Source: an uncultured Lachnospiraceae bacterium | GTDB taxonomy: Bacteria > Bacillota > Clostridia > Lachnospirales > Lachnospiraceae | DNA length: 64,000 bases | Direction: 5' to 3' | NCBI GenBank assembly: GCA_910577175.1 | Contig: CAJTLU010000013.1 | Span: 4,171 to 68,170 of the forward strand | Shown here: positions 1 to 64,000 of the stretch, piece by piece | How the letters are laid out: each line of letters opens with the position of its first letter | Numbering within the stretch: position 1 is the stretch's first letter | The notes under the pieces: generated by a model | The model's database searches: none | The model's input: the letters and a program-made list of their open reading frames with translations, nothing else | Told to the model about the DNA's origin: nothing | Translations under genes and position numbers: made by a program

Positions 1-648
1 ACCTCCTCCGGTTTAAACGAGGTAGTGACAAGCAGGTCAGTATGGCTGAGTATTTTTATTGTTTCGCTGATGCCGGCAGTCTGTGAGGAGGCAGTACACC
101 GCGGATTCATTTTGCATACGTTCCGGGGCGTAAAAAGAGAATGGGTAACGGTGCTTGTCATGGGTATTATCTTTGGCGTGTTCCATACGGACCCGATGCG
201 TTTCCTTACTACCGCAATATTAGGTGCATGTATTACCTGGGTCATGCTAAAGACCGGAAATATGGTACTGCCGATGCTGTTTCATGCAGTCAACAATCTG
301 GTGCCGATACTGATTAGCGTTGTGATGAGCTCTGCTGCAGGGCTGTTAGAGAAGGTGGCGGAACAGACCGGGCAGACGGCAGGTGTATTGGAAGCAGCTG
401 AGTTTGACAGCAGGATGTATCTGGTTGCACTTGGTTACTATCTGTTTATCTCTGCGATTGCACCAATTCTGTTGTTAGGAGGCACTACCCTGTTAAAGCC
501 GAAGGGAGAAAAGCTAAAGACAACATATCTTATCATTGCAGTGGTACTGGGTGCAGTCCTCGCGGTGAGCGGAATTGCCATTATTGCGGCAAACTTTACG
601 TATATCTTAGAGATGCAGGGGCTTTCCTTGGAAGACCTTGGATTATAA
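1..648 (+). CDS. CPBP (CAAX-protease) family intramembrane metalloprotease, 5' end outside window
   Basis: Frame is open from nt 1 with no stop before 25. CPBP motifs EEAVHRGF, FHTDPMRF and FHAVNN; several hydrophobic helices. Confidence 0.8.
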   Translation, partial: TSSGLNEVVTSRSVWLSIFIVSLMPAVCEEAVHRGFILHTFRGVKREWVTVLVMGIIFGVFHTDPMRFLTTAILGACITWVMLKTGNMVLPMLFHAVNNLVPILISVVMSSAAGLLEKVAEQTGQTAGVLEAAEFDSRMYLVALGYYLFISAIAPILLLGGTTLLKPKGEKLKTTYLIIAVVLGAVLAVSGIAIIAANFTYILEMQGLSLEDLGL

Positions 649-678
649 ATGGCAAGTCAGACGAAAGGAGTATACAAT

Positions 679-1455
679 ATGATTGAAATTAAGAATCTGA
701 CAAAGGTGTATAAGCTCAGTAAAAAGAAAATGCAGGAGTTGAAGACAAAGGAGACGGTAAAGCGTGCCGTGGATGATGTTTCCCTCACCGCAAGGCCGGG
801 AGAAATCTATGGCCTGCTGGGACCGAACGGTGCAGGAAAGACGACAACGCTGCGCTGTGTGGCAACCCTGCTGAAGCCGACGGAGGGCACGGTAAGCGTC
901 TGCGGCTTTGATACGGTGCAGAATCCGGAGGAGGTGCGGGAGTCGATTGGCTTTCTGACAAATGAAATCAAGCTTGACCCGCACTTTTCCCCGAAGTACC
1001 TTTTTGGCTTTTTCGGCAGGATGCACGGAGTCAGCGAGGAAGAGATTGAAGCACGCCGTAAGGAGCTGTTTGAATACTTTGAAATTACCGAGTTTGAAAA
1101 TAAGAAAATCGAGGAGCTTTCCACCGGTATGAAGCAGAAGGCGTCCATAGCGGTTAGTCTGGTACATGACCCGAAGGTAATTATCTTCGACGAGCCGACA
1201 AACGGACTGGATATCATTACGGCGCGCAACGTGACCGATTTGCTTCAGAAGCTCCGTGACGAGGGAAAGCTAGTCATTATTTCCACCCATATTATGTCCG
1301 AGGCAGAAAAGCTTTGCGACCGTGTCGGCATTATTATCGACGGCAAGAAGGTAATGGAAGGAACCCTGAAGGAACTGCTGACACAGACAGAGACGGCAGA
1401 CCTGGAAGATGCCTTTTTCACTCTTTACAAAGAACATCATAAGGAGGAAAATTAA
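679..1455 (+). CDS. ABC transporter ATP-binding protein (NatA-like, ABC-2 type)
   Basis: Walker A GPNGAGKTT, signature LSTGMKQK, Walker B IIFDEPTNGLD. SD aaaggag lies 8 nt before ATG 679. The track start at 649 abuts the upstream stop and has no SD. Confidence 0.9.
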   Translation: MIEIKNLTKVYKLSKKKMQELKTKETVKRAVDDVSLTARPGEIYGLLGPNGAGKTTTLRCVATLLKPTEGTVSVCGFDTVQNPEEVRESIGFLTNEIKLDPHFSPKYLFGFFGRMHGVSEEEIEARRKELFEYFEITEFENKKIEELSTGMKQKASIAVSLVHDPKVIIFDEPTNGLDIITARNVTDLLQKLRDEGKLVIISTHIMSEAEKLCDRVGIIIDGKKVMEGTLKELLTQTETADLEDAFFTLYKEHHKEEN

Positions 1456-2676
1456 ATGAAGGATATATTCAAAAAAGAGATATTTCGTGTGTTCAGTGAC
1501 AAGAAAATGATTTTTTCCTTGTTCATCCTGCCGGCAGTTCTGATGTTTGGTATCTACGGCCTGATGGGTGTAATGGTAAAAAACATGGTTTCCGATGTGG
1601 AAAAGCATGTTGCGATTGTTTATGTGCAGAATGCGCCGGAGGGCTTAAAGGACTTAATCGGACAAAGCGGGTATCTGGAAACGGCGGAGGTGACATATCT
1701 TGCCGCAGATGCCGCAGCAGAGGAAATCCAGAAAATCAAGGACGATATCCTGACAGGGAATGTACAGCTGATGGTGCAGTTTGAGACAGACTTCCTTGCC
1801 AAAGCACAGAATTATAAAAATGCAGGCGACCCGATTCCGGAAGTAACCGTATGCTATAATTCCACGCAGAACTATTCCTCTTCGGCAAGAGGAAACTTTA
1901 ACAGTATGATTCTTGCACCGTTGCAGACCTCGCTTCTGCAGAACAGATTCGGCAATCTGGATTTGCTGACCGTATTTAATACGCAGGAGGAGCTTATCAT
2001 CAATGAAGAAAAGGCAAACGGAGAGTTTCTGGCAACTATGCTTCCGTACCTGATTACGTTTATGCTGTTTGCGAGCGCTATGGGACTTTGCGTAGATGCA
2101 ATTGCGGGAGAAAAAGAGCGTGGGACGATGGCAAGCATGCTGCTTTGCCCGGTAAAGCGCAGTTCTATTGTATTCGGTAAGCTGTTCGGACTTTCTGTGC
2201 TGTCTTCACTTTCTTCTATCGTATATGCGGTTTCTATGATTCTGGCGATGCCGATGATGATGGGCGGAATGGGGGAAGAGACCGGACTTGCAATGAATAT
2301 TTCTCTGTCGCCGGTACAGGCGTTAGAGCTGTTTGCACTTATGGTGAGCCTTGTTCTGATTTATGTTGGCGCACTTTGCCTTGTATCCGTATTTGCAAAG
2401 AATGCTAAGGAGGCGAATGCCTATGTAATGCCGTTGTATATGATTGTGCTGGTACTCGGTCTGATGACGATGTTTAAGAGCGGTATGGAAACCTCGCAGA
2501 CAATGTATGCAATTCCGGTATACGGGACGGCCCTTTCCATTCAGGGAATTATAACAAGTGAGATTACCTTTCTGCAGTTTGGCAGCAGCGTGCTCAGCAA
2601 TCTGCTCTGTACGGTAATCATCGTCATTGCTGTGGCAAAGGTATTTAATAATGAAAAAATTATGTTAAACGCATAA
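1456..2676 (+). CDS. ABC-2 family permease (NatB-like)
   Basis: 406 aa: N-terminal TM, large loop, C-terminal cluster of TM helices. SD aaggagga. Starts directly after the ATPase stop. Confidence 0.8.
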   Translation: MKDIFKKEIFRVFSDKKMIFSLFILPAVLMFGIYGLMGVMVKNMVSDVEKHVAIVYVQNAPEGLKDLIGQSGYLETAEVTYLAADAAAEEIQKIKDDILTGNVQLMVQFETDFLAKAQNYKNAGDPIPEVTVCYNSTQNYSSSARGNFNSMILAPLQTSLLQNRFGNLDLLTVFNTQEELIINEEKANGEFLATMLPYLITFMLFASAMGLCVDAIAGEKERGTMASMLLCPVKRSSIVFGKLFGLSVLSSLSSIVYAVSMILAMPMMMGGMGEETGLAMNISLSPVQALELFALMVSLVLIYVGALCLVSVFAKNAKEANAYVMPLYMIVLVLGLMTMFKSGMETSQTMYAIPVYGTALSIQGIITSEITFLQFGSSVLSNLLCTVIIVIAVAKVFNNEKIMLNA

Positions 2677-2691
2677 AAGAGAGTAAGAAGA

Positions 2692-2765
2692 GGGGCTGTC
2701 ACACGAAGCGCAGCCCCGGCTTACAAGCGGCGGATATTTTCCTACTGCAAGGAGATCCGCCGCTT
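2692..2765 (+). terminator. Two consecutive GC-rich hairpins downstream of the ABC operon
   Basis: ggggctg/cagcccc (2692-2717) and an 11-bp perfect stem aagcggcggat/atccgccgctt (2725-2765). No clear U tract. Confidence 0.4.
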
Positions 2766-2898
2766 AATCATACGTCCATACCATGTCCTTTCTTCCTTAC
2801 AGCTTTTTCTGCTTCACACTTTTTTGTGTTTTATCCAGTATATCATAAAATTGTACAGATTCCATCAAATTTCGAACAGTCTCACAACATTTTATTTC

Positions 2899-2932
2899 AT
2901 AATATTTGCTGCGATAGAGCAGCAAATATTAT
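2899..2932. promoter_or_regulatory. C-box-like operator: 14-bp perfect inverted repeat
   Basis: ataatatttgctgc-gataga-gcagcaaatattat. A third GCAGCA half-site sits at 2950-2955 inside the promoter spacer. Located just upstream of the HTH gene. Confidence 0.6.
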
Positions 2933-2939
2933 ATTTTTG

Positions 2940-2968
2940 TTGCATTTATGCAGCAGGTGTGCTATACT
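2940..2968 (+). promoter_or_regulatory. Sigma-A type promoter of the HTH-methylase operon
   Basis: -35 TTGCAT (2940-2945), 17-nt spacer, extended -10 TGcTATACT (2960-2968). Confidence 0.6.
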
Positions 2969-2989
2969 ATCCAAAATAGAGGTGATGAT

Positions 2990-3349
2990 ATGGCTAAAAC
3001 ACTTGGACAATATCTGAGGGCAATAAGGGAACAAAATAAATTAAGCACAAGAGACGTGGAAAAAGAGACCGGCATAACAACTTCACAATTAAGCCGCTTA
3101 GAATGCAGCCACACACGCAATCCGTCTCCCGTTGCTTTAAAAAAACTGGCTCTATTATATAACATAAAACTAATAGACTTGTTCCAAAAAGCAGGATATC
3201 TGGACTCCCAAGACGTAGATTCTTACATGGAATCCTGTTTCAAAGGCATTGAAAAATTAGACCAGGAAGACAAAAAACAAATACAGAATCAAATTGACTA
3301 TTTGATTTTTCAGCATGAAAAAGAAAGAGAGGACAGAAATGATTTATAG
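2990..3349 (+). CDS. XRE-family HTH regulator, probable controller (C) protein of the R-M island
   Basis: HTH_XRE signature LSTRDVEKETGITTSQLSRLE. SD agaggtga before ATG 2990. 3' end overlaps the methylase start. Confidence 0.8.
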   Translation: MAKTLGQYLRAIREQNKLSTRDVEKETGITTSQLSRLECSHTRNPSPVALKKLALLYNIKLIDLFQKAGYLDSQDVDSYMESCFKGIEKLDQEDKKQIQNQIDYLIFQHEKEREDRNDL

Positions 3350-4403
3350 ATTAGGAGAACTGTTCTGCGGCCCCGGCGGAATTGCGTGGGGAGCCCTTAA
3401 TGCCGATATCGGGGATGATAACTATAAAATTGTCCACCAATGGGCAAATGACTATGACAAAGACACCTGTGAAACATACCGGTATAACATCTGCAGCGAC
3501 AATCCAAAGAGCGTTTACCACAAAGACATCCGTGAATTTAACTTGGAAAATCTGCCAGAAATTGACGCCCTGGCTTTTGGATTCCCGTGCAATGATTACA
3601 GCGTAGTCGGAGAGCAGAAAGGCATGGACGGCGTCTTCGGCCCCCTCTATTCATATGGAGTAAAAGTATTAAATATATACAACCCTATATGGTTCGTTGC
3701 AGAAAATGTAGGCGGACTCCGAAATGCCAATGACGGAAAAGCCTTTACCAAAATCATTGACGAACTGAAAAAAGCAGGAACCCACGGCGGATATACTGTC
3801 GTCCCGCATTTATATAAATTTGAGGAATACGGAATCCCCCAGGCCCGCCACCGGATTATCATAGTAGGCATCCGGAAAGATATTGACGTTGCATACCATG
3901 TTCCTTCTCCGGAACCATATGCGGACATTGACAATACCTGCCGGAAAGCAATAGAAGACCCGCCCATCCCGACAGACGCCTTTAATAACGAACTGACAAA
4001 ACAGTCTAAAACCGTCATTGAAAGGCTGGACCATATCCTTCCCGGACAGAATGCATTTACTGCCGACCTGCCGGACGAACTGAAACTGAATGTCCACGGC
4101 GCGAAAATCAGCCAGATATACAAACGGCTGGACCCTGATAAACCTGCATACACCGTCACCGGAAGCGGCGGCGGCGGAACCCATATTTACCACTGGAAAG
4201 AATCCAGGGCCCTGACAAACCGGGAACGCGCCCGCCTGCAGACCTTCCCCGATACCTATAAATTTATCGGGAGCAAAGAAAGCGTCAGAAAACAGATCGG
4301 CATGGCCGTTCCATGCAAAGGGGCGAAAATCATATTTGAAGCCATCCTGAAAAGTTTCGCCGGCATCGAATACCCCAGCATTGAACCAAACATCAATGAA
4401 TGA
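3339..4403 (+). CDS. DNA (cytosine-5)-methyltransferase
   Basis: All C5-MTase motifs present: I ELFCGPGG, IV GFPCNDYS, VI AENVGGL, VIII QARHRIIIVG, IX RERARLQTFPD, X IGMAVP. SD agagagga before ATG 3339. Confidence 0.95.
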   Translation: MIYRLGELFCGPGGIAWGALNADIGDDNYKIVHQWANDYDKDTCETYRYNICSDNPKSVYHKDIREFNLENLPEIDALAFGFPCNDYSVVGEQKGMDGVFGPLYSYGVKVLNIYNPIWFVAENVGGLRNANDGKAFTKIIDELKKAGTHGGYTVVPHLYKFEEYGIPQARHRIIIVGIRKDIDVAYHVPSPEPYADIDNTCRKAIEDPPIPTDAFNNELTKQSKTVIERLDHILPGQNAFTADLPDELKLNVHGAKISQIYKRLDPDKPAYTVTGSGGGGTHIYHWKESRALTNRERARLQTFPDTYKFIGSKESVRKQIGMAVPCKGAKIIFEAILKSFAGIEYPSIEPNINE

Positions 4404-4410
4404 CCTTATA

Positions 4411-4440
4411 GTAAAACCGGAGCTTTAGCCCCGGTTTTAC
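4411..4440. terminator. Bidirectional hairpin terminator between convergent M and R operons
   Basis: 10-bp perfect stem gtaaaaccgg/ccggttttac with a 10-nt loop. Confidence 0.6.
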
Positions 4441-5396
4441 TACACAGAAAAATCCATATAATACTGCTCATCATCCAGCTTATAAAACGTAACATCTGTA
4501 CGTCCATATTCCTCCAGATCACTTCTCCAAATATAAGCGCCATTTGCCAGCCCCAGCCGGTTCCTGAAATACTCCCCAAGCTGTGCATTACTAAGCGGTG
4601 TAGTAATTGCCTTATTCCCCTGCTGTTCCACCCTCAATATCAGCTGATGGCCGTCATCCGTAACAACCGTAAAATGCTGTTTATTCAACGGGAAAAAGCC
4701 CGTCCGAACCATCGGCGCAGGAAGCGGTATGTACGCCTCATTCTTATTCCGCCTGCTTCTCTGCCCCCAGTTCAGCCCCGATTTCGTCCCCACTTCCCCG
4801 TTTTCCGAAAGCAGAGAAAGCGTAATTTTTTCTATATTTTCACCTGACAGACTGCCGACCGGCTTATTTTCCATATCCAAAACACTGTGCGTGGGATACA
4901 GCACCACATATTCCTCAACTTCGGCATGATTACAGAATATCGTATCATTCTCTACACTGCAGTAATACCGGTACGCTTCCAGGGCATCACACTCCACCAT
5001 ATATTCCCTGCGCTTTTCCCCAAATGCACTCTGCGTAAAATTTGCCGAACCTGCAAATGCTGCAACCGGCTCATCCCCTTTAAGCCAGACATACACTTTC
5101 GCATGTACCGGCGCAGAATCATACACATAACTGCACTGATAATGCGCCACCTCCTGGGGCATCTTCTCCTTCTGCAGCTCCTTAAATCCCTCATGGACAG
5201 CAATGCTGAGGCCGTCAAAAGGAACCATTCCCACAATCAAAGATATGTCTATAGGCCCGGATTTAAACTCCTTCAAATTCTTGATCAGCCACGAAGCCAT
5301 GTTCGGCGTTGCGTACCCTGATAAAATACACAGCCTGTCCGCCCCCGTGCGGAGCGGTTCAAACAATACCCTTCTCGCCAGTTCTGAATACTTCAT
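4440..5396 (-). CDS. PLD-family restriction endonuclease with C-terminal B3-like DNA-binding domain (NgoFVII/CglI R-protein type), copy 1
   Basis: Single HKD motif HAKVYVW...GSANFT. C-terminal FTVVTDDG...GNKAI...LGEYFRNRLGL...EEYGRTDVTF. Confidence 0.8.
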   Translation of the reverse strand: MKYSELARRVLFEPLRTGADRLCILSGYATPNMASWLIKNLKEFKSGPIDISLIVGMVPFDGLSIAVHEGFKELQKEKMPQEVAHYQCSYVYDSAPVHAKVYVWLKGDEPVAAFAGSANFTQSAFGEKRREYMVECDALEAYRYYCSVENDTIFCNHAEVEEYVVLYPTHSVLDMENKPVGSLSGENIEKITLSLLSENGEVGTKSGLNWGQRSRRNKNEAYIPLPAPMVRTGFFPLNKQHFTVVTDDGHQLILRVEQQGNKAITTPLSNAQLGEYFRNRLGLANGAYIWRSDLEEYGRTDVTFYKLDDEQYYMDFSV

Positions 5397-5425
5397 GGCA
5401 CCTTCCTTTCAAACACATAATACCA

Positions 5426-7279
5426 TTATTCACTGTCATCTGTTATATCATAATACACCATCTTATCCGGCAGTTTGATATTCGGAACCCAGATTTTCTC
5501 TCCGCCCCAGCCTTTTTCTCCTGTCATCTGATACATCGTAAGAACAATCTTGTCCGTGACAGATGCGCCTAACTGCCAGTCATTAGGAGACAGCAGCGCA
5601 CCCGTACCCTTCGCCACGTTCCTGTTCCTCCTGACAATCAGAACCCCCTGGCCTGCCGGTTTTTCAGCAAGCACCATATCAATAATAGAACGGAAAACAC
5701 TTACCTTAAAATCATCCTCCGACTTGATATGGGAAAAAACCTCCTGCATCAGACGAAGGCTCACCTGATAACACGGCTGTGAATCATCAAATGCCTCCAG
5801 AAGCCGGTCAATGTCAGCAATCGTATCGTTCTCCGGCGAATATGGATAATAATTTGTCCCCCCTGAAATCATGGCCAGCTTCTTATTATCCAGAACATTC
5901 TTCCTTGTCGGATTCAATCCCTCCGGATAATAAATCTTCACATCCGCAGTTCCCCTCTCCACCTGGGAAATAATAGAATTATTCGTTGCATTGATATCCG
6001 CAAACAGCTTATACAAATGCTCGTCAATAAACACCTTCATAAGCCCGGCATCCCTGTCATAGCCGAACATGCGGCTGTGCTGCCACATCGTATCTGCCTG
6101 CGGCTTCTTAGCCGTCCTGGTATAATAAATCGTCTGCAGCCCCGCAAAAGTAACACCCCGTCCAAGCGTATTCCCGCCGATAATCACATTAGAGCCCGAT
6201 GCATAATCATCACTGCCTACATCGGAACTTCCGTTCATGACCAGAACCTTAATTTCATCATTTTCCAGCAGTTTCTGTATAAAACCCAAAACCTCTCCAA
6301 ACGGCTTCTTCTCAAATTTAACCGGGTTCAGCTGCTCATACCACTGCCTGGCCTGCACAGTAAATCCGTCATCCCTGCACCTTTCCTTGAAATCCCCCAA
6401 AACCTTAAACACATCCTGCTGGTATTTTCCATGCACCGCCTTCCGAACACTGGGATGAATTAAAAAATTTGCCACCCCTTTTCCCGCTGTCAGCATGATA
6501 CCCGATACCACCAGATGATGCATTAACGCCTCTTCCAACGGATCTCTTAAAGAATCTATATAAGAAATACACTCCCCGGCTCCTTCCGCCGGAAAGAAAA
6601 AGTCTCCCCCAAGATACCCGTTTCCCGGCCGGAAATAATAAGCAAAATATGGGTGCCACCCTGATGACATTGTCTGCAGCAACAGCGCCTGCGGCGTCCC
6701 CGTAACCTGCAGATAAATACTGCACGCCGATCTCGCCTTAATATCATCCAGATACCTGTTGATAGAAGACCTGCTGTTTCTGTTGACCATCGTATTCAGA
6801 GAAGCCGCATCTGCCTCATCATCAATAATGAACAGTGGGTTCCCCCTCATAAACCCCGTAGAACCCAGAATATTAGACCACTGCTTCAAAGTCCTTACAT
6901 TCTTCTTTAACACAATAATGGCCGGCTGCATCAGACAGTTCTCTGCAAAAATCTCCGAATCATATTCGTCACATATACAGAATCCTTCCAAGTCCTCCCT
7001 CACCCGCTCAATGGTCTGCTGCTGCAGTATGACATTATCTGTTGTCAAAATCAAAAATACCGGAAAACCCAAATCCGCCGCCACAGAAATCACGCCGAAC
7101 ATCTGCCCTGTTTTTCCGGACTGCACATTTCCAAAGAGAAGCCCCACCTCATGCTCACAAAAAGAAAACCCTTCTAAATATTTCGGCGCGATATTATCCA
7201 CCGTTTCCTGGATAGAATCAGCTAACTGCTTATTCCCCCGCCCCTCTATCTTCTTCAAGTACGTTTCAAGATATTTCAT
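5426..7279 (-). CDS. Z1-domain P-loop ATPase (N-protein type of CglI/NgoAVII restriction enzymes)
   Basis: Walker A GNVQSGKTG, Walker B/DEAD-like FIIDDEADAAS, about 617 aa. Start set at ATG 7279 with SD ggaggcaga. Overlaps the upstream gene by 14 nt. Confidence 0.8.
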   Translation of the reverse strand: MKYLETYLKKIEGRGNKQLADSIQETVDNIAPKYLEGFSFCEHEVGLLFGNVQSGKTGQMFGVISVAADLGFPVFLILTTDNVILQQQTIERVREDLEGFCICDEYDSEIFAENCLMQPAIIVLKKNVRTLKQWSNILGSTGFMRGNPLFIIDDEADAASLNTMVNRNSRSSINRYLDDIKARSACSIYLQVTGTPQALLLQTMSSGWHPYFAYYFRPGNGYLGGDFFFPAEGAGECISYIDSLRDPLEEALMHHLVVSGIMLTAGKGVANFLIHPSVRKAVHGKYQQDVFKVLGDFKERCRDDGFTVQARQWYEQLNPVKFEKKPFGEVLGFIQKLLENDEIKVLVMNGSSDVGSDDYASGSNVIIGGNTLGRGVTFAGLQTIYYTRTAKKPQADTMWQHSRMFGYDRDAGLMKVFIDEHLYKLFADINATNNSIISQVERGTADVKIYYPEGLNPTRKNVLDNKKLAMISGGTNYYPYSPENDTIADIDRLLEAFDDSQPCYQVSLRLMQEVFSHIKSEDDFKVSVFRSIIDMVLAEKPAGQGVLIVRRNRNVAKGTGALLSPNDWQLGASVTDKIVLTMYQMTGEKGWGGEKIWVPNIKLPDKMVYYDITDDSE

Positions 7280-8414
7280 CTTCTGCCTCCTGCTGATGCC
7301 TGCTCTCCGGAAGGAAAGATAGCATCCATACTTCCAGCTCCGTACCATCCTCCGTCTTCGTCACAATATCTGTCTTTGTCAGCGTAATCGTATCCCGCCC
7401 GTATTTATTCAGCATCTTATGTGTAATAACACCTTTCCCACCCAGGTCACTTTCCACCCGATTCACCGGCTCCACCAGGCCGGCCGCTACAAGACGCCCC
7501 TTGATCCAGCGCCCCATAATCTTCAAATCGTCTTTTGAATACAAATTTTTGTTATTCTGCCCGCATGTCCAGGCCTGGAACTTCCAGCCGTCATCCGTAA
7601 CCGCCATAAAGGGTTGCTGATGCAGGGGATAGCCCGGCAGGTCCCTGATAGACTTACTAACCACCATTTCAATCTCCCACCAGACACGCTTTCTTCCGCT
7701 CGCATAGCAGACATTGATATTGGAACCCCTCATAGACTGATCATTCTCATCCTCCGGCACTTTCAACGGAAGCTCAAAGGAAACCTCCGTCATCCTCTTC
7801 TTATAAGCGTCCACCTCCTCCGGCGTAACCTTGGAAACAAATTCCTGATCCACCAGCGCCCGGTTGACCTCCCGAATCAATGGCACATCCCGCAGGTCAG
7901 CAATATTAGCCGAACACTTCGGAAGCATAATATCCCTGACATGGGCAGAAATCTCCTGCAGTTCCCCCGGTTCCTCCGTCACTGCTGACAATTCATACTG
8001 GCGCAGATTGGATGCCTCCAGCTTGACTGCTCCCAGATTATGCGAACCAACCACAGCAGAAAACGGCTTTCCATTCTTATAAAAAGCATACACTTTCCCA
8101 TGATATTTAAACGCCCTCACCAGACGCACTTCACCAATCCCGCGCCCGGTCCAGTCCTCATTCAAAGCCGCCGCTACATTATATGTACCCTCCGGCATAC
8201 CCTCATGATAATACATACCGATTGTCAGACAGACCCTCTTTATTCCAGCCTCGTCAACCAGCCCCTGCAGCTCTTTTAATGCCGCCTTCGACACATACCC
8301 CACTGCAATATCTATTTCATCCGCCTCACGCACAGCATCCATAAAATAATCTATAAAAGCTGTCTGCCCGTCTCCCAGCTTTAACGGGAGCATATTAGAA
8401 TATAATAACCGCAT
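7266..8414 (-). CDS. Second, divergent PLD-family nuclease with B3-like C-terminal domain, copy 2
   Basis: HKD motif YHGKVYAF...VGSHNLG. C-terminal FMAVTDDG...NNKNL...MGRWIKGRL...NKYGRDTITL is paralogous to the 4440-5396 product. Start set at ATG 8414 (SD ggagaaggg). Confidence 0.75.
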   Translation of the reverse strand: MRLLYSNMLPLKLGDGQTAFIDYFMDAVREADEIDIAVGYVSKAALKELQGLVDEAGIKRVCLTIGMYYHEGMPEGTYNVAAALNEDWTGRGIGEVRLVRAFKYHGKVYAFYKNGKPFSAVVGSHNLGAVKLEASNLRQYELSAVTEEPGELQEISAHVRDIMLPKCSANIADLRDVPLIREVNRALVDQEFVSKVTPEEVDAYKKRMTEVSFELPLKVPEDENDQSMRGSNINVCYASGRKRVWWEIEMVVSKSIRDLPGYPLHQQPFMAVTDDGWKFQAWTCGQNNKNLYSKDDLKIMGRWIKGRLVAAGLVEPVNRVESDLGGKGVITHKMLNKYGRDTITLTKTDIVTKTEDGTELEVWMLSFLPESRHQQEAEDEIS

Positions 8415-8477
8415 TTTCCCTTCTCCATTTTCATTAGTCACTGCAATTATAGCAGACATACCCGGCACTTTCTACCA

Positions 8478-8957
8478 TCACTCATCATCCACCCCATAAA
8501 ACGTCCTGTCTCCCTGCACGTTCAACTCAAAAATGCATTCTTCAATCACCCGGATACACTCCCCGCAGTTCTTTAAAATATCCTTTCCCCAAAACCGGAT
8601 CACTGTCCAGCCCATGAACATGAGAGCCTTATTCACCTCATCATCCCGCTCCATATTCCTCAATATCTTTTTCTTCCAATACTCCGGATTGTTTCCCGCC
8701 TCCAGACGCGGCTTCAAAACCTCCCAGTCCTTCCCATGAAAAAATTCACTATCACAAAAAATCGCTATCTTATACTTTGTCAGCGCAATATCCGGCTTAC
8801 CCGGCAGGGCGGCATAATTCTTCCTATACCGAAATCCCCTTGCCCACAGCTCTTTCCGCAGCATCACCTCAATGCTGGTATCACTGGACCTGATATTCCG
8901 CATATTCTTATGCCGCTGTTCCTTCGTAAGATTGTCCACTTCATCAGCCCCAAACAC
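8478..8957 (-). CDS. vsr: Very short patch repair endonuclease
   Basis: Classic Vsr block RSSDTSIEVMLRKELWARGFRYRKN...LPGKPDIAL...IAIFCDSEFFHG. Exact start uncertain (GTG 8957 or GTG 8939). Confidence 0.9.
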   Translation of the reverse strand: MFGADEVDNLTKEQRHKNMRNIRSSDTSIEVMLRKELWARGFRYRKNYAALPGKPDIALTKYKIAIFCDSEFFHGKDWEVLKPRLEAGNNPEYWKKKILRNMERDDEVNKALMFMGWTVIRFWGKDILKNCGECIRVIEECIFELNVQGDRTFYGVDDE

Positions 8958-8988
8958 AACATAAACAACTTTTAACTATTTCCATCAC

Positions 8989-9381
8989 CTATCCAAGATA
9001 CTCGATTTCAAGGCTGTTAGGAGAAGTAAAAGTCACCCTGACTTCCCCGCCTACTTGTGCGCCAACGCTTCTGTACCAATTACCTATGCCCTTTAGATTT
9101 CCTTCCTCCGCAAACTGCTTTGCATAAACATCCCCTGCACTGCTGCACCCCTGCGCAAGCAAAATACCAGAATAACGTCCATTTACAGCAACACAGCGGT
9201 ACCTGGGATTTGTTGTAGGATGATTGTCATTAAATATACCAAACCTCTCTGCATACTGCCGCGGTATCTTAATATAACCTTCCCCATAAATTGGATCACG
9301 GGTATTAGTATAGCGGTATGTACCCCACCCTAAATGGGACGGCTTCAAAGTAACTGTAAATGTGTCTCCTGCTCTTGGCAT
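8989..9381 (-). CDS. 130-aa stand-alone protein resembling the B3-like DNA-binding domain of the two PLD nucleases
   Basis: SD aagggggg. Blocks LGWGTYR...GEGYIKIPRQYAERFGIF...RVTF parallel GLNWGQR...EAYIPLP...GFFP...DVTF of the R-protein C-terminus. Eye alignment only. Confidence 0.45.
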   Translation of the reverse strand: MPRAGDTFTVTLKPSHLGWGTYRYTNTRDPIYGEGYIKIPRQYAERFGIFNDNHPTTNPRYRCVAVNGRYSGILLAQGCSSAGDVYAKQFAEEGNLKGIGNWYRSVGAQVGGEVRVTFTSPNSLEIEYLG

Positions 9382-9583
9382 AAAAATTCCCCCCTTGTAC
9401 TTTCAAAGTTTAATTTTTTCAACAGACCGTTTTCTTCTATAAATATTATCGGCTCGAAATCATGTTTTAAAAATCACATAATTATAAAAGTTCATGTCTT
9501 TTTACAGTTCTTCCCTTTTATTATACCACAAAAAGAAAATAATTGCTTCATCTTGCTAAAATTCTAAATGGTCCCTAAGTATT

Positions 9584-9656
9584 GGTCAGACACTAGAACT
9601 CCCTAGGGGCCTGACCAGCCTTAGAGGAAGTCCAGTGAAGCGTTGCGTCTGCAAAA
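9584..9656. repeat. Stem-loop plus 36-nt conserved box, copy 1 (copy 2 at 43334-43413)
   Basis: ggtcag...ctgacc stem followed by ttagaggaagtccagtgaagcgttgcgtctgcaaaa. 30/36 identical to 43378-43413. Confidence 0.6.
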
Positions 9657-9708
9657 TCAGATAGTGCGCAGTCTCCGGAGTGTAAGGGTGTATATAAAAT
9701 GTAGAAGT

Positions 9709-9996
9709 TCAAGGCTTCCGGTCCGGAAAGAGCGTGACGTCAAGCATTTTGTTTTCCTGTGCGGCGTCTTTTAAGACCGTAAGGAAGCGCTCGCCGTAGC
9801 TTCCAGTGCAGGAAAGCAGATGCTCTGTGTAGGTAACGGTCAGGAAAAGCGGATGTGTAATTTCACACAGGCAGTCATGCAGGGCATCCAGGTTTTTCCC
9901 ATAGTGGGCAGGAAGCTCCAGCTTGTTCGCAAGATAATCGTGTAAGGCTTCTTTGGAAGTCATTTTGTTTCCGCTGAGTGTGACGCGCTGCTGCAT
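9709..9996 (-). CDS. Barstar-family ribonuclease inhibitor
   Basis: LELPAHYGKNLDALHDCL matches the barstar core (LALPEYYGENLDALWDCL). SD aaggaga. Directly downstream of the RNase gene. Confidence 0.9.
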   Translation of the reverse strand: MQQRVTLSGNKMTSKEALHDYLANKLELPAHYGKNLDALHDCLCEITHPLFLTVTYTEHLLSCTGSYGERFLTVLKDAAQENKMLDVTLFPDRKP

Positions 9997-10037
9997 GGGA
10001 TTCTCCTTCTGGCGTTTGCCCCCTGTTTCGGGGCTAC

Positions 10038-10730
10038 CTAATATAGTTTCGTAAAGGTCTTATAATGGTCGTCTGTGTAGTAAATCAGGCCGTCGTTGGA
10101 GTAGAGAATCCGTTCTGCACCGCGGTAGCCGCCACTATAGTTTACATCGCATTCATACCAGATGCGGCCCTTAGCCTCTGGCAGAAGTCCTTCGTAGTTG
10201 CCGAACCGGTTGCCGCCGATGGACATTTTGTCCGTAACGTCCCAAAGGTTTCCTTTTTCACTGTCCCAGCCAAGCTGTTCTGCCTCATTTTTGGTAATGT
10301 AATTGGAAGGCAGCTTATGGAAGTTATGGAGATAAGCTGCGACCAGCTCCGGGGAACTGTAAGTGCCGTCTTCCTTTACCAGCTCTTCTGGTGACTTTGA
10401 GGGTTCTGGCGTTGGCGTCTCTGTCGGCGCCGCCGTTACTGTAGAAGCGGGTGTGGTCAGTGCCTCTGTTGGCGCCTTCGTTGCCGTGGGGGCAGGCGGG
10501 GTCAGCGTATGTGCCGGGGCTTCTGTCGGTGCCGGAGTCACGGTATCGGAAGATGGGAGCTCCGGTCCTTTGTTCTCTGGCGCTTCTTCATCCAGCCCGA
10601 CCGCGAAAAGTCCGGAAAAAACCTGTTTCAGGTCTTTCCCGTTTGCCAGTGCAAGCACGACTGCAATCAGGAGAACAAGAATAGAAGCGCCAAGTCTTTT
10701 CTGCTTCTTTGTAAAAGTTGGTTTATTCAT
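10038..10730 (-). CDS. Secreted or membrane-anchored barnase-type guanyl-specific ribonuclease
   Basis: C-terminal 110 aa are collinear with barnase (HKLPSNYITKNEAEQLGW...GGNRF...RIWYECDVNY...RILYSNDGLIYYTDDHYKTFTKLY). N-terminal TM/signal and a Pro/Thr/Ala-rich linker. Confidence 0.9.
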   Translation of the reverse strand: MNKPTFTKKQKRLGASILVLLIAVVLALANGKDLKQVFSGLFAVGLDEEAPENKGPELPSSDTVTPAPTEAPAHTLTPPAPTATKAPTEALTTPASTVTAAPTETPTPEPSKSPEELVKEDGTYSSPELVAAYLHNFHKLPSNYITKNEAEQLGWDSEKGNLWDVTDKMSIGGNRFGNYEGLLPEAKGRIWYECDVNYSGGYRGAERILYSNDGLIYYTDDHYKTFTKLY

Positions 10731-10798
10731 TAAAATCCCTCCGTAATGTTCCTGAGATAATCATCTGATTGCTACAGTATAGCATGAAGAAGGGGAAC

Positions 10799-10827
10799 TT
10801 GTCAAAAGGAGCGGGACATAGTATAAT
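10799..10827 (+). promoter_or_regulatory. Promoter of the ABC exporter gene, followed by a structured leader
   Basis: -35 TTGTCA, 17-nt spacer, -10 TATAAT. An 11-bp perfect hairpin at 10831-10865 sits right at the predicted 5' end. Confidence 0.6.
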
Positions 10828-10988
10828 TGTCTGAGGAAGCGCTGATGAAATCACCGCTTCCTCAGAGCCTCCGGCGGATGCACACGGATTTGCCGCAGAA
10901 TCTGCTGCTTTGTAGCGCAAATCCGGTGCGGGAAACGCTTTCATCAACATTTCCCTAAAGAAAAACAAAGCCCCTGTAAAGGAGGAAT

Positions 10989-12755
10989 ATGGCATTGAAG
11001 AAACAGGAATATCCTACTGGGGAGCTGATATGGCGTTTCCTGCCGTATTTTAAGCCCCATACGAAGGTGCTGGTGTTAGATTTACTCTGCTCCGCGCTTT
11101 CTACCGGCTGCGAGCTGGTGCTTCCGCTGATTCTCCGGTATATTACGAATACCGGGATGACAGAGTTAGAAAAGCTGACGGTTTCGGTCATCGGAGGACT
11201 CGCAGGAATCTATCTGCTGCTTCGTGTGGTGGAATGTTTATGTAATTATTATCGTGCCTATATGGGACATGTCATGGGCGCCGAAATTGAAACAAGCATG
11301 CGGCGGGATGCGTATGCACATCTGCAGAGGCTTTCCATTACCTTTTTCAATAATACCAAGGTCGGACAGATTATGGGGCGGCTGACCAACGACCTGTTCG
11401 ATGTGACGGAGTTTGCCCATCACTGTCCGGAGGAGTTTTTCATTGCGGGCGTAAAAATCATCGTCTCCTTTGTGATTCTGCTTACGATTAACGTGCCGCT
11501 CACCCTTGTGATTTTTGCAATGCTCCCGGTGATGGCGTATGTCTGTATTAAATTAAACCGCAGGAACCGTGCGGCATTTGCAAAGCAGCGCCAGCAGATC
11601 GGCGAGCTGAATGCGGAGGTGGAGGACAGCCTGTTAGGGCAGCGGGTCGTAAAGGCATTTGCGAACGAGACGTTAGAGGAAGCGAAGTTTGCGGAGGGAA
11701 ATGAGCTGTTTCTGGACATCAAGCGGGAAACCTACCGCTATATGGCGGCATTCCATACAAGTACGAAGGTATTTGACGGATTGATGTACCTGGTCGTGAT
11801 TCTGATGGGCGGGGTGCTTCTGATTCGCGGCTACATAACACCGGGCGACCTGGTAGCATACACAATGTATGTTGGGACGCTGTTTGCGACAATCCGTACC
11901 ATTGTTGAGTTTGCGGAGCAATTCCAGCGGGGCATTACCGGAATCGAACGCTTTTTACAGCTTATGGATGCGGAGATTGATATTTTTGACGAGCCGGGTG
12001 CGGAGCCGCTTGAGAGGCCGGCAGGGAGCATTTCCTTTGAACATGTCTCCTTTGCTTATCCGGATGACAGCAACACGGTGTTCCACGATTTCAGCCTGGA
12101 GGTGGCGGCAGGCGAAAAGCTTGCGATTGTGGGACCCTCCGGCAGCGGGAAAACGACGTTCTGCCACCTGCTTCCGCGGTTTTATGAAATTGACAACGGG
12201 ACAATCCGGATTGACGGAAAGGATATCCGGGGCGTGACCTTAAAAAGCCTGCGGGACTGCATCGGGATTGTGCAGCAGGATGTATATCTGTTTTCCGGTA
12301 CGATTTTAGAAAATATTTTATACGGGAAACCGGGTGCGACGGAGGAAGAAGCGGTCGAGGCGGCGAAAAAGGCGGGAGCCCACGGCTTTATCCTGGAGCT
12401 CCCAGAAGGATACAGAAGCTATGTGGGGGAGCGGGGCGTAAAGCTTTCCGGCGGGCAGAAGCAGCGGATTAGTATTGCGAGGGTGTTTTTAAAGAATCCG
12501 CCGATTATGATTTTAGATGAGGCAACCTCGGCGTTAGATAACGAGAGCGAGTTTGAGGTGGCAAGGTCGCTGGAGGAGCTTACGGCAGGCAGGACGACGG
12601 TTACGATTGCGCACCGTCTGTCCACGATTCAGAACGCGGACCGTATTATTGTGCTGACGAAGGAAGGGATTTCCGAGGAGGGGACGCATCAGGCGTTAAT
12701 GGAGCAGAAGGGGCTGTACTATGAATACTTTACCATGTCGGAGCGGCTCCGGTAG
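10989..12755 (+). CDS. ABC exporter, fused permease/ATPase (MsbA/multidrug type)
   Basis: Six-TM N-terminal half. Walker A GPSGSGKTT, signature LSGGQKQR, Walker B ILDEATSALD. Confidence 0.9.
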   Translation: MALKKQEYPTGELIWRFLPYFKPHTKVLVLDLLCSALSTGCELVLPLILRYITNTGMTELEKLTVSVIGGLAGIYLLLRVVECLCNYYRAYMGHVMGAEIETSMRRDAYAHLQRLSITFFNNTKVGQIMGRLTNDLFDVTEFAHHCPEEFFIAGVKIIVSFVILLTINVPLTLVIFAMLPVMAYVCIKLNRRNRAAFAKQRQQIGELNAEVEDSLLGQRVVKAFANETLEEAKFAEGNELFLDIKRETYRYMAAFHTSTKVFDGLMYLVVILMGGVLLIRGYITPGDLVAYTMYVGTLFATIRTIVEFAEQFQRGITGIERFLQLMDAEIDIFDEPGAEPLERPAGSISFEHVSFAYPDDSNTVFHDFSLEVAAGEKLAIVGPSGSGKTTFCHLLPRFYEIDNGTIRIDGKDIRGVTLKSLRDCIGIVQQDVYLFSGTILENILYGKPGATEEEAVEAAKKAGAHGFILELPEGYRSYVGERGVKLSGGQKQRISIARVFLKNPPIMILDEATSALDNESEFEVARSLEELTAGRTTVTIAHRLSTIQNADRIIVLTKEGISEEGTHQALMEQKGLYYEYFTMSERLR

Positions 12756-12832
12756 TTTTTTTCAGAAAAAAGGGGAATACTAAGCCCGTAATTTGGAAAT
12801 AGCTTTGTGCTCTTTGTACGGAGGGATATGGA

Positions 12833-14062
12833 ATGGAAGAATTATGGCAAAAGGAGCTTTTGCAGGCAGCGGAAAAAGAAAAGGAACAGCTTATCGCATG
12901 GCGGCGGTATCTGCATGCGCATGCGGAGACCGGGTTTGACCTGCCGGAGACGCTGGACTATGTTGAAAAGGAACTTAAGGCAATGGGGCTTGCCCCAAAG
13001 CGCTGTGGACGGGCAGGAATGATTGCAGAGCTTGGGAATGGAAACAAGGATAATACCTTTCTGCTACGTGCGGATATGGACGCGCTGCCGATACGGGAGC
13101 AGACAGAGAGCACCTTTGCCGCAGAAAATGGAAATATGCATGCGTGCGGACATGACATGCATACGACAATGCTTCTGGGCGCGGCAAAGCTTCTGAAGGA
13201 GAGGGAGAAGGAGCTTAACGGAACAGTACGGCTGATGTTCCAGCCTGCTGAGGAGCTGCTTTCCGGGGCAAAGGATATGATAGAAAACGGTGTTCTGGAG
13301 TCCGCAACGGTAACAGGCGCGATGATGCTTCACGTAATGAGCGGAGTAGAGATTCCTGTAGGAACAGCGATTGTGGCTGTGCCGGGGGTAAGCGCACCGG
13401 CAGCGGACTACTTTACGATTCTTATAAAGGGAAAGGGGTGCCATGGCTCATCGCCGAATCTCGGGGTTGACCCGGTGAATGCAGCGGCGCACATAGTGCT
13501 GGCACTGCAGGAGGTTCAGACGAGAGAGCTTTCGGTGGTAGAGAGGGCAATGCTTACGATTGGCAGTATCCAGGGCGGAGAAGCTGCAAATGTCATTCCG
13601 GATTGTGTCGTTTTGAAAGGAACGATGCGTGCTTACCGGGAGGATACAAGGGAATTTTTAAAAGAACGTCTTGTCTCGGTAGCAGAAAAGACCGCAGAGG
13701 TTTTCCGTGCATCTGCCGAGGTAACCTTTTCCTGCGGCTGTCCGGCATTAAAAAATGATGCTGAACTTTCCGCACGCGTACTTGAGTATGCAAAAAGCCT
13801 GCTGGGAAAGCAGCGTGCGCTTGGTGCAGGAGAGCTTGCCGGGGGCGCGATATCAGGCCGGGCGGAAAAAACAGGAGGCTCGGAAGACTTTTCTTATATC
13901 AGCGAGAAGGTTCCTTCGGTCATGGTCGCACTGGCGGCAGGTACGCCGGAAAACGGCTGCGAGTATCCGTTACACCATCCGGAGGTTACCTTTGAGGAGG
14001 AGGCAATGCCATCCGGAAGCGCATTGCTTGCGTATACGGCGCTTTGCGAACTTGGGAGGTGA
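12833..14062 (+). CDS. M20D-family amidohydrolase (N-acyl-L-amino acid amidohydrolase type)
   Basis: RADMDALP...ACGHDMHT...FQPAEE metal-binding blocks. SD ggaggga. Confidence 0.85.
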   Translation: MEELWQKELLQAAEKEKEQLIAWRRYLHAHAETGFDLPETLDYVEKELKAMGLAPKRCGRAGMIAELGNGNKDNTFLLRADMDALPIREQTESTFAAENGNMHACGHDMHTTMLLGAAKLLKEREKELNGTVRLMFQPAEELLSGAKDMIENGVLESATVTGAMMLHVMSGVEIPVGTAIVAVPGVSAPAADYFTILIKGKGCHGSSPNLGVDPVNAAAHIVLALQEVQTRELSVVERAMLTIGSIQGGEAANVIPDCVVLKGTMRAYREDTREFLKERLVSVAEKTAEVFRASAEVTFSCGCPALKNDAELSARVLEYAKSLLGKQRALGAGELAGGAISGRAEKTGGSEDFSYISEKVPSVMVALAAGTPENGCEYPLHHPEVTFEEEAMPSGSALLAYTALCELGR

Positions 14063-14143
14063 AGGAAACTCTTTTAGGGAATGCTGTACAAAGCGCACCC
14101 TTTTTGCAAGCGGAGAAAATTGCTTGCTGTAAATAAGATAGCT

Positions 14144-14170
14144 GCCGCCTTTCGTGCGGCGGCTGTTTTT
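14144..14170 (+). terminator. Rho-independent terminator
   Basis: gccgcc/ggcggc stem with an 8-nt loop, then tgtttttt. Confidence 0.6.
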
Positions 14171-14220
14171 TAACTATTCAAAAATGTGAAGGTGTCAGCG
14201 AGGCGGTAGTATACAATTTT

Positions 14221-14248
14221 TGTAACGAAATTTAAGTTTTTTCGTCTA
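14221..14248 (+). promoter_or_regulatory. ECF-type promoter (probably autoregulated)
   Basis: TGTAAC-16 nt-CGTCTA matches the ECF -35 AAC / -10 CGT pattern. Sits 40 nt upstream of the sigma gene. Confidence 0.55.
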
Positions 14249-14288
14249 AAGGATAAAGGGTAATAATGAAAAGGATGGAGGTGGGAGT

Positions 14289-14774
14289 ATTCGTAAGTTT
14301 GAGCAAATATATGAGGAACAGGCAAAAAAGGTGTTTTCTTATCTCTATTCACTGACAAGAAATTATCATGTGGCGGAAGACCTGACCCAGGAAACCTTTT
14401 TCCGTGCGTATAAGCATCTGGATGATTTTCGGGGAAATTGTTCCCTGACTACCTGGCTATACCAGATTGCAAAGAATCTTTTTGTGGACTATTTGCGTGA
14501 GGATAAAAAATACGGGAAGCTGGAGCTGAATGAGGAAATTGCCGGTGGAGATAATGTGAGTCTTGTGGAAGAGAAAGAGAATCTGAAAAGGCTTTATTAT
14601 ATCATACATCAGTTAGATGAGCCTTATAAGGAGGTCTTTTTATTACGCTATAACGAAGAACTTTCCTTCCGGGAGTTAGGAGAGATATTTCATAAATCGG
14701 AAAATTGGGCGAGGGTAATATTTTATCGTGCCAGGGAAAAATTAAGAAAAAAAATAAAGGAGGATATGGGATGA
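14289..14774 (+). CDS. ECF (sigma-70 family) RNA polymerase sigma factor, start codon non-canonical or frame-shifted
   Basis: Region 2 (AEDLTQETFFRAY) and region 4 (LSFRELGEIF). The conserved IRKFEQIYEEQAKK lies upstream of the first canonical start (GTG 14331). SD GGAGG is 7 nt before ATT 14289. Confidence 0.75.
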   Translation: MRKFEQIYEEQAKKVFSYLYSLTRNYHVAEDLTQETFFRAYKHLDDFRGNCSLTTWLYQIAKNLFVDYLREDKKYGKLELNEEIAGGDNVSLVEEKENLKRLYYIIHQLDEPYKEVFLLRYNEELSFRELGEIFHKSENWARVIFYRAREKLRKKIKEDMG

Positions 14775-15682
14775 AGGAGTGCTGTTTGATTCAGGATAGT
14801 ATGCCGCTTTACCTTGATGGAATATGCAGTGACGCAACAAAGGAGTACATAGCGGAGCATTTACAAAGCTGCGAGGAGTGTAAGAAGGTTTATGAAGACA
14901 TGAGGACATCTTCTGTTCCGGAACCGGCGGCAGAATTACCACAGAATTATCTGGATGAGGTTGAACCGCTAAAAAAGATAAGAAAAAATCGTAAAATGAA
15001 GAAAGGTATCCTTTTGTCTCTTTTGGGTCTCCTGTTTCTTTTATCAGTTGTTTTTTTCTTTTGGTACAGAAGGCTCGGACCGGAAAGTAGAATTTATTGT
15101 AGTTGCGATTCATTTGAGATATTGGCAGTGGTTGCGGACTATTTTGCGGAGAAAGGCTGTTTAGAGAATCTGGACTTTGTAATCATAGATTCGGATGGCG
15201 GGTTTACGGGTAAGAGCGATGGGTTTATCCTTGAGCCCCTTATCGAGTTTGAGCTTATTCTTTTAGATGAGAACCGGAACTGCCAATATAAAGTGATGGG
15301 AAGCCCTGTCAGTGACTCCGCACAGAAAAAACGGATGACATGGATGGAAATAGAGAAAGAGCCGTATTCTGCAACCAACTGTGCAAAAATCAATTTTGAG
15401 TCTCTGCTGGCAGGTATCAGTGAAGTCAGCAAAAGAGAAGGAGGAGAGGTTACTGCCAGTCCGGTGCAAATAGGAAAGCCAAGGGAATTTGGAAGTGGTG
15501 GATACGACTATATGTTTGAAGGGTGCGACTATATTTATGAAATGAAAAGCGGAAGGCTGGATACTTCCTCTGATGTGCCGGAAGCTGTTACGAGGCTGGA
15601 GCCTGTATGTAGGATTAGTTTTTTTAGCCGGGAAGAGGGGGATGGGGCGTTGTGCGATATAATTTTTATAGAAGAGGAATAG
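14771..15682 (+). CDS. Anti-sigma factor (zf-HC2) with one TM helix and an extracytoplasmic domain
   Basis: N-terminal H-x3-C-x2-C (HLQSCEECKK). ATGA overlap with the sigma gene. TM ILLSLLGLLFLLSVVFFFW. Confidence 0.8.
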   Translation: MKECCLIQDSMPLYLDGICSDATKEYIAEHLQSCEECKKVYEDMRTSSVPEPAAELPQNYLDEVEPLKKIRKNRKMKKGILLSLLGLLFLLSVVFFFWYRRLGPESRIYCSCDSFEILAVVADYFAEKGCLENLDFVIIDSDGGFTGKSDGFILEPLIEFELILLDENRNCQYKVMGSPVSDSAQKKRMTWMEIEKEPYSATNCAKINFESLLAGISEVSKREGGEVTASPVQIGKPREFGSGGYDYMFEGCDYIYEMKSGRLDTSSDVPEAVTRLEPVCRISFFSREEGDGALCDIIFIEEE

Positions 15683-15695
15683 GGGTATTTGACTG

Positions 15696-15724
15696 TAAAG
15701 CTGTTTTACCTTTACGACACAAGG
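15696..15724. repeat. Left arm of a ~30-bp inverted repeat
   Basis: taaagctgttttacctttacgacacaagg. Matches the reverse complement of 16497-16526 at 25 of 30 columns with 1 gap. Confidence 0.7.
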
Positions 15725-15747
15725 ATTTAAGAAAGGAGAAGAATTTT

Positions 15748-16434
15748 ATGAAGAAGAGGATTTGTCTGGCAATCGCAGTCTGTCTTCTGGTTCCGACGGT
15801 TGCGGTAAATGCGGCTGCGGCGGAGAGCTCCGGACGGCAGGAGATAACGAAGCAATGTGCAGAGCCGACGCCGGAACCTGTGATGAGAGAGATTGGAGAT
15901 ACGGCGGATAAGGCAGCAGTGTCTCTTGCAGTCTCTGATTATCCGGGATGCGTGAAAGAAGAAACGTATTTTTTTCATGGCGACGAGTGGAAGATTATCA
16001 GTACCGTGGAAGAAAAGGCAGGAGCTTCCTTGGACGATGCGGAAGTACCGGAGGCGCCGGAGGGACTTTTGGAGATAGAAAGGGTGGAAAGGAGGTTTGG
16101 ACTTCCGGAGTTTTATGCAGATTCCGATTACACTGTAGTCAAACGTGAAAATACAAAAAAGTATTTAAAAAACGGAGAGTTAGTTGCCAATGTTACACAA
16201 TCATATGACGTGTGGTATTTTGAGAGCGGAAAGGTTCATATCTATACGTCCTGTGTTTCCCTGCATACCGCAGCAGGATATAAAGAAAGTTACCTGACGG
16301 AAGGAGACGTTATAAACACGGACGGTTCGGTCAGCTATACGGAAGGTTATAAACTGACAGTAATCGGACGTTCTTATTATACAGAGCACGAGCTGGGCTT
16401 TATTGTGACACCTTCTTATTACAAGTTTTACTAG
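15748..16434 (+). CDS. Secreted hypothetical protein
   Basis: Start moved to ATG 15748 (SD gaaaggagaa). Signal peptide MKKRICLAIAVCLLVPTVAVNAAA. No family recognised. Confidence 0.65.
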   Translation: MKKRICLAIAVCLLVPTVAVNAAAAESSGRQEITKQCAEPTPEPVMREIGDTADKAAVSLAVSDYPGCVKEETYFFHGDEWKIISTVEEKAGASLDDAEVPEAPEGLLEIERVERRFGLPEFYADSDYTVVKRENTKKYLKNGELVANVTQSYDVWYFESGKVHIYTSCVSLHTAAGYKESYLTEGDVINTDGSVSYTEGYKLTVIGRSYYTEHELGFIVTPSYYKFY

Positions 16435-16496
16435 GGAAGATGTAAAGAGTAGATTTTGTTTGCTTTTTCGGAGAGAGTGTGCTATACTTACAAGGT

Positions 16497-16526
16497 CTTT
16501 GTGTCGTAAAAGTAGAAACAGCTTTT
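16497..16526. repeat. Right arm of a ~30-bp inverted repeat
   Basis: ctttgtgtcgtaaaagtagaaacagctttt. Lies just downstream of the helicase -10 element (TGcTATACT, 16480-16488). Confidence 0.7.
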
Positions 16527-16564
16527 GATGCGGGAAAATAAAAAGTAAGGATAGTAAAAAGAAC

Positions 16565-18235
16565 ATGAGATTTGATGAGACAGAGCTGACCGCGCCGATT
16601 CTGCGTGCCGTGGCCGAAATGGGATTTGAGGAAATGACACCGATTCAGGCGGCGGCTATTCCGGTAGTGTTGGAAGGAAAGGATATTATCGGACAGGCGC
16701 AGACCGGTACAGGAAAGACGGCAGCGTTCGGGATTCCGCTGTTGCAGCGGGTGAACCCAAAGGACAGGAGCCTGCAGGCACTGGTACTTTGCCCGACAAG
16801 AGAGCTTGCGATTCAGGTGGCGGAGGAAATCCGGAAGCTTGCAAAGTTTATGCATGGGATTAAGGTGCTGCCGATTTACGGCGGACAAGATATTACAAAG
16901 CAGATTCGTTCCTTAAAGGGCGGCGTACAGGTGATTATCGGGACGCCGGGCCGTGTAATGGACCATATGCGCCGTCATACCCTGAAAATGGAGACGGTAA
17001 AGACCGTAACGCTTGACGAGGCGGATGAGATGTTAAACATGGGATTCCGGGAGGATATTGAGCTGATTCTGGGCGAGCTTCCCGAGGAGCGCCAGACGCT
17101 TTTATTTTCTGCGACGATGCCGCAGCCGATTATGGAACTGGCAGCAACGTACCAGAAAGACGCGGAGCTTGTCCGTGTGGTAAAGCGTGAATTAACTGTG
17201 CCGAAAATCGAGCAGTATTATTATGAGGTACGCCAGAAGAATAAGCCGGAGGTGCTTTCGCGTCTTCTGGATATGTATGACCCGAAGCGGGCGCTGGTAT
17301 TTTGCAATACGAAAAAGCTTGTGGACGAGCTGGTTTCGGATTTGCAGCTGCGGGGCTACTTTGCAGACGGGCTGCATGGCGACTTGAAGCAGCAGCAGAG
17401 AGACCGCGTCATGGAAGCGTTCCGTAACGGAAAGATTGATATTTTGGTCGCTACCGACGTTGCCGCAAGAGGGATTGATGTGGATGACGTGGAAGCGGTA
17501 TTTAACTATGATATTCCGCAGGATGACGAGTATTATGTGCATCGTATCGGCAGAACCGGCAGAGCCGGGCGTGTAGGAACCTCTCATACACTGGTAGTCG
17601 GCAGGGAAATCTACAAGCTGAAGGATATCATGCGCTATTGCAAAACAAAGATTCACATGCGCCCGGTGCCGTCGGTAAACGACATTAACACGATACGGGC
17701 GGAAAAGCTGATGAGCCGTGTGGATGAGCTGATTGCAGGCGGCGAGCTCCGCAGTATGACAGAGATTATCGAAAAGCATATGGAGGAAGCCGATTGTACT
17801 GCGTTAGAGATAGCAGCAGCACTCTTAAAGCTTTCAATGGGCGAGTCTTCCGAAACGATAATGGACGAAGGACTTGACATGAGCGAAGGAGAAGGGAAGG
17901 CTGCAAGAGTCCGCCTGTTTGTGAATGTCGGTAAGAAGGACAATGTACGTCCGGGCGATATTGTCGGCGCGATTGCGGGCGAAAGCGGCATGCCGGGTCA
18001 GCTGATCGGAGCTATTAAAATGTACGATAACTATACCTTTGTTGAGGTGCCGGGCGAGTATGTGGATGAAGTGCTGCAGGCAATGAAGAATGTAAAGATT
18101 AAGGGAAGAGACGTACATATGGAGCGGGCGAACAAAGGAGGAAAATCCGAGGACAGAGGAAGCGGAAGAAGCAAAAGCGGAAAGTCCGGCGGAAGAAGTA
18201 CAAAGGGAAGAGGAAAAAGCGAAGGAAAGCGATAA
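16565..18235 (+). CDS. DEAD-box ATP-dependent RNA helicase (CshA/DeaD-like) with DbpA-type RNA-binding domain and basic tail
   Basis: Q motif, AQTGTGKTAAF, DEAD, SAT, HRIGRTGRAG. C-terminal G/S/K/R-rich tail. Confidence 0.95.
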   Translation: MRFDETELTAPILRAVAEMGFEEMTPIQAAAIPVVLEGKDIIGQAQTGTGKTAAFGIPLLQRVNPKDRSLQALVLCPTRELAIQVAEEIRKLAKFMHGIKVLPIYGGQDITKQIRSLKGGVQVIIGTPGRVMDHMRRHTLKMETVKTVTLDEADEMLNMGFREDIELILGELPEERQTLLFSATMPQPIMELAATYQKDAELVRVVKRELTVPKIEQYYYEVRQKNKPEVLSRLLDMYDPKRALVFCNTKKLVDELVSDLQLRGYFADGLHGDLKQQQRDRVMEAFRNGKIDILVATDVAARGIDVDDVEAVFNYDIPQDDEYYVHRIGRTGRAGRVGTSHTLVVGREIYKLKDIMRYCKTKIHMRPVPSVNDINTIRAEKLMSRVDELIAGGELRSMTEIIEKHMEEADCTALEIAAALLKLSMGESSETIMDEGLDMSEGEGKAARVRLFVNVGKKDNVRPGDIVGAIAGESGMPGQLIGAIKMYDNYTFVEVPGEYVDEVLQAMKNVKIKGRDVHMERANKGGKSEDRGSGRSKSGKSGGRSTKGRGKSEGKR

Positions 18236-18242
18236 AACAGCC

Positions 18243-18276
18243 GGGGCTGCGCTGCGTGCGACAGCCCCATTTTTAT
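18243..18276. terminator. Terminator between the convergent helicase and MATE genes
   Basis: ggggctg/cagcccc stem followed by attttta. Confidence 0.65.
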
Positions 18277-18343
18277 AAATTTTTATAAGTCCCTTTTCTG
18301 ACTGTCAATACAGCTACAGCCTTATTTCTGTAAACACAACGTA

Positions 18344-19726
18344 TCACCGGACATCCTTTCTCTCTTCCTCCTGGAAGATGCGGAACAGCACCAGGACTGC
18401 GGCAATTGCCAGAATAAATTCGGCGGTAAGCTGCGCGTAGGCAAGGCCGTAAAGCGGGACCAGCCAGTTTAAAAGGTAGAGCGCTGGTATTTCAAGCACG
18501 ATTTTCCGGAGCAGCGCAAAGAGAAATGCCTTTTTTCCCATGCCGCATGCCTGGAATACGCCGACAGCAAGAAAGTCCATACAGAGAAACGGAAGGGAGA
18601 GGCACATGCCGCGGAGGAATTTTGCACCATAGTCTACGATTGCCTCATTTTTCATAAACAAGGAAATCCAGAAAGACGCGCCGATATAGTAGCCGACCGT
18701 AATGAGTGCCAGAAAGGCAAGGGAAAGTTTGGCGGAGAAGGTGACGGTCTGTTTCATGCGGGCAGTATTTCTGCTGGCATAGTTATAGCTGATAAGCGGC
18801 ATAATGCCCTGCGAAACGCCCATGGTAATATACATCGGCACCATATTGACCTTTTGCGCGATGCCCATGGCGGAAACTGCGTCCGGTCCGTAGACGGAGG
18901 TAAAATTGTTCAATACGGTCATGCCGGTGACATTCAGCAGGTTCTGGATGGAGGCAGGAATCCCGACGCCGCATACGCCGAGAAGAATTGCCCGTTTCAT
19001 GCTAAAGGCGCGTGGTGAAATGCAGACAAAGGTGCTTTTGCGTTTTACAAAGAGAAAAACAAAAAAGTATACGCAGGCAACACAGTTTGCAAGGAAGGTT
19101 GCCAGTCCCGCGCCTGCGGCGCCCATATTGAACCCCCACGGGAGAATGAAAACCGGGTCCAGTATAATGTTTAATATGCAGCCGCTCATGGTACCAAGGC
19201 TTGCGTGGAGCGTGGAACCCTCCGAGCGTACAAGGTAGGCAAGTACCACATTCAGAATTGCCGGTACCGCGCCAAAGGATACGGTCCATTTCAGATATTC
19301 CCCGGTGACTGCGGCGGTCTGCGCATCTGCGCCGAGCAGAGTAAGAAGCGGGGTTTTCCCGATGGTAACAAGCAGGGAAAACAGGGCGCCGCAGAAGATG
19401 GCGCAATAAAAGCCAAAGGCAGAGCTGCGGCGTACCGTATCATAATCCTTTCTGCCCAATGCCCGGCTCATCATGCTGGAGCTGCCGACACCGAACAAAT
19501 TGTTGACTGCATTAAAGGCTAACAGCACTGGCGCCGCCAGAGTTACGGCAGAATTCTGGATAGAATTATTTAACATACCAACAAAGTAAGTATCCGCAAG
19601 ATTGTAAATTACCATGACAAGCGAACTGATAACGGTCGGTATGGATAAGACCAGAATTGCCTTCGGGACAGGCGTCTGTTCAAATAAAGCTGTTTTTTTA
19701 GCTGCTTTTTCCTGCTCTTCGTTCAT
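18344..19726 (-). CDS. MATE family efflux transporter
   Basis: 460 aa, 12 predicted TM helices, typical MATE N-terminus (PTVISSLVMVIYNLADTYFVG). Confidence 0.9.
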   Translation of the reverse strand: MNEEQEKAAKKTALFEQTPVPKAILVLSIPTVISSLVMVIYNLADTYFVGMLNNSIQNSAVTLAAPVLLAFNAVNNLFGVGSSSMMSRALGRKDYDTVRRSSAFGFYCAIFCGALFSLLVTIGKTPLLTLLGADAQTAAVTGEYLKWTVSFGAVPAILNVVLAYLVRSEGSTLHASLGTMSGCILNIILDPVFILPWGFNMGAAGAGLATFLANCVACVYFFVFLFVKRKSTFVCISPRAFSMKRAILLGVCGVGIPASIQNLLNVTGMTVLNNFTSVYGPDAVSAMGIAQKVNMVPMYITMGVSQGIMPLISYNYASRNTARMKQTVTFSAKLSLAFLALITVGYYIGASFWISLFMKNEAIVDYGAKFLRGMCLSLPFLCMDFLAVGVFQACGMGKKAFLFALLRKIVLEIPALYLLNWLVPLYGLAYAQLTAEFILAIAAVLVLFRIFQEEERKDVR

Positions 19727-19900
19727 CTTCTTACACCGTAAAATCCCTTTTCATCTGTCTGCTTCGTCTGCTGCTACCGCGGAGACCTTTGCAGGAAATG
19801 CCGGAATTTTCCTTTCTTATTCTATTTTACTCGAATTAAGATAAAATATCAAGCGAAGAGCAAGCGCCCTGTTTGGTCTCCGCATTTTGTATATCCCCTT

Positions 19901-19946
19901 CTGCAAGCGCTTTGCGCTTGCAGAAAAGTCGGTAAGGGGGTATAAT
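19901..19946 (+). promoter_or_regulatory. Promoter with a palindrome overlapping the -35
   Basis: ctgcaagcgc-ttt-gcgcttgcag (19901-19923). -35 TTGCAG, 17-nt spacer, -10 TATAAT (19941-19946). Confidence 0.55.
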
Positions 19947-20066
19947 GATAAGAAATACGATTTCATTGTTTTAGGAAACGGTATTAATGTGGATTTTGCT
20001 GAAATTCAAAAAAGTGTTGTATTGAATGCGGGATATATTCTTGAAAAATGGAAGGAGAAGAATGGA

Positions 20067-20984
20067 ATGAGAAAAGTGAGTAGTCTCATTTTGATGTTCG
20101 TATTGATGCTGGCCTTAAGCGGTTGTAAAATTTCACGTCTCGTTGAGGACAAATGGAGTAGTCATTATGATCCGTTTTATGCAGAGACGGTAGATTCATT
20201 ATTGAAATATATAGACGACGGCGATAAAGACGGCGTAAAATCGTTATTGTGCAACGGTTTGAAAAATTCTAAGGATATCGATGCGAAGATTGAAGCATTG
20301 GTGGAAGGATTTGAAGGCGACATAGTTCGTACCACCAAACATGATACAAATACTTTTAGTGAAGGCTCAGCCGGAAAGAATTACAACAGTGCATTTCTTA
20401 GTCAAATGTTTTATATTATAACAGATAAGCAAAAATATGGGATATATGTAGCGGTCTGCCCTATTGATGAGAAGGATGAGGAGGGTGAAGATTTAATCGG
20501 CATTTATAATGTGTACATAAGAACATTGGATTATCAAGCAGGTGACATTAAAGCAAAGGAAGTCGAAGAGATTAAGATTGCAAACCATATTTGCCGTGTG
20601 ACTTCCAATTATGGTGACAGCAGTAATTACTTAGTAGCCCAGACAGGTACGAAATTTGAAGTTATTGACCTTTATAGAATCATAAACCCTCAAAGCATTG
20701 TAACATATGACGATATAACTGCATGGACAAGCAGGGATTTTAGTAGTTTCCAAGATAAGTTCGGATCTCCATATGCAGAGCGCCTTGATAATGCCAGCGA
20801 GCATGCAGCGGTTGACGTATATATCTATGAGATTTCAGATAGCGATAAATATGCTATAGTAGCGGTTGGTAGAGAAAGCGGGGTGATTAATGCACTTTCT
20901 GTGGTAGATATAGACAGCCCGTGGAGTAAGGAGAGTCAATATGAACGTATCATTCATTTGGAGAAGGGCTCTGGAGATGAATGA
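20067..20984 (+). CDS. Lipoprotein, function unknown
   Basis: Start moved to ATG 20067 (SD ggaaggagaa). Lipobox LALSGC. Confidence 0.7.
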   Translation: MRKVSSLILMFVLMLALSGCKISRLVEDKWSSHYDPFYAETVDSLLKYIDDGDKDGVKSLLCNGLKNSKDIDAKIEALVEGFEGDIVRTTKHDTNTFSEGSAGKNYNSAFLSQMFYIITDKQKYGIYVAVCPIDEKDEEGEDLIGIYNVYIRTLDYQAGDIKAKEVEEIKIANHICRVTSNYGDSSNYLVAQTGTKFEVIDLYRIINPQSIVTYDDITAWTSRDFSSFQDKFGSPYAERLDNASEHAAVDVYIYEISDSDKYAIVAVGRESGVINALSVVDIDSPWSKESQYERIIHLEKGSGDE

Positions 20985-21040
20985 AAAGGAAGTTTAAGGG
21001 ATGAAAGATTCCCTCTTGACTTTATTTATTTATTTTTTTA

Positions 21041-21054
21041 TAATATCAATATTA
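21041..21054. promoter_or_regulatory. Candidate Fur/PerR-type box
   Basis: TAATAT-ca-ATATTA inverted repeat in the AT-rich region 36 nt upstream of the Fur-family gene. Confidence 0.35.
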
Positions 21055-21089
21055 GTAACTCCTATTGTTTTTAGAAATGGGGAATTAAT

Positions 21090-21482
21090 ATGATGAAACA
21101 AAGCAAACAGCGGAATGCGATTTTGGACTATTTGCGCAGTACAAATTCCCATCCTACCGCCGATACGATTTATGAAAATGTCCGGAAAAAAATACCGAAT
21201 ATCAGTCTCGGTACAGTTTACCGGAATCTGAACATGTTGGCAGAGACAGGCGAGATTCTCCGCCTTGTCTGCGGCGGCAGCAGTGACCGGTACGACGGCT
21301 TTACAAAGCCGCATTATCATTTTCTGTGCAGGGAATGCGGCAGTGTGTCAGACCTTGAAATGGCTTCTCTTGACCATATTGATGTGATTGCCGGCGCAGG
21401 CTTTACAGGAACAGTCGAAGGACATTTTGCTTATTTTTACGGGGTATGTCCGGCATGTTTAAGACAGGAGGACACACCGTAG
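21090..21482 (+). CDS. Fur-family transcriptional regulator (PerR-like)
   Basis: QRNAILDYL...HPTADTIY...ISLGTVYRNL winged helix. HYHFLCRECG and CPAC zinc motifs. Adjacent to rubrerythrin. Confidence 0.9.
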   Translation: MMKQSKQRNAILDYLRSTNSHPTADTIYENVRKKIPNISLGTVYRNLNMLAETGEILRLVCGGSSDRYDGFTKPHYHFLCRECGSVSDLEMASLDHIDVIAGAGFTGTVEGHFAYFYGVCPACLRQEDTP

Positions 21483-21634
21483 CCCGTTTCTTCACCGACG
21501 GTCCTTGGAAATTAAAAGATTTTTTTAAAAGCACTTGACAGGCAGTTAAATCTTTGTTAAACTAATATCAGTAAAAGTTACTGTTTTCTGTTGCGGCACT
21601 GCCGCTCAATCATATAAAAGAAAAGGAGGATGCT

Positions 21635-22213
21635 GTGCGTAAGACGGGTGCGCGGCACAGCGAAAAAAGTATGGCAAAATATGTATGTCAGGTATGTGGT
21701 TATGTGCATGAAGGTGATTCCGCTCCGGAAAGCTGTCCGGTATGTAAGGCTCCTGCTGAGAAGTTTGTAGAGCAGGCGGGCGAGAAGGTATGGGCTGCAG
21801 AGCATGTGGTAGGCGTTGCAAAGGGTGTCAGCGAGGATATTTTAAAGGATCTCCGCGCAAACTTTGAAGGCGAGTGCTGTGAGGTCGGCATGTACCTTGC
21901 AATGGCAAGAGTGGCTCACCGTGAGGGGTATCCGGAGATTGGCATGTACTATGAGAAGGCAGCTTATGAAGAGGCAGAGCATGCGGCTAAGTTTGCAGAG
22001 CTGCTTGGTGAAGTAGTGACCGACAGTACGAAGAAGAACTTACAGCTCCGTGTAGATGCAGAGAACGGTGCGACCGCAGGCAAGACCGATCTTGCAAAGC
22101 GCGCAAAGGCTGCAAACCTCGATGCAATCCATGATACTGTGCATGAGATGGCAAGAGACGAGGCAAGACATGGCAAGGCGTTTGAAGGTCTGTTAAAGAG
22201 ATATTTCGGCTAA
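21635..22213 (+). CDS. rbr: Reverse rubrerythrin (N-terminal rubredoxin, C-terminal ferritin-like di-iron domain)
   Basis: [10 protein letters not shown]...CPVCKAP, then ExxH di-iron motifs ([20 protein letters not shown]). GTG 21635 has SD aaggagga; ATG 21671 is the alternative start. Confidence 0.9.
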
Positions 22214-22231
22214 GAAATAGCCATAAATTAA

Positions 22232-22264
22232 GGGGCTGCCGCAGAAAGCGGCGGCCCCTTTTTC
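22232..22264 (+). terminator. Rho-independent terminator
   Basis: 11-bp stem ggggctgccgc/gcggcggcccc, loop agaaa, then ttttt. Confidence 0.8.
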
Positions 22265-22424
22265 CAAGCAGAGAAAATCTTTATATTGTAACAGGGAAAG
22301 CCGTTGCTTTTTTTCAATAAAATGGTTGATTATCTCAAAAAAGCCTTGATATACGGGCATACACGCAGGATTTCAATCCTGCCCCCGCTTTTGTCCGCTC
22401 AATGGCTGTGTACTGGAAAAATTT

Positions 22425-22650
22425 TTACCGGTGACGTCTGCGCATGTTCCGGATGAGGGAAGCCTCTTCCACGGTATCTGGTTTATGATGGTGCGGTCTG
22501 TGGAAGCGGCAGCGCAGGGATCCGGTGAAGCCGTTATAACGGCGCTTCGAGCGGTGGATATACTGCCTGTTGGCTTGGTATTTGCAGGCAGCGTCGGAAA
22601 CACCATGCTTTTCAACATATCCTGCAACCTTTATACGCGAAAAGCAGAAA
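22425..22650 (-). pseudogene. Relic of an IS transposase/integrase N-terminal HTH region
   Basis: Unlisted minus-strand frame reads RIKVAGYVEKHGVSDAACKYQANRQYIHRSKRRYNGFTGSLRCRFHRPHHHKPDTVEEASLIRNMRRRHR*. It has no start codon, is bounded by TGA upstream and TAA at 22425-22427, and has no catalytic domain. Confidence 0.5.
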
Positions 22651-22653
22651 TTT

Positions 22654-22709
22654 CATTGATTTTCTGAAAGAAATGTGGCATAATATTACATCAGGGTTGT
22701 TCTGATGTA
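22654..22709 (+). promoter_or_regulatory. Promoter plus 5' hairpin ahead of the AT-rich methyltransferase gene
   Basis: -35 TTGATT, 17-nt spacer, extended -10 TGgCATAAT. 8-bp hairpin tacatcag/ctgatgta at 22687-22709. About 180-nt leader. Confidence 0.5.
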
Positions 22710-22871
22710 TCGAAAGGAGCAATCAAATAGCAATTCAAAGTAACTTATCCACATTATAGGAAAAACAGAGTTACAATTAAATGTGTACACGAACAAACAG
22801 GATTAGTGCGAAATACGAGTTCAGACCTGTATAATGACAAAGCAACAAGAGTTGATTGAGGAGGGGGCATT

Positions 22872-23873
22872 TTGGCGAAATACATTTCAAGTTTTATTAC
22901 TGGATTTGACTCAGTCATTGGTGTTGCCATGACTCGTTTACTTCCCGGGGTTAAAATTATAAACGTATATGATGGTTTGGTATATTATTCTTATAGTGGT
23001 AATGCACAAAACATAAATCGTTTGTCTTTTTTTAATAATTCTTTTTTGGTTTATAAAGTATATAAAGGAAGTTCTTTGTCTTTTGATAAAATGGTATCTC
23101 AGGCATCTGTTCCCGTGGATAGGGGAGAAAGACCAGGAACATTTCGAGTTAGATTTTCTAAAGAAAATCAATTTACCAAGGTGGGAAAACAAACTGCTTT
23201 TGTTGCAGAGAAAATAATTTCTAGTAAGAACAAAATGAAAGTTGATAGGATTAATCCTCAAAGTGAATATTGGTTTATTATCCGGAGCGAAAATATAGGT
23301 TTTTTTGGGAAATTATTACGTAAAAGGAAGACAACAGAAAAAGCGTTACACAAGGGTGAATTAAGACCTGAATTTGCTTTTCTTATGTGTGCTTTTGCAG
23401 GAATTAAGCATAATGAAATAATATGTGATCCTTTTGCGGGTTATGGAGCTATACCCATTCAGGCTGTACAGTCGCATGGGATAGGGAAAATATATGTTTT
23501 TGATAATGACAAGAATCTTGTAGACAGGCTAAATAACATTAAGACATTGAAACATTGTGCATGTAAGGTTAGTATAAAATGTGAGGATGCTTTGCAATTG
23601 GAATCTATTAAAGATAATGAGATAAGTCTGATTTTAACAGACCCGCCGTGGGGCTATTATGAAGACATTCCGAATATTGAGGAATTTTATAACGCCATGT
23701 TTAAGTCTTTTAAGCGAATATTGAAGACCGAAGGCAGAGCAGTAATATTATCTGCAAGGAAGAATGAAATTGTTGCTGCTGTAAAAAATGAAAAAGGATA
23801 TATAACTAAACACATAGATACACTTGTTAATGGAAAAAAAGCGGGTATATATATGGTTCAGTTTGATAAATAG
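22872..23873 (+). CDS. SAM-dependent methyltransferase, THUMP-like N-terminus plus UPF0020-type (DPPWG) catalytic domain
   Basis: CDPFAGYGAIPIQA (SAM motif I) and LILTDPPWGYY (motif IV). TTG start with SD gaggaggggg. Visibly AT-richer than neighbours. Confidence 0.75.
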   Translation: MAKYISSFITGFDSVIGVAMTRLLPGVKIINVYDGLVYYSYSGNAQNINRLSFFNNSFLVYKVYKGSSLSFDKMVSQASVPVDRGERPGTFRVRFSKENQFTKVGKQTAFVAEKIISSKNKMKVDRINPQSEYWFIIRSENIGFFGKLLRKRKTTEKALHKGELRPEFAFLMCAFAGIKHNEIICDPFAGYGAIPIQAVQSHGIGKIYVFDNDKNLVDRLNNIKTLKHCACKVSIKCEDALQLESIKDNEISLILTDPPWGYYEDIPNIEEFYNAMFKSFKRILKTEGRAVILSARKNEIVAAVKNEKGYITKHIDTLVNGKKAGIYMVQFDK

Positions 23874-23905
23874 GATGGTACAAATAATCTCTACATTTCC
23901 ACATT

Positions 23906-23948
23906 TTTGAGATGGGGGTGCGGACAAAAACCGGACTCCCATCTCAAA
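23906..23948. terminator. Bidirectional hairpin between convergent genes
   Basis: 11-bp perfect stem tttgagatggg/cccatctcaaa. Confidence 0.6.
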
Positions 23949-23953
23949 ACGAA

Positions 23954-24859
23954 TCATTTCAGGTCAGGGCTGCTGCTTTTTACCGGTATCCATAGTTCGC
24001 AAAAGATATTTTCCGGATTTTTATCAAAGTATACCTCATAATCAGTTTCGATACAGCTCTCATAACCGCTGTAAGGGAGAAATTCCTTATAGAAATTTTC
24101 CCAGGCGCGGGCAATACAATCCCCTTCATTCCCGATACATTGAAATACCACATAGGTGCAGGGTTCCGTTTCCCAGTAACGGTAGTGGTGCTTTTTTAAA
24201 AAGGCATCGTCAACATCCGGGTGGTTATCGTTTAACAGGATACCAATTCCATATTCAAAACTGGTTTCCTGTTCTTTTAAAGGAGCGCAGAGCCCGTATA
24301 AGTGCCCTTCGTTTCGACATTGCAGGGATTTCATGGGTTCTATCAGGTGTCGGGCATAGCATTCGTTCCAGAAATCAGGAATGTCCTGCCTGCTGTCATC
24401 GCAGATGATTTCAGTAGGAAATTCCCTGACAACGGCAATAAATTTCTGCCGTTTTGTCTGTTCTATTCTATAATCGATTTTTTTGCCTCCCTCAAAGGAT
24501 ACGTTTATGGTCAGCGGGTTAAACAGGACAAGCTGTGAACCTGCAGCCTTTGCATGTTTTGGTGCAATTCCGTGAAAACGCGTAAATGCCTTTGTAAATC
24601 CGGCTTGTGATTCAAAGCCATACTTTATTGCAAGCTCAATGATTTTTTTGTCTGTTTCAAGTAGTTCCTGTCCTGCCAGAGAGAGCCGCCTGTTCCGGAT
24701 ATAGGTATTTAATGTCATTCCTGACATAAAGCTGAACGCTCTGTGAAACTCATATGGCGATAGGTTTACCTGTCTTGCTACATCATCAAAGCGAATGTCT
24801 TCCAGCAGGTGTTTTTCAACATAGCAGATTGCCTTTTGCAGCATCATAATCCATTCCAT
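23954..24859 (-). CDS. AraC-family regulator with GyrI-like effector-binding domain
   Basis: HTH_AraC (FDDVARQVNLSPYEFHRAF...GFESQAGFTKAF). Start moved to ATG 24859 (SD aaggagg). Confidence 0.85.
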   Translation of the reverse strand: MEWIMMLQKAICYVEKHLLEDIRFDDVARQVNLSPYEFHRAFSFMSGMTLNTYIRNRRLSLAGQELLETDKKIIELAIKYGFESQAGFTKAFTRFHGIAPKHAKAAGSQLVLFNPLTINVSFEGGKKIDYRIEQTKRQKFIAVVREFPTEIICDDSRQDIPDFWNECYARHLIEPMKSLQCRNEGHLYGLCAPLKEQETSFEYGIGILLNDNHPDVDDAFLKKHHYRYWETEPCTYVVFQCIGNEGDCIARAWENFYKEFLPYSGYESCIETDYEVYFDKNPENIFCELWIPVKSSSPDLK

Positions 24860-24969
24860 CGCCACAGCCTCCTTTTTGTCAATAATGCTATTTTTCTTGA
24901 GTTTCCGCATTTTGCATATACCTTTGTGTCCTGGTGACTAAAAATTGCGGAAACTCAAGTGCTATTTTG

Positions 24970-25905
24970 TCAGAGTTCCAATTTCTGATTCATGTTTAAT
25001 ACCGTTTTTAATGTAAGGAAGGCCTCCTTTACATCCAGACAGGATGTCTGACCGGATTGTAAACATTGGAATACATGTTTTAAGACCGCTTCGTAACAGT
25101 CGGACTGTAATAAGGGGATTTCCTCTTTCTTTTCATTACAAAACAATTCAAGTGCAGTTTTCATTTGTCCGTCGGAGTATCCGTCTTCGTAATAGCGAAT
25201 TACGGCAGATTCAAAGACTGCCTCATATCCGACCGAAAACGGGAAGGTTCCCGGCATTGCTGAAGCGCCTCTGACAAAGGCAAGGGCATCTTTATAGGCT
25301 AAGCAAGCCGTCACTAGCGACTGCTGTTCCCGCACCTCTGTTCCGTTTACGGAAATTCGTTCCGGCTCGCCCATGAGTCTGACGACAAAATCGATATCAT
25401 GGATCATTAAATTGATTCCGATATGCTTTGTATCCAGATTTCCCCACCATGGCGGCGTTTCTCTCTTTACTTGTAATTCTTTTAACTGTCCGTAGGAATT
25501 CTCCCTTACAATATGATAGAGATATTGATAAGCGTATTCAAACCGCAAAAATAAATCCACAAATGCCCGTTTGCCGCACCGGTCCGCTGTTTCTAAAATC
25601 GCCGTTGCGTCCTCTAAAGACTCTGCCAGAGGTGTTTCTATTAAAACATTCTTTCCGGCATGAAGCGCTTTGATTGCAGTCTCTTTATGCAGATGATTCG
25701 GAAGGCAGATGTCTACCAGTTCAATTTCATCATCGCTCCATATTTTTTCCATTGTACCGGTAATTTCTACATGAAATTTTTCCTGTAGCTCTTTTAATTT
25801 TTTTTCCTGCCTGCCCCATACAATTATTTGTGCGGCGTCTGTTATCTTTGTCCATAATTCAACATGATATGCCCCGAAGCCGGTACCCAAAACAGCAATC
25901 TTCAT
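24970..25905 (-). CDS. Gfo/Idh/MocA-family NAD(P)-dependent oxidoreductase
   Basis: N-terminal Rossmann MKIAVLGTGFGAYH; EKP-like block LIETPLAESL. Confidence 0.8.
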   Translation of the reverse strand: MKIAVLGTGFGAYHVELWTKITDAAQIIVWGRQEKKLKELQEKFHVEITGTMEKIWSDDEIELVDICLPNHLHKETAIKALHAGKNVLIETPLAESLEDATAILETADRCGKRAFVDLFLRFEYAYQYLYHIVRENSYGQLKELQVKRETPPWWGNLDTKHIGINLMIHDIDFVVRLMGEPERISVNGTEVREQQSLVTACLAYKDALAFVRGASAMPGTFPFSVGYEAVFESAVIRYYEDGYSDGQMKTALELFCNEKKEEIPLLQSDCYEAVLKHVFQCLQSGQTSCLDVKEAFLTLKTVLNMNQKLEL

Positions 25906-25996
25906 AAGCAGTTCCTCTTTCCTGTAAATTTTTATGAAAGAAGTATATCATTTATTTTGGTTCCGTTCTTTGCCCGGCTTGCGCAGTTTTGTCAAG

Positions 25997-26509
25997 TCAG
26001 TGTTGCGTTCGTTCGTGTTCCAGCAAAAGACGCTTCAGTTCAATGCCGCCCGCGTAGCCGGTCAGGCTTCCGTCTGTGCCTATGACGCGGTGGCACGGAA
26101 TAATAATGGAGATCGGGTTATGACCGACGGCGCCGCCGACTGCCTGGGCAGACATGTGTTCCTTTTTAGTGAGCGCTGCCACCTTTTTGGCAAGCCCGCC
26201 GTAGGTCACGGTCTGCCCGTATGGGATTTCAAGCAGCAGCTTCCAGACCATCTGGCGGAATTCTCCTCCGGCGGGAGCAAGCGAAAGCCAGACAGGGTCC
26301 GGTTTCCCGCCTGCAAAGTAGCGGTCAAGCCATGCTTTTGTCTTTTGGAACACCGGCAGATCGTCTCTTTGCTGTGGCGTTTTAGCGAGCGTGTCGGAAA
26401 AATACTTTTGCCCTTCTATCCATAAACCGACAAGGGCATCGTCCGTACCGGCTAAGGTCAGGACTCCGACCGGAGAGGAATAGCGGGTAGAATAGATAGT
26501 GGAATGCAT
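25997..26509 (-). CDS. ogt: Methylated-DNA--protein-cysteine methyltransferase
   Basis: Active site IIIPCHRVIG. Start moved to ATG 26509 (SD aaaggag). Confidence 0.9.
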   Translation of the reverse strand: MHSTIYSTRYSSPVGVLTLAGTDDALVGLWIEGQKYFSDTLAKTPQQRDDLPVFQKTKAWLDRYFAGGKPDPVWLSLAPAGGEFRQMVWKLLLEIPYGQTVTYGGLAKKVAALTKKEHMSAQAVGGAVGHNPISIIIPCHRVIGTDGSLTGYAGGIELKRLLLEHERTQH

Positions 26510-26730
26510 AACGGCTCCTTTCCTGTTTTTGTATGCGCTTACGCTTTGACGGACTTCCTCCTGGTGTACTGTCCGGCTCATATTTCGCCAAATTGCCTGC
26601 CTGAATTTCCATCTGCCGCGTTGTCATCAATCGACGTAGCCACCGCTGCGCCTCCTTCCTCCGCCTTGCAGACTGAAAATTCATTCTGCGTCATTTGGCT
26701 GAAAATGAACCAGAGAGCACACTAGTGCTG

Positions 26731-27663
26731 TTAAGGCGTCCGGGTGCGTTCTCGCGCCTGACCAGCGCTAAGAGGCGATTCCGGAAACGAAACGGTGATG
26801 GAAAGCGTCCTGCCTTGGTAGTCAGCACGGATGCTGCCACCCATTTCTTCTGTGAGGTGTCTGGCAATGGAAAGCCCGAGACCGGTGGAGTTTCGGCTGG
26901 CCTCTACCGTATAAAAGCGGTCAAACAGCTTGCCAGCAGTCACCAGCGTCAGGTTTTCTGCCGTATTGGAAAATGCAATGCTGCCTGTTTCGTCCATCAC
27001 TACGGAAAAGTCCCCGGCGCTGTATTTTATGGCGTTGCTGATAATATTGGAAAAAATACGGCTGACGGCGGCAGGGTCGAGAAGTCTTATAATATGCTGT
27101 TCCGGTATCCGGATGTCCGGGGTAATGTTTTTTTGTTTCAGGGCGCCGTAAAACGACAAAAGACTGTCCTCCAAAATACGGCACAGGTTTACTTCCTCAA
27201 GGGTGAAATCTTTTTCAGAAAGCATCACGGAGTAGCAAAACAGCTCCTCTGTAAGCTGCCGGAGCGCTTCGGAGCGGTTCCGGATATAGGAAAGGTAGCG
27301 TTCGGTCGTTTCACTTTTTTCTTCCCGTTCCAGCAAATCCAGATAACCGCAGATAGCAGTCAGCGGGGTACGCAGGTCGTGGGAAATGTTTGTCACAGCT
27401 TCCTTTAATTCCAGGTCACCCTGGACAAAGCGGTGCCGCTCCCTGCGGAGCTGCCGCAGCTGCGTATTGACCGCGGCAGCCAGCTTCCGCATGGAACGGT
27501 CGCGGCTGGAAATATCGATGAGCGTATTGGTATCTGTTACGAGCCGGTCGGCAAAGGCTTCTGCAATTTCTCCTGCCGACTTTTGCAGCAGGTAAATCTT
27601 GACCGACAAAATGAAAATTACAAGGATGAGTGCCACAATCAGGCTCCATAACAATTCTACCAT
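26731..27663 (-). CDS. Sensor histidine kinase (short extracellular loop, HisKA + HATPase_c)
   Basis: H box ISHDLRTPLT, N box ISNAIKY, G boxes NSTGLGLSIA. Confidence 0.9.
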   Translation of the reverse strand: MVELLWSLIVALILVIFILSVKIYLLQKSAGEIAEAFADRLVTDTNTLIDISSRDRSMRKLAAAVNTQLRQLRRERHRFVQGDLELKEAVTNISHDLRTPLTAICGYLDLLEREEKSETTERYLSYIRNRSEALRQLTEELFCYSVMLSEKDFTLEEVNLCRILEDSLLSFYGALKQKNITPDIRIPEQHIIRLLDPAAVSRIFSNIISNAIKYSAGDFSVVMDETGSIAFSNTAENLTLVTAGKLFDRFYTVEASRNSTGLGLSIARHLTEEMGGSIRADYQGRTLSITVSFPESPLSAGQARERTRTP

Positions 27664-27675
27664 AACGGAAAACTC

Positions 27676-28506
27676 CTATCGGATGTCTTTTTTTTGAAAC
27701 AGCAGGATGCCCGCAACCGTTACAATAACGACTATTCCGGTGGAGCACAAAAGCGCCGTTATCGGCTGGGAAATATTCAAGTATGCAATCTGCTGACCTT
27801 GTCCCGTAGGAAGGAGAAGCAGAAGGAACTGAAACAGCCGACGCAGGGAACCGCTCACATAGAGCGGGTTCGCGACCGGATCACCAAACTGCATGCCATC
27901 CTCTGTGGTTATTATAAGATCCTGTGTAAACTCCGGTTCCTGAAGTCTGGAGTCAAGCCAGCTGGCAACAAGAAACAGGAAAAAGACAAACAGGATAGAT
28001 ACGACGGAGGCCACTGCCTTGTTTGAGCAAAGCATGGAAATAAAGGCAGCGATTGCGCTGTATGCCGCTGAAAGCAGGATAATAAGGCAAAGATACAGCA
28101 AAAGCACAGAAATGTCAAGCTTCCACAAACCAAGAGTGGGGATACCGGCAAGTCCGCCAACCAGTGCAGCCAGGGCAAAGGAAAGCGTTGCGATAAAGCA
28201 GAGCAGCAGATTTGCAAGGTAAACAGAACTGCGGTTGTGTCCGACCGACAGCTTATTGCGGATGCTGCCGTCAGAATATTCCGTTCCGAGGAAGAGACCG
28301 GAAAAAACTGCACAGAAAATGCCAAGGGCGAGGATAAGCATGAAATAGGCATCCTCCAGTGCGAATTCGAGCGTCTTGTTTATAGAAGCCTGCCGGCAGA
28401 CATTCAGCATATTGCCTGTCGAAAGAAAAAGCATCGTAAAGAGTATAATCCAGAAAAGCCTGCTTTTTAAAAGTCTTCTGAAATCTGCGGATAACAATTT
28501 ATACAT
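27676..28506 (-). CDS. ABC-2 type permease (lantibiotic/bacitracin immunity type)
   Basis: Six TM helices. Start set at ATG 28506 (SD ggagg, 8-nt spacing). Overlaps the ATPase gene by 8 nt. Confidence 0.8.
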   Translation of the reverse strand: MYKLLSADFRRLLKSRLFWIILFTMLFLSTGNMLNVCRQASINKTLEFALEDAYFMLILALGIFCAVFSGLFLGTEYSDGSIRNKLSVGHNRSSVYLANLLLCFIATLSFALAALVGGLAGIPTLGLWKLDISVLLLYLCLIILLSAAYSAIAAFISMLCSNKAVASVVSILFVFFLFLVASWLDSRLQEPEFTQDLIITTEDGMQFGDPVANPLYVSGSLRRLFQFLLLLLPTGQGQQIAYLNISQPITALLCSTGIVVIVTVAGILLFQKKDIR

Positions 28507-29413
28507 GGCTGCCACCTCCGATCAGACTGACATAATAACTTTCCAGGCTTTCGTCGCGTTCCTGGACGGAGGTAACAGTACAGCCCTCCTGGAAGAGCGC
28601 GAAGGTCAGCTCTGAAATGTTGATTTTTGCAAATATATCTGCCTGTGTATCAGACAGAATCTTGTATTCCACCTTCATGGAATCCAGTACGCGTGCAAGC
28701 GCCTTTGTGTCGGAAACCTCAAGGTGCAGGCGCTTCTGGCAGGCTGCCTCCAGTTCCTCTGCACTGAGCTCCTTGAGAATTGAGCCGCTGTCGATAAACC
28801 CGTAATGGGTTGCAAGCTTTGACAGCTCATCGAGAATATGGCTGGAAATCAGCACGGTAATCTGGCGCTCCCGGTTCAGCTTTAAAATCAGTTCGCGTAT
28901 TTCGATGATGCCCTGCGGGTCCAGTCCGTTGACCGGCTCGTCCAGCACAAGGAAATCCGGGTCTCCGGCAAGCGCAACCGCAATTCCAAGCCGCTGCTTC
29001 ATACCGAGGGAGAAATTTTTTGCTTTTTTCCTGCCTGTATTTTCCAGTCCGGCCAGCTGCAGAAGCTCCGGTATGCCGTCAAAAGAGGGCAGGCCGAGAA
29101 TACGGTACTGCTGCTTTAAATTATCCTCTGCTGTCATGTCAAGGTAAATCGCCGGTGTCTCCACCACAGCGCCCATGCGCCGCCGGCTTTTGACAATATC
29201 TTTAGCGTCATTTGGAACACCGTACAATGTAAAATGTCCGGAAGTCGGCTTCTGCAGACCGCAGATAAGCCGGATTAATGTGGTTTTTCCGGAACCGTTT
29301 TTTCCTACGAAGCCGTAGACGGCGCCCTTCGGGACGTGCATGGAAAGGCGGGACAGCGCTTGAAACTGCTTGTACTGCTTGCATAGCGCATCCGTAGTCA
29401 GAACATACTCCAT
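28499..29413 (-). CDS. ABC transporter ATP-binding protein (BcrA/lantibiotic-protection type)
   Basis: Walker A GKNGSGKTT, signature FSLGMKQR, Walker B LVLDEPVNGLD. SD taaggagg. Confidence 0.9.
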   Translation of the reverse strand: MEYVLTTDALCKQYKQFQALSRLSMHVPKGAVYGFVGKNGSGKTTLIRLICGLQKPTSGHFTLYGVPNDAKDIVKSRRRMGAVVETPAIYLDMTAEDNLKQQYRILGLPSFDGIPELLQLAGLENTGRKKAKNFSLGMKQRLGIAVALAGDPDFLVLDEPVNGLDPQGIIEIRELILKLNRERQITVLISSHILDELSKLATHYGFIDSGSILKELSAEELEAACQKRLHLEVSDTKALARVLDSMKVEYKILSDTQADIFAKINISELTFALFQEGCTVTSVQERDESLESYYVSLIGGGSHV

Positions 29414-29636
29414 AAAATAGTACCTCCTTAGCTTTTATGACGACAGTATACAATCAAACAGTAAAGATAGCGGTCAAGAAAAGAGTAAAGAAATCGTAAA
29501 GATTAACCGCATCAGGGAAGTCCCCCGCTTCTTTCAGTGGGGGAACTTCCCTATTTTGGCAGGAGTTCAGGTTCCTGCAAAAGTGCCGCGAAGCGGCAAG
29601 GAGGTTATGAGCAAGAAGCGAAGCGGATTGCGAATA

Positions 29637-30308
29637 TCAGCTTGACAAGTCTGTCAGCTTAAAGCCGATTCCCCAGACTGCCTCAATATAGTCCCTGCCG
29701 GTTACGTCCCGCAGCTTTTTCCGCAGATTGCTGATATGCTGCTTGAGGGAGCTGTCTGTGCAGTCCGGCGTGTCTGCGCTGATGCGGTCCAATAAAATGC
29801 CCTTGGCAATGACCTGATGCGGGTTTTGCAGCAGCAGCTTTAAAATGGCATACTCCGTTTTGGTAAGTCTGACCGGTACGCCCTGTACTGTGACTTCATG
29901 GGAGGCGAGGTCCAGCCTGAGCTCCTGAAAGGAAAGAACCCCGGCGGGCTGCCAGGCTTCGGTTTTTCGCAGCTGCACCGTAATGCGGGCAAGTAATTCC
30001 TTTGTATCGAAGGGCTTTGTCATATAATCGGCGGCGCCGTTCAGTAAAAGACTGACTTTATCCTTTACATCTGTCCTCGCGCTTAAGATAATGACCGGAA
30101 TTCCTTTGAGCTGTGCAAGTACCTCTTCACCCGAAAGCCCCGGCAGCATTAAATCCAACAGAAGAAGGTCCGGCTGGGTTCCGGAAAGCAGATAGAGCGC
30201 TTCGGTACCGGAATATGCCCGCAGTACGCCGTACCCCTCCGCCTGCAGTACCTCCTGCAGCATATCGCCAATGGCGACGTCGTCGTCGATGATTGCGATG
30301 GTTTTCAT
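29637..30308 (-). CDS. OmpR-family response regulator
   Basis: Receiver MKTIAIIDDD...DLLLLDLMLPG...K. Winged-helix C-terminus (LTKTEYAILKLL...GIGFKL). Start moved to ATG 30308. Confidence 0.9.
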   Translation of the reverse strand: MKTIAIIDDDVAIGDMLQEVLQAEGYGVLRAYSGTEALYLLSGTQPDLLLLDLMLPGLSGEEVLAQLKGIPVIILSARTDVKDKVSLLLNGAADYMTKPFDTKELLARITVQLRKTEAWQPAGVLSFQELRLDLASHEVTVQGVPVRLTKTEYAILKLLLQNPHQVIAKGILLDRISADTPDCTDSSLKQHISNLRKKLRDVTGRDYIEAVWGIGFKLTDLSS

Positions 30309-30442
30309 ACCGTTTTCCCTCCTTTCGCAGTGAAAAATAAGCAAAATAAATTTCTGATGGTGCAATTATAACATAGAATTGCCCGGGAAGCACGCATCAA
30401 TCCTTAAAAGTGTAAACCGACGTCTTTCGCTACTATCTCAGA

Positions 30443-30460
30443 AAGTGAGAGCTCTCACTT
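30443..30460. promoter_or_regulatory. Perfect 18-bp palindrome in the divergent intergenic region
   Basis: aagtgagag|ctctcactt, 113 nt upstream of the XRE-TPR gene. Confidence 0.5.
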
Positions 30461-30572
30461 AAAACGTGATATGGACTTTTTATGGGGAACTGGGTATGCT
30501 TAACTCAAGAAGCTTCTAAGGAAGCGCTGATTAAAGCGTTCCCCAAAATATAAAATGAAAGGACTTGATTTT

Positions 30573-31496
30573 ATGAACGAAATATTTTCAAAAAATATCA
30601 GAAACCTGAGGCTTGCAAAGAATCTGACACAGGAACAGGTGGCGGAGCGGCTTCAGGTAAGCGCACAGTCAGTTTCCCGCTGGGAGTGTGGGGCGACGTT
30701 TCCGGATATTCTGCTGCTGCCGGAAATTTCAAGGTTATTCGGCGTGCTTGTGGATGATTTATTCCGGGAGAATCCTGACGGCTATGGAAATCTGGCAGGG
30801 AGACTGCTTGCCGTGTATGAAAGCTCGCATAAGCGGGAGGATTTTGTGAATGCTGCCCTGGAGTTTGACCGTCTGATAAAGTCTGGCACCGCCGGGGCAG
30901 AAGATTACCGTAAATATGGTGTGCTGCATCAGTATATGGTGGGAGATTGTAGGAAAAGGGCATGTGAATGCTATGATAAGGCAATGGAACTAAGCAGGGA
31001 AAATGACACAGAGCTGTTTTACCGGACAAAGGAGCAAAAAGTTATGCTGCTTTCCCAGACAAGGCAGGGTGAAGGCTGTATTGCAGAGCAGAAGCAGGCA
31101 GTAAAGGAGATGCCGCAGAGTTTCGGCGAATGGAAGTGTCTTGTGGCAGGGTACTATTGGTCGGGACTTATGGAGGATGCATATCAGGCAGTGAAGGAAG
31201 CAATTGCAAGGTTTCCAGAGGAGGCAGGGCTTTTTATGTATGCCGGGGATATCTGCCGGAAGCTGGGTAAGCAGAAGGAAGCATTCCCTTACTGGGAAAA
31301 GGCAGCTGCACTGGACACGAGGTATCTGGATTCAAAGTATTCCATGGCATTCTGCTATGAGGAGCTGGGAGAATATGAAAAGGCATGCAGCGTCTGGGAG
31401 GACATTGCTGCCGTACTGACAGAGCGTGGACTGGATGTAGATGCAAAATGGCCGGCAGAGATGGCGGAAAGGTGCAGGAAACAGAAGAAGCAGTAA
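30573..31496 (+). CDS. XRE-HTH regulator with C-terminal TPR domain
   Basis: LTQEQVAERLQVSAQSVSRWE HTH. TPR-like repeats (AYQAVKEAIARFPE..., AFPYWEKAAALD...). Confidence 0.8.
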   Translation: MNEIFSKNIRNLRLAKNLTQEQVAERLQVSAQSVSRWECGATFPDILLLPEISRLFGVLVDDLFRENPDGYGNLAGRLLAVYESSHKREDFVNAALEFDRLIKSGTAGAEDYRKYGVLHQYMVGDCRKRACECYDKAMELSRENDTELFYRTKEQKVMLLSQTRQGEGCIAEQKQAVKEMPQSFGEWKCLVAGYYWSGLMEDAYQAVKEAIARFPEEAGLFMYAGDICRKLGKQKEAFPYWEKAAALDTRYLDSKYSMAFCYEELGEYEKACSVWEDIAAVLTERGLDVDAKWPAEMAERCRKQKKQ

Positions 31497-31793
31497 GGCT
31501 GCTGAAATGGAATCAGGAGAGGGAGAAAGAGAAGGGGCTGTGCATGGAGTGCAGCCCCTTATACATTGGAAGCTTCCGGACCGGTAAAAATATTTCCGAT
31601 AGAATATCAATGCAGTATCTGGTATAATGGGTAAGCAGGAGAGTAAATAGACGGTGCGGCTTCCATGCATAAAAGCATTGGGGCAAGGAAAAAATTTCTG
31701 ATGTGGGAAGCAAAAAATGTTCCGCAGGATGCGCACCTACACGGGTACAAGATAACTTATCCTCATTGTTTTTTGCAAATCAATAAATGAGAA

Positions 31794-33821
31794 ATGGAGG
31801 GAATGAAATTGATTAAAAAATATACCTTTGGCACGCCGTTTCCGACGGAGAGCATTGTCGTTCCGGTCGAGGCCAGCGAGGGAATGCCGCCATATGGAAC
31901 CATAAGTCTTCCGGAGGAAGGTGCCGGCGGTTTTACCTTTTCTTATTCGATGGGTGCCGACGATATCGTATACGGTCTTGGTGAGGCAAACCGCGGCATC
32001 AATAAGAGAGGCTTTATTTACAAAAGCTTCTGCAGCGACGACCCGAATCATCTGGAGGAAACGGTTTCCCTCTATGGTGCGCACAATTTTATCATTGTTT
32101 CCGGGACAGCTACCTTTGGGATTTATATCGATTATCCTGCTGCCCTGACCTTTGATATCGGCTACACGCGGGCAGATGAACTGGTGATTTCGTGCGAGTA
32201 TGCGGATTTGGATTTTTATCTTATTGAGGGAGAGAATGCGTACGAGATTACCAGACAGTTCCGGAAATTGATTGGCAGAAGCTATATTCCACCGAAGTTT
32301 GCGTTTGGTTTTGGACAGAGCCGCTGGGGCTATAAAACTGCAAAGGATTTCTTCGATGTGGCAGACGGTTACCGGAGCAACCATATTCCGATTGATATGA
32401 TTTATATGGATATTGACTATATGGAGGATTACAAGGACTTTACCATAAGCAAGGAATTTCCGGACTTCCCTGCCTTCGTTCAGGAGATGAAACAAAAAGA
32501 TATCCGGCTGGTTCCGATTATCGATGCCGGTGTTAAGATAGAAGAGAATTACGATGTCTACGAAGAGGGCGTAGCGAACAATTATTTCTGCAAGAGAGAG
32601 GACGGAAGTGATTTCGTCGCTGCGGTCTGGCCGGGAGAGACCCATTTCCCGGATTTCTTCCAGCCGGAGGTCCGCGCGTGGTTCGGTGCTAAGTATCAGC
32701 GGCTGACAGAGCAGGGAATTGAGGGCTTCTGGAACGATATGAACGAACCGGCTATTTTTTATACGCCGGAGGGAATCAAGAAAATCAAGGAGCAGGTCAA
32801 GGAATTTCTCTCGAAGCCGGAAACCAAGGATGGCGTATGGGAAATGCAGGGGAGGTTTGCAAATCTGGCAAACGCTGCGGAGGATTATGCGTCCTTTTTC
32901 CACAACGTCCAGGGAAAAATGGTCCGCCATGACAGGATTCACAATTTGTACGGCTACCAAATGACGAGAGCGGCGGGAGAAGCCCTGCAGGAAATATCCC
33001 CGGAGAAACGGTATCTTCTTTTTTCCCGTTCCTCCTATATCGGTATGCACCGCTATGGCGGCATATGGACGGGGGACAATAAATCCTGGTGGTCGCATCT
33101 GCTTCTGAATCTGAAAATGCTGCCTTCCCTGAATATGTGCGGCTTCCTCTATGTCGGTGCTGACCTTGGCGGCTTCGGGGCAAATACGACCCGTGAGCTT
33201 TTACTGCGGTGGCTGGCGCTCGGGGTATTCACTCCGCTTATGCGGAACCATGCCGCTATCGGAACAAGGGAACAGGAATGCTACCGTTTTGAGCATGCCG
33301 AGGATTTCAGACATATCATCGGGGTACGTTACCGTCTGCTTCCTTATCTTTACAGCGAATATATGAAAGCGGCGTTAAATGACGAGATGTATTTCAAGCC
33401 TCTGGCATTCGAGTACCCAAAGGATGCTATGGCGGCGAATGTGGAGGACCAGCTGATGCTCGGCGGTGAGCTGATGATTGCCCCGGTATACACCCAGAAT
33501 GCGAAGGGACGCTATGTTTATCTGCCGGAGGAAATGATGTATGTCAGCTTCCTGCCGGATGGTACTCTTTCCAGGGAAATCATGCCAAAGGGGCATCATT
33601 ATATCAGTGTCCCGTTAAATACCGTACCGCTTTTTATACGATACGGTAAATGTATTCCTGTCGCTGGTATGGCAGAATGTGTGGCAGAGATTGATTCTGC
33701 GCATATGGAGCTGGTCGGTTATGAGAAAAGCTCATATAGTTTGTATGAGGATGACGGTAATACAAGAAATTATGATTTAGAAAAGCATTCCAGGACGCTT
33801 TTTATGGAGACCGGACTATAG
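31794..33821 (+). CDS. Glycoside hydrolase family 31 (alpha-glucosidase/alpha-xylosidase type)
   Basis: GFWNDMNEP nucleophile block; GGIWTGDN; RNHA. 675 aa. Confidence 0.9.
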   Translation: MEGMKLIKKYTFGTPFPTESIVVPVEASEGMPPYGTISLPEEGAGGFTFSYSMGADDIVYGLGEANRGINKRGFIYKSFCSDDPNHLEETVSLYGAHNFIIVSGTATFGIYIDYPAALTFDIGYTRADELVISCEYADLDFYLIEGENAYEITRQFRKLIGRSYIPPKFAFGFGQSRWGYKTAKDFFDVADGYRSNHIPIDMIYMDIDYMEDYKDFTISKEFPDFPAFVQEMKQKDIRLVPIIDAGVKIEENYDVYEEGVANNYFCKREDGSDFVAAVWPGETHFPDFFQPEVRAWFGAKYQRLTEQGIEGFWNDMNEPAIFYTPEGIKKIKEQVKEFLSKPETKDGVWEMQGRFANLANAAEDYASFFHNVQGKMVRHDRIHNLYGYQMTRAAGEALQEISPEKRYLLFSRSSYIGMHRYGGIWTGDNKSWWSHLLLNLKMLPSLNMCGFLYVGADLGGFGANTTRELLLRWLALGVFTPLMRNHAAIGTREQECYRFEHAEDFRHIIGVRYRLLPYLYSEYMKAALNDEMYFKPLAFEYPKDAMAANVEDQLMLGGELMIAPVYTQNAKGRYVYLPEEMMYVSFLPDGTLSREIMPKGHHYISVPLNTVPLFIRYGKCIPVAGMAECVAEIDSAHMELVGYEKSSYSLYEDDGNTRNYDLEKHSRTLFMETGL

Positions 33822-33848
33822 CACAAGGATAAGAAATTTCATATGGAG

Positions 33849-33890
33849 CTGCTCCGGAAGTTTCCGGAGCAGGATAGGCTTCTTTTTTCT
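33849..33890 (+). terminator. Terminator after GH31
   Basis: 11-bp arms ctgctccggaa/ttccggagcag, then cttctttttt. Confidence 0.6.
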
Positions 33891-33981
33891 GACCATTCAC
33901 GATATTTTCTATTTTTTTCCGCTGGAACTGCCGATATAATAAGTAGAAGAAAATTTGGAATAAAGGAAGGGGGATATCGTA

Positions 33982-34740
33982 ATGGAGACAGGTTTTATTT
34001 ATCAAAATACCTATTTGGCAGCAAAGGTTTATCAGGATATGAAAAATGGGAAAAAGCCAGAGGATACACAAGCTCCGGAGGAGGATGGCATTTTTTTGGA
34101 TAAAATCACGGAAAAGGTTCCTGTTTCGCCAAAGGACATGACATTGGAGGAATATAAAGAATACTTTAATGAGAAAGTAGAGGCTTTGTATACCCATCCT
34201 TCGCAGAAAGATATGAACTGGTTTATCGATATTACGGATGCCGCTTATCGGAGAATGCAGGCAGACCCCGCTTATGAGCAGAAGGTTTTGGATTTACTGG
34301 CAAAGAATAAGGCGGTGAATTTCGGAAGCTATGCACCCCGTTTTGCATATACCCATATTGGTGATACTATGGAGAAGTGCTATGGCTACACACAGGGCAT
34401 CCGGGATGAATACAGGCGTGCAAGGCGTCTTGCAGCAAAGCGGAGGGATGAGCTGGAGCAGCAGAGAAAGCAGAGACGGAAGGAGCTGCTCAAAAAATAT
34501 TTGAAAAAACGGGCAGAGGAGAAGGAACTGCGTCGGAAGCTGTTAGAGCAGCACTTTAAAAAGAAGAGACTGGAGCGGGACCGCCAGCAACGGGTATGGG
34601 TGAATAAACGACTGCTGTTAAAGGCGTCCAACGCCTATGAAGCTAATATTATGCTGGAAGAGTCTGCCGAGGAAAAGGCAAGGATTGCACAGATGGCAGA
34701 GGAACGCAGCCAGCAGCAGGATATGCTCAGGGAAGTTTGA
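33982..34740 (+). CDS. Hypothetical protein with highly charged K/R/E-rich C-terminal half
   Basis: SD aaggaaggggg. No recognisable family. C-terminal RRARRLAAKRRDELEQQRKQRRKELLKKYLKKRAEEKELRRK. Confidence 0.55.
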   Translation: METGFIYQNTYLAAKVYQDMKNGKKPEDTQAPEEDGIFLDKITEKVPVSPKDMTLEEYKEYFNEKVEALYTHPSQKDMNWFIDITDAAYRRMQADPAYEQKVLDLLAKNKAVNFGSYAPRFAYTHIGDTMEKCYGYTQGIRDEYRRARRLAAKRRDELEQQRKQRRKELLKKYLKKRAEEKELRRKLLEQHFKKKRLERDRQQRVWVNKRLLLKASNAYEANIMLEESAEEKARIAQMAEERSQQQDMLREV

Positions 34741-34767
34741 GTTCCTATATTTTATATGTTTTTGCAT

Positions 34768-34797
34768 GGGGCTGTCACATGAAGGGCAGCCCCTTTT
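34768..34797 (+). terminator. Rho-independent terminator
   Basis: ggggctg/cagcccc stem followed by tttt. Confidence 0.7.
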
Positions 34798-34926
34798 GTA
34801 AGCAGTGAAAAGCTTTATGCTGTCTTGTAAGAATCTGCCATGCCCGGTGTTGCTGCATTTCACTTCGTGCGATGGTCCATTGTTCAAATCACTTAAAAAT
34901 ATGGAACTATAAGCCTCAGGAACCGC

Positions 34927-34984
34927 TTGACAAATAGTGTCCCGGAGTCTATAATGAAATAGGTAGATAAGAGTCTACCTATTT
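34927..34984 (+). promoter_or_regulatory. Consensus promoter followed immediately by an 11-bp perfect palindrome
   Basis: TTGACA-17 nt-TATAAT (34927-34955), then aaataggtaga-taagag-tctacctattt (34957-34984). Confidence 0.65.
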
Positions 34985-35020
34985 ACGAGAGTGTATCTTA
35001 AGTGAATGGAGGTGAATGAA

Positions 35021-35386
35021 ATGAAACTGACAAAAAGAGGATTTTTAGCAACCGCGCTGGTTGCCGCCTGTGGGATTTCCTGCTTATTCCATGTTGCCGC
35101 CGCGGCGGAGAATGATGGCGCCGGAGCGGAAGTTGTCTCTCCGACCCCGGTACTTTCCGGAGAAAAGGCAGAGCTGCAGTTGCCAGAGGGCTTCGTGATT
35201 CCGTCTGAGCCGGCATGCCGTTCTAATGATGTTCTGCTTACTACGGACACGGATTATATGATTATCGTTGATAATTCTGTTAAAACCGACGGGAAGTTTA
35301 TGGAACTGCCAGAAGGTAGTGTAAGCGTAAGCGGCAAAGAGTCCGTCTGCGTGACACCGACTCCGGTACCGTCTGTCGGGGAGTAG
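35021..35386 (+). CDS. Small secreted protein, unknown function
   Basis: Signal peptide MKLTKRGFLATALVAACGISCLFHVAAA. SD ggaggtga. Confidence 0.6.
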   Translation: MKLTKRGFLATALVAACGISCLFHVAAAAENDGAGAEVVSPTPVLSGEKAELQLPEGFVIPSEPACRSNDVLLTTDTDYMIIVDNSVKTDGKFMELPEGSVSVSGKESVCVTPTPVPSVGE

Positions 35387-35514
35387 CCTCGTTTCTTCCG
35401 GCAGGGAGGAACAGAGCAGACACAGGATGTGACAAAAGTTTTGGGGCTGCACGAAGGAAGGGCTTTGTGCAGTCTCTTTGAGAAATAGATTTGGACTGGA
35501 AAGTGAGCAGGGAG

Positions 35515-35892
35515 ATGAATATTACAAATTCGGAATGGAAGATTATGAAGCTTTTATGGGAGGAGCCGAGGACGATTATACAGCTGACAAAGGCTTTGGA
35601 GGAGGAAACCGGCTGGAAAAAGAATACAATCATCAACATGCTGAAGCGGCTGGAGGAAAAAGCTGCGGTAGTCCATACAGAGGGAGGGAAGGCAAAGGTT
35701 TTTTATCCGAACTGCAGTAAGGAGGAGGTAATTTCCGAGGAGTCGGAGGCGTTTTTGCATAAAGCCTTTGAGGGGAATGTTTCGCTGTTTCTGAATGCGT
35801 TCGTAAGGAAAGACAGGCTTTCGGAGCAGGATGTGGATGAAATCTGTAAGCTGTTGGATTTAAAAAGAAAGGAAGAAAAGGGAACGAAATGA
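35515..35892 (+). CDS. BlaI/MecI/CopY-family transcriptional repressor
   Basis: ITNSEWKIMKLLWEEPRTIIQLTKALEEETGWKKNTIINMLKRLEEK winged helix. Confidence 0.85.
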   Translation: MNITNSEWKIMKLLWEEPRTIIQLTKALEEETGWKKNTIINMLKRLEEKAAVVHTEGGKAKVFYPNCSKEEVISEESEAFLHKAFEGNVSLFLNAFVRKDRLSEQDVDEICKLLDLKRKEEKGTK

Positions 35893-36854
35893 TAGAAGCC
35901 AATCTTTCTGCAAGTTTGCTGGTATTAGGAATACTGCTTCTGCGGAAGCTGCTCGGAACAAGACTGAGCCGGAACTGTATTTACGCGGTCTGGCTTTTTG
36001 TGCCGCTCCGGCTGTTTCTTTTTTCTGTTTTTAATATCAGGAATCCCTTGTTTCGGAAGGGGGTGCTTGGAAGTGTTGTCACCGGGCTTTCTTTTGTAGG
36101 AGGAACGGAGCTTCCGGTGCGGCAACGGACGTTGACGGCAGGCTATATTGCGGATAAGCTGTGGCTTGTCGGGTTTTTTCTGCTTGCGGCGTATTATGCG
36201 GTGCTTGTCGTCATGCTGCTGTGGAAAGTAAAAAGAGCTTCCGTGCCCGCTCCGGAGAGCAGGGAGGGGCTCCGGGTCAGAATCGTAAGAAATAGAAATA
36301 CTGCCTTTCTATTTGGAAATACGATATATTGTTCGGAAAAAATCTATCAGAATCCGGAATGGATGCGGTATGTGACGCTGCATGAGGAAGAGCATGCAAA
36401 GCAGGCAGACCAGCTTTGGGGACTGCTCAGGATTATGTTACTGTGCAGCTTTTGGTATAATCCCTTTGTCTGGGTAGCCTGTTATGTTTCGAAGCAGGAC
36501 TGCGAGCTTGCCTGCGATGAGCGGGTGGTAAAAAGGCTGTCAGGTGGGGAGCGCAGAGCATACGGGAAAGCTCTGTTGGAAATTGCAACAGACCGGGAGT
36601 TTGCATTTGGTGCCCCGGGGCTTGGACAGGAAATTTCCGGCGGCAGTCTGAAAGCAAGAATTTTTCATTTATATGGAGAGAGAAAGAAGAGCAGAAAAGC
36701 GGTACTTGCCGTAGTTCTTTTTCTGGCGGTTCTCACCTGTATTACGATAGGAACCGGGCAGGTTACGCCGGCAGCCGGACAATGGAAATCGGCACGGCAG
36801 ATGAAAGAAAAAATAACAGGGTCATCAGACTATTACATTACCAAATATAATTAA
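35889..36854 (+). CDS. BlaR1/M56-family membrane metalloprotease (signal transducer)
   Basis: ATGA overlap with the repressor gene. N-terminal TM helices. HEEEH zinc motif (HExxH). Confidence 0.8.
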   Translation: MIEANLSASLLVLGILLLRKLLGTRLSRNCIYAVWLFVPLRLFLFSVFNIRNPLFRKGVLGSVVTGLSFVGGTELPVRQRTLTAGYIADKLWLVGFFLLAAYYAVLVVMLLWKVKRASVPAPESREGLRVRIVRNRNTAFLFGNTIYCSEKIYQNPEWMRYVTLHEEEHAKQADQLWGLLRIMLLCSFWYNPFVWVACYVSKQDCELACDERVVKRLSGGERRAYGKALLEIATDREFAFGAPGLGQEISGGSLKARIFHLYGERKKSRKAVLAVVLFLAVLTCITIGTGQVTPAAGQWKSARQMKEKITGSSDYYITKYN

Positions 36855-36941
36855 GACAGCATGGAAGCATTGTAACGACATAGAAAAATCTGCGTTTTTA
36901 ACGCTATTGCAAGAAACATTATAGTTCAGGAGGAAACCATA

Positions 36942-37937
36942 ATGCAGAACACAAAGAAGCCATATGTTAATCCGTTTATTTTGGAGAGAGCGGACCCCTA
37001 TGTAATAAAGGGACCGGATGGATATTACTATTTTACGGCGTCGTATCCGATGAAGGCGGAGAACGACCCGGAAGGGTATGACAGAGTCATTCTGCGCCGT
37101 GCAAAGAGCCTGGAGGAGTTAGCGGCGGCAGAGGAAGTGACAATTTGGAAGGCGGGGACGGCAACCTTAAGCCACCGCTTTATCTGGGCGCCGGAGCTGC
37201 ATTGGATTGGCAGTAAGTGGTATGTGTTTTACGCGGGCAGCTGTGATACGGAGAACCGTTGGGCGTTTGACTGCCATGTGTTGCAATGTGATTCTGATGA
37301 CCCATATACAGGGACATGGACGGAGCGGGGAAAGTTTCAGAAGCGGTCTGACGATGCGTTTTCATTTACCGGCTTCTCCCTGGATATGACTTATTTTGAG
37401 ACGGCTGGAAGGTCATATGTAATCTGGGCGCAGCACAACGAAGAAAAGATATCCTGTCTGTATCTCGGCGAAGTGACAAAAGAGGAGCCTTGGAAGTTAA
37501 TTTCCCTGCCGATGCTGCTCACAAAGCCGGAATATGAATGGGAAAAGGTGCGCTATGCGGTCAATGAAGGACCTGCGGTGCTGCAGCATAACGGACGGAT
37601 TTTTGTCTGCTTTTCCGCTTCTGGTACAGGGCCTGAGTATTGTGTGGGCGCGTTGGAGGCAAAAGAGGGAAGTAATCTGCTCGAAAAGGGTTCCTGGAAA
37701 AAGTATGAGAAACCGCTGCTTACTTCGGAGGATTTAATGGACGAATATGGTCCGGGGCATAACTCCTTTACAAAGGATGAAAACGGAAACGATGTATTTG
37801 TGTACCATGCCCGGAGCCGGGAGTGCTTTGAGGGAAAATGCGGCTATAAGGGGAACGACCCGTTGTATGACCCATGCCGTCACGCAAGGCTGCATACCGT
37901 ATCATGGGACGAAACGGGAATGCCGGTCTTACGATAG
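36942..37937 (+). CDS. Glycoside hydrolase family 43 (arabinofuranosidase/xylosidase type)
   Basis: ADPYVIKGPDGYYYFTAS and WAPELHWIGSKWYVFYAG blocks. No signal peptide. Confidence 0.85.
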   Translation: MQNTKKPYVNPFILERADPYVIKGPDGYYYFTASYPMKAENDPEGYDRVILRRAKSLEELAAAEEVTIWKAGTATLSHRFIWAPELHWIGSKWYVFYAGSCDTENRWAFDCHVLQCDSDDPYTGTWTERGKFQKRSDDAFSFTGFSLDMTYFETAGRSYVIWAQHNEEKISCLYLGEVTKEEPWKLISLPMLLTKPEYEWEKVRYAVNEGPAVLQHNGRIFVCFSASGTGPEYCVGALEAKEGSNLLEKGSWKKYEKPLLTSEDLMDEYGPGHNSFTKDENGNDVFVYHARSRECFEGKCGYKGNDPLYDPCRHARLHTVSWDETGMPVLR

Positions 37938-37944
37938 GCGCTCT

Positions 37945-38313
37945 TTAGCTGCGTACAAAATCGAGATAGCGCGTACCCTGAAAGGTAAGCCGCCCGTAAT
38001 CTCCTTCTGCAAGCATACCGTACTCGGAGCCGCTTACATGCAGTTCCATACGGTCACCGCTTTCGACCTCGAAGGTCACATAATAGCTGGTACTGGTACT
38101 GTGGGAGACTGCCATGTTTGCATTATGATGATGGTGATGGCTGACATTGGTACGTTTTGCAACAACAGATGCGTTTACGGTAAGCCGCGGGGAGTGGTTG
38201 TTTTTGTTCCACTGGCGTATACCCTGGAAAAGCATTACAAAAAAGGCACCAAGAATCAGAAAAAATATCAGGAAAAACATGATTTCAAATCCACTGTTAG
38301 AAAGAAGTCCCAT
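37945..38313 (-). CDS. DUF2500-like small membrane protein
   Basis: One N-terminal TM, then RLTVNASVVAKR...YYVTFEVESGDRMELHVSGSEYGMLAEGDYGRLTFQGTRYLDF. Start moved to ATG 38313 (SD aaggagg). Confidence 0.65.
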   Translation of the reverse strand: MGLLSNSGFEIMFFLIFFLILGAFFVMLFQGIRQWNKNNHSPRLTVNASVVAKRTNVSHHHHHNANMAVSHSTSTSYYVTFEVESGDRMELHVSGSEYGMLAEGDYGRLTFQGTRYLDFVRS

Positions 38314-38556
38314 GCCATCCGCCTCCTTAGTCCGGGAAAGTGTCGGCTGAAAGCCTGTATATGGTTTTATTATAGCAGGAAAGCGCGACGGGGGCAAGGA
38401 GTTCTTATAATTTGAGTATTCGCACTTTTTTCGTCATTTTTAGAAGTTGCAAACACAGAATACAACTCGCGGTTGAGCAAGAACTACGCTCAACCGTTGT
38501 TTGCTTTTTCGAAAAAATTCTGTTATCGTAAAAGTATCAAAAAGGAGGTGCATGAG

Positions 38557-39492
38557 ATGAGTTTGGATTTGTTTCAGGAAAGGCTTGCCAACGCCAGAAG
38601 AGAGAAGGGAATGACACAGACGGAGCTGGCAGGAAAGCTTGGCGTAACGGCGCAGGCAGTATCGAAGTGGGAGAGAGGAGGCGCATATCCGGACATTGAG
38701 CTACTGGATGGAATTTCAAGTGTATTGGATTGTTCGCTGGATTATTTGTTCCAGTATGAGCAGGGAGCAAAGTCTTCCGGAAAGCAGGACAGTCTGGTGC
38801 GGCGCGCAGAACTGGAGACACTGATGTTAAAGGACAGTATTGCAATTCTGTTCGGCTACGGTCTGGTGGATTTATTTCTGGAGGAGGGAAAAAATAAATA
38901 TGCTATCCTCCATGAGATGCGCAAGGAGATAGCAGGAAAGTATGGCTTCTGTGTTCCGACAGTGCGCCTGATGGACCAGGCGCTGTGCAAGCCGCAGGAG
39001 TATAAAATTTTGTTTTACGGCAAAGAGGTTGCAAACGGCACAGTAGAGCCGACAAAACGTTTTGTAGTGAACGGAAAGGCAGAAGATGAGGAGGATATTG
39101 CAGTAACTGGACCGGTATGGAATCTCTCCGGCGTCTGGACAGACAAAACGGAGGAAGGCTGCAGCCCGATGCGTTTTATTATGATACATTTAGAGCAATG
39201 TATTATGGAGCATCTGCCGTTGGTTTTTAATTGTCAGATGGCAGCGGACATGGTAGAAAATGTAGGGAAAAAGTACCCGAAGGTGGTGGAAGGCGTTGTT
39301 CCGGAACGGGTTTCCTATTCTTTTTTAAAGCGGGTACTGTTAATCCTTCTTTGCGAAAAGAAGTATGCGGTGAATCATATGGTACGGATTATCGAAGTGC
39401 TGGATGAGATAGTAGACGAGCATCCGACGCCAGAAGAAGCAGCCGGGCGTGTTGCGGCTGCTTTAGGAGAAAGCTATCGTTATGACCGGTAA
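38557..39492 (+). CDS. XRE-HTH fused to a FlhA/FHIPEP-type cytoplasmic (C-terminal) domain, no TM region
   Basis: HTH MTQTELAGKLGVTAQAVSKWE. The C-terminal 230 aa are collinear with FlhA-C (FGYGLVDLF; YGFCVPTVRLMDQALCKPQEYKILFYGKEVANGTV; YPKVVEGVVPERVSYSFLKRVL). SD aaaaaggagg. Confidence 0.7.
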   Translation: MSLDLFQERLANARREKGMTQTELAGKLGVTAQAVSKWERGGAYPDIELLDGISSVLDCSLDYLFQYEQGAKSSGKQDSLVRRAELETLMLKDSIAILFGYGLVDLFLEEGKNKYAILHEMRKEIAGKYGFCVPTVRLMDQALCKPQEYKILFYGKEVANGTVEPTKRFVVNGKAEDEEDIAVTGPVWNLSGVWTDKTEEGCSPMRFIMIHLEQCIMEHLPLVFNCQMAADMVENVGKKYPKVVEGVVPERVSYSFLKRVLLILLCEKKYAVNHMVRIIEVLDEIVDEHPTPEEAAGRVAAALGESYRYDR

Positions 39493-39565
39493 TCAGAATA
39501 CGCACAAAGAATACGGGGCCGCTGCCCTTTGAGCAGCAGCCCCTTTTTACAAGCGTCTCTGGTAT

Positions 39566-40633
39566 TTAATCCCAGATTCCGGCATAATGCGCAATCAACA
39601 ATGCCCGGAACGTGACATCGCATTGTTTGCGGATTTTTGCCCGCCAGTCGGTTTCTAACTGCGCGCCACCGTACGGCCCCCATCCTTTGAACTCGCCGTC
39701 ATACATTTCAACAGAGCAGATTCCGTCCGGATTGATATTGTCAAGTACAAAGTCGACTTCCTCCCTAAGCTCCGGCAAATAAGGATATAAGCCGCAGCGC
39801 GACAGCCATTCGACCTTTTCCAGATTGGTCCGGCGTACTTCGTCGGTTGTATGATGATTCAGGCTGTCCCCGGAGACAGAATAGCCCTCATTTAACAGCC
39901 AGCAGGGACCTACGGCATGATTGCCTACCCAGCATGCGACAGGAGTATTTATGATATCCTCCCGGTCTGTCCGCAGCAGTCTTTGAAAGGATTCGGCAAG
40001 CATAGCGGTATTTTTCTCATTTTTCCATTTCTCTGTCGTAAATGTCAGTATTTCGAGATGATATCTGCATGGCCACCGCTCGTTTTGGTGAAACAGCCGG
40101 CCGTTTTTTACGGGACGGGAGACATCCTGTATCGAATCGACCTGTGTCACTCGTTCGAAGGATTCCAGGGAAAGCCTGATTTGCGGTGAGATGTCGATGA
40201 TATCGTCATAATGGGCTCTTGCAATACAGGCGCATCGGATGATATTCTGACCCTGTGCCGGAATTTCAAATTCGCTCCAGTATTGCCCTCTGGTTCCATA
40301 AATCCAATCGGTTAATGGCGTAGTAACGTAAGCATCCATGGCACGGTCCAAGAGCGCGGTTCCTTTCAGACCCTTTTCGCCCATGTATTTTGTCGCAGTT
40401 TCCTGATTGTCATACTGACCGGCATTTTTGTTGCCTCCATGAAAGCCCAGACCGATCCAGCCGTTTTCCTGTTGCTTTTCTCCGATAAACCGGAGAAGTT
40501 TTTCCTCCAGTATCTGCTCCTGTAATGCTTTTTCTTCCTGCGCTGTAATAGTTTGCAGGATTTCTTTTTTTACCCGCAGCTGAATCGATGGATTTGCATG
40601 GGTCAATAAGAAATCAATCATCTTTTGCTTCAT
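39566..40633 (-). CDS. Hypothetical cytoplasmic protein (355 aa), unrecognised family
   Basis: Clean ORF inside the CAZyme cluster. No signal peptide and no motif I can name. Confidence 0.6.
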   Translation of the reverse strand: MKQKMIDFLLTHANPSIQLRVKKEILQTITAQEEKALQEQILEEKLLRFIGEKQQENGWIGLGFHGGNKNAGQYDNQETATKYMGEKGLKGTALLDRAMDAYVTTPLTDWIYGTRGQYWSEFEIPAQGQNIIRCACIARAHYDDIIDISPQIRLSLESFERVTQVDSIQDVSRPVKNGRLFHQNERWPCRYHLEILTFTTEKWKNEKNTAMLAESFQRLLRTDREDIINTPVACWVGNHAVGPCWLLNEGYSVSGDSLNHHTTDEVRRTNLEKVEWLSRCGLYPYLPELREEVDFVLDNINPDGICSVEMYDGEFKGWGPYGGAQLETDWRAKIRKQCDVTFRALLIAHYAGIWD

Positions 40634-40687
40634 ACTGCGTATTCCTTTCTTTTAAAGACAGTAATCATAAAAATATTAAAATTATGT

Positions 40688-40730
40688 ACACCGCCGCTTA
40701 TGGGCAATACCATGGCGGCGGTGTTTTTTG
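40688..40730. terminator. Hairpin terminator between the esterase and the downstream gene
   Basis: 10-bp perfect stem acaccgccgc/gcggcggtgt followed by tttttt. Confidence 0.65.
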
Positions 40731-40754
40731 CCGGGAAAGGGCAGAGGAGGATTA

Positions 40755-41552
40755 TTACTTGAAAATCTGCTTCGCAAAGTGATAGAGTCCGTTTTTCCAG
40801 ACAGTAAAGTCGTGACCGCCTGGCATCGTGTAGTAAAGATGCTCGATGCCGTTCTTTGTCAGGGTCTCCTCATAATAGGCGGCAATCCTGTGTACGATGT
40901 CATCCTGCTCTCCATTGCAAATCATAATGAGGTACGGAACCGGAGCCCCTCCCGGAATCGTAAACTCCTCTTCTGAAAACTGTCCCGGATAGTTCAGGGC
41001 AGGCGTAGGAAGCAGTCCCGGAGCCGGGCTGAAGGCGCCGATATAGCCGAACGTATCCGGCAGGGTGAAGCCGATGAAAAGAGACTCTCTGCCGCCCATG
41101 GAAAGTCCGGCGATAGCAGTGTTTTCACGTCCGGTTTTTATAGAATAGTGCGCTTTGATATACGGCATTAAATCGTTCGTCAGGTCGTTGATGAAATTAT
41201 CAAAAGCAGCGATGTTTTCCGGGGAAATAACCTCTGCCGGAATACTGTCATCTGCCGCCGCGCGTGCATTCGGAATGACAACAATCATTTCCTTTGCCTC
41301 TCCGGCAGCAGCGAGGTTGCCGATGACGTCGGCAGGTTCGCCGTAAAGCCATTCCTTGTGGTCGCCGCCGATGCCATGCAGAAGGTAAAGCACAGGATAG
41401 GTTTTTTCCGGCGTATAGTCCGGCGGCAGTATCAGGGTAAAAAGCCGGTCTGTCCCGGTAGTTTTGGAAGGATAGGTAACAGTAGTTACATTCCAAGGGG
41501 TGAGAGACGGATTTTTCTTATCGAATCCGTCCGGGGTATGGTAATCAAACAT
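40755..41552 (-). CDS. Alpha/beta-hydrolase esterase (CE1 'putative esterase' type, feruloyl/acetyl-xylan esterase-like)
   Basis: YPVLYLLHGIGGDHKEW; nucleophile elbow GLSMGG. Confidence 0.8.
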   Translation of the reverse strand: MFDYHTPDGFDKKNPSLTPWNVTTVTYPSKTTGTDRLFTLILPPDYTPEKTYPVLYLLHGIGGDHKEWLYGEPADVIGNLAAAGEAKEMIVVIPNARAAADDSIPAEVISPENIAAFDNFINDLTNDLMPYIKAHYSIKTGRENTAIAGLSMGGRESLFIGFTLPDTFGYIGAFSPAPGLLPTPALNYPGQFSEEEFTIPGGAPVPYLIMICNGEQDDIVHRIAAYYEETLTKNGIEHLYYTMPGGHDFTVWKNGLYHFAKQIFK

Positions 41553-41828
41553 AGCAAAATACCTCCTTTACATTTTACGAATTAGAAAGCTAACGAGCTT
41601 ATAAATTAACGATACCGCAAGACAGGGGAATTGTCAAGGAATCTTTTCACTCTTAAATTTTTGTATTTTTAGTAGGTTCATAAAGTCCCGGAGGCGGTAC
41701 AGTTTCCGGAACTTTACAGAATTCCTCAAAAAAGTCAAGAAAAGCGGGTTGGTCTGGTGTATACTAAGCTTATAGCACGATGGAAGAAACCATAGTAACT
41801 ATAGTAACTATGAGAAAGGAAGTCCGGA

Positions 41829-43313
41829 ATGAGTTATTCAGTACCAACGCATGCTGTTATCGCTTATATTGAAGCGCATCTGAAGGAAGAAAAGATAGAC
41901 CATGAGGCATTGGAGAGAAGTGTCGGATTTTCATATGCCCATATACGGGATTTTTTCCGCAGGAATACCGGTGATTCTCTTGCACACTATGTGCGGGCGA
42001 GGAAAATCTGTGCCTCTGCGTTTGAACTGCTTCATTCGGAGAAAACAGTCCTTGAGGTAGCGCTGCAGTACGGCTTTTCCAGCCATGAAAGCTATACGCG
42101 TGCATTTAAGGCGATTACAGGCAGTACGCCGTATGCCTTTCGTAAGGCAAGGCCTCTGATGGGGAAGAAAGAGCTGACGACAGGTGTGTATGGAATCCGG
42201 TTCCTGGAGCAAAAAGAGCGAAGAAGCGATGTAACGATGAAAACGAAAAAGGAAAAGTATAAGGACAATGACAGTACGGTTTTGTACGGTGTTCCGGAGG
42301 TTGCATGGGGGACTTACGGCGGCAATACGCCATATCCGATGTGCTTAAAGGCGTGTGCGGATTATCTGGGAGAGGATATGGAGTATGCTTTTTTCATGGT
42401 ATCCTGCGGCGCTGCGTTCCGTTTTACATGGAATGAAGAGGAATGGGATTTAGGAAATGTCGATGTTTACCATACCTTCCGGGAGTCGGATGATGTTTAT
42501 CGGCTTGGCGTGGAGGCATTGGGACGTGAGTTTGACATGCTGGGAAGAAACAAGGAAACGACAAAGGAGGAATTTATCCGGTTTATCCGGAAGCATGTGG
42601 ATGAGGGTTATCCTTGTATCGCACTGGGGATTATCGGGCCGCCGGAGGCCTGCATTATTACGGGTTACCGGGATAACGGGGACACTCTGCTTGGCTGGAA
42701 CCTATTCCAAAAGGACCAGATGGTTGCAGAAGGAGTTCAGACAGATGCCAGCGGATATTTCATCAGCAGGAACTGGTGGGAAAATACGGATACCCATGCC
42801 GTCATGTGTATGGGAGCGATTGCAGGAGAAAGGCTTTCCGTAAAGGATATTGTGAAGAATGCCGTTCTGGCAATGTCCGGAAGAAAGGAAGGAAATTATT
42901 GTAAGGGAATCAAAGCGTTTGATGCCTGGAAGAAGATGCTTTCGGAGGAGAGTTGGTTTCGTGTCGGGGAAAACGATTCCGTATTATCCGGAAAAATGCT
43001 TTGCCAGAACGATGCGATGTGCTGTCTGTCTGACGGGAGCGGCTCTGCGGCGGCGTATTTCGGAGGACTGGCGGAGCAGGAGGCATTGACGGGAGTAAAA
43101 GAAACAGCCGTAAAGTACCGGGAGTTGGCAGCGCTTTTTTCCGGGGTAAAGAAGGTAACAGGCAGAATGAAGGAGCTGTTCGGTGACTACTATGATATGG
43201 ACGGCAGACTTTCTAAACTGGCAGATAGCGGTGTACGGGAAAAAGCATGTAGCTATATAGAAGAAATAAAACGACAGGAGGAAAAAGCACTTCGCTTAAT
43301 GGAAGAACTTTAG
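41829..43313 (+). CDS. AraC-family HTH regulator with a ~370-aa C-terminal domain of unrecognised family
   Basis: N-terminal HTH_AraC (VALQYGFSSHESYTRAFKAITG). Remainder not assignable by eye. Confidence 0.75.
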   Translation: MSYSVPTHAVIAYIEAHLKEEKIDHEALERSVGFSYAHIRDFFRRNTGDSLAHYVRARKICASAFELLHSEKTVLEVALQYGFSSHESYTRAFKAITGSTPYAFRKARPLMGKKELTTGVYGIRFLEQKERRSDVTMKTKKEKYKDNDSTVLYGVPEVAWGTYGGNTPYPMCLKACADYLGEDMEYAFFMVSCGAAFRFTWNEEEWDLGNVDVYHTFRESDDVYRLGVEALGREFDMLGRNKETTKEEFIRFIRKHVDEGYPCIALGIIGPPEACIITGYRDNGDTLLGWNLFQKDQMVAEGVQTDASGYFISRNWWENTDTHAVMCMGAIAGERLSVKDIVKNAVLAMSGRKEGNYCKGIKAFDAWKKMLSEESWFRVGENDSVLSGKMLCQNDAMCCLSDGSGSAAAYFGGLAEQEALTGVKETAVKYRELAALFSGVKKVTGRMKELFGDYYDMDGRLSKLADSGVREKACSYIEEIKRQEEKALRLMEEL

Positions 43314-43333
43314 GGAGAAGGAATTGCCTTTTA

Positions 43334-43413
43334 GTACCGTTTAGGCGTAAGGACGCACCTGAGCGGCCAGGCGGTACTTAGAGGAAGTCTGGCGGAGCAT
43401 TGCGTGTGCAAAA
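43334..43413. repeat. Stem-loop plus 36-nt conserved box, copy 2
   Basis: gtaccg...cggtac stem followed by ttagaggaagtctggcggagcattgcgtgtgcaaaa. 30/36 identical to 9621-9656. Confidence 0.6.
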
Positions 43414-43826
43414 ATAAGGCAGATTTTCTTGCCTTCTTCACATTTTAGCGATATACGGTATTTAATAAAAACGGGACACCCGGTTCTTTTATCATTTTAT
43501 CTTTTGGTGGAATCCCACCGCAAAATTCCAAAATTACTTGACGTCAGAGAAAAAAGCAGTTATGCTGGGAATAAGAGGCTGAATGAAGAAAAAAACCATA
43601 TTGCCAAAGAGGAATTGTACGGACATCTGGGGAAAGAGACCTGTTATGACTTGCTGGAGGTTGTAATGGTCTGCCTTGGGAAAGAAGAGGATAAATGAAG
43701 TGTATCAGGATGTAACACGCGAGGGGGGGTTAAAGTATTATTAGCGGGCATAAAGATGGGGCGGGGTCCGCTCCGGGAATGTTCCGGATCCGCTTGATTA
43801 TACCGGAGCAAGAGCCTAGAAACAGC

Positions 43827-43854
43827 TTGACAGAGGGAGGAAACCGGGTATAAT
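43827..43854 (+). promoter_or_regulatory. Promoter of the MarR gene
   Basis: TTGACA-16 nt-TATAAT. Confidence 0.6.
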
Positions 43855-43963
43855 TGATAGTAGTTAAGATTGTTCAGAACTATAGCAGAACAGCTGTGTT
43901 ACCGGAAATTTATGGAATATGGGGATTATCAGAAGATAAGGAGCCCTGCGCATAGGAGGAACC

Positions 43964-44383
43964 ATGGGAAAACAATTACATATGGCTTTAATGGAGACAT
44001 CAGCGGCACATGGGAAAAGTACCTGGATGGAATTTCGGAGGCTGGATTTGTCTCCGGGGCAGCCAAAGGTTTTGTCATGGCTTCGCTCGCGGGAAGGCTG
44101 TCTGCAGAAGGAGCTGGCGGAATTTTGTCATGTCGAGCCTGCAACGATGGCAGTGCTGCTGGCTAATATGGAGAAAAAGGGCTTAATCCGGAAGGAGACG
44201 ACGCATGTTTCCGGGGGCAAGCGGGCGTACCGGGTCTATCTGACGGAAACCGGACGACAGCTTGCGGAAAAGGTAGGGGAGATTGTGCAGGAGGTAGAAG
44301 AGAGAAGCTATCAGGGGTTTACAAAAGAGGAAAGAAAGCAGCTGATAGCGTTATTGGAGCGTATTACAGAAAATCTGAAGTAA
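43964..44383 (+). CDS. MarR-family transcriptional regulator
   Basis: LSPGQPKVLSWL...QKELAEFCHVEPATMAVLLANMEKKGLI winged helix. Confidence 0.85.
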   Translation: MGKQLHMALMETSAAHGKSTWMEFRRLDLSPGQPKVLSWLRSREGCLQKELAEFCHVEPATMAVLLANMEKKGLIRKETTHVSGGKRAYRVYLTETGRQLAEKVGEIVQEVEERSYQGFTKEERKQLIALLERITENLK

Positions 44384-44449
44384 AGCGTTAGGGTTGATTT
44401 CTGAAATACAGCTTTATAGGAAATCTGTAAAGAGAGAAGGAGTAATGCA

Positions 44450-45871
44450 ATGAGAAGGATGTTTCAAAAGCTGATAGCGGGGGTATGCTGTATGATGCTG
44501 CTTTGTGGTACGGTTGCGTGTAACAGCCAGGGAAAGCCGGCAAACGGAAATGGAAAGGAGCCGGAGGTAACGTTGACACCAGAGCCGACGAAGGAACCGG
44601 ATGCAACAAAGAAGCCGGAGGCTACCATGGAGCCAACGAAGAAGCCGGAGACGACCAAAGAGCCGACAAAGGCACTGGAGGCGACTGCGACGCCAGAGCC
44701 GACGAAAGAGCCGGATCCGCAGGCAGAAGGAACCATTATGGAGGCGGCAGCAAAGCTTGGTTTCAGCTTTGGTACGGTGGCAAATGCTTATACCATCCGT
44801 GATTTGACGTTTAAGATGATGCTGATGGATGACTTTAACAGTATTACGGCAGCAAATGAAATGAAGGCCTATTCCCTGCTGGACCAGAAGGCATCCCAGT
44901 GGAGTTCGGACGGCATGCCGGTAATGAATTATACCCAGGCGGATGCGATTGTATCTTTAGCAGAGCTTTTGGGAATCGGCGTCCGTGGTCATGTGCTTGT
45001 ATGGGATGCCTATATGAGTGATTGGTTTTTCCGCGAGGGCTATACAAATAACGGTCCGTATGTAGATACGGAAACAATGAAGATACGGTTACAGTATTAT
45101 ATCGAAAAGGTAATTACGCACTTTGAGACGGAGTTTCCGGGCGTGGTTTACTGTTGGGATGTTGTGAATGAGGCGGTCGGCGACAGTACGTCGGATTATG
45201 ACGCTTCGGATGCACGCCATATCAGGACCCTGCGGAGCGGCGTCAAGAACCAGTTCTATCATATTATCGGTCACGATTACGTAGAGCTTTCGTTCCTTTA
45301 TGCAAAGAATACGGTAGAAAAGCTGCAAAAGGAAAATCCGGAGGTCAGCATTACTTTATTTTATAATGATTATAATACGTTTTTCCCAGAAAAGCGGGAT
45401 GCTATCTGCGCGTTGGTAAAGAGCATCAATAGCTATGCAAAGGACGCGGCCGGGAATTACCGGAAGCTTTGCGAGGGCGTCGGTATGCAAAGCTATATTG
45501 GCGGCTATGGCGTGCAGGAAGGGTGTATGAATCCGGAGGACATCGGGCGAATCAGAGAGGCAGTTTTAAAGTACCATGACCTTGGTGTAGAGGTGCATGT
45601 AACGGAAATGGCAGTCCGCAATTATGATGAGGAGCGGAAGGCGGAGCATGCAGAGTTTTACGGGGAATTGTTTAAGATGTATGCGGAGTTGAATGCGGAG
45701 GAAACATTAATCACGAATATCTCTATTTGGGGATTGAATGATAATCCGTGGATGGATAAGGAGAATTACAGCTATAAGATGAACGGTCCGTACTGCGGCC
45801 TGTTTGATGAGGATTACAGGAAAAAGGATGCCTATTATAAGGTGCTGGATGCATTGCAGCAGGCAGAATAG
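44450..45871 (+). CDS. Lipoprotein-anchored endo-1,4-beta-xylanase, GH10
   Basis: Lipobox GTVAC; E/P/T/K-rich linker. GH10 blocks VRGHVLVWD, WDVVNEA (acid/base), VHVTEM (nucleophile region). Confidence 0.9.
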   Translation: MRRMFQKLIAGVCCMMLLCGTVACNSQGKPANGNGKEPEVTLTPEPTKEPDATKKPEATMEPTKKPETTKEPTKALEATATPEPTKEPDPQAEGTIMEAAAKLGFSFGTVANAYTIRDLTFKMMLMDDFNSITAANEMKAYSLLDQKASQWSSDGMPVMNYTQADAIVSLAELLGIGVRGHVLVWDAYMSDWFFREGYTNNGPYVDTETMKIRLQYYIEKVITHFETEFPGVVYCWDVVNEAVGDSTSDYDASDARHIRTLRSGVKNQFYHIIGHDYVELSFLYAKNTVEKLQKENPEVSITLFYNDYNTFFPEKRDAICALVKSINSYAKDAAGNYRKLCEGVGMQSYIGGYGVQEGCMNPEDIGRIREAVLKYHDLGVEVHVTEMAVRNYDEERKAEHAEFYGELFKMYAELNAEETLITNISIWGLNDNPWMDKENYSYKMNGPYCGLFDEDYRKKDAYYKVLDALQQAE

Positions 45872-46047
45872 CTGTGTATTGTCTGCGGTTGCCTGAAAAT
45901 GACGGAGCGCAAGGCTTTGTCTGCTTGACAACCAGGTGAAATGCGGTATAATGAAATTGACTGCCGGTTAGAAGGCTGACCGGAGGGAGCTTCGGTTTTA
46001 GAGGAAAGCGGCAGAGAAAAAGAGAAGAAAAAGAAAGGGGAATTACA

Positions 46048-47091
46048 ATGAGAAGGATACAAAAAGTGGCTGCAGGTGTATGTTGTCTGGCACTGCTTGC
46101 CGGTATGGTTGCGTGCAAAAGTGCGGAAGAGGGAGAGTCAAAGGTAACGGAGCCTCCAACGGCAACTGTAACACCGACCATAGAGCCGACAGCAACCGTA
46201 ACGCCGACACCAAAGCCAACGGCAACGCCGACGCCGACGAAAGCTCCGGCAAAGATTGAGGATGCGGAGATTCCGGCAGATTACAAGAAGCTTAATAAGG
46301 AGTCTTTGGGAAAGGTAGAATATATTGAGTATCAGACGCATGATTATTTCGGAGACGGTGCTGAGATTACGAAACATGCTTATGTGTATCTGCCGCCGGA
46401 ATATGATGAGGAGAAGCAGTACGATGTGCTGTATCTGATGCATGGCATTGGCGGAGATGAGAAGGAATGGGGAATACATAACGCCTTTTCTACAGTAAAG
46501 ATTGCACTGGATAATCTGATTTATTACGGTGAGGCAAAGCCGTTTATTGTAGTAGTGCCGAACGGCCGCTCCAGTGCGAATCATGCAAGCACAGGTTCAA
46601 ACTTTAATTCTTTTTATGTATTCGGACAGGAGCTTAGGAACGATTTGATTCCGCACATAGATGCGAACTATGCCACCTATGCGGAGTATAGCGCAGACGG
46701 GTACGATTTGACGGCTGCTCGTGACCATCGTGCTATGGCAGGTCTTTCCATGGGAGGAATGCAGACAATTAACATCGGCTTATGTGAGTGCCTTGATATT
46801 ATGAGTTATTTCGGGGCGTTCTCGGCAGCACCGACAAGCAATACTGCGGCAACCATAGCCGAGAAGCTGAAAGACTTTGAGGAGTATGACATTCATTATT
46901 TCTATAACATCTGCGGCCTGAGTGACGGAACCGCGCTTGCGAGTGCAAGAGGTGCAGTGACCGGACTGGATGCCCTGACAGATAAGCTGACTGAGGGAGA
47001 GAATTTTATGTGGCAGACGGTAAGCGGCGCCCATGACTTTGGCGTATGGGATCTTGGCTTTTATAATTTTGCACAGCTTGTATTCCAATAA
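46048..47091 (+). CDS. Lipoprotein-anchored esterase (CE1 'putative esterase' type)
   Basis: Lipobox GMVAC with a signal peptide paralogous to the GH10 one. T/P linker. YDVLYLMHGIGGDEKEW; GLSMGG. Confidence 0.85.
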   Translation: MRRIQKVAAGVCCLALLAGMVACKSAEEGESKVTEPPTATVTPTIEPTATVTPTPKPTATPTPTKAPAKIEDAEIPADYKKLNKESLGKVEYIEYQTHDYFGDGAEITKHAYVYLPPEYDEEKQYDVLYLMHGIGGDEKEWGIHNAFSTVKIALDNLIYYGEAKPFIVVVPNGRSSANHASTGSNFNSFYVFGQELRNDLIPHIDANYATYAEYSADGYDLTAARDHRAMAGLSMGGMQTINIGLCECLDIMSYFGAFSAAPTSNTAATIAEKLKDFEEYDIHYFYNICGLSDGTALASARGAVTGLDALTDKLTEGENFMWQTVSGAHDFGVWDLGFYNFAQLVFQ

Positions 47092-47117
47092 GCCATATAA
47101 AATAGGAATAAGATAGG

Positions 47118-47157
47118 AAAAGAGCGGGCGCCCGGAAGGGACCGCTCTTTTTTCTCA
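47118..47157 (+). terminator. Rho-independent terminator
   Basis: aaagagcgg/ccgctcttt stem followed by a T-run. Confidence 0.75.
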
Positions 47158-47265
47158 TAAAGAAATACCGTGTTCCGCGAGTATATTGTCATTGCGCATA
47201 ATTCCTTGTTTCAGGGCTGCATCGCATACATTCGCATGAGCGATTTTATAGAGAGTTGTTATCCT

Positions 47266-48585
47266 TTATTCATATTGATATCCTTCAATCACCCAGTCAT
47301 ATTCCTTTAAATCCAAACCTTGTCCGCAATATTCACATTTGCCGCCGTTTAGCAGTGACAGACTTGTGCCGCAGGAATTACAGCGGTACACATTTACATC
47401 GTTGATACTTTGTGTCAGTGCGCGGATGCTTTTGATAAGACCAAGCTTCAAATAAGCCTTCTCCTGACGTACCCGGCCGTTTTCGTATCTGGTCAGCATC
47501 ATCCCGACTTTTACCTGCAAATGCTGAAAGTTATCGTCTGTCTGATAATCCATCAGAACGCATTCTAACAGTTTACAATCAATCACTCCACGATACCTTG
47601 CGATGAGCGTGGTCATGTCGCATACCGCAAACGGTCCGATTTCCTCCGCCGAACTTGCATAGCAGATACTGAGCAGTTTGTTGGAAAGATTTCCGATTAG
47701 AGTCTCTATTGAGAAATGTTTGTCCACATTTCGTATCTTTTCAAGCGTCTGACTTGTCTTGGCGGGTCCGCCAGTCATACTCTCCTTGGATTTCTTTCCT
47801 ACGAAAATCATCGTGAATACCGCCATTACACCAAATGCAAGCAGTGGAGCCAGCATCATCATGGAGCCGCCTGTATTGCTTCCAATCGCTAAAAGGGCAA
47901 TTACAATAATAACAAGAACCACATACATGGGTACAAAGTTCTTATGAATCGTAAAACCGTCCCTGCGTTGCGTCCAGTCCCCCGGGTTATATACGGAGGA
48001 AACCTTCTGCTTCAAATCTTCAATATGGAATTTGGTCTGACAATAGTCGCAACCGTCCACAAAACACTCCAACGTTCCTTCCCAGCCGCAACTCGGACAG
48101 ATATAATTCCCGTTCATGCTTTTGGACTGGATTATATAGTATTCTCCCTGCGATTTTTTCCTCTCATCCGACCAGACACAGCGGTTCCCGTCATAAAAGG
48201 TTTTTCTGTAATTCATCTCATCGCTGATTTTGCAAATTAAATTTTTACCGTCATGGCTATAGTCCCAATATGGATAACGCCGGTTTTCTTTCTTTACATA
48301 CTCTGTAGGCTCTATGTAATCATAATGCGCCTTCAGTCCGAGCGCCATGAGCCGCTTTTTATTGAGATAATGTGTATACCACAGGTTCTGTGTTGTCGTC
48401 ATAAATCCGTTTTCTGTAATCTGCGGACTGTTGTACCATGCCATCTCTTCCTGCTTGTATTCATTGACCAATTCCGTCATATCATTGTTCCAGACCTGGC
48501 AGGACGCGCTGTAACGGTTCTCATTCAATAACTGTGTCGTAACTTTTTTGAACTGGTTCCAATTATCTTTCAAATTATTCGCCAT
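47266..48585 (-). CDS. Membrane protein with two CxxC...CxxC zinc-ribbon motifs, unknown function
   Basis: CPSCGWEGTLECFVDGCDYC and CNSCGTSLSLLNGGKCEYC. Two central TM helices. AT-richer than flanks. Confidence 0.65.
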   Translation of the reverse strand: MANNLKDNWNQFKKVTTQLLNENRYSASCQVWNNDMTELVNEYKQEEMAWYNSPQITENGFMTTTQNLWYTHYLNKKRLMALGLKAHYDYIEPTEYVKKENRRYPYWDYSHDGKNLICKISDEMNYRKTFYDGNRCVWSDERKKSQGEYYIIQSKSMNGNYICPSCGWEGTLECFVDGCDYCQTKFHIEDLKQKVSSVYNPGDWTQRRDGFTIHKNFVPMYVVLVIIVIALLAIGSNTGGSMMMLAPLLAFGVMAVFTMIFVGKKSKESMTGGPAKTSQTLEKIRNVDKHFSIETLIGNLSNKLLSICYASSAEEIGPFAVCDMTTLIARYRGVIDCKLLECVLMDYQTDDNFQHLQVKVGMMLTRYENGRVRQEKAYLKLGLIKSIRALTQSINDVNVYRCNSCGTSLSLLNGGKCEYCGQGLDLKEYDWVIEGYQYE

Positions 48586-48586
48586 A

Positions 48587-48633
48587 TCATTGCCTCCTTA
48601 ATATATTATTTTACCATATTGAGGAGGCAATGA
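48587..48633 (-). promoter_or_regulatory. SD-sequestering hairpin in the 5' leader of the 47266-48585 gene
   Basis: 12-bp perfect arms tcattgcctcct (48587-48598, complement of the SD on the mRNA) and aggaggcaatga (48622-48633), with a 23-nt AT-rich loop. The arm abuts the start codon. Confidence 0.55.
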
Positions 48634-48750
48634 CAATGAGCTCATAGTCTCCTTAGAGCCTGCGGTGGATACGCATGAATTTGTAACAAAAGAGCAACAG
48701 CATTGTACCATGACAGAGTTTTCTTTTTGCATTTGTGGGCTTCTTTGGGA

Positions 48751-48798
48751 TTGAAGGCGTAACAATGTTATGATATAATAATACTGTAACATTGTTAC
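48751..48798 (+). promoter_or_regulatory. Promoter bracketed by two GTAAC-N3-GTTAC palindromes
   Basis: -35 TTGAAG, 17-nt spacer, -10 TATAAT (48774-48779). gtaacaatgtta at 48759-48770 and gtaacattgttac at 48786-48798. Confidence 0.55.
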
Positions 48799-48819
48799 AC
48801 AAGGAGGAAGGAGGCGCGA

Positions 48820-49221
48820 ATGGGACAGGAATTGATTTCAAAAAAGGAGCTGCTGGAATGCTATTCTATTTCCTATGGCGCGTTATACCGCTGGAAACGG
48901 AAAGGACTGATTCCGGAGGACTGGTTTATTAAAAAGTCGACGACAACCGGACAGGAGACATTTTTCCCAAGGCAGCGGATTTGTGAGAGAGTGGAACTTA
49001 TCCAGAGCCAGAAGGACGAGTATTCCCTGGATGAGCTGGCAAAGCAATTCAGTCAGGAATCGGAGCAGAAGGCGGCGCTCATTATCCGGACGGTATTTGG
49101 CGAGAAGGTATTTTATTTGAATGAAGTCCGGTCAGTGCGCTTAGAACGCGGAGACGGAAGCAGCACAGAAATCACAAGAGAGATTCTTGGACTGGCAGGC
49201 AAAAAAGAGAGGAGCTTATAA
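48820..49221 (+). CDS. YhbD/DUF4004-like MerR-type HTH protein
   Basis: [47 protein letters not shown]. Followed by a bactofilin gene, as at the B. subtilis yhbDEF locus (from memory). Confidence 0.7.
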
Positions 49222-49222
49222 T

Positions 49223-49954
49223 ATGGATATGACAATTTCAGGAAGCGGACAGATTGCAGCGGGGGAGTACGACAGGGTGAGAACGAGTGGAAGTGGACGG
49301 CTGAACGGTCTTGTGCGGTGCAGCAGTTTTCATTCTTCCGGTTCCGTAAACGGCGAGGAAATCGAGTGCAAAAATGCGTTTGTGACATCAGGCAGCAGCA
49401 GGTTCTCTAAAAGTGTAAGGGCGGAAAGTCTTTCCACGTCCGGCTCTTTTGCCTGCGGGGGAGATATTACGGTAAAGAAAGGGATGGGTTGCTCAGGGAG
49501 CAGTGAAAGCGGCGGAAACATTAAGTGCGGAACACTTATTGCGTCCGGGAGTTTCTCTGCCAGGGGTGATATCGAGGCGGAAACGGTTAAAATTGACGGG
49601 AAAGTAAAGTGCGACGGACTTTTGAATGCAGAGGAAATTACAATAAAATTTAAGTCCGGGTCGAAAATCAGGAATATCGGCGGCAGTAAGATAGTAATTT
49701 ACGGGCACTCCAATCCGGAGAAAAGGGTCAGATTGCCGTTGTTTTCTTCTTTAATGAAAAAAGGCGGGGGCGATTCTTTGTGTGTAGAAGAATCCATTGA
49801 AGGGGACAGTATCGCACTCGAAGGAGTCGCAGCGCAAAGGGTTTCTGGACGGGTTGTTGCAATCGGGGAGGGGTGTGAGATAGAGATGGTCCAGTACAGC
49901 GAAACTCTGGAAGTGTCGCCGGATGCAAAGGTTGGCAGAACAGAGAAAATTTAG
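49223..49954 (+). CDS. Bactofilin-like polymer-forming cytoskeletal protein
   Basis: Repetitive beta-helix-type pattern of G-S-x-x-(V/I)-x-G repeats. Start moved to ATG 49223 (SD agagagga). Confidence 0.7.
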   Translation: MDMTISGSGQIAAGEYDRVRTSGSGRLNGLVRCSSFHSSGSVNGEEIECKNAFVTSGSSRFSKSVRAESLSTSGSFACGGDITVKKGMGCSGSSESGGNIKCGTLIASGSFSARGDIEAETVKIDGKVKCDGLLNAEEITIKFKSGSKIRNIGGSKIVIYGHSNPEKRVRLPLFSSLMKKGGGDSLCVEESIEGDSIALEGVAAQRVSGRVVAIGEGCEIEMVQYSETLEVSPDAKVGRTEKI

Positions 49955-49990
49955 GGGGGCGGATTTTGAACGCCCCGCTTGAAAAGAAAA

Positions 49991-50020
49991 GGGCCGCGCC
50001 TGACGCGCAGCCCTTTTTTT
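49991..50020 (+). terminator. Rho-independent terminator
   Basis: gggccgcgc/gcgcagccc stem followed by ttttttt. Preceded by a second hairpin ggggcg/cgcccc at 49956-49976. Confidence 0.75.
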
Positions 50021-50139
50021 GTACTCTTTCTTACCATTCACGGCCCCTTCACACACATGCGCAAAATCAGCCGGCAAAGCTGTCTGGTGCTGTTGCGCAG
50101 CATTCTGTTTTGTTTATGTGGTGGAACGACTGATTTCAA

Positions 50140-50222
50140 CCGCATAAGAATTTTATACAGTTTCTTACAAGCAGGCTTGACGAATCTGTCTGCTGATTCT
50201 TATGCGGCTGTGAATCGTAACT
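50140..50222 (-). repeat. Hairpin element H2 immediately 3' of the hydA stop
   Basis: 12-bp perfect stem ccgcataagaat/attcttatgcgg with a 44-nt loop. Box ctgtgaatcgtaact. Paralogous to 52018-52107. Confidence 0.7.
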
Positions 50223-50227
50223 ATTTT

Positions 50228-51979
50228 TTACAGATTGTGAATCTTTCTCTTTACATAGGTCGTGTGGAGAATCTCATGTGCCTTATGACTGCCTGGCTCG
50301 CCGAGATAGCTCTTGTAAACCTCCTGTACGTCCGGATTCTCGTGGGAGAAGCGGAGCGTATTTGCTGCATCATACTCATAGAGCGCCTTTGCACGGATTG
50401 CACGGACATCCGTGAAGTTACGGACAGAAGCCTCAACCTGCGGTTGACCGCCACCGTTGACACAGCCGCCCGGGCAGCCCATGATTTCGATAAAGTGGTA
50501 ATTTGCTTCGCCATTCTTTACCTTTGTAAGAAGCTCCTTCGCATTCTTTAAGCCGGAAGCAACGGCTACATTAACCTTCATGCCGGCAACTTCATAGGTA
50601 GCTTCCTTGATGCCCTGTGTGCCGCGTACTTCGGTAAATTCAATCGGAGAGTCGTTCTTTTCTCCGGTGAGCTTCCAGACTGCGGTACGGAGAGCTGCCT
50701 CCATAACGCCGCCGGTTGCGCCGAAAATAACGGCAGCGCCGGTACCGGAGCCTAACGGGGAGTCAAACTCTTCGTCCGGAAGGTCGGTGAATACGATACC
50801 AAGACGCTTAATCAGTCTTGCAAGCTCCCTTGTAGTAATGGAAATATCTACATCAGCAACGCCTGCTGCGTTCTGGTCGTCACGGCCGATTTCAAACTTC
50901 TTTGCGGTACAAGGCATTACGCTGACGGATACGATATCCTTTGCATCGATGCCTTCCTTTTCTGCATAGTAGGTCTTTAATACAGCGCCGAACATCTGCT
51001 GCGGGGACTTACAGGAGGAAAGGTTCTCAGTCATATCCGGGAAGTAATGTTCGCAGTATTTAATCCAGCCCGGGGAGCAGGATGTAATTAACGGCAGTAC
51101 ACCGCCGTTCTGTACGCGGTCAAGGAACTCGTGGGATTCCTCCATAATCGTCAGGTCAGCGGAGAAATTGGTATCGAATACCTTCTCAAAGCCGATACGG
51201 CGGAGTGCCGCAGCCATCTTGCCCTGTACGCCGGTTCCCATCGGGTAGCCGAATTCTTCACCAAGAGCAGCACGGACAGCAGGAGCTACCTGAACAAATA
51301 CATGCTTGGACGGGTCTGCAATCGCTGCCAGAACTTCATCAGTGGAATCCTTTTCGTAGAGAGCACCGGTCGGACATACTGCGATACACTGTCCGCAGGA
51401 TACGCAGGCGGTTTCGCCAAGTCCCATATCAAAAGCGGATGCAATGTTCGTATTGAAGCCGCGGTCATTTGCGCCGATGACGCCAACGCCTTGTACCTTT
51501 TCACAGACAGCGGAGCATCTGCGGCAAAGGATACACTTATTGTTATCGCGAACCATATGAGCGGCACTTTCATCCAGCTCGTAGGTATTAACCGAACCAG
51601 TGTAGGCATCCTCGCACTCTACCTTTAAGTCCTTACAGAGCTTCTGAAGCTCGCAGTTTCCGCTGCGTACACAGGAGAGACACTTTCTGTCATGGTTGGA
51701 AAGGATGAGTTCCAGGGTCTTTCTTCTGGATGCCAATACCTTAGGCGTATTTGTGAATACTTCCATACCCTCGTTTACCGGGTATACGCAGGAAGCAACG
51801 AGGCTTCTTGCGCCCTTTACCTCTACCACACAAATACGGCAGGCGCCGATTGCGTTAATATCCTTTAAATAGCACAGCGTCGGAATCTCAATGTGAGCGA
51901 TTCTTGCTGCCTCTAAGATAGTAGCGCCTTTTGGTGCGGTAACGGTCATACCATTAATCTTTAAAGTAACGGTTTCCAT
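50228..51979 (-). CDS. hydA: [FeFe]-hydrogenase catalytic subunit (HydA of the HydABC / HndD type)
   Basis: N-terminal 2Fe-2S and 4Fe-4S cysteine motifs. H-cluster motifs TSCSPGW, MPCTAKKFE, EIMGCPGGCVNGGGQP. Confidence 0.95.
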   Translation of the reverse strand: METVTLKINGMTVTAPKGATILEAARIAHIEIPTLCYLKDINAIGACRICVVEVKGARSLVASCVYPVNEGMEVFTNTPKVLASRRKTLELILSNHDRKCLSCVRSGNCELQKLCKDLKVECEDAYTGSVNTYELDESAAHMVRDNNKCILCRRCSAVCEKVQGVGVIGANDRGFNTNIASAFDMGLGETACVSCGQCIAVCPTGALYEKDSTDEVLAAIADPSKHVFVQVAPAVRAALGEEFGYPMGTGVQGKMAAALRRIGFEKVFDTNFSADLTIMEESHEFLDRVQNGGVLPLITSCSPGWIKYCEHYFPDMTENLSSCKSPQQMFGAVLKTYYAEKEGIDAKDIVSVSVMPCTAKKFEIGRDDQNAAGVADVDISITTRELARLIKRLGIVFTDLPDEEFDSPLGSGTGAAVIFGATGGVMEAALRTAVWKLTGEKNDSPIEFTEVRGTQGIKEATYEVAGMKVNVAVASGLKNAKELLTKVKNGEANYHFIEIMGCPGGCVNGGGQPQVEASVRNFTDVRAIRAKALYEYDAANTLRFSHENPDVQEVYKSYLGEPGSHKAHEILHTTYVKRKIHNL

Positions 51980-52017
51980 GTTTTACCTCCAATTCGTTTT
52001 AAGATTACCAAGCTACT

Positions 52018-52106
52018 ATTCGCAGAATTGTATATCAAAGCAAACTCCTGCTTATAAGTAGGCTTGGCGCAGTCGCTTACTTTGATAAGCAGCTGCGAAT
52101 CGTAAC
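52018..52106 (-). repeat. Hairpin element H1 in the hydB-hydA intercistronic region
   Basis: Stems attcgcag/ctgcgaat and tatcaaag/ctttgata. Box ctgcgaatcgtaac abuts the hydB stop. Confidence 0.7.
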
Positions 52107-53897
52107 TTACTTCTTAGAAATTGCGCCAAACTTACATTTCTCGATACAAGCACCACATTTTACGCACTTATCGGTGTTAATTACATGCGGCTCTTTCACT
52201 GTACCGGAAATAGCACCTGCCGGACACTGTCTTGCACAGAGCGTACATCCCTTACACTTGTCAGGGTCAATTGCGAAGGACAGGAGGTCCTTACATACGC
52301 CTGCCGGACATCTCTTCTCGACAACGTGGGCAATGTACTCATCCTTGAAGTAACGTAAGGTGGAGAGTACCGGGTTCGGAGCAGTCTGTCCGAGACCGCA
52401 CAGGGAATTGTCTTTAATGTAATAACAGAGCTCTTCCAGCTTATCCAGGTCTTCTAAGGTAGCCTTACCCTTGGTAATCTTATCTAACAGCTCATAGAGA
52501 CGCTTTGTACCGATACGGCACGGCGTACATTTGCCGCAGGACTCGTCAACGGTAAACTCAAGGAAGAACTTTGCAATATCTACCATACAGTTGTCTTCGT
52601 CCATAACGATAAGTCCGCCGGAGCCCATCATGGAGCCGATGGCAATGAGGTTATCGTAGTCAATCGGAATATCAAAGTGCTCTGCCGGGATACATCCGCC
52701 GGACGGACCGCCGGTCTGTGCTGCTTTGAACTTCTTGCCGTTCGGGATGCCGCCGCCGATATCCTCTACGACTTCACGGAGGGTAGTACCCATCGGGATT
52801 TCTACCAGACCGGTATTCTTAATCTTACCGCCGAGGGCGAATACCTTCGTACCCTTGCTCTTTTCGGTACCCATGGAAGCAAACCAGTCAGCGCCGTTTA
52901 AGATAATCTGCGGAATGTTAGCGTAGGTTTCTACGTTATTCAAAATCGTTGGCTTCTCGAAAAGACCCTTTTCTGCCGGGAACGGAGGTCTCGGTCTCGG
53001 TTCGCCGCGGTTGCCCTCGATAGAAGTCATAAGCGCGGTTTCCTCACCGCAGACGAATGCGCCTGCACCAAGACGGAGGTCAATATCAAAATCAAAGCCG
53101 GTATCGAAAATATTCTTACCAAGCAAGCCGTATTCTCTGGCCTGTCTGATTGCAATGTTCAGGCGGTCTACCGCAATCGGGTACTCCGCACGGACATAAA
53201 TGTAACCCTGGTTTGCACCGATGGCGTAACCTGCGATTGCCATTGCCTCAAGCACAACGTGAGGGTCGCCCTCTAAGACGGAACGGTCCATGAAAGCACC
53301 CGGGTCGCCCTCGTCGGCGTTACAGCAGACATACTTCTGACCGCCTTTTACGAGGTCCTTTGCCAGCTGCCACTTCCTGCCGGTCGGGAATCCGCCGCCG
53401 CCGCGTCCGCGCAGACCGGAATCCAGAATGCATTTAATAACGTCATCCGGGGACATTTCGGTAAGAACCTTGCCAAGAGCTTCGTAGCCGCGGGTACCGA
53501 TATATTCCTCGATATTCTCCGGGTTAATGACACCGCAGTTACGCAGTGCGATACGATGCTGCTTTTTGTAGAAGTCGGTATCAATTAAAGGCTTGATGCC
53601 GCTGTCGGTGACGGTTTCCTGATAAACGTATTTGGTAACGACACGTCCCTTTAACAGATGCTCGGAAACGATTTCCGGGATATACTCCGGCTTTACCATG
53701 GAATAAAAGGTGGCTTCCGGATAAACAATCATAATCGGGCCGAGAGCACAGAGACCGTGACAGCCGGTTTGTACAACAGAAACTTCCTCGGCAAGACCGT
53801 TCTTTGCGATTTCCTTTTTCAGTAATTCAAAAATTTCCAGGCTGCCGGAGGAGGTACAACCGGTTCCGCCGCATACTAATACATGTGAACGATACAT
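52107..53897 (-). CDS. hydB: NuoF-like NAD(P)H-binding flavoprotein subunit (HydB/HndC)
   Basis: GRGGGGFPTGRKW FMN/NADH blocks, SLBB/4Fe-4S CGKCTPCR, C-terminal 2x[4Fe-4S] ferredoxin, N-terminal thioredoxin-like 2Fe-2S. Confidence 0.95.
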   Translation of the reverse strand: MYRSHVLVCGGTGCTSSGSLEIFELLKKEIAKNGLAEEVSVVQTGCHGLCALGPIMIVYPEATFYSMVKPEYIPEIVSEHLLKGRVVTKYVYQETVTDSGIKPLIDTDFYKKQHRIALRNCGVINPENIEEYIGTRGYEALGKVLTEMSPDDVIKCILDSGLRGRGGGGFPTGRKWQLAKDLVKGGQKYVCCNADEGDPGAFMDRSVLEGDPHVVLEAMAIAGYAIGANQGYIYVRAEYPIAVDRLNIAIRQAREYGLLGKNIFDTGFDFDIDLRLGAGAFVCGEETALMTSIEGNRGEPRPRPPFPAEKGLFEKPTILNNVETYANIPQIILNGADWFASMGTEKSKGTKVFALGGKIKNTGLVEIPMGTTLREVVEDIGGGIPNGKKFKAAQTGGPSGGCIPAEHFDIPIDYDNLIAIGSMMGSGGLIVMDEDNCMVDIAKFFLEFTVDESCGKCTPCRIGTKRLYELLDKITKGKATLEDLDKLEELCYYIKDNSLCGLGQTAPNPVLSTLRYFKDEYIAHVVEKRCPAGVCKDLLSFAIDPDKCKGCTLCARQCPAGAISGTVKEPHVINTDKCVKCGACIEKCKFGAISKK

Positions 53898-53916
53898 AAT
53901 GTTTCTTCCTCCTTAT

Positions 53917-54285
53917 TTATTGTGCAGCACCGAGCGTGTACTGGGTAACGACCTGTCCACGAATCAGGTGCTGTTCTACAACTTCTTCCGCCTTTTCCGG
54001 CGTCATATGAACATAAGTAACCTTTTCCTTGCCCGGAGCAATAATTTCAACAATCGGTTCATACTGGCAAAGACCGATGCAGCCGGTCTGTACGACAGCC
54101 ACATCATCAAGCTTCTTGTTCATTACCGCATCTGCAAGGGCGTTTAATACCGGTCTTGCACCGCTTGCGATACCGCAGGTAGCCATACCGACCACTACTC
54201 TTGTCTGCGTATCGGATTCGGAGCGGAGGCCGACCTGGGCCTGCATCTTTTCCCGAATTGCTTTTAACTCTTCAAGAGACTTCAT
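53917..54285 (-). CDS. Thioredoxin-like [2Fe-2S] ferredoxin (HndB-like)
   Basis: GMATCGIASGA...VQTGCIGLCQYEP. Start moved to ATG 54285, since TTG 54297 lies inside the SD ggagg. Confidence 0.8.
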   Translation of the reverse strand: MKSLEELKAIREKMQAQVGLRSESDTQTRVVVGMATCGIASGARPVLNALADAVMNKKLDDVAVVQTGCIGLCQYEPIVEIIAPGKEKVTYVHMTPEKAEEVVEQHLIRGQVVTQYTLGAAQ

Positions 54286-54358
54286 ACTTTCCTCCAATCT
54301 GCCGTTTTACGGCATTCAAGTCTGGGTGTTACAGTCATCCGCAGGAAATCCTGCGAAG

Positions 54359-54919
54359 TTACAGCTTATAAGCATTGTTGTTCGTTTCGTCATAATTTTC
54401 TTTCAGGTAATCCTTTATGTAGAGAGAAACCTCCGGCTCCTGGAAGGAGATGTCACCGAGAATTTCGCGGAATTCCCTGGTGTCTAACGAAAACTCTTTT
54501 TCATTAAAGCGGAATGTATAAAGGAAATCACATTCCGGATGCATGGTAACTAAGGTATGGATAGTTCCGTTTATGTCGCCGAGGGGCATGCGGTCGATAT
54601 GTGAAAACGTAAAAACCGCACAGACACGGGTGCCGACTCCGAGTGTTGATGTAATGGAAAAGGAACCGTCTGTACTTTCTGCAGCCTGCTTAAAAAACGG
54701 AACACCCAGTCCCACCTTTCTGGTGGTACGCGTCGTAAAAAACGGATCCGTTACAGCAGAGAGCTGTTCCTCTGACATGCCGCAGCCGTCATCTTCAATC
54801 ACAACGGTCAGAGTATCGGGAGAGGTTTGTACATCGACAATAATCGTAACTAAGGATGCCTTTGCGCGGGTGGAATTTTCTGCAACATCAAGGATGTTTA
54901 AGGATATCTCTGGCATCAT
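54359..54919 (-). CDS. Stand-alone HATPase_c (histidine-kinase-like ATPase) protein inside the hydrogenase operon
   Basis: N box NILDVAENS, G1 EDDGCGM, G2 GLGVPF. Confidence 0.8.
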   Translation of the reverse strand: MMPEISLNILDVAENSTRAKASLVTIIVDVQTSPDTLTVVIEDDGCGMSEEQLSAVTDPFFTTRTTRKVGLGVPFFKQAAESTDGSFSITSTLGVGTRVCAVFTFSHIDRMPLGDINGTIHTLVTMHPECDFLYTFRFNEKEFSLDTREFREILGDISFQEPEVSLYIKDYLKENYDETNNNAYKL

Positions 54920-54957
54920 ACCGCGAGTCCCTCCTTTCGGGAAACGAAGTCCGCAGA

Positions 54958-55449
54958 CTATTCGTACTTTGCAAGAACACCGGCGATTTCATCTGCGGTA
55001 AGACGGCCGTATACATCATCGTTAATCGTCATAACCGGAGCGAGACCACAGGCACCGATACAGCGGCAGGCATCTAAGGAGAACTTACCATCAGCAGTAC
55101 ACTGGCCGCCTTCAATCTGGAGCAGTTCCTGAAGCTTTGAGTAGATGTCGCCGGAGCCCTTTACATAGCAGGCAGTACCAAGGCAGACGGAAATTTTGTA
55201 TTTTCCCTTCGGATACAGGGAAAACTGCGAATAGAAGGTAGCTACTCCATAAACCTTCTCAAGCGGAATGCCACAGGTATCTGCAATCATGGTCTGTACC
55301 TCTATCGGGAGATAGCCATAGATATCCTGCGCCTTCTGTAAAATAGGCATAAGAGAACCCTTGCTGTCCTTTAACTCGTTGATGACAGCTAACAGCTGTT
55401 CTTCCTGTTCCTTTGTCCCCTGGAATGGAACTGTTGTTTTAGAACCCAT
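54958..55449 (-). CDS. hydC: NuoE-like [2Fe-2S] subunit (HydC/HndA)
   Basis: CLGTACYVKG...CIGACGLAP thioredoxin-like 2Fe-2S motif. SD aaaggagg. Confidence 0.9.
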   Translation of the reverse strand: MGSKTTVPFQGTKEQEEQLLAVINELKDSKGSLMPILQKAQDIYGYLPIEVQTMIADTCGIPLEKVYGVATFYSQFSLYPKGKYKISVCLGTACYVKGSGDIYSKLQELLQIEGGQCTADGKFSLDACRCIGACGLAPVMTINDDVYGRLTADEIAGVLAKYE

Positions 55450-55857
55450 TTCTTTAACCTCCTTTAATTTATGTCTTTAGGGAAGAAGACAGTTTGGCAT
55501 AATACGCAATACTTGTTAAAATCATAACGATATTATGCACAGCACGACAAAAAGCGCGCAAAAGTTACGAAAAAATAACGCGCCTTTGCGTGCGCCGTAC
55601 AGTTATTAACATTATAACATGAATTCCGGAAAAATGCTATAAGAAAAGTGCAAAAAAATTAAGGACATTTTGGATAAATTGTGATATACTTTAAACTATC
55701 AGGGAAACGCTGGTGAAAGCGTTTCCAGCGCCGGGTTTGCGCCGCGGGCGGCATATTCTTTTGCAAATCCGTGCGCATCCGCCGGAGGCTCTGAGGAAGC
55801 GGTGATTTCATCAGCGTTTCTTTAGGTAAATGAATAGAAAAGGAGGAAGGTGAAGGT

Positions 55858-56220
55858 ATGACGGTCTTAGATGTAAAGGAAATTCTGGGAGCGAGAGTGC
55901 TGGTAGGAGAGGAATGGCTTGATAAGGAGGTACATACGGCGTGCGGCTCGGATATGATGAGCGATGTGCTGGCGTTTGTAAAGGAGCAGGCAGTTCTTCT
56001 GACCGGCCTTTGTAACGCACAGGTAATCCGCACGGCAGAGATGATGGACATTGTCTGCATTGTGTTTGTGCGGAATAAGAAGCCGGATGAAGAGATGATC
56101 CGGCTTGCAAAGGAACGGGATATTGTACTGCTTGCTACGGGACACCGGATGTTTTCCGCCTGCGGAATACTTTATGAAAAAGGATTACGGGGAGGGAAAG
56201 ACTATGAGCGATACGATTAA
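55858..56220 (+). CDS. DRTGG-domain protein
   Basis: GSDMMSDVLAF...LLTGLCNAQVIRTAEMMDI...LLATGHRMF. SD aaaggaggaagg. Confidence 0.8.
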   Translation: MTVLDVKEILGARVLVGEEWLDKEVHTACGSDMMSDVLAFVKEQAVLLTGLCNAQVIRTAEMMDIVCIVFVRNKKPDEEMIRLAKERDIVLLATGHRMFSACGILYEKGLRGGKDYERYD

Positions 56221-56629
56221 GCTGCATTATACGGTTTCGACGGAGGACTTTACGCGGGCCGGCGAGGCGTCCGGCGACGTAAAGCGGAAGCTCAAGCAGA
56301 TGGGAAGCTCCCCGGAGGCGGTGCGCAAAGTGGCAATTGCTATGTACGAAGGCGAAATCAATATGGTAATTCATGCAAACGGCGGGACGATTGACGTGGA
56401 AATTACGCCGGAGGAGATTATTATGGTGCTGCAGGATTCCGGCCCTGGAATCCCGGACGTCGAAAAGGCAATGCAGGCCGGGTACTCCACGGCACCGGAC
56501 CAGGTGCGTGCGCTTGGCTTTGGCGCCGGGATGGGACTGCCTAACATGAAGCAGTATTCCGACGAAATGGACATTGAGACAACGCTCGGGGTCGGGACAA
56601 AGGTGACGATGAAGGTATACCAGACCTGA
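56204..56629 (+). CDS. Anti-sigma-factor-like Ser/Thr kinase (HATPase_c_2)
   Basis: AIAMYEGEINMVIHA...DSGPGIPD...GFGAGMGLPNM. Start moved to ATG 56204; overlaps the upstream gene. Confidence 0.8.
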   Translation: MSDTIKLHYTVSTEDFTRAGEASGDVKRKLKQMGSSPEAVRKVAIAMYEGEINMVIHANGGTIDVEITPEEIIMVLQDSGPGIPDVEKAMQAGYSTAPDQVRALGFGAGMGLPNMKQYSDEMDIETTLGVGTKVTMKVYQT

Positions 56630-56664
56630 GAAGGTCCGGACAGGCACAAGAAAAGGGGGTTTGC

Positions 56665-57951
56665 ATGAGCGAAAAATTTTTTACTTCGGTAAAGCTGGAC
56701 GCGGATCTGTGCAAAGGCTGCATTAACTGTATCAAACGCTGTCCGACCCAGGCGATTCGTGTGCGGAACGGCAAAGCGGAGATTACAAATGAGTTCTGCA
56801 TCGACTGCGGGGAGTGTATCCGTATCTGCCCGCACCATGCCAAGCTTCCATCCTATGACAGGCTGGATGTGCTGGAACGCTACGAATATACGGTAGCGCT
56901 GCCGGCGCCGGCATTGTACGGGCAGTTTAACAATCTGGATGACGTGAATATTGTCCTGACCGCATTAAAGAGGGTCGGCTTTGATGACGTATATGAGGTA
57001 AGCGGCGCTGCAGAGCTGGTCTCGGAGCTGAGCAGGGAGTATGTGAAAAACCATCCGGAGGCCCACCCGGTCATCAGCACGGCATGCCCTTCGGTTACGC
57101 GCTTAATCCGGGTGCGTTTCCCGAATCTGATTGAACATCTTCTTCCGATTAAGCCGCCGGTAGAGCTGGCAGCGGAGTTAGCGCGGGAAAGGGCAGTAAA
57201 GAAAACAGGGCTGCCACCGGAGAAAATCGGCATTATATTTCTGTCGCCGTGCCCGTCCAAGGTATCGGCCACGAAGGCGCCTCTTGGTACGGAAAAGAGT
57301 AGTGTCGATGCGGTTTGTGCAATCAAGGATATTTATACCAGACTTCTTCCGGAGATGAAGGCAGTGGCGGACAATCCCGAGGAGCTGCGGATTTCCGGGA
57401 AAATCGGTATCAGCTGGGGAACGAGCGGCGGAGAAGCCGGCGGGCTTTTAGCAGAGAACTATCTGGCAGCGGACGGTATCGAGAATGTCATCCGGATTCT
57501 GGAGGATTTGGAGGACCAGAAGTTTTCAGACCTGGAGTTTATCGAATTAAACGCCTGCAACGGCGGCTGTGTCGGCGGAGTGCTTACGGTAGAGAACCCT
57601 TACCTTGCTATGGTGAAGTTAAAGCGTCTGCGTAAGTATATGACGGTTGCAAAGAGCCATGTGCAGGATAATCTGCCGAAGGAGGAAGCATACTGGACCA
57701 AGGAGGTAACCTATGAGCCGGTATTTAAGCTCGGCACCGATATGAAAGAAAGCATTGCGCGCATGGCGCGGGTGGAGGAGCTCTGTGCCGGGTTCCCGGG
57801 GCTGGACTGCGGTTCCTGCGGTGCGCCGACCTGTAAGGCGCTTGCGGAGGATATCGTGCGCGGAAAGGCAAAGGAGCACGATTGTATTCACATTCTTAAG
57901 AAATACATACATCATCTTTCCGACGAGTTTTCCAAACTGAACGGAGAGTAG
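56665..57951 (+). CDS. HydS-like putative sensory [FeFe]-hydrogenase homologue (2x[4Fe-4S] + H-domain + C-terminal CxxCxxxC cluster)
   Basis: CKGCINCIKRCP / CIDCGECIRICP. H-domain motifs ISTACPSV, LSPCPSK, ACNGGCVGG. C-terminal LDCGSCGAPTC. Confidence 0.8.
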   Translation: MSEKFFTSVKLDADLCKGCINCIKRCPTQAIRVRNGKAEITNEFCIDCGECIRICPHHAKLPSYDRLDVLERYEYTVALPAPALYGQFNNLDDVNIVLTALKRVGFDDVYEVSGAAELVSELSREYVKNHPEAHPVISTACPSVTRLIRVRFPNLIEHLLPIKPPVELAAELARERAVKKTGLPPEKIGIIFLSPCPSKVSATKAPLGTEKSSVDAVCAIKDIYTRLLPEMKAVADNPEELRISGKIGISWGTSGGEAGGLLAENYLAADGIENVIRILEDLEDQKFSDLEFIELNACNGGCVGGVLTVENPYLAMVKLKRLRKYMTVAKSHVQDNLPKEEAYWTKEVTYEPVFKLGTDMKESIARMARVEELCAGFPGLDCGSCGAPTCKALAEDIVRGKAKEHDCIHILKKYIHHLSDEFSKLNGE

Positions 57952-57978
57952 ATGCTAAGACGGAGAAAGGACGGTAAT

Positions 57979-58329
57979 ATGACAGTAAAAGAGTTTGCGG
58001 AGCAAAGCGGCTTTCGTGTAATCAATCTGGCGGAGAATGCCGGTGAAGTTCTGATTCGCCAGAGTTACTGCTGCGATTTGCTTAGTATTGCAATGACCAA
58101 GGTGCCGGAAGGCGCCGCATGGGTAACGGTAATGAGCAACATTAACACCCTGGCAGTCGCTTCTCTGACGGAGGCGGCATGCGTAATTGTTGCAGAGAAT
58201 GCGGCCGCGGCAGGTGATTTTGCCGCAAAGGCAAAGGAGCAGGGAATTACCGTACTACATACGGAGCTGCCTGTATTTGATGCGGCACTGATGGTCTATC
58301 AGGCGCTTCATGCCGAGTCCGGCGTATGA
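57979..58329 (+). CDS. Second DRTGG-domain protein
   Basis: CCDLLSIAM...VTVMSNINTLAVASLTEAACVIVAE. Start moved to ATG 57979 (SD gaaaggac). Confidence 0.7.
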   Translation: MTVKEFAEQSGFRVINLAENAGEVLIRQSYCCDLLSIAMTKVPEGAAWVTVMSNINTLAVASLTEAACVIVAENAAAAGDFAAKAKEQGITVLHTELPVFDAALMVYQALHAESGV

Positions 58330-59041
58330 TTTGCATATCCATTCCTGCCTTTCGCCCTGCGGGGACGACGAGATGACACCGGCTAATATTGCAGGAATGG
58401 CAGCGGTAAAGGAGCTTGGGCTGATTGCGGTCACGGACCACAACAGCTGTAAAAACTGCGGCGCGGTCCTTAAGGCTGCGGAGGAGTACGGCGTGCTTGC
58501 ACTGCCGGGGATGGAACTGACGACCAGAGAGGAAGTGCATGTGGTCTGCCTGTTTGAAGAGCTCGCCGCAGCAATGGACTTTGACGCCTATGTTTATGAG
58601 CGGCTGCCGGATATCTTAAATCAGGAAAAGATTTTCGGGAAGCAGCAGATTATGGATGAAGAAGAAACTATCCTGGGGATTGCGGAAAAGCTGTTGATTA
58701 ACGCAGCGGATATTGGATTTGACGAGGTGTTTGACCTTGTGGAAGCAAGGGGCGGCGTAATGATACCAGCCCATCTGGACAAGACAACCACGTCACTGTT
58801 GTCTAATCTTGGTTTTATTCCGCCGGACGCAAGGTTTTCCACCGCAGAGGTAAAGAACCTTGCAAACCTGCACAGGCTGAAAAAGGAGCATCCATATCTG
58901 GAGCGGTGCCGGATTATTTCCAATTCCGATGCCCATTATCTGCAGGACATCCATGAGCCCGAGCACACCCTTTATGTGGAGGAAATGACAAGAAAAGCAG
59001 TCATCCGGGCATTAAGGCAGGAAATGCCGCATACAATTTAA
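58310..59041 (+). CDS. PHP-domain phosphoesterase
   Basis: YDLHIHSCLSPCGDDEMTP...AVTDHNS. Overlaps the upstream gene by 20 nt. Confidence 0.85.
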   Translation: MPSPAYDLHIHSCLSPCGDDEMTPANIAGMAAVKELGLIAVTDHNSCKNCGAVLKAAEEYGVLALPGMELTTREEVHVVCLFEELAAAMDFDAYVYERLPDILNQEKIFGKQQIMDEEETILGIAEKLLINAADIGFDEVFDLVEARGGVMIPAHLDKTTTSLLSNLGFIPPDARFSTAEVKNLANLHRLKKEHPYLERCRIISNSDAHYLQDIHEPEHTLYVEEMTRKAVIRALRQEMPHTI

Positions 59042-59065
59042 TAAAAACAGATGGAGAAGCATAGG

Positions 59066-59491
59066 ATGAAGATAAAATCAGGAATCGGACGGCTTCTCCT
59101 TTTTTTTGCTGTCCTGCCGCTTATGTTCGCAGCAGGGTGCAGTAAGGAAAAGGAAGAATACAAGAAAACAGGGGATGTGGAGTATACAGTAATGGAGGAG
59201 GCGGATGTGCCGGCAGAGCTTCTGGATATCATCAAGGAGAAAAAAGGCGGACCGTTCCGGCTGACCTATCTTGCGGAGGATGCGCTTTATGTGGCAGAAG
59301 GGTATGGTGAACAGCCTTCCGGCGGCTACAGCATTGCCGTAGATGAAATATACATGGCAGAAGAAGGTCTCTGCATCAAAACGACGTTAATCGGACCGGC
59401 AGCAGATGAGAAGGTGACAATGGCAGCAACCTATCCTTACATCGTGTTAAAGCTGAAACCAATGGAGACAGAGGCGCACTTTTTGGAGTAA
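59066..59491 (+). CDS. Lipoprotein, PrcB-C-like domain
   Basis: Lipobox FAAGC. GGYSIAVDEIYMAEEGLCIKTTLIGP resembles the PrcB C-terminal domain (from memory). Confidence 0.55.
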   Translation: MKIKSGIGRLLLFFAVLPLMFAAGCSKEKEEYKKTGDVEYTVMEEADVPAELLDIIKEKKGGPFRLTYLAEDALYVAEGYGEQPSGGYSIAVDEIYMAEEGLCIKTTLIGPAADEKVTMAATYPYIVLKLKPMETEAHFLE

Positions 59492-59538
59492 AGTTACGAA
59501 ATAAGTCAAAAGTCCTAAAAAATAATTTACCGTTCTGA

Positions 59539-59568
59539 TTGACAATAAATAACAAGATGTGGTATAAT
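59539..59568 (+). promoter_or_regulatory. Strong sigma-A promoter of veg
   Basis: TTGACA-18 nt-TATAAT with an extended TG (TGgTATAAT). Confidence 0.7.
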
Positions 59569-59639
59569 TTTTAGTAGATGAATACTATATGGGGCATTTG
59601 TCGAATACACATAGCGGGTTGCCGCAGATAGGAGCAAAG

Positions 59640-59885
59640 ATGAGTCAGCAAACGGAAATGAGTAGAATTGTCTACGACGTAAAGCACAGTGTTGGTAGAC
59701 GTGTCAAGGTTTGTGAGAACAAAGGCCGCAATAAGGTCGATGTGATGGAAGGTGTAATTTCCGCGATATATCCGTGTGTATTTACAATAAAGGTGGATAC
59801 GCAGAATCTGCCGGAATCTGCACAGACATTCTCCTATAGTTACACGGATGTATTAACGAAAAATGTAGAGTTGGTTTATGTATAA
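59640..59885 (+). CDS. veg: Veg family protein
   Basis: GRRVKV...NKGRNKVDVMEGVISAIYPCVFTIKVD...FSYSYTDVLTKNVELV is collinear with B. subtilis Veg. Start moved to ATG 59640. Confidence 0.9.
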   Translation: MSQQTEMSRIVYDVKHSVGRRVKVCENKGRNKVDVMEGVISAIYPCVFTIKVDTQNLPESAQTFSYSYTDVLTKNVELVYV

Positions 59886-59960
59886 ACCGAAAAGAAAAAA
59901 GCATATTTACCTCCCGGACAGCATAAGGTATAGAAGAACCTAGTTTCGGGAGGTATTTTT

Positions 59961-61520
59961 ATGGAAATAAAGCTGCAAAGCATTCATATGAATCGTGTAA
60001 AATGCAGAAATTCGCTTCGGCTGACCGTAGATGATGATGTGAATGTGCCGGATAATAAACCGGATGTGCGGACGGTAATCTGGGAAAAGGGGACGGTGCG
60101 CCTGAGCGAGAAAAAGCTTTCAGGCGGAAGATTGTATTTAAAAGGAACGCTGGCGTATCATATGCTGTATCTGAGCGAAGAAGAGGGAAGACCGGTGCAG
60201 AGCGTGCGCGGGGAGCTTCCTTTTGACGAATCGCTTGAATTACCGGATGCATGCGTGGGAGATACGATTAATGTGAGGGCAGAGGTAGAGGAACTGGAAA
60301 TCGCAATGATTCATTCCAGAAAGTTTGCAGTACGCGCACTGCTTGGAATTATGGTGCAGGCGGAGGAACTGCACGATGCCAGGGCGGCAGTGGAAATGGG
60401 AGAAGCGCCGTCGGTACATACGAAAACCAGGGTCATTCCGGTCACCTCCATTGTTGCGGATAAGAAGGATACCGCAAGACTCCGGGAGGAAATCTTTCTG
60501 CCGTCCGGTAAGGACGGGGTTGCGGAGCTTCTTTTCTGGGAGTTAGAGCTCTGCAATGTAGAAGCAAGGGCAAGGGAAGATGTCCTTGAGGCAAAGGGTG
60601 AAATGTCCCTGTTCCTTCTCTGGCGGAGCGACAGGGAAGAGGGTGAGCTGGAGAGCTATGAAGCAATGCTTCCGTTTAAGAGTGAGTTTGAAATCAGCGG
60701 CTGCAGAGAAGGCCTGATAGATGATGTCATGTTCCGGATTACGAACGAGAATGTAGCGGTAAAGGCAGACGAGGATGGAGAAGAGCGTCTTGTGGAAGCA
60801 GAGGCAATCTTAGAGGCAGAGATGAAGCTGTATGAAGAGGGCGAGATGGAGCTGCTTTCCGACCTTTATGCAACGGATTGCAGCATGGTGCCGGTCTATC
60901 AGACGGAGGAATATGAAAATCTGCTGTTGAAAAACGACAGCAGGCTCAGGGTTTCCGAGCGCCTGCCGCTTGCCGAGGGAATGCCGGGGATTCTTCAGAT
61001 TTGCCGCGGCAGTGCCGAAATTAAACCGGATGTCTGTACGAGGGAAGGAGAGACGCTGAATCTGTCGGGTGTGCTGGATGTAAGGCTTCTCTATATTTCA
61101 GAGGAGGATGACCGTCCGTTACAGTCCTACCGCACCGAACTACCGTTTACACATCAGATTGAAATCCGTGGTCTTACGCCGGAAAGCACCTATGATATCC
61201 GGTGCAATGTGGCAGAAGCGGTCTTTGGCATGGTGCGCAACGGAGAGGCGGAAATGAAAGCAGAGCTGGCATTTTCGGTTCTTGCCATGGAAAACCGTAA
61301 GGAAGAGGTTATTGTGGATACGGAGCGGGAGGAGTTTGACGAAAACCGTCTGGAGGAGCTGCCGAGCATGATTGGCTATACTGTCAAGGCGGACGAAAAT
61401 CTCTGGGATATCGCAAAGCGTTACTATACAACCCAGGAGGAAATCATCCGGCTCACCGAGCATGGCGGGGAAGTACGGGAAGGAGACTTGCTGCTGGTTG
61501 TAAAAACGGCAGGAAATTAA
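59961..61520 (+). CDS. DUF3794 (SPOCS) repeat protein with C-terminal LysM domain
   Basis: Repeated LPF..E/F blocks. C-terminal YTVKADENLWDIAKRYYTTQEEIIRL LysM. Confidence 0.75.
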   Translation: MEIKLQSIHMNRVKCRNSLRLTVDDDVNVPDNKPDVRTVIWEKGTVRLSEKKLSGGRLYLKGTLAYHMLYLSEEEGRPVQSVRGELPFDESLELPDACVGDTINVRAEVEELEIAMIHSRKFAVRALLGIMVQAEELHDARAAVEMGEAPSVHTKTRVIPVTSIVADKKDTARLREEIFLPSGKDGVAELLFWELELCNVEARAREDVLEAKGEMSLFLLWRSDREEGELESYEAMLPFKSEFEISGCREGLIDDVMFRITNENVAVKADEDGEERLVEAEAILEAEMKLYEEGEMELLSDLYATDCSMVPVYQTEEYENLLLKNDSRLRVSERLPLAEGMPGILQICRGSAEIKPDVCTREGETLNLSGVLDVRLLYISEEDDRPLQSYRTELPFTHQIEIRGLTPESTYDIRCNVAEAVFGMVRNGEAEMKAELAFSVLAMENRKEEVIVDTEREEFDENRLEELPSMIGYTVKADENLWDIAKRYYTTQEEIIRLTEHGGEVREGDLLLVVKTAGN

Positions 61521-61530
61521 GTAGAAAAAG

Positions 61531-61567
61531 GAAGGGGGCTGCCGCACGAAGCGCGCCCCCTTCTTAT
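61531..61567 (+). terminator. Terminator
   Basis: 9-bp stem gaagggggc/gcccccttc. Confidence 0.6.
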
Positions 61568-61710
61568 GATATCGCTCTGACAAAATTCGCTGCTATCGTG
61601 ATAAATAAAAAACAAAATTCATTGTCCGTTTCGGCAGCATGCTTTTCCAGGTTGCTTTTTAACTCATGGAGGAACATAGCTTCGTCATCGCAAATTGCTA
61701 TTTTAAACAC
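61564..61710 (-). pseudogene. Remnant of a response-regulator gene (receiver N-terminus only)
   Basis: GTG 61710 with SD aaggaga gives MFKIAICDDEAMFLHELKSNLEKH..., then unrelated sequence and a stop after about 48 codons. Confidence 0.55.
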
Positions 61711-61899
61711 ATCCGTAATCTCCTTGCTACTATGGAAAATCAAATCTGTGCGCATGTTTACGATACAAAACCAACGCTTTTACTGATAGTAAAAATCGTA
61801 TCGGAACTCAAGAGCGTTCCGCCTTGAGTTTGCACAGCTTGAAAAATATGAAGAAGTATGCTATGCTTTTTCCTAAGAGAAGAAACGAGGAGGTTTGTC

Positions 61900-62268
61900 A
61901 TGGCACAGCTTCAGGAGTCCGGTGAAATGTATCTGGAGACAATTTATATTCTTTCGCAGAGCGGGAAAAACGTGCGTGCAATTGATGTGGGAGAATATAT
62001 GGGATATTCCAAACCGAGTGTCAGCCGGGCGGTTGGGATTTTAAAAAAGGGCGGCTATCTGGAAAGCGATGCCGACGGGTTTTTAGTGCTGACAGAAGAA
62101 GGACGCCAGGTAGCAGAAAAGACGTATGAACGTCACCGGCTGCTGACAAAGTTTTTTGTAGCGCTCGGTGTGTCAGAGCAGACTGCCTCGGAGGATGCCT
62201 GCCGGATTGAACATATTATTAGTGACGAGACGTTTGCTGCGCTGAAAAAGCATGCGGGACTTGAATAG
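61900..62268 (+). CDS. DtxR/MntR-family metal-dependent transcriptional regulator
   Basis: ESGEMYLETIYIL...VRAIDVGEYMGYSKPSVSRAV...HRLLTKFF...DACRIEH. Start moved to ATG 61900 (SD gaggagg). Confidence 0.85.
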   Translation: MAQLQESGEMYLETIYILSQSGKNVRAIDVGEYMGYSKPSVSRAVGILKKGGYLESDADGFLVLTEEGRQVAEKTYERHRLLTKFFVALGVSEQTASEDACRIEHIISDETFAALKKHAGLE

Positions 62269-62353
62269 GAAAAGAAAAATAGAAAAGGCAAAAGAAAAGG
62301 ATACCAGTCCCGATAGGTTGTTTTCAGTGGAATGGTATCCTTTTTGTTTCTTG

Positions 62354-63067
62354 TTATTTGGACAGAGCGGAATTAGTTGCCTGGTTTTCAAAAGCATCCT
62401 GCGCAGCATCCGTCATATCGTCGGACTCTGTGCTGTTTTCCTTTGCCCAGTTACGAATCTTCTCGGTCGCAGTATCCAGTGTCTTCTGGCAGATGGAAGG
62501 AAGCGTATCGCCCCAGGACTTAGTAGCCTGACGGAAGCCTTTCTCCATTGCCTTAATCAAGGTCTCTGCCTTGGAAGTATCTCCGCCGGAGATAGCCTTA
62601 GCAAAGGAGAATAAACGCTCTGATGTCTGCTCAACGCCCCAGTAACCGTCGTCAGCAATGTCCTTCTGTGCCTGTGCGCGTATTTCCGGAGAAACAGCAA
62701 GCTGTCCGGTACGAAGCATTTCATACATTTTGCTGTCCGTCAGCTGACTCATGTTAAAGGTATGGTTCTGCTTTGAAATCATACTCTCAACAAGGGAACG
62801 GAGCTGCTGGGAACGCTGGTTGGCATCTGCCTTAAGCTGTGCAACAATAGCCTGGTTCTGCTTGCTTAACGTAACATAATTCTTGTTTTTCGTATTGTTG
62901 TGTGCAGCTTTTGTAGTGCTGTTCTTCTCATAAACAACGGCAGAAGTGTCGCCTGTTTTGGTAGAAGACGCTGCCTTGGTATCAGCTTCTTTGGTAGCGG
63001 AGGCCGGCTTATAAGGCTCCGTGGTCTGATATGCAGTGGTTGCAGATGTAATTTGATTTGTGCTCAT
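62354..63067 (-). CDS. Hypothetical protein with S/T/A/K-rich N-terminus
   Basis: Start moved to ATG 63067 (SD aaggaggg). No family recognised. Confidence 0.55.
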   Translation of the reverse strand: MSTNQITSATTAYQTTEPYKPASATKEADTKAASSTKTGDTSAVVYEKNSTTKAAHNNTKNKNYVTLSKQNQAIVAQLKADANQRSQQLRSLVESMISKQNHTFNMSQLTDSKMYEMLRTGQLAVSPEIRAQAQKDIADDGYWGVEQTSERLFSFAKAISGGDTSKAETLIKAMEKGFRQATKSWGDTLPSICQKTLDTATEKIRNWAKENSTESDDMTDAAQDAFENQATNSALSK

Positions 63068-63473
63068 AATCAACCCTCCTTGGTTAATGAATTTGGAAAG
63101 GAAAACGCGTCGCGATTCCTTCGCCTTGATGCGGTTTCCAAGTTTAACTAGCAGGAAAAGACCCACTTGCTTCTATGGTATATATCGGCAATTCTTTTTC
63201 TGGAATTTATAGTAAAAGGAAACTTTTTTAAATTTTTTGCTGCCGATGCCGCCTGGGTTTTTGCAGCAGCCGTTCGTGCTTTCAAACAGGTGGAGCGTCA
63301 GGATACTGCCGCGCGTTGCGAAATGTCTGTTCCCGGTAACGGCTCCCGTCGTCCAAGGTAACGACTTCCGGTGTTTTTTTCATAGTGTTCTGTACCTCCT
63401 TTTGCTTTTGCAGATAAGGTTCTATACGGCTTTTCCCTGGTACTCAGGATAGGAGCCGTATCGTTCTTTGCGT

Positions 63474-64000
63474 TTACCGCTGGTAAAATTCTGTAAGAAA
63501 GGTGCGCGGTGCGTAGCCGGTACGCAAAAAATGTGCTTTGGCATTTTTTGCCGCGGTTTCTGTGGAAAACAGCCCAAATACCGTAGGACCGCTCCCGCTC
63601 ATTAAGGCACCGTCGGCACCGAGGGAATACAGGGTTTCTTTCAGGTCAGCGATTTCCGGGACAAGACGCAGGGTAACAGGCTCGAGTACGTTGCAGAGAC
63701 GGGAGGTAAGTCCGGCATAGTCTCCTGTGGACAGGGCGTCAAGAAGCCCTTCGGTATCAGGACGTGGGATTTCGGTAGTTTGTGTCAGAGCGTCATAGTC
63801 AGTATAAACCTGTTTTGTGGAGGCTCCGGCGGCAGGTTTTACGAGAAGGCAGTAACAGGCCGGAGCCGCGGGCAGCGGCGTCAGGCGCTCACCGATTCCT
63901 TCAGAAAGCGCCGTGCCAAGCAGCAGGCAGTAAGGAACATCCGCACCGAGCTGCAACCCAAGGGAAGAAAGGGCGGCATCGGACGCCGGGAAGCCGAACA
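63474..64000 (-). CDS. ispE: 4-diphosphocytidyl-2-C-methyl-D-erythritol kinase, 5' end outside window
   Basis: GHMP-kinase motif 3 MSGSGPTVFGLF. The frame stays open to nt 64000 (...SDAAALSSLGLQLGADVPYCLLG). Confidence 0.85.
   Translation of the reverse strand, partial: FGFPASDAALSSLGLQLGADVPYCLLLGTALSEGIGERLTPLPAAPACYCLLVKPAAGASTKQVYTDYDALTQTTEIPRPDTEGLLDALSTGDYAGLTSRLCNVLEPVTLRLVPEIADLKETLYSLGADGALMSGSGPTVFGLFSTETAAKNAKAHFLRTGYAPRTFLTEFYQR

Follow-up and report, generated by a model that had tools for sequence, protein, structure and literature searches.

What kind of restriction system is built from a nuclease-ATPase pair of the CglI/NgoAVII type, a C5 methylase and four further genes, and what do the additional parts contribute? 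The locus that raises this question lies in a stretch of 64,000 nucleotides from an uncultured Lachnospiraceae bacterium (hereafter the window; positions are counted from its first letter). A preliminary description had proposed seven genes, and all of the open reading frames were recovered with the same boundaries. The domains that it had read from the raw sequence all held: the HTH protein, the C5 methylase, the two PLD + B3 proteins, the DEAD-Z1 ATPase and Vsr in profile searches, and the B3-like 130-aa protein through structure prediction. The features are as follows.

2899..2932, plus strand: distal operator (putative C-box), a perfect 14-bp inverted repeat with GCTGC (2908-2912) and GCAGC (2919-2923)
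2940..2968, plus strand: C-M promoter as read from the sequence, -35 TTGCAT (2940-2945) and extended -10 TGcTATACT (2960-2968)
2990..3349, plus strand: C, XRE-type HTH controller, 119 aa (Pfam HTH_19 2e-10, HTH_3 4e-9)
3315..4403, plus strand: M, C5 cytosine methyltransferase, 362 aa (Pfam DNA_methylase 229 bits, PADLOC MTase_II 388 bits)
4409..4442, no strand assigned: hairpin between the convergent M and R2 genes (-19.4 and -26.5 kcal/mol on the two strands)
4440..5396, minus strand: R2, second PLD + B3-like protein, 318 aa (Pfam RE_NgoFVII 172 bits, RE_NgoFVII_C 151 bits)
5426..7279, minus strand: H, DEAD-Z1 helicase-like ATPase, 617 aa from the ATG at 7279 (Pfam Z1 90 bits, PADLOC Helicase_II 839 bits)
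7266..8414, minus strand: R1, PLD + B3 nuclease, 382 aa from the ATG at 8414 (Pfam RE_NgoFVII 116 bits, RE_NgoFVII_C 88 bits, PADLOC REase_II 339 bits)
8478..8957, minus strand: Vsr, very-short-patch T:G mismatch endonuclease, 159 aa (Pfam Vsr 100 bits, NCBIfam TIGR00632 127 bits)
8989..9381, minus strand: S130, stand-alone B3-like protein (predicted fold), 130 aa, first gene of the leftward operon
9382..9705, no strand assigned: AT-rich region upstream of the leftward operon, then about 135 bp of inserted DNA (9571-9705)

The M gene overlaps C (an alternative M start, ATG, is found at 3339), and the two are co-transcribed. The hairpin behind M had been described as a terminator shared by both operons. 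Its z-scores of -6.4 and -7.7 on the two strands confirm the fold, and it is likely to be a bidirectional terminator of the convergent M and R2 genes; this role is one that we infer, because the hairpin has no clean (canonical) U-tract.

CglI of Corynebacterium glutamicum, NgoAVII of Neisseria gonorrhoeae and BceSIV of Bacillus cereus are ATP-dependent R2H2 restriction enzymes. We found that R1 matches R.NgoAVII (4rct) at full length (residues 4-349, E 9e-42) and carries the HGK and GSHN motifs. As a motif control for R2, we determined that the catalytic HGK and GSxN residues of R1 are intact in all 116 of 116 unique homologues. Residues 457-610 of H match the C-terminal domain of H.CglI (6f1s, E 5e-18), and the H translation contains the Walker A motif GNVQSGKTG and a DDEAD motif. 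These matches uphold the class that had been proposed for the locus, and R1 and H are true orthologues of R.NgoAVII and H.CglI. The stop codon of R1 and the start codon of H overlap by 14 nt, which hints at co-translation. M and M.NgoAVII share 38% identity, which extends through the target-recognition region, and this region is homologous in the two methylases.

The island thus holds an R subunit (PLD with HxK, plus B3), an H subunit (DEAD, Z1 and C-terminal domain) and a cognate C5 methylase. It departs from the plain M-R-H set without extra subunits, because it has seven genes and a convergent C-M pair. By homology, an R1(2)H(2) complex would find unmethylated sites through its B3 domains, and translocate on ATP, and the one PLD site of the R1 dimer would make the cut; that the subunits form a complex, that they depend on ATP and what sequence they recognise are all inferred from relatives. 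Taken together with this mechanism and with the reading of R2 given below, the island is probably an m5C restriction-modification system that belongs to the CglI/NgoAVII/BceSIV class and represents a recurrent composite form of it.

To what extent is this composition new? When the N. gonorrhoeae NgoAVII locus was scanned with the same HMMs, only M>R>H was found, so the parts named as additions are real in comparison with the characterised prototype. Our comparison of loci around the Z1 gene, a check proposed in the preliminary description, showed that the layout with two R genes is recurrent. Where H reaches at least 55% identity, the order is R1>H>[R2][V][S] and then M< C< in convergent orientation, whereas at 40-52% identity it is the canonical M>R1>H>[V], and R2, C and S never occur. 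Among non-redundant loci, about 60 were composite (R1-H-R2 with convergent C-M), 17 of them with all seven genes, and 41 were canonical; the samples were seeded with three of the system's own proteins, and these frequencies are thus not unbiased. No paper describing the composite layout was found in the literature, which agrees with the earlier remark that the composition was unfamiliar; however, it is not unique, since it recurs in dozens of species. The composite form is therefore widespread and apparently undescribed.

Vsr scored 127 bits against NCBIfam TIGR00632, above the curated cut-off of 98. It had been counted as an addition, which is correct with respect to the NgoAVII prototype but not as a mark of the composite form, because it occurs with both the canonical and the composite loci and is an ordinary accessory of both. 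It would repair the T:G mismatches that arise from deamination of 5-methylcytosine.

The island spans 2767..9705 (6,939 bp, or ~6.9 kb) between an ABC-2 permease gene and a barstar gene. In a close relative (L224), we found the empty site: its flanks are 92% and 87% identical to those of the window, and about 38 bp bridge the window positions 2765 and 9706. This shows that the island is a 6.9-kb insertion, which was probably acquired horizontally. The core (2889-9385) is 98% identical in two other loci (L007 and L149), whose flanks are unrelated to those of the window. GC content is 0.38 at 2701-3000 and 0.33 at 9301-9600, compared with 0.45-0.55 elsewhere, in accordance with the AT-rich flanks noted before. 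As had also been noted, no integrase is present, in our search within ~5 kb of the island. The region 9382..9705 gave no Rfam match, and its part 9571-9705 had no similarity to other islands. The neighbouring genes encode an Rce1-like protease, an ABC transporter, barstar with a barnase-like ribonuclease, a second ABC transporter and an M20 peptidase.

Arg285 of R.NgoAVII contacts the central G of GCCGC (PMC4267654). We found that the equivalent residue is Arg in 37 of 53 R1 proteins from loci without R2 and in none of the 63 from loci with R2; in the window R1 it is Tyr. M would methylate a pentamer of the GCNGC type, with GCWGC favoured over the GCSGC of CglI and NgoAVII. GCWGC is the suspected target, on the evidence of one contact residue and the operator half-site, and this agreement may be a coincidence. 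The observed/expected ratio of GCWGC in the 64-kb window was 0.90, that is, no clear depletion.

The same pentamer appears in front of C. In the window, the operator has the form GCTGC-N6-GCAGC, and a third GCAGC (2950-2954) sits in the 17-nt spacer of the C-M promoter; this three-site arrangement is kept across diverged loci. Of 76 unique loci with C, 69 have a GCWGC-N5-7-GCWGC pattern upstream of this gene, compared with 2 of 91 loci without C. C thus combines a small HTH protein (HTH_19/HTH_3) with a conserved predicted operator in its own promoter, and the proposal of an HTH controller on the methylase side is supported by this co-occurrence. C would bind GCTGC-N6-GCAGC and autoregulate the C-M operon. 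Because the half-site GCWGC is also what related systems such as BceSIV recognise, methylation of the operator is conceivable.

The second PLD + B3 protein, R2, has intact HAK and GSANFT motifs in the window and, with HxK and GSxN in its PLD domain followed by a B3-like domain, the make-up of a BfiI-like nuclease. In the PDB search it matched R.NgoAVII (4rct) weakly (E 1e-3) and gave no sequence match to BfiI at an E limit of 0.01. The presence of an extra PLD + B3 gene had been recognised before, together with its being a paralogue of R1. The first point stands; a recent or close paralogue, however, was rejected, because R1 and R2 share 27% identity over just 88 aa. Loci seeded with R2 fell into two kinds: composites, and simple [C]M>R2[V] systems that lack both H and R1 (~22 loci). 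This distribution suggests that R2 has its origin in an autonomous Type II system of the M-R2 kind, which joined an R1-H module under the same methylase.

In the stand-alone R2 proteins, the HSK/GSANYT motifs were intact in 21 of 22. Among 66 unique composite sequences, by comparison, the catalytic motif was intact in 23, changed to HxN in 26 and deprived of its His in 17; the catalytic HxK was thus gone from 43, in open reading frames that are still full-length. Between these groups, the B3 domain is 63-70% identical and the PLD domain 32-49%; in the composite proteins that have lost a catalytic residue, the B3 domain keeps 63-81% identity. The median gap from H to R2 is 14 nt, and in 53 of 54 loci it is at most 40 nt. 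Since most sister lineages have lost the catalytic residues and conserved the B3 domain, we tentatively favour target-site binding as the selected role of composite R2, which may support R1-H: bound to the site, R2 might for instance act as a partner of the translocating complex or as a roadblock in its path. In the window, R2 is probably still able to cut as well. R1-H has no need of R2, because some loci of the composite clade are without it (L078, L091, L093, L037 and L043).

R2 could instead be a second, ATP-independent nuclease of the BfiI type that cuts the same unmethylated sites in parallel and is linked to R1-H neither physically nor functionally. Proteins of its type do form full M-R2 systems without H with the HSK motif intact, as in the ~22 loci above, and in canonical loci, as in the clade members devoid of R2, R1-H works with just M. 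The intact motif in the window also means that R2 may here simply be a second independent nuclease. As a general explanation we consider this rather unlikely. The loss of Lys or His in 43 of 66 full-length proteins with a conserved B3 domain indicates that selection in composites keeps something other than cutting, and the nearly constant position just downstream of H also speaks against unlinked action. It is very unlikely that R2 is a functionless remnant of an older C-M-R2 system displaced by R1-H and drifting to a pseudogene, for although most composite lineages have lost the catalytic residues, some loci have no R2 and one (L058) holds fragmented remnants of R1 and R2, full-length frames persist in ~60 non-redundant loci of many genera, tightly linked to H and with a B3 domain far better conserved than the PLD domain, and neutral decay should give frameshifts or stops, not the selective loss of two residues.

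S130 had no match in Pfam, NCBIfam or PADLOC. Its AlphaFold model (pLDDT 88, pTM 0.82) was compared with the PDB by Foldseek, and the top 29 matches were all B3 or B3-like (probability 0.95-1.0); plant B3, LlaJI.R1-N and BfiI-C were matched at probability 1.0 and TM 0.5-0.57. A low-confidence loop (24-32) in the model lies where the flexible tip of the N-arm is expected. Alignment with the B3 domain of R2 by hhalign gave E 9e-4, and both share the motif S-x-L-x-W-G...R...Y-I-x-(I/L)-P. Relatives of S130 scored 17-24 bits against PF20731 (RE_NgoFVII_C), whose cut-off of 23.8 was reached by one only. The B3-like nature claimed for this protein is therefore borne out by the model, with profiles below threshold.

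We found 229 homologues of ~130 aa, which form a small family of their own (208 clusters at 50% identity). They adjoin FokI-type, AlwI-type, HNH or PLD nucleases, or a Z1 + PD-(D/E)XK pair, and a C5 methylase is always near. Because it occurs beside C5 methylases with five nuclease types, S130 is not specific to CglI-type systems: it is an addition with respect to the prototype, as had been stated, but a general C5-methylase accessory and not a CglI-specific part. On the predicted structure, S130 would be a B3 module that binds DNA and accompanies C5 methylases regardless of the nuclease, and what it reads is most likely a feature linked to cytosine methylation and not the system's own target sequence.

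A sequence-specific regulator, either a B3 transcription factor or a reader of methylation at the system's own target that times expression of the nuclease after methylation, would also explain a B3 DNA-binding fold with a conserved N-arm motif. S130 opens the nuclease operon in the window, in several loci that lack C it directly precedes M, and some relatives bear a C-terminal extension resembling the Tudor domain of PcrA/UvrD. However, the conserved GCWGC operator tracks C and not S130, the regions upstream of S130 genes showed no motif in common, and its operon position varies (first, last or separate). Moreover, neither the adjoining methylase group nor the nuclease type alters its conserved residues, which is unlike what is expected of a reader of each system's own target. 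We therefore regard a regulatory role as unlikely and prefer the methylation-linked module.

Our results can be compared with four groups of known systems. As in CglI, NgoAVII and BceSIV, the R subunit joins a PLD nuclease at its N-terminus to a B3-like reader at its C-terminus, the H subunit has DEAD, Z1 and C-terminal domains, the C5 methylase is of the GCNGC family, and the R and H genes are adjacent and overlap. Those systems have three co-directional genes, M>R>H (checked for NgoAVII), whereas in the window M converges on the nuclease operon and stands behind an HTH controller with its own predicted operator, a second PLD-B3 gene follows H, and there are two further genes, for Vsr and for a stand-alone B3 protein. 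The central-base-reading residue also differs, being Arg285 in R.NgoAVII and Tyr in the window R1.

R2 resembles BfiI/BmrI and the partly characterised NgoFVII/AspCNI cluster in its two-domain PLD + B3 architecture with HxK and GSxN, and its lineage, like other stand-alone PLD + B3 Type II nucleases, is found as plain M-R2 pairs without an ATPase. Unlike them, R2 is embedded in an R1-H operon, and in most such operons its catalytic residues are lost. S130 has the predicted B3 pseudobarrel fold of EcoRII-N, BfiI-C, R.NgoAVII-C and LlaJI.R1-N, but it is free-standing at 130 aa and lacks a catalytic or effector partner domain.

C proteins control several Type II systems, for example Esp1396I and PvuII, and in Kpn2I the C protein acts on M. 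In common with such systems, the window has a small HTH gene of the XRE type whose inverted-repeat operator precedes the -35 element, with a further site within the promoter. Its C gene is paired with M and not with the nuclease, and the invariant half-site of its C-box has only 5 bp (GCWGC), identical to the sequence targeted in related systems, BceSIV among them.

The preliminary description had placed seven genes in the island, and all of the open reading frames were recovered at the same positions. R1 and R2 each join a PLD (nuclease) half to a B3 (DNA-reader) half.

2990–3349, plus strand: C, HTH controller
3315–4403, plus strand: M, C5 methylase
4409–4442, between the two stop codons: strong hairpin (−19.4 and −26.5 kcal/mol on the two strands, z-scores −6.4 and −7.7)
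5396–4440, minus strand: R2, PLD+B3 protein (318 aa)
7279–5426, minus strand: H, DEAD-Z1 ATPase
8414–7266, minus strand: R1, PLD+B3 protein (382 aa)
8957–8478, minus strand: Vsr, very-short-patch T:G mismatch endonuclease
9381–8989, minus strand: S130, stand-alone B3-like protein (130 aa)

In the minus-strand operon, R1 and H overlap by 14 nt and the remaining gaps are 29–63 nt. The hairpin is probably a terminator, although it has no clean U-tail. Pfam assigned C to HTH_19/HTH_3, M to DNA_methylase (229 bits), both R1 and R2 to RE_NgoFVII and RE_NgoFVII_C, H to Z1 and the Vsr protein to the Vsr family. NCBIfam and PADLOC agreed with Pfam, and the HTH, C5 methylase, two PLD+B3, Z1 and Vsr calls made beforehand were thus borne out. 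The AT-rich flanks and the absence of an integrase also held: GC content drops at both island edges, to 0.38 on the left and 0.33 on the right, and no integrase was found among the neighbour genes, which are ordinary (ABC transporter, barstar and barnase-like ribonuclease, M20 peptidase).

The core of the island (2889–9385) recurs with 98% identity in Lachnospiraceae bacterium JLR.KK009 and with 82–95% identity in other Lachnospiraceae genomes, and the window flanks are common to none of the genomes that share it. In L224, which is closely related to the window's host, the flanks are 92% and 87% identical and the permease and barstar genes are only about 38 bp apart. The island is an insertion, and this short gap sets its bounds at 2767–9705. 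The junctions showed no target-site duplication, inverted ends or terminal repeats. An Rfam scan of 2600–10100 at a permissive threshold gave no match, and the right end of the insert (9571–9705, about 135 bp) matched nothing in the other islands, the empty-site relative or Rfam. Two hairpins follow the ABC-2 permease gene at 2700–2766 (GGGGCTG...CAGCCCC and AAGCGGCGGAT...ATCCGCCGCTT); the latter is kept in the empty-site relative, and the insertion starts right behind it. Immediately to the right of the insertion, on the minus strand at 9709–10730, are genes for a barstar (95 aa; Pfam Barstar, 73 bits) and a barnase-like secreted ribonuclease (230 aa; Pfam Ribonuclease, 75 bits).

To our knowledge, no restriction enzymes other than those of the CglI/NgoAVII class join a PLD nuclease to a DEAD-Z1 motor. 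R1 matched the R.NgoAVII crystal-structure sequence (4rct) over its whole length (E = 9 × 10−42), and residues 457–610 of H matched the C-terminal domain of H.CglI (6f1s; E = 5 × 10−18). By these two matches, R1 and H are a true CglI/NgoAVII-type pair. Enzymes of this class form R2H2 complexes that have one PLD active site and use ATP to translocate (PMC4267653, PMC4267654, PMC5737866, PMC5861437).

Comparison loci were fetched from one genome per species with H, R2 and S130 as separate seeds, and all of them were scored with HMMs built from the seven island proteins. In the H-seeded set, loci with an H of at least 55% identity carried R1>H, then optional R2, Vsr and S130, and then convergent M<C<; those with an H of 40–52% identity had the canonical order M>R1>H; Vsr was present in some of these, and R2, C and S130 in none. 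The R2-seeded set held composites, that is, loci with R1-H and R2, or simple M>R2 systems (about 22 loci) with optional C and Vsr and without ATPase or R1. Once duplicates were removed, composites numbered about 60 and canonical loci 41; 17 of the composites have all seven genes. Because the island's own proteins were the seeds, these counts give recurrence and not frequency. The composite architecture is natural and widespread. Since the two sets show M-R2 systems without the ATPase as well as R1>H loci, the island resembles a self-sufficient C-M-R2 system combined with an R1-H module, the two having one methylase in common. R2 is absent from five loci of the composite clade and is thus not strictly required by R1-H.

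Two loci look like decaying copies of the composite: on the Clostridium manihotivorum chromosome (L171) the H gene lies in two ORFs (HMM scores 515 and 474), and in L058 R1 and R2 are present only as fragments alongside intact S130, M and C. The plasmid search returned no composite and found canonical M-R1-H systems on Lactobacillales plasmids. Lactiplantibacillus plantarum plasmid NZ_CP035557.1 (L235) and about ten similar conjugative Lactobacillales plasmids carry a canonical-type R1-H, a divergent dcm gene and then a DUF262 protein.

R2 had been described as a second R paralogue. It is a second PLD+B3 protein, but its paralogy to R1 is not close: they are 27% identical over only 88 residues, in the B3 domain, and R2 matches 4rct only at E = 1 × 10−3. 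PLD nucleases require the HxK and GSxN motifs (Pingoud et al., PMC4081073). R1, which served as the control for the R2 survey, kept HGK and GSxN in 116/116 unique sequences, and stand-alone R2 had HSK and GSANYT in 21/22. Among the unique composite R2 sequences, HxK was kept in 23 and had become HxN in 26; in a further 17 the His was also gone and GSxN was degenerate. R2 derives from an autonomous lineage that is prone to catalytic loss in composites.

Between R2 groups, the B3 half is 63–70% identical and the PLD half falls to 32–49%. Moreover, R2 lies at most 40 nt downstream of H in 53 of 54 loci. The catalytic loss, the B3 conservation and the tight linkage to H argue that selection in composites would preserve the R2 protein and its DNA reader and would not preserve the active site. 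This pattern favours a role of composite R2 as a site-binding auxiliary. Two other readings are ranked as rivals on the same grounds, the protein and reader being kept and the active site not: that R2 is purely a second nuclease, and that it is a decaying remnant. R2 of the window's own clade has HAK/GSANFT, and the window's copy may still cut.

S130 had no family match in Pfam, NCBIfam or PADLOC. BLASTP showed no similarity of S130 to R1 or R2 and a PDB sequence search returned noise only, so its link to B3 domains emerged only from profile comparison and structure modelling. The AlphaFold model from a 24-sequence alignment was confident (pLDDT 88), and its top 29 Foldseek matches in the PDB were all B3 or B3-like (plant B3, LlaJI.R1-N, BfiI-C). 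With hhalign, residues 13–115 aligned with the R2 B3 domain (E = 9 × 10−4), and both share the motif S-x-L-x-W-G...R...Y-I-x-(I/L)-P. The earlier view of the 130-aa protein as B3-like is confirmed by these results. Its relatives match PF20731 weakly; we found 229 homologues of about 130 aa, and only 208 clusters among 1.84 billion representative proteins. Four related proteins of about 640 aa (P0214, P0233, P0248, P0264) carry an S130-like B3 domain N-terminal to an AAA_15/AAA_21 (OLD/ABC-type) ATPase, which suggests that the domain is also a DNA sensor in other defence-type proteins. Three others (P0125, P0128, P0147; 224–239 aa) extend about 100 aa further at the C-terminus, and the HK-x-FG-x-G-x-V motif of this extension is similar to the PcrA/UvrD Tudor domain (Pfam E = 2 × 10−3 for P0128).

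In 70 S130-seeded loci, a C5 methylase was nearly always found no more than about 3 kb away from S130, which often adjoined Vsr. The adjoining nuclease varied (PLD-B3, FokI-cleavage-domain, AlwI/BpuJI-type, HNH), and the invariant residues of S130 were unchanged across the adjacent methylase groups. Based on this nearly constant methylase company, the varied nucleases and the same invariant residues, S130 is a modular accessory of m5C systems and not part of the CglI machine; it is a general companion of cytosine methylases. It occurs in only 6 of about 33 composite-clade loci in the H-seeded sample. No shared operator was found upstream of S130 in 68 unique loci, which had only ribosome-binding sites and ordinary promoters in common. 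S130 is also encoded near an integrase on the mobilizable Priestia aryabhattai plasmid NZ_CP024036.1 (L234, 6001–10118). There its gene immediately precedes those for an 890-aa Z1-domain protein and a PD-(D/E)XK protein, and an AlwI-family nuclease comes next.

For the activation of cutting by the motor in CglI/NgoAVII enzymes, published work points to communication along DNA between complexes. We tentatively propose a joint reading, which we consider possible but somewhat doubtful as a whole. Composite R2 would be a formerly autonomous nuclease turned non-catalytic target-site reader. It would license or position R1-H during translocation, so that the ATP-dependent restriction enzyme would have three components. 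S130 would be the founder of a new family of free-standing B3 readers taken up by C5 methylase systems with many kinds of nuclease, perhaps to sense methylation state or deamination damage. A widespread natural version with an extra site-binding PLD-B3 protein and repeated catalytic loss offers a testable handle on motor activation, and it raises the question of whether a stationary site-bound partner could trigger a moving complex. S130, a compact B3 domain with representatives in many bacterial phyla, is tied to cytosine methylation across unrelated nuclease types and could expose a general accessory activity of m5C systems.

Upstream of C, a perfect 14-bp inverted repeat (2899–2932) contains GCTGC and GCAGC 11 bp apart, and a third GCAGC (2950–2954) lies within the 17-nt spacer from TTGCAT to TGcTATACT. 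Nearly all C-bearing loci show this three-site layout, with varying flanking bases. Because the GCWGC pair was present in 69/76 unique C-bearing upstream regions versus 2/91 without C, it is the predicted operator of C. Binding of S130 to the three boxes of the C-M promoter was rejected, since the boxes occur together with C and are missing from S130 loci without C. Such islands are transformation barriers in gut Lachnospiraceae, and knowledge of the methylase and operator would aid their engineering.

The operator half-site equals the GCWGC target of BceSIV (PMC4267653), which is a lead and not proof. M and M.NgoAVII have 38% identity, which extends through the variable target-recognition region; on this similarity, a GCNGC-type target is likely. 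Arg285 of R.NgoAVII makes a bidentate contact with the central G of GCCGC (PMC4267654). The equivalent residue is Arg in 37/53 R1 proteins without R2 and in 0/63 with R2, and it is Tyr in the window's R1; a central base different from that of NgoAVII would fit. GCWGC showed no useful depletion in the window (O/E 0.90, z = −2.7), too weak for a specificity clue. Over the same 64 kb, CTCAG/CTGAG is strongly rare (39 observed against 75 expected, z = −5.2) and GGACC/GGTCC is low (O/E 0.69, z = −3.9); this scarcity may reflect other host restriction systems.

In the full-text literature (CglI, NgoAVII, BceSIV, Bce14579I, NgoFVII and Pfam accessions), we found only the three-gene description, and neither the two-R composite nor S130. 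The assignment to the CglI/NgoAVII class stands for the core, which matches R.NgoAVII and H.CglI; the gene organisation and the added parts depart from the described family. The characterised NgoAVII locus in the gonococcal record is plain M>R>H, whereas the window island has seven genes.

What the first reader, a model, noticed from the sequence alone, without database searches (positions are those of the whole stretch)
4440..8414. Two divergent single-HKD PLD-B3 nucleases flank the Z1 ATPase, suggesting a heteromeric nuclease
Seen: both proteins carry exactly one HxK...GSxN motif (HAKVYVW/GSANFT and YHGKVYAF/GSHNLG). Their C-terminal domains are recognisably paralogous but strongly diverged (FTVVTDDG/FMAVTDDG, GNKAI/NNKNL, LGEYFRNRL/MGRWIKGRL, EEYGRTDVTF/NKYGRDTITL). 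The upstream copy overlaps the ATPase gene by 14 nt, with the ATPase SD inside its 3' end, which indicates translational coupling.

Established: PLD-family nucleases such as BfiI form one active site from two HKD motifs, so they act as dimers.

Inference: the two paralogues could form an R1/R2 heterodimer with two different B3 readers, giving an asymmetric or bipartite target. Alternatively they could supply two specificities to one ATPase motor.
Basis: partly seen in the sequence, partly recalled or inferred. Interest (0 to 1): 0.7.

Follow-up and report, generated by a model that had tools for sequence, protein, structure and literature searches.

The report
Restriction cassette with two PLD-B3 nucleases
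This is a mobile 6.5-kb restriction-modification cassette of the known ATP-driven CglI/NgoAVII type that also carries an optional second, distantly related nuclease served by the same methyltransferase; in most relatives that second nuclease has lost its catalytic residues but kept its DNA-binding domain.

Summary
R1 (4440-5396, -) and R2 (7266-8414, -) both have one intact HKD motif and an NgoFVII-type B3 domain. They flank a DEAD-Z1 ATPase (N, 5426-7279), and R2 overlaps N by 14 nt.

The proposed R1/R2 heterodimer is not favoured.
- R2+N is a classical CglI/NgoAVII pair (PDB 4RCT, E=9e-42). Across 78 cassettes R2 and N co-vary tightly (r=0.97), and R2's catalytic residues are invariant in 157 sequences.
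- R1 belongs to a family that also occurs as plain methyltransferase+R1 systems.
- R1 is missing from 46 of 89 classifiable R2-N loci, and it never occurs with N unless R2 is present (0 of 87).
- About three quarters of non-redundant cassette R1s lack the HKD lysine, and many lack the histidine. They are still under purifying selection (dN/dS 0.06-0.19), and the B3 domain stays 65-72% identical.

One methyltransferase with a conserved target-recognition region serves all three architectures. R1 therefore looks like an optional second B3 module sharing R2.N's methylation mark, probably GCWGC. It is catalytically competent in this window and a pseudo-nuclease in most relatives.

A stand-alone B3 protein (8989-9381) and a GCWGC-containing operator also belong to the cassette. 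I rate this a new variant of a known kind, of moderate interest.

The parts
2908..2954 (+). Operator/promoter of the C-M operon: GCTGC-N6-GCAGC (2908-2923) and GTTGC-N6-GCAGC (2939-2954). The second element overlaps a -35-like TTGCAT (2940-2945) and lies just upstream of a -10-like TATACT (2963-2968).
   Evidence: Sequence. The same layout is conserved in related loci: 90 of 108 distinct upstream regions have exactly three GCWGC pentamers, against a baseline of 0.24 per 120 nt.
2990..3349 (+). C (controller) HTH protein. The likely true start is ATG 2990 (MAKTLGQ...), not the 2948 given by the mechanical ORF call.
   Evidence: Pfam HTH_19/HTH_3. AGAGGTGA Shine-Dalgarno sequence before 2990 and the promoter layout. 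The gene is conserved next to M in nearly all loci.
3315..4403 (+). C5 cytosine DNA methyltransferase (M), the only methyltransferase in the cassette.
   Evidence: Pfam DNA_methylase 1.7e-67; TIGR00675 dcm. The target-recognition region, residues 191-300, is 72-89% identical across solo, full and R1-less loci.
4412..4438 (.). G+C-rich hairpin between the convergent M and R1 genes; a likely bidirectional terminator.
   Evidence: Read directly from the sequence (AAAACCGGAGC-ttta-GCCCCGGTTTT). The consensus terminator scan did not list it.
4440..5396 (-). R1: a 318-aa PLD (single HKD) + B3 protein of the 'NgoFVII family' branch that also forms solo M+R systems. The catalytic H98, K100, N119 and E131 are intact here.
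   Evidence: Pfam; only a weak match to 4RCT, E=1e-3; PADLOC REase_II 57 bits; 1843 homologues; motif comparison.
5426..7279 (-). N/H subunit: DEAD-Z1 helicase-like ATPase with Walker A (GNVQSGKTG) and Walker B (DDEAD) motifs.
   Evidence: Pfam Z1 2e-25; PADLOC Helicase_II 839 bits over its full length; motifs read from the translation and compared with H.CglI as described in PMC5861437.
7266..8414 (-). R2: a 382-aa PLD + B3 nuclease, a close relative of R.NgoAVII, translationally coupled to N.
   Evidence: PDB 4RCT E=9e-42 over residues 4-349; PADLOC REase_II 339 bits; H105, K107, G123, S124, N126 and E141 invariant in 157 homologues; 14-nt overlap with N.
8478..8957 (-). Vsr very-short-patch repair endonuclease, the usual companion of 5mC methyltransferases.
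   Evidence: Pfam Vsr 6e-29. It is present in many cassettes at variable positions.
8989..9381 (-). p130: a stand-alone B3-like DNA-binding domain protein, the third B3 reader in the cassette.
   Evidence: No Pfam hit at threshold, but 28 of 33 family members hit RE_NgoFVII_C, best 2.9e-6. hhalign gives 87% to the R2 B3 domain. The AF2 model has pLDDT 86.7. The top 26 Foldseek PDB hits are all B3 domains. It lies inside the 6.5-kb block shared with relatives.

Best explanation
The locus is a mobile restriction-modification cassette of about 6.5 kb (roughly 2890-9385).

Its core is a CglI/NgoAVII/BceSIV-type ATP-dependent restriction enzyme. R2 is the PLD-B3 nuclease and is translationally coupled to N, the DEAD-Z1 motor. 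By homology they form an R2(2)N(2) complex that binds unmethylated sites through the B3 domains and needs ATP-driven translocation to cut. The core also includes one C5 methyltransferase, a C-type controller and Vsr.

R1 is not the other half of R2. It belongs to a separate PLD-B3 lineage that elsewhere works as an ordinary two-gene methyltransferase+nuclease system. It has been captured in the slot just downstream of N as an optional extra effector, protected against by the same methyltransferase. The shared target is probably GCWGC.

In this window R1 keeps every catalytic residue. It most likely acts as its own BfiI-like homodimeric nuclease on the same unmethylated sites, in parallel with or assisting R2.N.

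In most related cassettes R1 has lost the HKD Lys, Asn and often His, yet keeps a strongly conserved B3 domain. What selection preserves across the family is therefore site-specific DNA binding in the presence of R2.N, not cutting.

Shown here: domain identities, synteny, optionality of R1, catalytic degeneration of R1, purifying selection on R1, and the shared methyltransferase. Inferred: oligomeric states, ATP dependence, the target sequence, and how R1 assists.
For: R2 and N are CglI/NgoAVII-type:
- R2 matches PDB 4RCT at E=9e-42.
- PADLOC REase_II scores 339 bits and Helicase_II 839 bits.
- R2 overlaps N by 14 nt with an internal Shine-Dalgarno sequence.
- R2-N pairwise identities correlate at r=0.97 over 78 cassettes.
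- R2 catalytic residues are invariant in 157 sequences.

R1 is a separate, optional module:
- R1 matches 4RCT only at E=1e-3.
- Solo M+R1 loci exist: 8 confirmed plus 2 probable, all with a canonical HKD.
- 46 of 89 classifiable R2-N loci lack R1.
- R1 has been lost many times on the N tree.
- R1+N never occurs without R2 (0 of 87).

The two are functionally linked, not merely adjacent:
- The N-to-R1 gap has a median of 14 nt and is 40 nt or less in 81 of 84 loci.
- Catalytic degeneration of R1 occurs only in cassettes. Among about 50 non-redundant cassette R1s, 37 have Lys replaced by Asn and 1 by Ser, and 19 have lost His.
- Despite this, dN/dS is 0.06-0.19 and B3 identity between groups is 65-72%.

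One methylation mark serves all:
- The methyltransferase target-recognition region is 72-89% identical in solo, full and R1-less loci.

Hints that the target is GCWGC:
- The operator half-sites are conserved GCWGC pentamers.
- NgoAVII R285, which reads the central G of GCCGC (PMC4267654), is Tyr or Ser in these R2s.
- EfaRFI, a solo methyltransferase plus NgoFVII-family nuclease system, acts on GCWGC (PMC4894674).

The slot after N takes other B3 effectors:
- In L122, and apparently also in L135 (where only a weak p130-like match, 47 bits, to a contig-truncated ORF was seen), it holds a B3+AAA ATPase fusion; in L122 an HNH gene follows.
Against: - No biochemistry is available. The oligomeric state of R1 and any contact with N or R2 are untested.
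- Hetero-complex modelling was not possible with the tools on hand.
- In this window's clade both proteins are catalytically canonical, so the pseudo-nuclease argument does not apply directly here.
- The R1 and R2 B3 domains are only about 27% identical. Reading the same sequence is inferred from the shared methyltransferase; a degenerate methylase (GCNGC) could cover two different specificities.
- The Lys-to-Asn and Asn-to-Asp changes in the motif might conceivably retain some activity.
- 'Solo' status was judged from flanks of 10 kb or less.
Confidence: 0.55

Rival explanations
1. One reading: R1 and R2 dimerise through their PLD domains into a heterodimer. One composite active site is flanked by two different B3 readers, giving an asymmetric or bipartite target, and N drives the complex.
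For: - Both proteins carry a single HKD, and PLD nucleases build one active site from two HKD motifs (R.NgoAVII/BfiI; PMC4267654).
- The genes share one coupled operon.
- The arrangement is conserved in 87 loci.
- The R1 and N trees are broadly congruent.
Against: - R2-N functions without any R1-like partner in CglI and NgoAVII (PMC4267653), and 46 of 89 related loci lack R1.
- R1 also exists alone with M.
- 19 non-redundant cassette R1 lineages lack the catalytic His and 37 lack the Lys. A heterodimeric site would then be half dead, so R2 homodimers must be the nuclease there.
- R1 co-varies with R2 at only r=0.68, against 0.97 for R2-N.
- One methyltransferase with one conserved target-recognition region argues against a bipartite target.
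Confidence: 0.1
2. R1 is a second adaptor for the same motor. R1(2)N(2) and R2(2)N(2) complexes both form, so one ATPase serves two nuclease/recognition subunits, possibly with nested specificities under a degenerate methylase.
For: - R1 sits directly after N: the median gap is 14 nt and 18 of 84 loci overlap.
- In cassettes R1 is always accompanied by N.
- The two B3 domains are very divergent.
- The R2 C-arm differs between clades while the R1 C-arm is invariant.
Against: - R1+N without R2 is never seen (0 of 87), whereas R2+N alone is common.
- Solo R1 systems have no N within 10 kb, so the family does not need a motor.
- R1 co-varies with N much less than R2 does (0.69 against 0.97).
- Catalytically dead R1s would give non-cutting complexes.
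Confidence: 0.17
3. R1 is mainly a non-catalytic DNA-binding accessory or regulator of R2.N, even in this window. It could be a site-bound partner or roadblock that triggers or completes cleavage by translocating R2.N, or a dominant-negative brake that limits self-restriction.
For: - Catalytic residues degenerate only in cassettes, while the B3 domain stays conserved and dN/dS is well below 1.
- CglI has one active site per R2H2 complex and needs one-dimensional communication between complexes to cut (PMC5737866). This leaves room for a helper.
- A stand-alone B3 protein (p130) also travels with the cassette.
Against: - In this window's clade the full HKD set is retained under strong constraint (PLD dN/dS 0.058), which suggests catalysis still matters here.
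- R1 is dispensable in half of the related loci.
- There is no direct evidence of any interaction.
Confidence: 0.15
4. R1 is a decaying duplicate or remnant of a former restriction gene with no present function.
For: R1 has been lost repeatedly, and catalytic residues are lost in many lineages.
Against: - The ORF is full length in about 100 loci.
- dN/dS is 0.06-0.19 at dS of about 0.8-1.5, including within clades that already lack Lys or His.
- The B3 domain is 65-85% identical.
- It is not a recent duplicate of R2: they share 27% identity in B3 only.
Confidence: 0.03

Closest known systems
CglI (Corynebacterium glutamicum), NgoAVII (Neisseria gonorrhoeae) and BceSIV (Bacillus cereus): ATP-dependent restriction enzymes made of a PLD-B3 R protein and a DEAD-Z1 N/H protein, with a separate C5 methyltransferase
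   Same: R2, N and M match in domain content, gene order (R then N) and sequence: 4RCT E=9e-42, PADLOC Helicase_II 839 bits, DDEAD Walker B motif. Like CglI in prophage CGP3 (PMC4267653), relatives of this cassette occur on IMG/VR viral contigs.
   Different: - This cassette has an extra PLD-B3 gene (R1) after N, a C controller, Vsr and a stand-alone B3 protein.
- M is convergent rather than upstream of R.
- NgoAVII R285, which reads the central G, is Tyr in R2, so the central base pair of the target probably differs from GCCGC.
- None of the CglI, NgoAVII or BceSIV descriptions I could read mentions a second R protein.
BfiI: a stand-alone, ATP-independent Type IIS PLD-B3 restriction endonuclease (PDB 2C1L)
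   Same: R1 has the same two-domain plan: one HKD motif plus a B3 domain. Its family also occurs as a plain methyltransferase+nuclease pair without any ATPase, which is how BfiI works.
   Different: There is no detectable close sequence relationship. The R1 model was too poor (pLDDT 58.8) for a meaningful structural comparison; 2c1l appeared only as a weak hit. Autonomy of R1 is inferred from gene context only.
EfaRFI of Enterococcus faecalis OG1RF, and the multi-nuclease locus of strain T11 (PMC4894674)
   Same: EfaRFI is a two-gene system: a C5 methyltransferase (G-5mC-WGC) plus an 'NgoFVII family' nuclease, the same architecture as the solo M+R1 loci. In T11 one M.EfaRFI homologue is surrounded by several nuclease genes and Vsr, and it restricts far more strongly (124-fold against 3-fold). 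That is a precedent for several effectors sharing one methyltransferase.
   Different: I could not obtain the EfaRFI sequences, so orthology with R1 and M is untested. The extra nucleases in T11 are AlwI-family and HNH proteins, not a Z1 ATPase plus a second PLD-B3 protein.
C-protein-controlled Type II restriction-modification systems (C-box operators)
   Same: A small HTH gene lies upstream of, and overlaps, M. Two palindromic operator elements are placed over its own promoter.
   Different: The operator half-sites are GCWGC pentamers, the probable methylation target of the system. This would allow methylation-sensitive control. That idea is untested.

Membership tests
CglI/NgoAVII-type ATP-dependent restriction enzyme (R + N/H) | [quoted passage not shown] | tested here: met
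   R2: Pfam PF09565 at 2e-33 and PF20731 at 5e-25. Full-length match to R.NgoAVII 4RCT at E=9e-42, with H and K aligned to H104 and K106.
CglI/NgoAVII-type ATP-dependent restriction enzyme (R + N/H) | Separate N/H subunit with a DEAD (Walker A/B) domain, a Z1 domain and a C-terminal domain | tested here: met
   Pfam Z1 2e-25. PADLOC Helicase_II 839 bits covering residues 1-612. GKT and DDEAD motifs are visible in the translation and match the H.CglI description.
CglI/NgoAVII-type ATP-dependent restriction enzyme (R + N/H) | Stand-alone C5 methyltransferase that protects the site | tested here: met
   Pfam DNA_methylase 1.7e-67. It is adjacent in nearly all related loci. Its specificity was not determined.
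CglI/NgoAVII-type ATP-dependent restriction enzyme (R + N/H) | R2H2 complex, with cleavage dependent on NTP hydrolysis | not testable with these tools
   This needs biochemistry. It is supported only indirectly, by the 14-nt translational coupling and the R2-N co-variation of r=0.97.
CglI/NgoAVII-type: is R1 a member as a second R subunit? | R protein depends on, and co-evolves with, the N/H subunit | tested here: not met
   The R1 family occurs without N. R1-N co-variation is r=0.69 against 0.97 for R2-N. R1 matches 4RCT only at E=1e-3 and PADLOC REase_II at 57 bits.
PLD (HKD) superfamily nuclease, catalytically competent | His, Lys and Asn of HxK...GSxN are present | tested here: met
   Window R1 has H98, K100 and N119; window R2 has H105, K107 and N126. 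The feature is not met by most R1 orthologues in other cassettes.
B3 / B3-like DNA-binding pseudobarrel | B3 fold or profile match | tested here: met
   R1 hits PF20731 at 3e-44 and R2 at 5e-25. For p130, the AF2 model (pLDDT 86.7) gives 26 top PDB hits that are all B3 domains, and 28 of 33 family members hit PF20731.
BfiI-like autonomous Type IIS PLD-B3 endonuclease (for R1) | Cuts without an ATPase partner, as a homodimer | tested here: inconclusive
   Gene context only. Eight to ten solo M+R1 loci have no N or R2 within the available flanks. There is no activity or oligomer data, and the R1 model has low confidence.
C-protein-controlled restriction-modification system | HTH controller gene with palindromic operators over its own promoter | tested here: met
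   HTH_19/HTH_3 hits. GCTGC-N6-GCAGC and GTTGC-N6-GCAGC lie over -35- and -10-like hexamers, and the layout is conserved in about 100 loci. Binding was not tested.

The most novel reading that the evidence does not exclude
R1 is a dedicated B3 'reader' partner of the translocating R2.N enzyme. It binds the same unmethylated sites and either supplies the second strand cut or acts as the stop or collision signal that CglI-type enzymes need for a double-strand break. Because binding rather than cutting is its selected role, it has repeatedly evolved into a pseudo-nuclease. Together with the stand-alone B3 protein and the GCWGC operator, the cassette would then be a multi-reader system built around one methylation mark.
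Probability: 0.22. Interest if true: 0.75.

Novelty: new variant of a known kind. Interest (0 to 1): 0.55.

Why it matters
CglI/NgoAVII-type enzymes are the least understood ATP-dependent restriction enzymes. Each R2H2 complex has one active site, and how two strands get cut after one-dimensional translocation is still open (PMC5737866).

A widespread natural variant adds a second PLD-B3 protein whose DNA-binding domain is conserved while its active site is often discarded. This points to a testable helper role for a site-bound B3 protein. It also offers matched natural 'active' and 'dead' versions for experiments.

More generally, the cassette shows one methyltransferase shared by several interchangeable B3-based effectors: PLD, PLD+motor, B3 alone, and B3-ATPase+HNH. 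This is relevant to how defence islands diversify and to predicting restriction barriers in gut Firmicutes.

If R1 is simply a second independent nuclease, the finding is an ordinary case of two restriction enzymes sharing one methylase.

Tried and rejected
- **AF2 model of R1.** The 17-sequence alignment gave pLDDT 58.8. The Foldseek result shows only generic PLD folds and a weak BfiI hit, so it was not used for domain-arrangement claims.
- **Heterodimer modelling.** The structure tool takes single chains only, so R1-R2, R1-R1 and R2-R2 interface predictions could not be run.
- **Target sequence from k-mer avoidance in the 64-kb window.** GCWGC has O/E 0.90 and GCSGC 1.10, which is uninformative.
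- **BceSIV paper (PMC3256598).** Not held in the library, so what I say about BceSIV comes from citing papers.
- **NCBIfam.** No family for R1, R2 or p130.
- **tblastn of R1 against plasmids and phages.** Only a few distant or unannotated hits; not followed up.
- **Cassette-specific conserved residues in R1 that might mark an interaction surface.** Only clade-defining substitutions were found.
- **p130 against R1 by BLASTP or a single-sequence profile.** No significant similarity. The relationship appeared only with family alignments, Pfam scans of the members and the structure model.
- **'Decaying duplicate'.** Rejected on dN/dS.
- **L001 (CP143549) as the source genome.** Rejected: 97.9% identity, confined to the cassette.

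Full report
**1. What is in the window**

Nearly the whole stretch 2,890-9,385 is coding. The genes are:
- an HTH controller C on the + strand. The mechanical ORF starts at 2948, but the promoter layout and Shine-Dalgarno sequence point to ATG 2990;
- a C5 methyltransferase M (3315-4403, +);
- convergent on the - strand, in order of transcription: p130 (9381-8989), Vsr (8957-8478), R2 (8414-7266), N (7279-5426) and R1 (5396-4440).

Pfam gives:
- R1: RE_NgoFVII PLD domain 8e-51 and RE_NgoFVII_C B3 domain 3e-44;
- R2: the same two families at 2e-33 and 5e-25;
- N: Z1 at 2e-25;
- M: DNA_methylase at 2e-67;
- Vsr: 6e-29.

Each R protein has exactly one HxK...GSxN motif.

- R2's stop overlaps N's start by 14 nt, with GGAGG 6 nt before the ATG.
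- N's stop is 29 nt from R1's ATG, with an AGGAAGG Shine-Dalgarno sequence between them.
- A G+C-rich hairpin at 4412-4438 separates the convergent M and R1 genes.

**2. The two R proteins are not equivalent**

R2 is a close, full-length relative of the crystallised R.NgoAVII (4RCT, E=9e-42). It scores 339 bits on the PADLOC 'REase_II' model, which pairs with 'Helicase_II'; N scores 839 bits on that model.

R1 matches 4RCT only at E=1e-3 and the PADLOC model at 57 bits. R1 and R2 align with each other only over the C-terminal 88 residues (27% identity, E=2e-6). Profile-profile comparison confirms the B3 homology at 94.5% probability.

R2+N+M is therefore a standard CglI/NgoAVII/BceSIV-type system. 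These enzymes have a PLD-B3 R protein and a DEAD-Z1 N/H protein that form an R2H2 complex with a single active site, and cleavage needs NTP hydrolysis and one-dimensional translocation (PMC4267653, PMC4267654, PMC5737866, PMC5861437). R1 comes from a different branch of the PLD-B3 family.

**3. Comparative genomics, centred on R1**

R1 has 1,843 database homologues, typically 318 aa and 60% or more identical. A scan of GTDB species genomes with an R1 alignment returned 62 loci. I called ORFs in them and scored these with phmmer against the window proteins. The loci sort as follows:
- 45 have the full layout: R2 then N then R1, facing M and C.
- 5 are cut inside N.
- 10 are 'solo'. Either M runs into R1 co-linearly, or R1 faces M and C, with no N or R2 in the flanks.
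- 2 are too short to classify.

So the R1 family also exists as an ordinary two-gene methyltransferase+nuclease system. EfaRFI of E. faecalis, a C5 methyltransferase plus an 'NgoFVII family' nuclease acting on G-5mC-WGC, is a published system of this architecture (PMC4894674).

**4. Comparative genomics, centred on R2**

Scans of metagenome and viral contigs with an R2 alignment gave 112 further loci. Of the 89 that could be classified, 43 have R1 after N and 46 do not; the layout is otherwise the same.

Over all loci, every one of the 87 with R1 and N plus enough flank also has R2. R1+N without R2 was never seen.

On a neighbour-joining tree of N, the R1-less loci are scattered, so R1 has been lost many times. 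Otherwise the R1 and N trees are broadly congruent.

Pairwise identities over 78 complete cassettes correlate as follows:

| Pair | r |
|---|---|
| R2-N | 0.97 |
| R1-N | 0.69 |
| R1-R2 | 0.68 |
| R1-M | 0.74 |

R2 and N behave as an obligate pair. R1 behaves as an optional passenger that is nevertheless inherited with the cassette.

**5. Catalytic degeneration of R1**

This is the most informative result. In all 157 R2 sequences H105, K107, G123, S124, N126, R138 and E141 are invariant. All solo R1s (8, plus 2 probable) have the canonical H, K, GS, N and E.

Cassette R1s are different. Of 92, 28 are canonical and 2 have N119 replaced by Asp. In 35 the Lys is replaced by Asn, usually with N119 replaced by Asp or Glu. 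In 27 the His itself is replaced by K, Q, R, S, T, Y or E.

After removing sequences more than 93% identical, about 50 cassette R1s remain. Of these, 12 keep the Lys and 38 do not, and 19 lineages lack the His.

These are not pseudogenes:
- The ORFs are full length.
- NG86 dN/dS within the Lys-less clade is 0.076 for the PLD domain and 0.060 for B3.
- Within the His-less clade it is 0.187 for PLD and 0.015 for B3.
- In the canonical clade that contains the window it is 0.058 and 0.048.
- The B3 domain stays 65-72% identical between groups, while the PLD domain falls to 33-52%.

Established PLD chemistry needs two His-Lys-Asn sets in one site; this is my own knowledge of Nuc, BfiI and Tdp1. A site built from one R2 and one His-less R1 would therefore be crippled. 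In those lineages R2 homodimers must be the nuclease, and R1 is retained for something its B3 domain does.

The window's own R1 belongs to the clade that is still canonical. It is met in most relatives.

**6. One methylation mark**

The methyltransferase's target-recognition region (residues 191-300) is as conserved as its catalytic core. Compared with the window's M it is 75% identical in solo loci, 76-89% in full cassettes and 72% in R1-less loci. The same methyltransferase specificity therefore protects against R1 alone, R2.N alone, and both together. This argues against a bipartite or asymmetric composite target.

It does not strictly prove that R1 and R2 read the same bases. A degenerate methylase such as GCNGC could cover two nested specificities.

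Hints for GCWGC:
- NgoAVII R285, which reads the central G of GCCGC, is Tyr in the window's R2 and Ser in most other R2s.
- EfaRFI acts on GCWGC. For BceSIV, M.BceSIV is listed under GCAGC by a citing paper; that BceSIV cuts at GCWGC is from my own memory of the paper's abstract, which I could not read.
- The C/M promoter carries GCTGC-N6-GCAGC and GTTGC-N6-GCAGC. This layout is conserved in about 100 loci whose flanking bases differ: 90 of 108 distinct upstream regions have exactly three GCWGC pentamers, against 0.24 expected, and GCSGC is almost never there.

The fixed 6-nt spacing looks like a C-box operator pair. Its half-sites being GCWGC may allow methylation-sensitive control. That is inference.

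K-mer avoidance in the window gave no signal.

**7. More B3 readers in the same cassette**

p130 (8989-9381) had no Pfam hit at threshold. Even so:
- 28 of 33 family members hit RE_NgoFVII_C;
- hhalign gives 87% probability to the R2 B3 domain;
- its AF2 model (pLDDT 86.7) retrieves only B3 domains as its top 26 PDB matches, including plant B3 factors, the LlaJI.R1 N-terminal domain and the BfiI C-terminal domain.

p130 recurs at variable positions in cassettes both with and without R1.

In L122 the slot after N holds a B3+AAA_21/AAA_15 ATPase fusion followed by an HNH gene. L135 appears to hold the same kind of ORF in that slot, but only a weak p130-like match (47 bits) to a contig-truncated ORF was seen there. 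The position downstream of N thus behaves as a slot for interchangeable B3-based effectors keyed to the same methyltransferase.

The E. faecalis T11 locus is a published analogue. There, several nuclease genes surround one M.EfaRFI homologue and restriction is much stronger than with EfaRFI alone.

**8. Mobility**

blastn of the window against its closest relatives (82-98% identity) aligns only about 2,804/2,889 to 9,385/9,493. The cassette C-M-R1-N-R2-Vsr-p130 is therefore a discrete unit of about 6.5 kb inserted in different contexts. Here it sits between ABC-transporter genes and a barnase/barstar pair. Thirty-two IMG/VR viral contigs carry relatives of R2, nearly all as R2-N cassettes, which recalls CglI in prophage CGP3.

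**9. Interpretation**

Best supported (about 0.55): R2.N is the ATP-driven CglI-type nuclease. R1 is an optional second PLD-B3 module from a lineage of autonomous Type II enzymes. It is co-transcribed after N and covered by the same methyltransferase. In this window it is probably an active BfiI-like homodimer acting on the same sites. Across the family, its selected contribution in the presence of R2.N is DNA binding.

Rivals:
- R1 as an alternative adaptor for N (0.17);
- R1 as an essentially non-catalytic helper or regulator, even in this window (0.15);
- a decaying duplicate (0.03).

None of these can be settled without protein work.

**10. Novelty**

In the searchable literature I found no description of a CglI-type cassette with a second PLD-B3 protein, of its pseudo-nuclease forms, or of the stand-alone B3 protein. 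REBASE could not be consulted.

The components are all of known kinds, and the core is a known system. I therefore rate this as a new variant of a known kind, of moderate interest. Interest would rise if R1 proves to be a helper that explains how single-active-site CglI-type enzymes complete a double-strand break.

Noticed in passing
window 8989-9381 (-): p130 is a 130-aa protein with no Pfam hit at threshold. It is a stand-alone B3-like DNA-binding domain: AF2 pLDDT is 86.7, the top 26 PDB fold hits are all B3 domains, and 28 of 33 family members hit RE_NgoFVII_C. It is the first gene of the minus-strand operon and lies inside the mobile block. It recurs at variable positions in cassettes with and without R1. 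Its function is unknown; it could be a regulator or a site reader.
   Followed up: partly
window 2908-2990 (+): The operator/promoter of the C-M operon reads GCTGC-N6-GCAGC, then GTTGC-N6-GCAGC over a -35-like TTGCAT and just upstream of a -10-like TATACT. The layout is conserved in about 100 loci: 90 of 108 have exactly three GCWGC pentamers, against 0.24 expected. The half-sites equal the probable methylation target, so control may be methylation-sensitive. The C gene probably starts at ATG 2990, not 2948.
   Followed up: partly
window ~2890-9385: Nucleotide similarity to the closest relatives (82-98% identity) stops at these borders and the flanks are unrelated. The seven-gene cassette is a discrete mobile unit of about 6.5 kb. 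No integrase or terminal repeats were looked for.
   Followed up: partly
L122:3355-5899 (and L135): In L122 the slot after N is occupied not by R1 but by a 653-aa fusion of a B3-like domain (RE_NgoFVII_C, 2e-4) with an AAA_21/AAA_15 (OLD/AbiEii-like) ATPase, followed by an HNH endonuclease gene. L135 shows only a weak p130-like match (47 bits) to a contig-truncated ORF at the same position and was not scanned against Pfam.
   Followed up: partly
whole window (64 kb): GATC (O/E 0.16) and GGCC (O/E 0.34) are strongly under-represented. GCWGC (0.90) and GCSGC (1.10) are not. This suggests long exposure of the lineage to GATC- and GGCC-specific restriction.
   Followed up: no
window 9709-10730 (-): A secreted barnase-like ribonuclease (Pfam Ribonuclease, with a Pro/Thr-rich linker) and its barstar inhibitor lie immediately next to the cassette, outside the shared block.
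   Followed up: no
L025:6851-9983; L162:2478-4905: Some cassettes are damaged. In L025 (Clostridium manihotivorum) N is split by about 1.1 kb that carries a 303-aa ORF on the opposite strand. In L162 fragmented R2 and N remnants lie beside a second, intact, inverted R2-N pair.
   Followed up: no
window-clade R2 residues ~270-300 compared with other R2s: The B3 C-arm of R2 differs between the window's clade (WKFQAWTCGQNNKNLYSKDD) and most other cassettes (YWFKAHTTSDNNKQFSAVGDE). The R1 C-arm and the methyltransferase target-recognition region stay conserved. Whether this changes R2's specificity is unexplained.
   Followed up: no
window 8446-8474 (-): A promoter-like site (TAGAAA-17-TATAAT with an upstream TG, 10 of 12 matches) lies in the Vsr-R2 gap, so R2-N-R1 may have its own promoter. 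The number of such sites in the region is not above the shuffle expectation.
   Followed up: no

Follow-up and report, generated by a model that had tools for sequence, protein, structure and literature searches.

A stand-alone B3-like protein belongs to a small family that is optional in GCNGC-class cytosine-methylase restriction cassettes

We found that the gene at positions 8989–9381 on the minus strand of the window (the whole 64,000-nucleotide stretch of DNA that was analyzed) encodes a member of a small, undescribed protein family that is optional in restriction cassettes of GCNGC-class cytosine methylases. This protein, here called B3s, is most likely a trans-acting site reader or controller and not an essential antitoxin. 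The features of B3s and its cassette, with the evidence for each, are as follows.

8989–9381, minus strand: B3s, a stand-alone B3-like (NgoFVII_C-related) predicted DNA-binding protein (ORF list, family alignment, AlphaFold2, Foldseek, and hhalign)
9389–9396, minus strand: Shine-Dalgarno sequence AAGGGGGG, 7 nt 5′ of the B3s ATG (direct reading of the sequence)
9460–9489, minus strand: what is left of the 3′ end of an HNH_2 nuclease gene, which the closest relatives carry ahead of B3s (blastn against L012–L016)
9520–9528, minus strand: candidate extended −10 (TGgTATAAT), the putative promoter of the B3s-vsr-R2-N-R1 operon (inferred from reading the sequence)
8478–8957, minus strand: Vsr, a T:G mismatch endonuclease (Pfam Vsr, E = 6e-29; TIGR00632, E = 3.5e-37)
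7266–8468, minus strand: R2, a PLD + B3 nuclease (Pfam RE_NgoFVII and RE_NgoFVII_C; PDB 4rct, E = 4.9e-42)
5426–7348, minus strand: N/H subunit, a DEAD-Z1 helicase-like ATPase of the CglI/NgoAVII type (Pfam Z1, E = 2e-25; PADLOC Helicase_II, E = 7e-253)
4440–5396, minus strand: R1, a second PLD + B3 nuclease (Pfam, E = 8e-51 and 3e-44)
3315–4403, plus strand: M, a C5 cytosine methyltransferase (Pfam DNA_methylase, E = 2e-67)
2948–3349, plus strand: HTH (Xre-type) controller-like protein that overlaps the start of M (Pfam HTH_19 and HTH_3)
2908–2954, no strand assigned: conserved, operator-like site arrangement of the HTH-M promoter, GCTGC-N6-GCAGC (2908, 2919) plus GCAGC (2950) (site listing)

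The original prediction had described an open reading frame with a strong Shine-Dalgarno sequence 31 nt upstream of vsr, and this description holds. B3s begins with ATG and has a product of 130 amino acids (14.5 kDa, pI 8.9); the 31-nt gap between its stop codon and the GTG start of vsr (8957) was searched for a terminator-like site, and none was found. Comparably strong Shine-Dalgarno sequences stand ahead of nearly all homologues (62 non-redundant). With dN/dS values of 0.05–0.23, B3s is a real gene under purifying selection, and its product is taken to be functional and well translated. Upstream of the gene, homology to the cassettes of the closest relatives (L012–L016) ends at 9489 (blastn). 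In one of these relatives (L013:288–1070), the upstream gene was identified as HNH_2 with a Pfam E value of 9e-13, and B3s is first in the window operon because this gene has been lost. The claim that B3s is the first gene of a nuclease operon is thus correct in the window; elsewhere the gene is often last or forms a separate transcription unit. The candidate extended −10 lies outside the stretch common to the relatives, and a consensus promoter scan upstream of B3s gave a different candidate (CTGACC-17-TAGAAT, 9589–9561).

As predicted, domain searches detected no nuclease domain in B3s (Pfam, NCBIfam, and PADLOC), and the B3-like domain fills all 130 amino acids. There was no match to RE_NgoFVII or PLDc (the HxK PLD nuclease), to any NCBIfam or PADLOC profile, or to HTH families. 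Pfam RE_NgoFVII_C (PF20731) scored 15.7 bits against the window protein (E = 0.016; gathering cutoff 23.8) and matched 28 of 36 homologues, with a best E value of 2.9e-6. One homologue, P0248, exceeded the cutoff at 24.0 bits, and the family contains a single precomputed PF20731 assignment, on P0119. R1 is the protein to which B3s had originally been compared by eye. This likeness to the C-terminal domain of R1 is present at the profile level and absent by BLASTP, which found no significant match to that domain (E = 14) and nothing significant in R2. Using hhalign, the B3s family aligned over 125 columns to a profile that pooled the R1 and R2 C-terminal domains (Prob 83%, E = 9.3e-6). A convincing match was obtained with this pooled profile only; comparisons with single sequences or with a single sub-family were weak (E = 0.013–0.11, Prob 21–30%). 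R2 is the nearer R.NgoAVII relative of the two window nucleases and has the HGK motif, while R1 is distant, matching PDB 4rct at an E value of 0.0012 only.

A sequence search of the PDB with B3s returned the B3 domain of R.NgoAVII as its sole match. The AlphaFold2 model (pLDDT 87.4, pTM 0.83) has seven strands with helices interspersed. When this model was compared with the PDB using Foldseek, the top 25 matches were all B3 or B3-like (probability 0.93–1.00, TM 0.45–0.60), and unrelated folds appeared only from E values of about 1 or worse; the B3-type pseudobarrel proposed for the protein is therefore what the model predicts. Judged from profile alignment and the predicted model, B3s is a nuclease-less B3-type pseudobarrel homologous to the recognition domain of the cassette's own nucleases, a domain found in restriction enzymes of the CglI/NgoAVII/BceSIV type.

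Fifteen columns are invariant in the family, and all but A44, N53, and L96 fall within residues 19–36 and 78–90, which correspond in the alignment to the two arms of the R.NgoAVII DNA-binding cleft, the N-arm and the C-arm (arm limits from PMC4267654). The invariant N-arm residues are W19, G20, R23, R28, G33, E34, and Y36, and those of the C-arm are G78, A87, K88, Q89, and F90. The C-arm, QGCSSAGDVYAKQF..NLKGIGNWY, aligns with 27 residues of R.NgoAVII, and K88 and F90 correspond in this alignment to R.NgoAVII K282 and F284. In R.NgoAVII, the two arms grip the DNA, R285 reads the central G, and the tip of the N-arm is mobile (PMC4267654); residues 21–30 of B3s, a low-confidence tip in the AlphaFold2 model, match this mobile tip. 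The equivalent of R285 is variable (A/S/G) in the B3s family, and the lack of a conserved central-base-reading arginine suggests a target with a GCNGC core.

Known specificities of related systems include GCSGC for M.CglI and M.NgoAVII and GCWGC for BceSIV (PMC4267653). We checked the database names of the methyltransferases for the specificity of M, and all were generic; site avoidance in the host genome (O/E of 0.90 for GCWGC and 1.11 for GCSGC) is uninformative on the target. RE_Bsp6I (Pfam) is among the nucleases linked to B3s, and the target of Bsp6I is GCNGC. We infer from these sequence comparisons that B3s binds the methylation target of its cassette, probably with a GCNGC core. Indirect signs that the protein may bind double-stranded DNA in a sequence-specific way are its conserved arms and its pI of 8.9.

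B3s had been taken for an orphan; instead, the family comprises 229 clusters at 90% identity and approximately 206 at 50%, all annotated as hypothetical. A Dcm gene lies within 8 kb of B3s in 45 of 47 well-flanked loci, and the methyltransferases adjoining B3s are mostly 54–100% identical to the window M. The surrounding nucleases vary across at least five architectures, including CglI-type PLD-B3 with a Z1 helicase, FokI-type IIS, Bsp6I, and PDDEXK_5. Among 401 genomes of the order, 5 have B3s and 15 have the M clade; 4 genomes have both (Fisher p = 6e-6). The linkage of B3s to a single class of C5 methyltransferase cassettes is tight and does not depend on nuclease type. Exclusive co-occurrence of B3s with Vsr, HNH_2, or R1 was not seen, and dependence on any of these three is not supported.

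Within its cassette class, B3s is optional and its position varies. The gene is present in approximately 30% of cassettes of the window M clade. In roughly half of the loci it comes first or lies immediately 5′ of M, and in the others it comes last or stands apart; it is often monocistronic with its own terminator. The original prediction had proposed a built-in antitoxin, with absence of the gene from otherwise syntenic loci to count against it. Cassettes that otherwise keep the same gene order (M <- Vsr <- R1 <- N <- R2) are without B3s in approximately 70% of cases, so the role cannot be an obligatory one, and an essential antitoxin is unlikely. Searches of mobile elements yielded five IMG/VR contigs, 1 of 50,697 phage records, and one plasmid; a C5 methyltransferase gene lies beside B3s on all of them, as do nuclease genes. 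The median pI of the family is 7.8. A phage anti-restriction gene was considered and rejected, given the C5 methyltransferase near every viral or plasmid match and the pI of 8.9.

Our leading reading, plausible but proposed tentatively, is that B3s senses methylation state and thereby controls the cassette, either as a counterpart of a C protein without the HTH fold or as a supplement to one. Lacking a catalytic domain, B3s would work on the DNA itself, in trans, by occupying target sites, for example the three GCWGC sites of the HTH-M promoter (2908, 2919, and 2950). The last of these lies in the −35/−10 spacer; all three are presumed copies of the methylation target and a possible binding region for B3s. 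Depending on the methylation state of the sites, occupancy would adjust the expression of methylase and nucleases, or the access of the nucleases; the regulation may be positive or negative, and the preferred DNA may be unmethylated, hemimethylated, or methylated.

This controller reading draws on the distribution of HTH genes, as well as on the often monocistronic organization of B3s and on the Tudor-tailed relatives described below. Among cassettes selected by their M, nine have no HTH gene upstream of M, and in eight of these B3s lies immediately before M; of the 63 cassettes with an HTH gene, 12 carry B3s (p = 8e-5, with relatedness ignored). The complementarity of HTH and B3s rests on few independent lineages. 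HTH regulators are fewer in B3s-bearing cassettes (Mann-Whitney p = 0.01), and the sister cassettes L163 and L164 have HTH and lack B3s. The head of the nuclease operon is occupied by B3s in the window type and by a second HTH gene in many relatives. In HTH-less, B3s-bearing cassettes, GCWGC sites are kept on both sides of the −35 of the M promoter; no GCNGC was found in the B3s-M spacer of HTH-less cassettes of the FokI, Bsp6I, and PDDEXK_5 types. Upstream of the R2 operon, no pattern of GCNGC sites set B3s-bearing cassettes apart from B3s-less ones.

Two more specific versions of site reading gained no support. First, the GCTGC-N6-GCAGC layout of the HTH-M promoter occurs in more than 20 cassettes, with or without B3s; since it is equally conserved where B3s is absent, it is primarily an HTH or methylase operator, and a role for B3s as its reader is not specifically supported. 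Second, autoregulation through target sites upstream of B3s is rejected: there are no GCNGC sites in 9382–9560, and neither the window nor the 62 non-redundant loci showed a conserved operator, repeat, or GCNGC enrichment ahead of the gene.

A broader reading, possible but somewhat doubtful in our view, is that B3s is a portable reader of the methylation target that is plugged into various effectors. As a free protein, it would replace or supplement the HTH controller and sense the methylation of the cassette's GCNGC-class sites. In some B3s relatives, the C-terminus is a Tudor domain of the UvrD/PcrA type (PDB 7egt_B, E = 1.2e-4). In those helicases, this domain binds RNA polymerase, and the Tudor tail may likewise tether B3s relatives to the polymerase. 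In other members, an in-frame fusion places the B3s-type domain at the N-terminus of Septu PtuA (PADLOC PtuA, E = 3e-116), followed by the PtuB HNH; such a fusion would turn the Septu ATPase-HNH into a methylation-gated restriction enzyme. The PtuA fusion speaks for targeting more than for transcriptional control and counts against the controller reading.

The original prediction had also raised a specificity or loading factor, and this idea gains some support from the PtuA fusions and from a locus in which B3s stands before a Z1 motor and a PD-(D/E)XK nuclease. B3s would here be a portable subunit: having recognized unmethylated sites, it would bring in or license a motor or nuclease that has no reader of its own. 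Candidate partners would be the Z1 helicase N, the HNH_2 nuclease, and PtuAB-like modules, and the cassette would gain a further target-reading arm. The fusions with PtuA/PtuB sit inside HTH-M-R cassettes and replace R1 in L137 and L140, but stand-alone PtuA beside stand-alone B3s was never seen. A Priestia plasmid has B3s immediately before a Z1 protein (890 amino acids) and a DUF4420 PD-(D/E)XK nuclease, neither of which has a recognizable B3 domain; most B3s loci, however, hold only nucleases with their own recognition domain (FokI-type, Bsp6I, and PLD-B3). Although the window's closest relatives have an HNH_2 nuclease gene immediately 5′ of B3s, HNH_2 genes are found without B3s and B3s without HNH_2. 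Conservation is also concentrated in the DNA arms, with no obvious second conserved surface for protein contact, and overall we consider a loading subunit unlikely.

We regard as distinctly unlikely a competitive shield, the idea of the original prediction and one for which we found no specific support, in which free B3s transiently covers unmethylated sites and softens self-restriction at establishment or after loss of methylation. B3s does keep its DNA arms without a catalytic domain, has a strong Shine-Dalgarno sequence and first-cistron position in the window, and could serve any nuclease type, in keeping with its nuclease-independent distribution. However, the host genome contains approximately 22,800 GCNGC sites, which makes stoichiometric shielding costly, and the methylase would be blocked as well. 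The gene is also missing from most syntenic cassettes of the same M clade and is transcribed after the nucleases or separately in many loci. Contrary to what is expected of an anti-restriction gene, B3s never occurs alone on phages, a methyltransferase always being nearby, and its basic pI shows that it is no acidic DNA mimic.

Very improbable, finally, is an accessory of very-short-patch repair that marks the methylation target or its T:G deamination product and aids Vsr. B3s adjoins vsr in the same direction in the window, and in the genome-contig set vsr is its downstream same-strand neighbor in 13 loci and its upstream neighbor in 10 (7 on the same strand and 3 divergent). In the M-selected set, Vsr accompanies B3s in each of the 19 B3s-bearing cassettes that could be evaluated, and B3s, like Vsr, is an optional add-on tied to the methylase and not to the nuclease. 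Yet vsr is missing within 8 kb of B3s in 19 of the 47 well-flanked loci, Vsr also occurs in most B3s-less cassettes (approximately 28 of 34), and domain fusions join B3s to PtuA and Tudor, never to Vsr. Vsr enzymes, moreover, recognize their context unaided, as is established for E. coli Vsr.

The role had been predicted to be new for this class of enzyme, and the literature that we found agrees: it describes no free-standing copy of an NgoFVII_C-type domain in restriction-modification cassettes. Bacterial B3-like domains are listed only as parts of restriction endonucleases, and the solved structures all come from restriction nucleases (PMC5934628). What is new is a recognition module that circulates as a separate, selected gene and stays with one methyltransferase class while the nucleases swap. 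If B3s does act in trans as a reader of the methylation target, it would be a new kind of accessory or controller for restriction-modification systems. It would then also show what coordinates islands of the "one methylase, many nucleases" kind, and how unrelated effectors such as Septu PtuAB or Z1 plus PD-(D/E)XK become methylation-sensitive once a small reader domain is added. Should the portable reader prove true, it would define a new non-HTH class of restriction-modification controller or sensor, and generic defense nucleases would gain self/non-self discrimination from the resident methyltransferase. As a 14-kDa single-domain and probably GCNGC-specific DNA binder, B3s is also a possible tool protein and an easy target for EMSA and crystallography.

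Compared with known systems, B3s is closest to the C-terminal B3-like domain of R.NgoAVII and R.CglI (PF20731; PDB 4rd5 and 4rdm), with the same fold class, homology at the profile level, and the same kind of cassette. R.NgoAVII and B3s have in common the N-arm motif WG...E.YI.(I/L)P and the C-arm motif GD.Y.K.F...L K.(I/L)G.W. Unlike R.NgoAVII, B3s is free-standing, with no PLD nuclease domain and no linker; its N-arm is much shorter, the R285 equivalent is not conserved, and it also occurs with nucleases unrelated to NgoAVII. The pseudobarrel fold is common to B3s and to EcoRII-N, BfiI-C, UbaLAI-N, and LlaJI.R1-N (Foldseek 3zi5, 2c1l, and 6c5d), but these are site-reading modules within larger nucleases and B3s is a separate polypeptide. 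The best structural matches are plant B3 transcription factors (ARF, RAV1, LEC2, FUS3, VAL1, and TEM1; TM 0.5–0.68 on the target), which, as predicted for B3s, are sequence-specific, non-catalytic DNA readers. They are, however, eukaryotic and multi-domain, belong to an unrelated biological context, and are only 10–17% identical to B3s. Some family members form the N-terminal domain of a PtuA ATPase with the PtuB HNH next to it, as in Septu, whereas the window B3s has no ATPase part and its cassette has neither PtuA nor PtuB. Anti-restriction DNA mimics are strongly acidic and are borne by phages or plasmids without a cognate restriction-modification system; B3s is neither. C proteins of type II restriction-modification systems differ from B3s in being helix-turn-helix proteins, where B3s is a B3 pseudobarrel in a cassette with a separate HTH protein (2948–3349); unlike them, B3s has no C-box-like operator upstream of its own gene and no fixed position in the cassette. 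Like C proteins, B3s is a small, optional accessory predicted to bind DNA. It may also resemble them in often heading the nuclease or methylase operon, although it does so in only part of the loci, and it tends to occur where the HTH controller is missing, a trend seen in few independent lineages.

The stand-alone 130-aa B3-like protein (B3s) is encoded within the following features of the window:

2908-2954, HTH-M promoter region with GCWGC sites at 2908, 2919 and 2950
2948-4403, plus strand, HTH gene and C5 methyltransferase (M), convergent with the B3s-vsr-R2-N-R1 operon
4440-5396, minus strand, R1, PLD+B3 nuclease of 318 aa, distant from R.NgoAVII (PDB 4rct, E 0.0012)
5426-7348, minus strand, N, DEAD-Z1 helicase-like subunit
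7266-8468, minus strand, R2, PLD+B3 nuclease of 400 aa, a closer R.NgoAVII relative (PDB 4rct, E 5e-42)
8478-8957, minus strand, vsr, GTG start, 31 nt from the B3s stop
8989-9381, minus strand, B3s, 130 aa, ATG start; Shine-Dalgarno AAGGGGGG, by sequence reading, 7 nt 5' of the start
9460-9489, remnant of about 30 nt of an HNH_2 gene 3' end, recognized by homology to the HNH_2 gene of the closest relatives

The gene content of this island (PLD+B3 nucleases, Z1 helicase, HTH and M) indicates an ATP-dependent restriction-modification (R-M) cassette of the CglI/NgoAVII type (PMC4267653, PMC4267654) with extra parts. Both nucleases keep the HxK motif, and each may read a different sub-set (GCSGC, GCWGC) of one methylase's target. 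Sequence reading agreed with the original prediction of an ORF with a Shine-Dalgarno sequence 31 nt 5' of vsr, and Pfam and PADLOC searches confirmed that B3s has no nuclease domain. B3s is a real gene, with a dN/dS of 0.05-0.23 relative to homologues at 78-95% protein identity and a strong, correctly spaced Shine-Dalgarno sequence before nearly all of 62 non-redundant homologues.

A likeness between B3s and the R1 C-terminal domain, first noticed by eye, proved correct at the profile level, though plain BLASTP of B3s against R1 and R2 gave nothing significant. Pfam RE_NgoFVII_C (PF20731), the DNA-recognition domain of R.NgoAVII/R.CglI-type nucleases, matched window B3s weakly and under the cut-off (E 0.016) and matched 28 of 36 family members (best E 2.9e-6). 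The R.NgoAVII B3 domain was the sole match when we searched the PDB with the family profile, and hhalign aligned the family with pooled R1- and R2-type C-terminal domains over 125 columns (E 9.3e-6). We performed Foldseek against the PDB with a confident AlphaFold2 model (pLDDT 87.4, pTM 0.83), and the predicted structure bore out a B3-type fold: the best 25 matches were all B3 or B3-like domains, including plant ARF, RAV1, LEC2, FUS3, TEM1, VRN1 and At1g16640 and the restriction-enzyme domains LlaJI.R1-N and BfiI-C, with unrelated folds from E ~1 only. With a pI of 8.9, B3s is mildly basic.

The family alignment has 15 invariant columns, 12 of which fall in residues 19-36 (W19, G20, R23, R28, G33, E34, Y36) and 78-90 (G78, A87, K88, Q89, F90). 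In alignments, both stretches fall on the two arms of R.NgoAVII, the N-arm and the C-arm, which grip the major groove in the DNA co-structure (arm limits from PMC4267654); similarity is striking in the C-arm (B3s QGCSSAGDVYAKQFAEEGNLKGIGNWY against the corresponding 27-residue R.NgoAVII stretch). With R.NgoAVII numbering counted on chain 4rct_A (20-residue tag), in agreement with K212, K275 and R285 of PMC4267654, B3s K88 corresponds to K282, F90 to F284, and E34 aligns with acidic N-arm residue 241. R285, whose bidentate contact to the central G gives the asymmetry of GCCGC (PMC4267654), is replaced in B3s by a variable A, S or G. Model confidence is lowest at residues 21-30, which form the N-arm tip; in R.NgoAVII this tip is mobile (PMC4267654).

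Judged from its sequence, B3s is probably a sequence-specific DNA binder that would read a GCNGC-type core and accept any middle base pair. We infer this target from the families involved; the specificity of Bsp6I is GCNGC. Published specificities are GCSGC for CglI and NgoAVII and GCWGC for BceSIV (PMC4267653), and GCNGC-, GCSGC- and GCWGC-class methyltransferases are abundant in Terrabacteria (PMC11347163). The host genome contains ~22,800 GCNGC sites, and no target avoidance was seen there.

B3s is not the orphan it was first taken for. The family comprises 229 clusters at 90% identity, and at 50% identity we recovered 206 clusters by searching 1.84 billion representatives exhaustively with an HMM; wherever a source gives a name, it is "hypothetical protein". 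Members are chiefly from Bacillota, and further occur in Sulfurimonas, Psychromonas, Acinetobacter, Bacteroidota, Fusobacteriaceae and Desulfuromonas. In a non-redundant set of 47 genome loci, each with 4 kb or more of sequence on either side of B3s, we found a C5 methyltransferase within 8 kb in 45 and within 3 kb in 39. Nearby nucleases vary, comprising CglI-type PLD-B3 with Z1 helicase, FokI-cleavage-domain type IIS, Bsp6I-family, PDDEXK_5 and other B3-domain proteins. Most adjoining methyltransferases share 54-100% identity with window M over the full length; a minority form a second clade that accompanies Bsp6I-family nucleases. Across 401 genomes of the order, B3s occurred in 5, the M clade in 15 and both in 4 (Fisher p 6e-6, shared ancestry uncorrected). 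Clear departures from the methylase linkage were limited to Psychromonas aquimarina (L040) and Kordia sp. (L071), where B3s has neither methyltransferase nor nuclease within 8 kb; one adjoins a 1257-aa STAND NTPase gene. Five cassettes (L004, L039, L041, L048, L060) lie in defence islands, beside Gabija-like OLD/UvrD genes, McrBC, GmrSD and a UvrD-HSDR_N-S24 fusion protein. B3s is nearly absent from phage and plasmid collections, and because the few viral and plasmid matches adjoin a C5 methyltransferase gene, we rejected a phage anti-restriction gene.

We predict with good confidence that B3s performs site-specific DNA binding, as a recognition domain freed from its nuclease and aimed at the cassette methyltransferase's target. 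Its biological role is less certain. We weighed four readings, and their common core, a nuclease-independent, methylase-linked DNA reader, is likely to be right.

The top-ranked role, put forward tentatively, is that B3s would control the cassette in trans or read its methylation state. In the HTH-M promoter, GCTGC-N6/7-GCAGC lies ~20 nt 5' of the -35 and a third GCWGC in the -35/-10 spacer, a conserved layout that recurs in other cassettes (L014, L015, L019, L034, L050, L053, L055, L058, L061, L063, L066-68, L076, L081, L082) independently of B3s presence. Between these promoters the GCWGC pentamers alone are invariant, so the operator half-site would be the same sequence as the presumed target of methylation, pointing to a control switch that responds to methylation. 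In a sub-group of cassettes (L119, L158, L166, L174-L178, L185) the HTH gene is lost except for its last ~30 nt; here B3s lies directly 5' of M, forms a unit apart from it and has a terminator of its own, and the M promoter retains GCWGC on both sides of the -35. Sister cassettes L163 and L164 have the HTH gene and no B3s. B3s was present in 8/9 HTH-less versus 12/63 HTH-bearing cassettes (p 8e-5), and HTH regulators were fewer in B3s-bearing cassettes (p 0.01), both with shared ancestry uncorrected and few lineages. Many B3s-less cassettes carry a second HTH gene in the slot that B3s takes in the window. Among related cassettes, many have a second small HTH gene directly 5' of the R2-N-R1 operon (L118, L123, L135, L136, L142, L144, L146, L152, L153, L168 and L170); the window cassette has none there. 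Neither a GCNGC site nor a conserved repeat was found 5' of B3s itself in the window and 62 homologous loci, and the B3s-M spacer of HTH-less FokI- and Bsp6I-type cassettes had no GCNGC. Several relatives of 224-239 aa (P0243, P0248, P0267; L095:1553-2227) end in a domain that matches the C-terminal Tudor domain of UvrD/PcrA, the part through which these helicases bind RNA polymerase; a PDB profile search with this extension gave 7egt_B (E 1.2e-4), and 6 of 7 matches were UvrD/PcrA C-terminal domains. The P0248 gene lies on a small mobile element directly 3' of a FokI-type nuclease gene, which is where B3s is usually found in FokI-type cassettes.

That B3s is instead a portable specificity or loading subunit seems doubtful, and is the reading on which its PtuA fusion and a plasmid locus bear. 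Inside HTH-M-R cassettes, a Septu PtuA ATPase (638-643 aa; PADLOC PtuA E 3e-116) begins with the B3s domain and is followed by a PtuB HNH protein (L096:3584-6083; also L097 and L098; L137 and L140 around 10251-12182). The pair replaces the R1 nuclease in L137 and L140 and looks like a methylation-gated Septu variant. On Priestia aryabhattai plasmid NZ_CP024036.1 (L184, 86591-100980), B3s is followed by a Z1 protein (890 aa), a DUF4420 PD-(D/E)XK protein, a 169-aa ORF, an AlwI/FokI-type nuclease and Dcm. This locus has a motor and nuclease without a recognizable DNA-reading domain and B3s at its head.

We consider rather unlikely the competitive shield of the original prediction, in which B3s would compete for sites as an antitoxin or establishment delay. 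We surveyed 80 metagenomic cassettes picked solely by similarity to window M, all of CglI/BceSIV type, and found B3s in ~22; among 46 complete cassettes, 14 had B3s and one further a fusion. The order M <- Vsr <- R1 <- N <- R2 occurs with and without B3s between M and Vsr. Because B3s is absent from otherwise syntenic loci, an indispensable built-in antitoxin is unlikely. B3s occupies four positions: the nuclease operon head (window type), the operon end after Vsr, directly 5' of M, and divergent from R2. It is the first operon gene in the window, as first described, but the closest relatives (L011-L016) have ahead of it an HNH_2 nuclease gene of 260 aa that the window lacks. Homology to the closest cassettes (L012-L016) ends at 9489, one cassette boundary, within the final 30 nt of that gene, so the first-gene position is a secondary state. 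Vsr is present at 28 of the 47 B3s loci. The lowest-ranked role, a Vsr helper, is improbable.

Full-text literature searches gave no account of a bacterial B3-like protein standing alone, nor of an accessory gene of this kind in R-M cassettes. The significance of B3s would be greater if it is a controller or sensor, or a plug-in reader for Septu. What is new is the autonomous architecture of a known recognition domain and its conserved association in genomes, bacterial B3-like domains being given in a 2018 structural paper only as parts of restriction endonucleases (PMC5934628).
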